DNA of 1,077 nucleotides, from assembly GCF_003334335.1 (NCBI RefSeq), contig NZ_QOWQ01000123.1, one strand, 5' to 3'. The DNA comes from Escherichia coli (lineage in GTDB: Bacteria; Pseudomonadota; Gammaproteobacteria; Enterobacterales; Enterobacteriaceae). The notes below the pieces were generated by a model that saw only the letters and a list, made by a program, of their open reading frames with translations, did not search any database and was not told where the DNA came from. This document shows positions 1 to 1,077 of the stretch, piece after piece. Both the position numbers and the translations under genes were made by a program. How positions within the stretch are numbered: position 1 is the first letter of the stretch; each line of letters starts with the position of its first letter.

Positions 1-344
1 TATGACCACGCATCGGTACGTAACAGATATCCGCTACCTGTGAAATGAATCCATTCTGATTCACCAACGTCACTGGTCTGATGCGACAGCGAGTACAGCC
101 AGGCGTTATCCTTTTCCGTGATATGTGCGGTACTGCAGCGTATGCCGGCAAGGGTTGCAAACGGTGGTAGTGTGCAGGTTGACTGTTGGTCGGATTCCTC
201 CACCACGCGGAGTGAATAACCGTTTTCAGCGACCTTGTTAATCAGTTCAGTGAGATTAACACCATCGACGTCAACGACAATTCGCCCCATGTTCAGTGCC
301 TGCACATTAATTCTGTCGGCTTCCAGCATCAGGGAAAGTTTCAT
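1..344 (-). CDS. Small protein downstream of the toxin, probable YeeW/DUF5983-like; 3'-partial (runs off the window at position 1)
   Basis: ATG at 344..342 overlaps the toxin TGA (minus-strand ...AAACGATGAAAC...). I translated the frame by hand and it stays open for 114 codons to the window edge: [114 protein letters not shown]... A GGAG Shine-Dalgarno lies 5 nt upstream of the ATG. It is absent from the supplied ORF track, presumably because no stop falls inside the window. The family assignment is from recollection of conserved synteny (cbeA-cbtA-yeeW), not from recognising the sequence itself. Confidence 0.6.
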
Positions 345-715
345 CGTTTCTCCGGATGCTTACCCAGGGTAATGTTATTTACCGTTCTGTAATTGTCGCG
401 GGTCATCAGGCCGGTCGCCCGGCGAGCCCGGAGGATATCAATACTGTTTATTAACTGAGAGCGGGGACAAGTGCTGAATCCCGGCTGGTCGGTACGCACC
501 AGCGCGTATTTTTCCACGAGAAAATTCACCGCATCACACAGTGAAATGCCAGCTTCAATATGCTGCTCAATCACACGTTCATCGGCGAACGGTGTGTCAT
601 TCAGTGTAAGGCCGTAATGCTGGCCCAGTAGTCGGGAGAGCAGAGTCTGCCAGATGGTGACGGGAGACGGGCAGCTCGATGCCTCCCGTACGTGTGTATC
701 GGGTAATGTTTTCAT
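341..715 (-). CDS. cbtA: Type IV toxin, CbtA/YeeV (YpjF/YkfI) family, complete 124 aa
   Basis: Complete ORF with ATG at 715..713 and TGA at 343..341. The translation carries the conserved core I recognise from E. coli CbtA paralogs ([57 protein letters not shown]...[34 protein letters not shown]). It sits immediately downstream of a YeeU-family antitoxin on the same strand, which is the canonical gene order. The symbol is family-level; the N-terminus ([26 protein letters not shown]) may be closer to the ypjF-type paralog. Confidence 0.93.
350..353 (-). promoter_or_regulatory. Shine-Dalgarno (GGAG) for the downstream gene, embedded in the last codons of the toxin
   Basis: Minus-strand GGAGAAACGATG: GGAG followed by a 5-nt spacer and the ATG at 344..342. 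The position inside the upstream CDS together with the ATGA overlap indicates translational coupling. Confidence 0.5.
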
Positions 716-804
716 ACTGAAGGTTTTCCTGATATGCAGAGATGAAAAATGGAAAAGTGGCGTGGTGAAAGCACCAGGCCGGAGCAGAAGGTTATTCCGG
801 TGGT
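716..804. other. 89-bp antitoxin-toxin intergenic spacer
   Basis: Non-coding on the gene strand between the antitoxin TAA (807..805) and the toxin ATG (715..713). It contains short inverted repeats (ccgga/tccgg at 779..783 and 796..800; tggtg/cacca at 763..767 and 772..776) and an A/T-rich tract at 741..757. Confidence 0.5.
727..730 (-). promoter_or_regulatory. Putative weak Shine-Dalgarno (AGGA) for the toxin
   Basis: Minus-strand CAGGAAAACCTTCAGTATG: AGGA with an ~11-nt spacer to the toxin ATG at 715..713. The spacing is longer than optimal, consistent with modest toxin translation. Confidence 0.35.
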
Positions 805-1077
805 TTACTTTTTCGTTTCGGGCGTCGGATAAACAGCCAGATAAACGTAACCACAGGAGCCGAGGGTGTCAGCTTTGCAGGTCAGACCTTTTGCATACAG
901 CGTGACGGTATGCTGATGGCGGGGATTCAGTTCACCGCTGGTGAGCATGAGTTCCAGTTGTTTCATCAGCAGCGGAAAGGCCTGGTCCAGGTGGTACGCA
1001 TCTGCATCGCTGAACAGGCCTCTGATACCGGCGCGGTCGGCAAGGTAATGCAGGCGGTTACCCTCCTGCACCAGACG
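805..1077 (-). CDS. cbeA: Type IV antitoxin, YeeU/CbeA (YfjZ/YafW) family; 5'-partial, N-terminus lies beyond position 1077
   Basis: The minus-strand frame is open from the window edge (codons [90 protein letters not shown]) to a TAA stop at 807..805. From memory this matches the C-terminal ~90 residues of E. coli YeeU-family antitoxins (~122 aa) almost residue for residue. The 'M' at 1071 in the ORF track is an internal GTG (Val) codon, not the true start. The symbol is family-level; the exact paralog (yeeU/yfjZ/yafW-like) cannot be resolved without alignment. Confidence 0.92.

Follow-up and report, generated by a model that had tools for sequence, protein, structure and literature searches.

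We conclude that the 1,077-nt stretch of Escherichia coli DNA analysed here (the window) very probably carries one copy of a CbeA/CbtA (YeeU/YeeV) module, as found in P4-like cryptic prophages and islands of E. coli and close relatives. The system is already known, as the original prediction had stated, and the allele is already annotated in many genomes. Loci 99.5% identical to the window carry the RefSeq names 'type IV toxin-antitoxin system YeeU family antitoxin', 'TA system toxin CbtA family protein' and 'DUF5983 family protein'. No NCBIfam model matched any of the three window proteins, and hence these RefSeq names must rest on other evidence.

The window contains three consecutive reading frames, all on the minus strand. 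The 3′ part of a cbeA/yeeU-family antitoxin gene (positions 805-1077; 90 codons plus a TAA stop) is followed by an 89-nt spacer (716-804), a complete cbtA-family toxin gene (341-715; ATG to TGA, 124 aa) and the 5′ part of a gene of the DUF5983 family (Aec77/YeeW-like; 1-344; 114 of 162 codons), which leaves the window at position 1. The toxin stop codon (TGA, 343-341) and the DUF5983 start codon (ATG, 344-342) overlap in an ATGA sequence at 341-344. The toxin-antitoxin pair predicted at 341-1077 is indeed present, with both reading frames at these positions; the predicted antitoxin-then-toxin order is seen on the minus strand, which the prediction implied without naming it. Three features go beyond what had been predicted: the DUF5983 gene at 1-344 with its ATGA overlap, a cysteine at residue 15 of the toxin, and a patch of substitutions at 855-865 in the antitoxin gene.

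Identity of the antitoxin and toxin genes

The antitoxin frame is open to the edge of the window, and its 91 codons include the stop. The encoded part therefore has 90 residues and not the 91 originally given, in which the stop had been counted; the length of 124 aa given for the toxin was correct. The antitoxin part matched Pfam family CbeA_antitoxin (PF06154; E=2e-44, model positions 16-100 of 101) and the structure of E. coli YeeU (PDB 2H28; phmmer E=3e-55, 86 of 89 residues identical). Further PDB matches were 2INW, 2JN7 and 2EA9, and YfjZ structures matched at about 1e-36. In near-identical loci the antitoxin gene is intact and encodes 122 aa from a GTG start, which means that 32 N-terminal residues fall outside the window; the antitoxin promoter and the first 32 codons lie beyond position 1077.

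The toxin frame (341-715, minus strand) contains neither a frameshift, which had been named as a finding that would speak against the prediction, nor an internal stop. Its product matched Pfam family CbtA_toxin (PF06755) over the full length of the model (E=1.1e-61, query 1-112 to model 1-112 of 112) and is 100% identical to WP_000854753.1, an annotated E. coli protein known as Aec76. A PDB search with the toxin returned no solved relative (best E=0.21). Taken together, the E-values of the two family models and the match to the YeeU structure place the assignment to the CbtA and YeeU/CbeA families beyond chance, and the homology check that had been proposed for the pair was thereby passed.

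Comparison with named systems gave a graded picture. Closest is the Aec76 locus (WP_000854753.1 with the YeeU-family protein WP_001315620.1; strain CV839-06 and many others), of which the toxin and the DUF5983 part are 100% identical to those of the window; the DNA is 99.5% identical over 1077 nt, the difference being five substitutions at 855-865. The K-12 CbeA/CbtA module of cryptic prophage CP4-44 shares with the window the gene order, the ATGA overlap, the phenylalanine at toxin residue 65 and a closely aligning spacer of nearly equal length (88 versus 89 nt). The near-identity to the E. coli paralogs that had been claimed for both proteins holds for the antitoxin part, which is 96.6% identical to K-12 CbeA, but overstates the case for the toxin, which is 87.9% identical to CbtA, likewise a protein of 124 aa. 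The two toxins differ at their C-termini (HPEKR in the window, YPEAK in K-12 CbtA) and throughout residues 6-20, where the window toxin has an N-terminal haplotype distinct from that of K-12 (VLPGQAASSR in K-12); both haplotypes are present among the toxin alleles collected. The YafW/YkfI (CP4-6) and YfjZ/YpjF (CP4-57) pairs consist of the same two Pfam families in the same order, and their toxins also have Cys15 and Phe65. They are more distant from the window in sequence (toxin: YpjF 65%, YkfI 59%; antitoxin: YfjZ 71%, YafW 68%), encode shorter proteins (109-113 and 105 aa) and have a spacer of 20 nt instead of 89 nt.

The five clustered substitutions at 855-865 distinguish the window from the near-identical copies examined. 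They change AGC GGT into TCC TGT, and thereby Ser-Gly into Ser-Cys (Gly to Cys), at the antitoxin C-terminus. The resulting GSCGY motif is also present at the C-termini of YfjZ and YafW, with other codons. The 15-nt window version, GGCTCCTGTGGTTAC, was present in none of the related loci compared, and no full-length match above 99.5% to the window was found in 5426 complete E. coli genomes. For a 101-nt query spanning the patch, 96% was the best identity among the matches listed, and an exact search with 46 nt against GTDB species representatives returned no match. The sequence comparisons indicate that this is probably a short recombination patch derived from an unsampled paralogue; it is without evident consequence. 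We also considered gene conversion by K-12 yfjZ or yafW as its origin. The K-12 paralogues are not the donor because their codons (AGT TGC GGC) differ from those of the window (TCC TGT GGT).

The toxin gene directly follows the CbeA/YeeU-family gene in the same orientation, with 89 nt between the antitoxin stop and the toxin start, and its product of 124 aa fits the size of about 110-125 aa expected for the family. An AGGA Shine-Dalgarno-like motif (729-726) lies 10 nt ahead of the toxin ATG. A hairpin with a U-rich tail behind it can be drawn in the spacer (GGCCUGGUG-CUUU-CACCACGCC), and we considered whether it serves as an attenuator in the gap between the two genes. The fold z-score of the spacer RNA was only -1.9, and none of the seven alleles compared had compensatory changes; one of them breaks two pairs without compensation and another has a 4-nt insertion. 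Neither an attenuator nor any other regulatory structure in the spacer is thus supported. The longest plus-strand reading frame (654-905, 83 aa) runs antisense across the spacer; it had no Pfam match even at E≤10 and is treated as a chance frame.

Other scans of the window returned little. No Rfam family was detected on either strand at E≤1, and the promoter scan detected no promoter-like site within the window, for which reason the genes, in the order antitoxin, spacer, toxin and DUF5983, are probably expressed as one transcript from the minus strand. Two terminator-like sites were found, both within the toxin coding sequence, and their number did not exceed that in shuffled sequences. None of the PADLOC defence models matched. 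In PHROGs, only the toxin had a match, a partial one (E=6e-10) to a family without assigned function, and hence this search lends no support to a role in defence or in phage structure.

Genomic setting and distribution

Of 5426 complete E. coli genomes, 4937 contained related DNA by megablast, the median being three places per genome and the maximum 14. [quoted passage not shown] The best matches had 99.5% identity across the full 1077 nt. More than 1000 contigs on record encode the exact toxin sequence, under names that include 'cytoskeleton-binding toxin CbtA-like protein' and 'Aec76'.

The window itself shows only the DUF5983 side of the surrounding gene block, and its context is therefore read from near-identical loci. 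Loci 99.5% identical to the window, or with an identical toxin, share a block consisting of DUF905, DUF932, antirestriction, RadC/JAB, DUF987, CbeA, CbtA, DUF5983 and a small DUF957 gene, and in related loci Ag43 and a YeeR-like gene are often present further upstream. This layout, with DUF932, antirestriction, RadC/JAB and DUF987 upstream and DUF5983 downstream of the pair, is that of the K-12 cryptic prophage CP4-44 (Ag43, YeeR, ..., antirestriction, RadC/JAB, DUF987, CbeA, CbtA, DUF5983), and its outline is common to CP4-6 and CP4-57.

The identical toxin allele was found in at least three chromosomal neighbourhoods, namely beside the gsp genes for type II secretion, beside cadC/cadBA and beside nanC-fimB, and its partner antitoxins vary at the N-terminus. 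At the level of sequence, the several neighbourhoods and the varied antitoxin N-termini indicate a mobile, recombining island. Homologues are also present on plasmid records from Escherichia, Klebsiella, Citrobacter, Enterobacter and Salmonella. Several of the PLSDB 'plasmid' records that contain the module (NZ_CP134663.1, NZ_OL790696.1) are 4.8-4.9 Mb long and are evidently mislabelled chromosomes, so that plasmid counts for the toxin are inflated. In the phage collection a homologue was found in only one record, which is 3.2 kb long and unannotated; this single record provides no evidence of carriage by active phages.

Targets of the toxin and extent of the unit

The biology of the family has been worked out mainly on K-12 proteins. 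K-12 CbtA blocks division through the H6/H7 loop of FtsZ, an activity abolished by F65S, and blocks elongation through the flat, double-protofilament face of MreB, an activity abolished by R15C (PMC5624674). The R15C variant has lost the interaction with MreB, while its interaction with FtsZ and its toxicity remain, and the two activities are genetically separable (PMC5624674). Phe65 is required for the FtsZ interaction in CbtA, YpjF and YkfI alike (PMC5624674). The antitoxin CbeA binds FtsZ and MreB and stabilises bundles of their filaments (cited in PMC5624674 and PMC5371832). It reportedly does not interact with the toxin, the defining trait of a type IV system (PMC5371832). Neither CbeA nor CbtA autoregulates the operon (PMC5371832).

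By homology with these K-12 proteins, the 124-aa toxin of the window would bind the FtsZ H6/H7 loop via a surface that includes Phe65 and so block division; elongation may likewise be blocked, through binding of the toxin to the flat face of MreB. The antitoxin would bind and bundle the filaments of both proteins, and this bundling would counter the toxin at its targets and not by sequestering it, as expected for type IV. The predicted targeting of FtsZ and MreB, and the predicted action of the antitoxin without binding the toxin, agree with the K-12 reports (PMC5624674, PMC5371832), from which toxicity, targets and neutralisation are here extrapolated to the window allele. A homologue from Erwinia amylovora keeps both Arg15 and Phe65, and its toxicity is relieved by its own antitoxin. 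It produces elongated and not lemon-shaped cells, and had no interaction with FtsZ or MreB detectable by yeast two-hybrid analysis (PMC6521040). Family membership, therefore, is no guarantee of targets.

We weighed the functional module against the reading that the genes are a decaying, functionless remnant. Such modules reside in cryptic prophages with many pseudogenes nearby, and on the Klebsiella oxytoca plasmid NZ_LR890315.1 the toxin has been cut to 87 aa, while antitoxin and DUF5983 are still annotated, which provides an example of toxin decay. Both reading frames of the pair are intact within the window, however, an identical toxin recurs on the many contigs mentioned above, and the toxin covers its Pfam model completely. 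The intact frames largely refute decay, which we consider very improbable. A finer question is whether the toxin acts on division only, binding FtsZ and not MreB by virtue of its Cys15, and would thus give rise to filaments instead of lemon-shaped cells. Phe65, the FtsZ determinant, is conserved, whereas codon 15 (671-673, minus strand) specifies Cys in place of the Arg of K-12 CbtA, so that the mapped MreB determinant is absent. The same exchange in K-12 CbtA is the one that separates the two activities, and the window toxin is 88% identical to that protein, with Cys15 embedded in the diverged N-terminal haplotype. In view of the sequence, MreB targeting cannot simply be assumed for this allele. 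Yet YpjF, in which Cys15 is natural, still binds MreB and blocks elongation; YkfI, which also has Cys15, still blocks elongation; and C15R had no effect in either (PMC5624674), which argues that the contribution of position 15 depends on its context. Since the segment from residue 6 to residue 20 differs as a whole from K-12, an argument from a single residue is moreover weak. Cys15 alone is consequently no proof of lost MreB targeting, and we regard a toxin restricted to division as possible but rather unlikely. Neither does Cys15 exclude the protein from the CbtA family, because YpjF and YkfI also have it; Arg15 is specific to the K-12 CbtA allele and does not define the family.

The other alternative concerns the extent of the unit, which would comprise more than two genes if the DUF5983 protein, and perhaps the DUF957 protein as well, were a working part, acting, for instance, as a modulator or as a second neutraliser whose translation is coupled to that of the toxin. 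The DUF5983 part was recognised by Pfam (DUF5983_N, E=5.5e-29; DUF5983, E=4.9e-8) and is 100% identical to WP_000777548.1 over 114 aa. A GGAG motif is located 5 nt upstream of its start, within the 3′ end of the toxin gene. The ATGA overlap is conserved in K-12, as it is in all the other intact alleles that were compared. Beside the identical toxin, DUF5983 was present at its full length of 162 aa in nine of the ten places returned, the tenth being called as 144 aa from a later start. An E. coli survey also found DUF5983 to be a regular downstream partner of CbtA_toxin (PMC10790755), and a preprint describes DUF5983 proteins as consistently encoded beside cbtA/cbeA; the association with the module has thus already been noted by others. 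With 223 representatives at E≤1e-3 in a search of 1.84 billion proteins, the family is small. An AlphaFold2 prediction from 44 diverse members reached high confidence (pLDDT 88.3, pTM 0.65), which marks DUF5983 as a real folded protein. An assignment of function via the fold was attempted and abandoned: despite the good model, comparison with the PDB returned no meaningful fold match. In a near-identical locus (L008, 9100-9120, plus strand), the only coding-strand terminator-like hairpin outside coding sequence follows the small DUF957 gene. Its position suggests that cbeA-cbtA-DUF5983-DUF957 are transcribed as one unit, the putative terminator being a consensus match only. Against a larger working unit, yeeW of K-12 is truncated to 64 aa and K-12 CbtA/CbeA nevertheless behaves as a two-gene pair in experiments, so that a role of DUF5983 in the module is possible but unproven. 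The linkage may, besides, reflect no more than the shared ancestry of an island that is young and recombines. We hold the larger unit to be a tentative proposal, with the two-gene module clearly favoured. Somewhat more doubtful still is the combined proposal that DUF5983 is a functional third component of CbtA/CbeA, be it a regulator or a sensor of the trigger, and that the Cys15 haplotype encodes a toxin that acts on division only.

Implications for CbtA/CbeA modules

As a textbook type IV module, which automated annotation recognises in thousands of genomes and of which an E. coli genome has about three copies, the pair has little discovery value. There is modest value in two aspects: the common Aec76 allele departs from the K-12 toxin at the one position mapped for MreB binding, and tightly coupled to the toxin is DUF5983, a protein with no known function and no known relative in fold. 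DUF5983 is intact beside the toxin in related loci but truncated in K-12, the strain from which nearly all experiments derive. Both the Cys15 haplotype and DUF5983 could refine the understanding of CbtA/CbeA modules.

Follow-up and report, generated by a model that had tools for sequence, protein, structure and literature searches.

Which kind of DNA does this stretch of an Escherichia coli genome belong to, and what might its genes do there? The window (the whole stretch analysed, 1,077 nt) has every gene on the minus strand and contains the following features.

1–344, minus strand: 5′ part (first 114 of 162 codons) of a DUF5983/yeeW-family gene; Pfam PF25638 (5.5e-29) and PF19419 (4.9e-08).
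341–715, minus strand: complete cbtA/yeeV-family toxin gene, 124 aa plus stop; Pfam PF06755 (E 1.1e-61, full model, 1–112 of 112).
716–804, minus strand: spacer of 89 nt between the antitoxin and toxin genes, with the ribosome-binding region before the cbtA ATG; from sequence.
805–1077, minus strand: 3′ part (C-terminal 90 codons plus stop) of a cbeA/yeeU-family type IV antitoxin gene; Pfam PF06154 (E 2e-44).
855–865, no strand: cluster of substitutions, a probable short gene-conversion tract; from comparison with the closest alleles and the serX paralogue.

The window is a CbeA/CbtA toxin–antitoxin pair together with its usual downstream gene, an ordinary and already described arrangement. 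The first-pass annotation had identified yeeU, yeeV and yeeW, and the Pfam families confirm all three. About 32 N-terminal codons of cbeA fall past the right edge of the window. The antitoxin is annotated as YeeU-family antitoxin/CbeA in every E. coli match, and a full-length CbeA relative matches the solved YeeU structure (PDB 2H28, 3.7e-76), while the DUF5983 protein has no PDB relative by sequence. The stop codon of cbtA and the start codon of the DUF5983 gene share the ATGA at 341–344. NCBIfam yielded no family for CbeA, CbtA or the DUF5983 protein. None of the three matches a family in the PADLOC defence models, and therefore no claim of a defence system is made. Plus-strand open reading frames of 32–83 aa were rejected as antisense artefacts, because the minus-strand genes fill the window and have very strong Pfam support.

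The spacer shows little sign of an additional element. An Rfam scan of the window, spacer included, gave no match at E values up to 1, and a promoter scan of the window found none, with two terminator-like matches at chance level. The predicted folding of the 89-nt spacer is unremarkable (z −1.67). Moreover, the spacer is mostly deleted in the serX paralogue, indicating that it is not strongly constrained.

Base composition provides little guidance on the origin of the window. Its GC content is 52.4% versus 53.4% for core coding sequence (43 core genes), and its GC3 is 57.6% versus 60.0% for pooled core codons and a mean of 60.9 (sd 6.2) for size-matched core chunks. The codon-usage score lies in the lowest 4.4% of such chunks, and the whole leuX island described below has a GC content of 48.7%. 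The composition of the window is close to that of its host and is uninformative as an island signal.

Sequences related to the window are widespread in the species. A megablast search against 5,426 complete E. coli genomes detected 13,731 places in 4,937 genomes (91%), of which 13,724 are chromosomal and 7 are on plasmids. The copy-bearing genomes contain 1–14 copies each (median 3), and the other 489 genomes have no megablast-detectable copy. Only 380 records match the window at 99% or above; none is identical to it, and the best E. coli matches reach 99.5%. Near-core GC content and codon usage, together with the presence of at least one copy in so many complete genomes, would fit an ordinary toxin–antitoxin locus inherited vertically with the core genome and belonging to no mobile element. 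Such an origin is nevertheless highly improbable, as the copy number ranges from 0 to 14 per genome, and the near-identical copies described below occupy different tRNA sites and come with an empty site, direct repeats and an integrase.

Instead, the window is very probably part of the conserved terminal module of a tRNA-integrated island carrying a tyrosine integrase, of the CP4-44-like/pathogenicity-island type known from E. coli and its relatives; we infer its membership from homologous contexts. Six near-identical copies were sampled, three at leuX and three at pheV, all in islands of ~75 kb, and one leuX island and one pheV island were followed through to the tyrosine integrase beside the tRNA gene. 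In all six copies, a duplicate of the tRNA 3′ end is located 0.8–1.1 kb beyond the left edge of the window. The terminal modules of the leuX and pheV islands of CV839-06, O26 RM10386, G1/2 and S1-KEN-03-A are 99.4–99.5% identical to the window in DNA over all 1,077 bases. They are identical to it over the whole toxin gene and over the part of the DUF5983 gene that it contains, but lack its five substitutions at 855–865.

In CV839-06, the window homologue is preceded by genes for a GTPase, Ag43, IrmA, DUF905, DUF932, antirestriction, JAB/RadC and DUF987 proteins, and is followed by DUF957 and then a DUF4942 fragment. The island cargo includes IS elements, fec and capU/virK, among others. Approximately 75 kb upstream of the homologue, a tyrosine integrase gene adjoins tRNA-Leu(CAA), namely leuX, beside ahr. 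The 3′ end of leuX and its downstream flank are repeated at L001:19088-19170, ~0.8 kb left of the window homologue, and this repeat at the far end delimits an island of ~77.5 kb bounded by direct repeats. The repeat region (L001:19060-19200) contains the unit GAAGGTGC three times in tandem, with ~50 nt of the leuX downstream flank duplicated. In addition, an HNH endonuclease gene and phosphorothioate-dependent restriction gene fragments lie between the leuX repeat and a truncated nanS. This distal leuX region may be left over from an earlier island in this position.

In G1/2, the same 99.5% allele is located in an island of ~74.5 kb, which ends in an integrase beside pheV and carries aerobactin (iuc), SigA, Ag43-type autotransporter and sialic-acid genes. 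The far end of the island is marked by a remnant, 23 nt from the 3′ end of tRNA-Phe, which lies between yghD and DUF4942 and 1,131 bp to the left of the window homologue. This distal remnant reads TGGTGCC-GGACTCGGAATCGAA and carries a 1-nt deletion, owing to which it was missed by an ungapped search allowing up to three mismatches and was found with a shorter pattern. It lies at the same distance of 1,131 bp in the pheV/yghD loci L004, L017 and L019 and in the pheU/cadC locus L012, placing the island boundary 1.13 kb downstream of the window in the examined pheV/pheU contexts free of IS insertions. The kps/pheV loci L013 and L016 likewise end in this remnant, with a greater distance in L013, where DUF4942 contains an IS21 insertion. 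Among these E. coli loci, pheV and pheU sites share an identical sequence on the island side of the remnant, whereas the outer sequence is specific to each site. In K-12, pheV and yghD are separated by only 148 bp, which represents the empty site, versus ~74.5 kb in G1/2.

An integrase beside a tRNA gene (leuX and pheV; intA is also near ssrA in CP4-57), a tRNA 3′-end repeat at the far end (leuX and tRNA-Phe) and presence/absence polymorphism are therefore all found in the nearest relatives. The Ag43 and antirestriction genes expected as neighbours from the window alone are likewise present there. The island would have arrived by site-specific integration.

The module keeps its position at other sites. 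In all 13 related contexts, it occupies one end of an accessory element and comes after DUF932, antirestriction, RadC/JAB and DUF987 genes, and the shared order reads DUF932, KlcA/ArdB-type antirestriction, RadC/JAB, DUF987, CbeA, CbtA, DUF5983, DUF957 and DUF4942. This agrees with the first-pass proposal of a cassette ordered radC-like, DUF987, yeeU, yeeV and yeeW, the first two genes lying outside the window and directly upstream in every related locus. More distant copies are found at element ends at pheU/cadC (98.6% identity), at kps/pheV (94%) and at ileX next to mug (88%), and the serX copy of O157:H7 (86%) has the same order at an element end. The K-12 copies are 89% (CP4-44) and ~70% identical (CP4-6 at thrW and CP4-57 at ssrA). 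At serX, ileX and thrW, the cassette is situated right beside an intact tRNA gene (L014:9693-9930, L015:10531-10705 and L006:4872-5670), while at leuX, pheV, pheU and ssrA it occupies the end far from the tRNA gene and integrase. The cassette marks an element terminus in both the tRNA-side and the far-side arrangements.

Homology between copies at different sites begins ~500–570 bp left of the window and extends at least 2.5 kb to its right. The exception is K-12 CP4-44, for which homology begins about 196–198 bases inside the window. Apart from this case, homology is unbroken across the window, so that no breakpoint lies within it, in line with the earlier remark that no element boundaries are visible there.

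The cbeA-cbtA-yeeW genes of K-12 CP4-44 (b2004–b2006) share the gene order and orientation of the window, and the upstream yeeS (RadC/JAB) and yeeT (DUF987) are arranged as in the relatives of the window. The spacer measures 88 nt in CP4-44 (PMC5371832) versus ~89 nt here, both CbtA proteins have 124 aa, and DNA identity amounts to 89% over 196–1077. However, yeeW is 195 nt long in CP4-44 versus 489 nt in the relatives of the window, and CP4-44 possesses neither an integrase nor an adjacent tRNA gene (K-12 record; PMC5371832), which indicates that some copies reside in decayed, immobile remnants. The YkfI/YafW (CP4-6, thrW) and YpjF/YfjZ (CP4-57, ssrA) pairs of K-12 belong to the same Pfam families as the window proteins. 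Their elements also have the same upstream antirestriction, RadC/JAB and DUF987 genes and the same element-end position (K-12 records; PMC5371832). Nevertheless, these two divergent pairs match the window at ~70% DNA identity and over parts only, have a spacer of 20 nt (PMC5371832) and are not followed by a DUF5983 gene.

K-12 records annotate these three paralogous elements as "cryptic prophage CP4-44/CP4-6/CP4-57", and the first-pass annotation had accordingly placed the window in a horizontally acquired island or cryptic prophage. The island part of this claim is upheld by the repeats, integrase and empty site in relatives, whereas the prophage part is weak as a description, phage matches being nearly absent. 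A true cryptic prophage would be a decayed P4-like satellite or temperate phage that had lost its virion and lysis genes, the toxin–antitoxin pair being of phage descent. The elements have been called P4-like, and CP4-6 and CP4-57 still excise (PMC5371832). The islands also carry a tyrosine integrase, an AlpA-type HTH protein, YfjI and "inovirus Gp2 family" proteins. On the other hand, no capsid, tail, terminase or lysis gene is annotated in the ~150 kb of two islands followed end to end, and the cargo (fec, iuc, sigA, Ag43 and kps) is typical of pathogenicity islands. CbtA and the C-terminus of the DUF5983 protein have weak PHROG matches (6e-10 and 8e-07, respectively), but CbeA has no PHROG family. 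Similarly, an exact 39-mer occurs in five predicted proviruses of IMG/VR, yet this database comprises 2.9 million viral contigs. Two of the five loci were examined. One has a flank that runs as far as dacD, a core gene, suggesting that the provirus was called beyond its true end, and the other neighbours a recombinase and a Dam methylase gene; neither is therefore evidence of a phage origin. Among 50,697 phage records, a single unannotated one of 3,236 bp matches, at 84% identity. Taken together, a prophage origin is unlikely, though the element may descend remotely from a satellite phage.

The matching phage record, OR844783.1, is named "Escherichia phage ECO111 5-P" and aligns with the window over its full length at 84% identity; it probably represents island DNA of the host and not the genome of a phage. 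Since sequenced phages almost entirely lack this sequence, "integrative island" fits the element better than "prophage", and a better name is "integrative genomic island with a P4-family integrase".

Some neighbouring genes raise the question of a plasmid source, for instance a conjugative plasmid's leading or establishment region. Plasmid leading regions also have genes for DUF932 and DUF905 proteins. KlcA-type antirestriction genes are found in such regions as well (PMC11541004), and 61 of 72,556 PLSDB records match the window, 33 of them typed as conjugative. But the plasmid share of the E. coli places (7 of 13,731) is minute, and, apart from a record of 4.9 Mb, plasmid matches stay at or below 92% identity. 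The best "plasmid" matches are chromosome-sized or carry rpoD, dnaG or kps genes, and are therefore regarded as mislabelled chromosomal DNA. A plasmid can hardly be the source of the window, and this origin was rejected, two of the "plasmid" contexts carrying chromosomal genes. The PLSDB records NZ_MG591698.1 (L015), NZ_LR890315.1 (L016) and NZ_CP134663.1 carry rpoD, dnaG, mug or kps genes or measure 4.9 Mb, and are apparently mislabelled chromosome. In one of them, mcr-1.1 is located within 10 kb of the cassette.

The island reading leaves one feature peculiar to the window. All five mismatches to the 99.5% alleles cluster within 11 bp of cbeA (855–865), and the serX-island paralogue of O157:H7 has exactly the same patch. 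On the coding strand, four of the five are synonymous, AGC to TCC (Ser) being among them, and one replaces Gly with Cys. The patch is probably a short gene-conversion tract derived from a paralogous island copy, spanning 11 bp at minimum and 824–870 at maximum. A 35-mer over the unique patch has no exact match in species-representative genomes or JGI metagenomes. For the 71-nt patch region, no complete E. coli genome exceeds 95.8% over the full length, and the mosaic is absent from all of them. Island copies would exchange sequence by recombination.

The toxin DNA of the window is identical to the gene encoding WP_000854753.1, and the protein is 88% identical to K-12 CbtA. The K-12 toxin contacts FtsZ and MreB separately, blocking both division and elongation, and CbtA, YkfI and YpjF all require F65 to interact with FtsZ (PMC5624674). 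Specifically, F65S breaks the FtsZ contact of K-12 CbtA, and R15C weakens its binding to MreB (PMC5624674). CbeA neutralises the toxin not by binding it but by binding, bundling and stabilising FtsZ and MreB filaments (PMC5624674), and the YkfI/YafW and YpjF/YfjZ pairs behave similarly to CbtA/CbeA (PMC5371832). FtsZ/MreB toxicity and its neutralisation in the absence of toxin–antitoxin binding are known only for K-12 proteins (PMC5624674, PMC5371832).

A full-length toxin domain, an upstream antitoxin gene on the same strand and F65, which is kept in an alignment with K-12 CbtA, place the window pair in the CbtA/CbeA type IV group. Judged by sequence, we infer that this CbtA allele would be toxic and neutralised as in K-12. 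The two CbtA proteins differ in N-terminal residues 6–11 and at residue 15: codon 15 of cbtA in the window (671–673, minus strand) encodes Cys, versus Arg in K-12 CbtA. Cys15 is the natural residue of YkfI and YpjF.

Deletion of toxin or antitoxin genes alters oxidative-stress resistance and early biofilm formation (PMC5371832), and the predicted CbeA/CbtA pair may help to retain the island or act in stress or biofilm physiology. In strain MLI121, the pheV/kps copy (L013:12808-13870) has a cbeA gene interrupted by an internal stop, while its annotation gives cbtA as intact. Between DUF987 and cbeA, this locus has a further pseudogene, annotated as "antitoxin of toxin-antitoxin stability system". 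This arrangement suggests that other copies provide the antitoxin in trans.

The third gene of the module is 162 codons long in island relatives (L001:19856-20344), while K-12 yeeW is cut to 64 aa. In each of the 11 CP4-44-type contexts examined, cbtA is followed by a DUF5983 gene, which is shortened in K-12. Its constant position downstream of CbtA has been reported (PMC10790755), and the association of DUF5983 with CbtA has been noted elsewhere (bioRxiv 10.64898/2026.06.09.728211). The gene, which follows the CbeA/CbtA operon, is probably translationally coupled. From the ATGA overlap with the cbtA stop and the constant co-occurrence in CP4-44-type contexts, one might propose that DUF5983/YeeW is a working third partner, such as a second neutraliser or a regulator of CbtA. 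This proposal is doubtful, however, as K-12 tolerates a shortened yeeW and the YkfI and YpjF pairs have no such gene, both of which argue against an essential role. Were it correct, the CP4-44-type locus would count as a tripartite system and not just as a pair.

Earlier papers have described the link between yeeP-to-yeeV genes and islands at pheU, pheV and selC, as well as the variable copy number of CbtA and the constant presence of DUF5983 downstream (PMC6174562, PMC7371111, PMC10790755), and the present finding is known biology rather than novel. The window should be labelled as accessory island DNA with a type IV toxin–antitoxin pair, which has little import beyond correct annotation. As a multi-copy, recombining cassette, the module calls for caution in read mapping, assembly and allele typing. 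Its conservation also makes it a practical marker for the ends of tRNA-integrated islands in E. coli.

Follow-up and report, generated by a model that had tools for sequence, protein, structure and literature searches.

A widespread CbtA-family toxin allele of Escherichia coli that differs from K-12 CbtA mainly at its termini

Is a CbtA-family toxin whose two ends differ from those of the K-12 protein an unusual allele, and may such a toxin prefer a different target? Nearly all that experiments have shown about CbtA was learned from the three copies of E. coli K-12. The question was raised by a stretch of 1,077 nucleotides from an Escherichia coli contig (NZ_QOWQ01000123.1), which is called the window here. 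The reference paralogs are CbtA, YkfI, and YpjF of E. coli K-12 MG1655 (NC_000913.3). The window contains the following features.

341..715, minus strand: toxin gene, encoding an intact CbtA-family type IV toxin of 124 codons plus TGA (start ATG at 715..713, stop TGA at 343..341), whose product is RefSeq WP_000854753.1.
805..1077, minus strand: end of a YeeU/CbeA-family antitoxin gene (its last 90 codons and the stop), whose 5′ end lies beyond the window edge.
716..804, minus strand: antitoxin-toxin spacer of 89 nt; identity to its K-12 cbeA-cbtA counterpart is about 80-97%, and there is one 1-nt indel.
1..344, minus strand: beginning of a DUF5983-family gene (ATG at 344..342), which runs off the window after 114 codons.

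The translation of 341..715 is exactly the protein that was quoted in the original prediction. Its residues 1-112 align with positions 1-112 of the 112-position Pfam model CbtA_toxin (PF06755) with an E-value of 1.1e-61 in hmmscan, which is a full-length family match. In an alignment of 44 sequences chosen as diverse representatives of the family, it was found that all of the nearly invariant residues (L29, H33-Y34-G35-L36, L38, D40-T41-P42-F43, I49, I53, G56, N64, V67, R74, and D76) are kept in the window toxin. In the public protein collection, the exact protein is present on at least 1000 contigs and goes by the names "toxin", "cytoskeleton-binding toxin CbtA-like protein", and "Aec76" (UniRef Q5I3I9_ECOLX), and its RefSeq title is "TA system toxin CbtA family protein". 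Copies of the 375-nt gene with 100% identity occur in at least 40 complete E. coli genomes among the matches listed, ETEC H10407 and APEC IMT5155 among them, and 611 records reach at least 99%. The proposal that this is a distinct allele holds in the sense that the protein is not identical to CbtA, YkfI, or YpjF, but this intact, widespread, and already catalogued allele is neither new nor unusual. It is ordinary because it differs from K-12 CbtA only in segments that are variable across the whole family, with the exception of the change from Arg15 to Cys. An NCBIfam scan of the toxin, the antitoxin fragment, and the DUF5983 fragment gave no family match, PADLOC gave no match to a defence-system model, and a literature search on "Aec76" returned irrelevant matches only. 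PHROGs gave a single family for the toxin, without annotation: residues 15-81 (window 473-673) match positions 269-335 of the 649-position profile phrog_23459, of unknown function, with an E-value of 6e-10. Since the match lies inside this long profile, the CbtA-like core may be embedded in larger phage proteins.

In protein alignments, the window toxin is 88% identical to CbtA, 59% to YkfI, and 63% to YpjF, so that no characterised K-12 paralog is 100% identical to it. There are 15 differences from K-12 CbtA (window residue first): D6V, T7L, H8P, V9G, R10Q, E11A, C15R, T20E, T24I, G31D, T82A, P84T, H120Y, K123A, and R124K. Thirteen of them fall within 36 terminal residues (at residues 6-31 or 120-124), and the remaining two are at residues 82 and 84. 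The clustering at the termini is beyond chance: Fisher's test gives p = 1e-6 for a partition picked after the data had been seen, and the longest run without differences, 50 residues, has a permutation p of 0.0035. The original prediction had described termini that differ from K-12 CbtA, a divergent N-terminal block of about 25 residues, and an essentially invariant centre. The terminal divergence was borne out; the N-terminal block exists but reaches residue 31, and the centre is nearly rather than strictly invariant.

The nucleotide sequence of the toxin gene was compared with that of K-12 cbtA, and the segments of interest are as follows.

623..715, minus strand: divergent 5′ segment, codons 1-31, of the "DTHVRE...C15...VT" N-terminal type, with 10 amino acid differences from K-12 CbtA.
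671..673, minus strand: codon 15, TGC (Cys) here and CGC (Arg) in K-12 CbtA.
521..574, minus strand: conserved core stretch with V48 (572..574) and F65 (521..523), residues tied by genetics to binding of the FtsZ H6/H7 loop.
464..472, minus strand: small variable loop segment, codons 82-84, T-C-P here and A-C-T in K-12.
344..358, minus strand: variable C-terminal tail, codons 120-124, HPEKR here and YPEAK in K-12, beyond residue 112, the last one covered by the Pfam model.

The two genes differ at 28 of 93 nt (30%) in codons 1-31 and at 6 of 18 nt (33%) in codons 119-124, and at only 8 of 147 nt (5.4%) in codons 32-80 and 3 of 99 nt (3%) in codons 86-118. In codons 32-119, all of the changes from K-12 are synonymous (11) except those at codons 82 and 84, which points to strong purifying selection on the core. 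Codons with a synonymous change are also more frequent in the N-terminal block (8/21) than in the centre (11/86; p = 0.011). The conserved Ser13-Ser14 pair (window 674-679) is written TCG AGC here and AGT TCT in K-12 cbtA. Since each of these codon-family switches needs multiple substitutions, the N-terminal divergence would be old, with selection keeping the Ser-Ser pair. Along the whole window, the comparison with K-12 gives a profile of short divergent patches amid nearly identical stretches. One such patch is the toxin/DUF5983 junction, where identity falls to 50% and there is a 9-nt indel; another, a small one, is located in the antitoxin gene.

Are these segments peculiar to the window? 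A search of 5.8 billion proteins gave 2280 relatives at E <= 1e-10. Among the full-length E. coli cluster representatives there are two main N-terminal types, the window type and the K-12 CbtA type "MKTLPVLPGQAASSRPSPVEIWQ.LL". The 82-86 loop occurs across the family clusters as ACTRS, TCPRS, AGAPS, AGVPS, or AGAPSS, and the tail as YPEAK, HPEKR, HPEAKQ, HPEAKR, or others. Each N-terminal type was found with either loop of the pair ACTRS and AGAPS and with either tail of the pair HPEAKQ and HPEAKR. This combination of N-terminal types with loops and tails is a four-gamete pattern, which is a signature of recombination. From these alignments, the terminal differences are best read as a mosaic of old alternative segments and not as recent point mutations of K-12 cbtA. 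Many truncated and fused copies exist within the CbtA family. Two relatives of 205 and 176 aa (P0016 and P0017) reach 349 and 337 bits with the 124-aa query, above the 259 bits of the best-scoring listed single-copy relative (P0002, 96% identical). Because they outscore it, they probably contain fused or tandem partial CbtA copies.

A sequence search of the PDB with the toxin found no solved relative, and a Foldseek search of the toxin model against the PDB found nothing significant (best E = 4). The substitutions were therefore placed on a predicted model rather than on an experimental structure or complex. The AlphaFold model built from the 44-sequence alignment has a mean pLDDT of 84 and a pTM of 0.75; a single-sequence model (pLDDT 57) was set aside. 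The predicted helices are 18-34, 46-54, 59-70, 91-101, and 109-116, while residues 71-90 form a predicted loop. The pLDDT is below 50 for residues 6-12 and averages 48 for residues 121-124. On this model, the six substitutions at 6-11 lie in a tail predicted to be unstructured, and substitution 15 lies just ahead of predicted helix 1. Substitutions 20, 24, and 31 would share one face of helix 1 with the variable position 27, as judged from helical periodicity. Substitutions 82 and 84 are placed in the predicted loop, and 120, 123, and 124 in the C-terminal tail beyond the Pfam domain, the latter two with low confidence. The family-wide entropy is 2.2-2.5 bits in the variable segments versus 1.24 in the core. 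Thus, the variable segments of the window allele coincide with family-wide variable regions.

What do the differences mean for the targets of the toxin? The original prediction had connected the divergent termini with target preference, and two cytoskeletal proteins, FtsZ and MreB, have to be considered. F65S abolishes FtsZ binding by K-12 CbtA, and V48E suppresses FtsZ-D180K in an allele-specific manner (Heller, Tavag & Hochschild 2017, PMC5624674). Both V48 and F65 are unchanged in the window toxin, and FtsZ inhibition is very likely conserved, as far as these two residues can tell. On the MreB side, the R15C substitution in K-12 CbtA specifically removes the MreB two-hybrid signal and turns lemon-shaped cells into filaments, and no CbtA residue other than 15 has been shown by experiment to be required for MreB binding (PMC5624674). 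The window allele has Cys15 and so lacks the Arg15 that marks a K-12-type dual inhibitor of FtsZ and MreB. YkfI and YpjF, however, have a natural Cys15 and still block elongation and produce lemon-shaped cells; C15R has no effect in either, and YpjF binds MreB despite its Cys15 (PMC5624674). Thus, Arg15 is not a family-wide requirement. Across the 44 diverse family representatives, position 15 is Cys in 21, which makes it the commonest residue, and Arg in 9. In a BACTH study of the three K-12 toxins, FtsZ binding was detected, and MreB binding was detected for none of them (Wen et al., PMC5371832). A shift in the target preference of the window allele is thus no more than possible.

The toxin gene lies directly downstream of the YeeU/CbeA-family antitoxin gene on the same strand, which is the type IV toxin-antitoxin arrangement. 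The antitoxin portion in the window is 96% identical to K-12 CbeA and matches PDB 2h28 (YeeU) with an E-value of 3e-55. A promoter scan found no sigma-70-like promoter in the window, which is consistent with co-transcription of the antitoxin and the toxin, and terminator-like matches in the window are no more frequent than in shuffled sequence. On the other side, the downstream gene matches Pfam DUF5983_N (E 5.5e-29) and DUF5983 (E 4.9e-8); it is intact to the window edge and encodes 162 aa in the matching genomes. The matching complete genomes annotate the three genes as YeeU-family antitoxin, CbtA toxin, and DUF5983 family protein, and a 2023 survey (PMC10790755) reported that CbtA toxins constantly have DUF5983 as their downstream neighbour. 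The TGA of the toxin gene overlaps with the ATG of the DUF5983 gene in an ATGA junction. The toxin gene ends with GGAG AAA CGA TGA, and a Shine-Dalgarno-like GGAG in codons 121-122 precedes the DUF5983 ATG by a 5-nt spacer (junction sequence GGAGAAACGATGA). Since the GGAG and the spacer lie within the variable toxin tail, this would be a dual-use sequence, which suggests translational coupling with DUF5983. The best full-length genome match of the window, CV839-06, deviates from it at five bases, and all of these lie in an 11-base section of the antitoxin gene, 855-865. Their effect on the protein is a Gly to Cys replacement (SGGYVY to SCGYVY), the residue being as in K-12 CbeA, YafW, and YfjZ. 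The closest match to segment 716-1077 in 5426 complete E. coli genomes is 98.9%, so that none is exact. By its sequence, the 855-865 cluster looks like a micro-conversion patch.

It was then asked how common each N-terminal type is. Of 5426 complete E. coli genomes, 3759 have the window-type 5′ 93 nt (at 6834 places) and 3573 the K-12-type 5′ 93 nt (at 4350 places). Each type is thus present in about two thirds of the complete genomes. The two 93-nt queries have no 28-mer in common and therefore cannot cross-match, and inclusion-exclusion puts the number of genomes with both types at no fewer than 1906. Cluster sizes had made the K-12 type look like a minority, a view that was overturned by the genome counts, which gave a similar prevalence. 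As for location, islands at three chromosomal sites have WP_000854753.1 at their end: beside nan/fim (CV839-06), beside yghD/gsp (H10407), and beside cadC (IMT5155). Its positions in the island loci are:

12363-12737 in L004: gene for WP_000854753.1.
L006 and L007 (15001-15375): gene for WP_000854753.1.

At all three sites the island module runs in the order DUF905, DUF932, antirestriction, JAB/RadC, DUF987, CbeA, CbtA, DUF5983, and DUF957. The presence of the identical protein at three island sites indicates a module that is mobile and multi-copy, and the idea that the gene is the ortholog of a single K-12 locus was rejected.

Taken together, the window toxin is probably a functional, common, and catalogued CbtA-family allele whose differences are old variable segments reassorted by recombination around a conserved core. 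The allele would sit in the usual cbeA(yeeU)-cbtA-DUF5983 module that ends tRNA-associated integrative islands. Recombination among the several island-borne copies in a genome may reassort the N-terminal tail with the helix-1 face, the 82-86 loop, and the C-terminal tail. By analogy with the characterised homologs, the window allele would be toxic, bind FtsZ, and inhibit MreB. When the toxin is not counteracted, its conserved core would bind the H6/H7 loop of FtsZ and block division, and it probably also disturbs MreB-dependent elongation, as the Cys15-bearing YpjF and YkfI do. [quoted passage not shown]

The differences might instead be functional. It is doubtful, but conceivable, that Cys15 on a CbtA-like core has lost or weakened MreB binding, so that the window type acts mainly on FtsZ only and produces filaments, while the Arg15 K-12 type is the dual inhibitor. 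The R15C result in K-12 CbtA speaks for this, as does the core of the window toxin, which is nearly identical to that of CbtA and so places the toxin closer to CbtA-R15C than to YpjF. The helix-1 differences, inferred from their spacing to lie on one face, would be beside residue 15. In addition, a region with UTI89_C1149, a homolog of the same N-terminal type, was enriched in a screen in which filament-inducing clones were sorted (PMC6206680), although this support is weak because the antitoxin gene and neighbouring genes were present on the same clone. The behaviour of YkfI and YpjF with either residue argues that the effect of residue 15 depends on its context, and Cys15 is the commonest residue of the family at this position. 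The substituted N-terminal tail is predicted to be unstructured. Tan et al. (2011) are said to have found that YeeV without its first 15 residues still gives lemon-shaped cells, and that C-terminal deletions lead to elongated cells. The co-existence of both N-terminal types in at least 1906 genomes fits this reading, but it is equally explained by the presence of several islands per genome. The stronger version of this reading, in which E. coli keeps two ancient N-terminal versions, an Arg15 "VLPGQA" type that hits FtsZ and MreB and a Cys15 "DTHVRE" type (that of the window) that is a natural equivalent of R15C and hits FtsZ only, is somewhat less likely still. If it were true, most genomes would carry a division-only toxin beside a division-plus-elongation toxin.

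Another explanation makes the protein changes by-products of module swaps, shaped by compatibility within the module rather than by target choice: the C-terminal codons would be formed by their role as ribosome-binding region and spacer of DUF5983, and the N-terminal segment would co-vary with the version of the upstream spacer or antitoxin. The ATGA junction with its GGAG fits this explanation, as does the constant partnership with DUF5983; moreover, the divergence peaks exactly at the toxin/DUF5983 junction, and the N-terminus of DUF5983 differs from that of yeeW too. The spacer and the 3′ end of the antitoxin gene, however, are 90-100% identical to K-12, but the toxin 5′ segment is only about 57-73% identical in 30-nt windows (70% over codons 1-31), which argues that the N-terminal block does not simply travel with its upstream neighbour. 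In addition, the K-12 antitoxins cross-neutralise all three toxins (PMC5371832), which is against tight pair specificity. As a whole, this explanation is improbable. Sequencing or assembly errors, or the decay of a pseudogene copy, have practically no chance of being the source of the differences; nothing was found in favour of this explanation, and it was rejected: the ORF is intact and matches the Pfam model over its full length, identical DNA is found in many independently sequenced complete genomes, and the nearly exclusively synonymous changes of the core reflect purifying selection.

The mosaic reading of a common allele therefore remains the preferred one, with one residual point: the window allele pairs a CbtA-like core with Cys15. 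The window N-terminal type is at least as common as the K-12 type, and it has Cys at the position that controls MreB binding in CbtA. The pairing thus bears on whether the "dual inhibitor" model of K-12 applies to most natural CbtA toxins.

How does the window toxin compare with the known members of the family? K-12 CbtA (YeeV), the toxin of the CbtA/CbeA type IV toxin-antitoxin system, is also 124 aa long, and its residues 32-119 are the same as those of the window toxin except for 82 and 84. The K-12 locus has the same order of antitoxin, toxin, and yeeW/DUF5983, but yeeW is a 64-aa remnant of the DUF5983 gene, and the similarity stops after about 55 residues, whereas the DUF5983 gene of the window appears to be full-length. 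K-12 CbtA belongs to the cryptic prophage CP4-44, while the window allele is found on islands at other chromosomal sites. YpjF (CP4-57) and YkfI (CP4-6) share the Pfam family, Cys15, F65, and the core motifs with the window toxin. In contrast, with 109 and 113 aa they are without the C-terminal tail, the N-terminus is of a third type (AT/ITQR...KPCL), and their core departs at many positions where the window toxin agrees with CbtA. UTI89_C1149 (WP_001094434.1), a CbtA-family toxin of UPEC UTI89, is 94% identical to the window toxin, has the same "DTHVRE...C15" N-terminal type, and lies in the same module, including DUF5983, DUF957, and DUF4942. The differences (window residue first) are K2N, S14G, S27T, G31D, T82A, P84T, K123A, and R124K, and in the mid-loop (ACTRS) and the tail (HPEAK) it has K-12-like versions. 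Finally, the laboratory mutant CbtA-R15C (Heller, Tavag & Hochschild 2017) combines a CbtA-type core with Cys15, as the window allele does. Since R15C alone ended the MreB signal in this nearly identical core, dual action of the window allele cannot be assumed. On the other hand, the mutant differs from K-12 CbtA at residue 15 only, whereas the window allele also differs at residues 6-11, 20, 24, and 31. With such a natural, co-evolved N-terminus, the MreB-blind phenotype of the mutant would not simply be transferable to the window allele.

Follow-up and report, generated by a model that had tools for sequence, protein, structure and literature searches.

Antitoxin and toxin genes of the cbeA-cbtA (yeeU-yeeV) family follow one another on the same strand, and in the window analysed here, a stretch of 1,077 nt of Escherichia coli DNA (contig NZ_QOWQ01000123.1), 89 nt lie between them. 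The question raised by this locus is whether these 89 nt take part in setting the toxin:antitoxin ratio, as the initial annotation had proposed while calling the signals weak, through partial termination, an RNA processing site or an internal promoter. The observation behind this proposal is real, if for the most part ordinary. How long the gap is was already known, and it is a clade-specific, replaceable junction, one allele of a hypervariable junction. The idea of a promoter fails and that of a terminator is weak, the sequence supporting neither of them. What is left is a hairpin of modest conservation and an initiation region of the toxin gene that is strongly conserved, the only two parts that look constrained in a spacer that is mostly ordinary and not a new regulatory device.

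The module and its surroundings

The window holds the following genes and the spacer between the first two of them:

805–1077, minus strand: 3' part of a cbeA/yeeU-family antitoxin gene, from the list of open reading frames and the RefSeq annotation of a 99.5% identical locus
716–804, minus strand: intercistronic untranslated spacer, 89-type allele, between the cbeA stop and the cbtA start
341–715, minus strand: cbtA/yeeV-family toxin gene of 124 aa, from the list of open reading frames and the RefSeq annotation
1–344, minus strand: 5' part of a DUF5983/yeeW-like third gene, with its start ATG at 342–344

The antitoxin stop codon is the TAA at 805–807 on the minus strand, with the 5' end of cbeA beyond the window edge, and the toxin start codon is the ATG at 713–715; the gap thus measures exactly 89 nt, the value first given for it. 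The overlap reported between the toxin and the third gene is equally real, consisting of an ATGA at 341–344 in which the toxin stop (TGA, 341–343) and the start of the third gene (342–344) share their bases.

The family assignments rest on Pfam, which was used because NCBIfam holds no model matching any of the three proteins. The toxin matches CbtA_toxin (PF06755) over its full length with E = 1.1e-61, in agreement with the RefSeq naming of the 99.5% identical loci, and the full-length antitoxin taken from the related locus L001 matches CbeA_antitoxin (PF06154) with E = 5.6e-53. The full third protein from the same locus carries the DUF5983_N and DUF5983 domains (PF25638 and PF19419). A toxin domain, an antitoxin upstream on the same strand and an overlapping DUF5983/yeeW gene downstream together identify a CbtA/CbeA (YeeV/YeeU) type IV module. 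In K-12, the targets blocked by the toxin of this system are FtsZ and MreB, and the antitoxin acts against the toxin without binding to it.

The cbeA-cbtA pair belongs to a prophage module that is very common in E. coli. The whole window is matched in 4,937 of the 5,426 complete E. coli genomes, at a median of three places per genome, by loci of up to 99.5% identity whose annotation is identical in layout. At the 99.5% identical locus, the module sits within an Ag43-associated island, in a co-directional row of genes in the order DUF932, antirestriction, JAB, DUF987, cbeA, cbtA, DUF5983, and DUF957. The gaps between co-directional genes in this island measure 54, 15, 62, 162, 89, −4, and 11 nt. 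Given such wide spacing among the island neighbors, the spacer is not an exception within an otherwise tightly packed cassette, contrary to how it had first been described.

On the plus strand, an open reading frame of 83 codons (654–905) lies antisense to the module and spans the start of the toxin, the spacer and the end of the antitoxin. It is probably a chance occurrence, being accompanied by no promoter-like site or other support.

Length and alleles of the junction

The length of the gap, overlooked by the initial annotation like its wide variation among paralogs, has already been published. The intergenic region of cbeA-cbtA in K-12 comprises 88 bases, and those of yafW-ykfI and yfjZ-ypjF comprise 20 bases each (Wen et al. 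2017, PMC5371832). In literature searches, the gap was found mentioned by its length alone, in this same article, with nothing further on the spacer.

The closest known counterpart is the cbeA-cbtA (yeeU-yeeV) module in the cryptic prophage CP4-44 of K-12, where the genes, their order and their strand are identical. The 88-nt gap of this module aligns along its full length with the 89 nt of the window, and the hairpin, tail and ribosome-binding block described below are all present in it. It differs by a 1-nt deletion and a few substitutions, and it lacks the CCGG...CCGG stem. The pairs yafW-ykfI (CP4-6) and yfjZ-ypjF (CP4-57), as well as modules with a 46-nt gap found in E. coli, are homologous type IV pairs too, with the antitoxin first and the toxin second, a G-poor gap and a weak purine-rich Shine-Dalgarno (SD) sequence. 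However, their gaps (20 nt in both K-12 pairs) do not align with the 89-nt type, and a hairpin is missing from them.

Spacers of the 89-type occur at 10,304 places in 4,679 of the 5,426 complete E. coli genomes, and no annotated feature lies under the spacer among the 40 matches listed of these 10,304 places. The unrelated 46-nt type is found in E. coli at 2,466 places in 2,011 genomes, flanked by coding regions about 90% identical to those of the window. Across 80 related loci from other Enterobacterales, the gap ranges from 19 to 294 nt, with 20 nt as the commonest length and further lengths of 24, 34–38, 41, 49, 54–63, 69–70, 88–89, and 294 nt, and the spacer sequences of different types cannot be aligned to each other. 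Gaps of 20 nt and of 46 nt being common as well, a length of 89 nt is not required.

The replacement of one spacer by another can be followed in individual loci. The toxin of L083 is 94% identical to that of the window, yet its gap is of the unrelated 46-nt type. In this locus (positions 1100–1210) and in L147–L149 (about 560–640), the antitoxin's final codons have been exchanged together with the entire gap, between the 89-nt and the 46-nt types. Since these codons change along with the gap, the junction behaves as an exchangeable cassette, and the module does not depend on the length of this junction. The boundary between antitoxin and toxin marks a recombination junction. No repeats common to the spacer and the rest of the island were found, which leaves an origin from a repeat or mobile element unsupported.

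Some relatives may carry a whole extra gene at this junction. In L010, from Trabulsiella odontotermitis, the gap of 294 nt (1207–1500) contains an open reading frame of about 80 codons (MTHACKISDIV...), for which no Pfam match was found, and L012, from Citrobacter amalonaticus, has the same layout. A smaller change is seen in one E. coli allele (L144, 566–674), where the loss of 1 nt close to the end of cbeA shifts the stop codon 9 nt into the spacer, so that the first dozen spacer bases are translatable in nature. The remaining gap of this allele is 80 nt, and a 4-nt insertion lengthens the stem of its hairpin.

Constraint and structure within the spacer

Several elements can be distinguished within the 89 nt, listed here in the direction of transcription:

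779–800, minus strand: first stem-loop, CCGG-N14-CCGG, −5.6 kcal/mol
759–780, minus strand: hairpin GGC.CUGGUG-CUUU-CACCA.C.GCC, of 8 bp with a 1x1 C/C mismatch
743–758, minus strand: interrupted U-rich tail ACUUUUCCAUUUUUCA, read directly from the sequence
716–737, minus strand: nearly invariant toxin translation-initiation region, GCAUAUCAGGAAAAYCUUCAGU
713–736, minus strand: predicted weak local hairpin, pairing AGG (of the SD) with CCU, and CAUAU with AGUAUG (which includes the start codon)

Sequence diversity was estimated from a metagenome scan with a pattern taken from the 3' end of the gap, which, pooled with the fetched loci, gave 114 loci with 56 distinct spacers. With the end fixed by the pattern left out, the overall diversity of the spacer is 0.134, against 0.141 and 0.182 at the third codon positions of the antitoxin and the toxin, respectively. 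The spacer as a whole therefore evolves at close to the neutral rate. The diversity of single segments was determined in 20 loci chosen without reference to their spacer sequence:

Spacer positions 1–24: 0.132
Spacer positions 25–46, hairpin block: 0.056, within the lowest 2.6% of 22-site windows of third codon positions
Spacer positions 47–67, U-rich tail: 0.128
Last 22 nt: 0.018, lower than in any of the 22-site windows of third codon positions (minimum 0.051)
Third codon positions as the reference: 0.147

By this measure, the constraint on the spacer is strongest in its last 22 nt, just before the toxin ATG, which correspond to the ribosome-binding region of the toxin and had been overlooked in the initial annotation. 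The first 24 nt, including the stem-loop at 779–800, appear neutral. Among the secondary copies in the fetched contigs, no locus of the 89-type has a divergent 3' block. The invariance of the 22 nt could also reflect gene conversion between paralogs, or the binding of some other factor.

The initiation region itself is predicted to be weak. An SD-like AGGA lies at 727–730, 10–11 nt before the AUG, and its duplex with the anti-SD sequence is worth −4.3 kcal/mol, against −13.5 for the consensus SD. The other gap types have equally weak sites of the GAG type, located 5–8 nt from the AUG. The local fold at 713–736 reaches −4.4 kcal/mol and is not significant (z = −1.29), and its columns are almost invariant, which precludes a covariation test there. 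Control of the CsrA type was considered by eye and dropped, as only one GGA is conserved and this is the SD itself, the second (CCGGAAU) being CCAGAAU in K-12.

The reading considered here to be somewhat better than evenly supported takes the 89 nt as an untranslated leader of the toxin, from which the toxin would be translated weakly and uncoupled from the antitoxin. The spacer, which is non-coding, would be an intercistronic leader inside a long transcript of the prophage island, running from the DUF932 to the DUF957 gene, and its working part would be the ribosome-binding region of the last 22 nt or so. With the cbeA stop 89 nt upstream and an SD that is both weak and unusually distant, toxin translation would start afresh at a weak site instead of being coupled to that of the antitoxin. 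This site may in part be masked by the weak local fold. The expected result is a toxin output below that of the antitoxin, with the third gene remaining coupled to the toxin through the ATGA overlap. The weakness of initiation in this scheme is a thermodynamic prediction. The operon is reported to undergo no autoregulation by its toxin or its antitoxin (Wen et al. 2017, PMC5371832). As part of the same reading, and with the same slight preference, the roughly 45 nt outside the hairpin and the ribosome-binding region would be neutral filler.

Upstream of the ribosome-binding region, the initial annotation had counted two short stem-loops, of which one survives. Folding of the minus-strand RNA, which had been suggested as a check, makes the hairpin at 759–780 stand out, although the spacer folded in full is not unusual (z = −1.57; 13 of 200 shuffles fold equally well). 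The stem-loop at 779–800 is rejected as an inverted repeat of chance level. Of its central pairs, G19-C36 is broken in 35 and G20-C35 in 16 of the 61 distinct natural variants, no covariation or compensation is found in this stem among these variants, and its counterpart in K-12 reads CCAG...ACGG. The question of whether the repeats are conserved among related loci receives a similarly divided answer: the 759–780 hairpin is moderately conserved, and both the 779–800 stem-loop and the U-rich tail are neutral.

The hairpin at 759–780, with the arms GGCCUGGUG-CUUU-CACCACGCC, is worth −11.6 kcal/mol in a context of 30 nt (z = −3.8), with none of 200 shuffles being as stable. Its stem has six G-C pairs and contributes −10.1 kcal/mol by itself. 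The version found in K-12 reaches −12.7 kcal/mol (z = −4.2), and the hairpin is present at −8 kcal/mol or better in 57 of the 61 distinct variants. In the larger sample, the diversity of the stem is 0.061, compared with 0.156 in the rest of the spacer and 0.166 at third codon positions (P about 0.003); relative to the latter, the stem diversity is lower by a factor of about 2.5. From these comparisons, it appears to be the only element upstream of the ribosome-binding region with some constraint, and a moderately conserved one.

Whether this constraint acts on base pairing is less clear. One genuine compensatory change, from C-G to U-A, occurs in L235, along with a few wobble changes. An apparent change from U-A to C-G at one pair is an alignment artefact, as the divergent 'B' allele folds in a different register. 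In a hand count, about six single changes in the stem break a pair and about four keep it, a ratio near a rough and uncomputed expectation without structural selection. RNAalifold did not recover the hairpin, with 0 compensatory pairs, and an Rfam scan of the window at E values up to 10 gave only a chance match (E = 7) outside the spacer. Stability and moderate conservation without convincing covariation speak for a sequence that is stable and conserved to some degree, and not for selection on the pairing itself.

The same data bear on the most serious alternative, according to which nothing outside the ribosome-binding region is functional, the hairpin being a neutral or hitch-hiking relic of recombination between paralogs and the extra length filler. 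This account is clearly less probable than that of the untranslated leader, but it deserves to be kept in mind. The overall spacer diversity near that of third codon positions, the missing covariation, the stem pairs broken in natural alleles and the exchange of the whole junction as a cassette between near-identical modules all speak for it. So do the other spacer types, which lack the hairpin and have non-significant folding z-scores. Against it stand the stability of the hairpin, far above that of shuffled sequences both in the window and in K-12, and the reduced diversity of the stem relative to the other spacer sites and third codon positions. In the 'B' allele (GGUGC-GCUACA-GCACC), moreover, loop and tail have been replaced, and a 5-bp G+C-rich hairpin nevertheless remains at the same place.

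Should the hairpin be functional, it might favor the antitoxin part of the mRNA, acting either as a leaky terminator or as a protector of the 3' end after cleavage in the AU-rich tail. This is a tentative model, about on a par with the relic account. A more far-reaching version, in which the hairpin and the nearly invariant 22-nt block form a joint post-transcriptional control point setting the toxin:antitoxin ratio, is doubtful. Such a control point could work by processing, attenuation, or the binding of a small RNA or protein, and could switch the type IV system on. If the hairpin or the initiation block does set the ratio, it would provide an entry point into how CbtA-type toxins stay silent or are released; the activation route of the type IV system has been described as an open question (PMC5371832).

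Termination, Rho and other readings of the gap

The T-rich string pointed out on the minus strand by the initial annotation, CACTTTTCCATTTTTCATC, is present in the sequence. Together with its U-rich tail, the hairpin at 759–780 might be read as a leaky Rho-independent terminator that would leave less toxin than antitoxin mRNA. The stem of 8 bp with six G-C pairs, at −10 to −12.7 kcal/mol, is moderately conserved, it is followed by ACUUUUCCAUUUUU, and its position directly after the antitoxin stop fits such a role. Among the marks of an intrinsic terminator, the G+C-rich stem-loop is present, but an uninterrupted and conserved U tract is not: the U run begins 2 nt late and is interrupted, and the tail ACUUUUCC has 4 U within its first 8 nt. 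Moreover, the tail evolves neutrally. Natural alleles replace it by CUCUCCUCAAAAUUUAAU or ACUGUCCC, and in only 28 of the 61 variants do the 8 nt that follow the stem contain 5 U or more, while 14 have 3 or fewer. A terminator scan gave no call at this hairpin.

The island itself offers a standard of comparison. Three clear terminator-like sites are found in it, after the IrmA, DUF905 and DUF957 genes, with stems of 11–13 bp, about −20 kcal/mol and 5–7 U, whereas the spacer stem, at about −10 kcal/mol with 4 U, has half their stability. On these predictions, the strong terminators would flank the whole operon and not the cbeA-cbtA gap. In L001, the three hairpins lie at 3221–3259, 3530–3569 and 7459–7495, two of them upstream of DUF932 and one after DUF957, and so bracket the row from DUF932 to DUF957. 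Two of the three have the common tail TGGC(T/G)TTTTCATTTAT.

The genes cbeA and cbtA (yeeU/yeeV) are absent from the supplements examined for three genome-wide studies of 3' ends or processing, among them one that mapped 3' ends in E. coli. The latter absence is weak evidence against termination in the gap, because the locus has been reported to be poorly expressed (PMC5371832). Taken together, a leaky terminator is rather unlikely. Judged by hairpin and tail, it is possible for the alleles of the window and of K-12, and would not be a conserved property of the 89-type. The proposal of partial termination or processing is thereby narrowed to the 759–780 hairpin, with a neutral tail and a stability well below that of the island terminators counting against it.

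Unequal expression within an operon is well known from the terminator T1 between rpsU and dnaG and from the 3'-stabilising hairpins in the malEFG and pap operons. Like leaky internal terminators and intercistronic stem-loops of this kind, the cbeA-cbtA gap begins its non-neutral part with a stable hairpin right behind the upstream cistron and continues into single-stranded, AU-rich RNA, and the expected outcome is likewise more upstream than downstream product. In contrast to them, its hairpin is predicted only, is half as stable as the terminators of its own island and is followed by a U tract that is not conserved.

A further mechanism of polarity would be the loading of Rho onto the untranslated, C-rich and G-poor gap behind ribosomes stopped at the end of cbeA, reducing expression of cbtA and yeeW. 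A rut site calls for some 70 nt or more of RNA that is untranslated, unstructured, rich in C and poor in G, and 20–24 nt are too short for Rho loading. The spacer has 34% C and 15% G over its 89 nt, and the predicted weak initiation of the toxin would leave the RNA bare. The bias also extends to all spacer types of the family, whose C/G ratio is 2–4 compared with about 1.1 in the flanking genes. However, this includes gaps of only 20–24 nt, which most family members have and which are equally biased, and the composition may instead reflect selection for an unstructured initiation region. In addition, the stable hairpin in the middle of the gap takes up a quarter of its length, and a literature search yielded no Rho-related data for the locus, so that this mechanism is quite improbable.

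Apart from the question of Rho, gap types other than the 89-type are nearly unstructured, their folding z-scores being non-significant. Independent gaps across Enterobacterales that cannot be aligned to one another (for example L006, L014, L057, and L069) show the same depletion of G on the coding strand and almost no predicted structure.

The idea that the toxin has its own transcript from an internal promoter is scarcely tenable, since it draws on the general notion that 89 nt could hold a promoter and on nothing in the sequence: neither strand of the spacer or its vicinity shows a sigma-70 pair of −35 and −10 elements spaced by 15–19 nt at 9/12 matches, none at 8/12 with the key −10 bases required, and the A/T-rich stretch that might offer a −10 element evolves neutrally.

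Just as remote is a translated spacer, either as an upstream open reading frame of 20 codons starting with GTG (712–774) or as a read-through extension of CbeA, with translation coupled to the toxin. The frame from the cbeA TAA to the TGA of the ATGA contains no stop codon, the GTG reading frame ends in the ATGA of the toxin start, and the frame is open in 42 of the 61 variants. However, in 19 of the 61 it is not kept open and in 17 the short reading frame is lacking, the combination of start, frame and stop not being conserved. Insertions and deletions of 1 nt give 88-nt and 90-nt alleles with a shifted frame, among them K-12 and the commonest allele of the metagenome sample; the GTG has no SD and lies within the hairpin stem; and, by our own calculation, chance alone would leave 29 codons open in about 40% of cases at this G-poor composition. 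Both versions were rejected on these grounds.

Modules of this family were also met on contigs from genome bins labelled Collinsella, Lachnospiraceae, Clostridiales and Chryseobacterium (L004, L005, L045, and L017), with toxins 53–89% identical to that of the window (86–89% in L004 and L005). These look like mis-binned or contaminating enterobacterial DNA, not true hosts, and the two closest of them sit on very short contigs. A rearranged tandem arrangement is present in a viral-database contig (L152, positions 190–2470 of IMGVR_UViG_651053022_000002 in IMG/VR), in the order cbeA, spacer, chimeric truncated cbtA, second cbeA, second spacer, cbtA, and DUF5983. The second cbeA of this locus is fused to an extra N-terminal sequence, and both of its spacers are of the 88/89-nt type.
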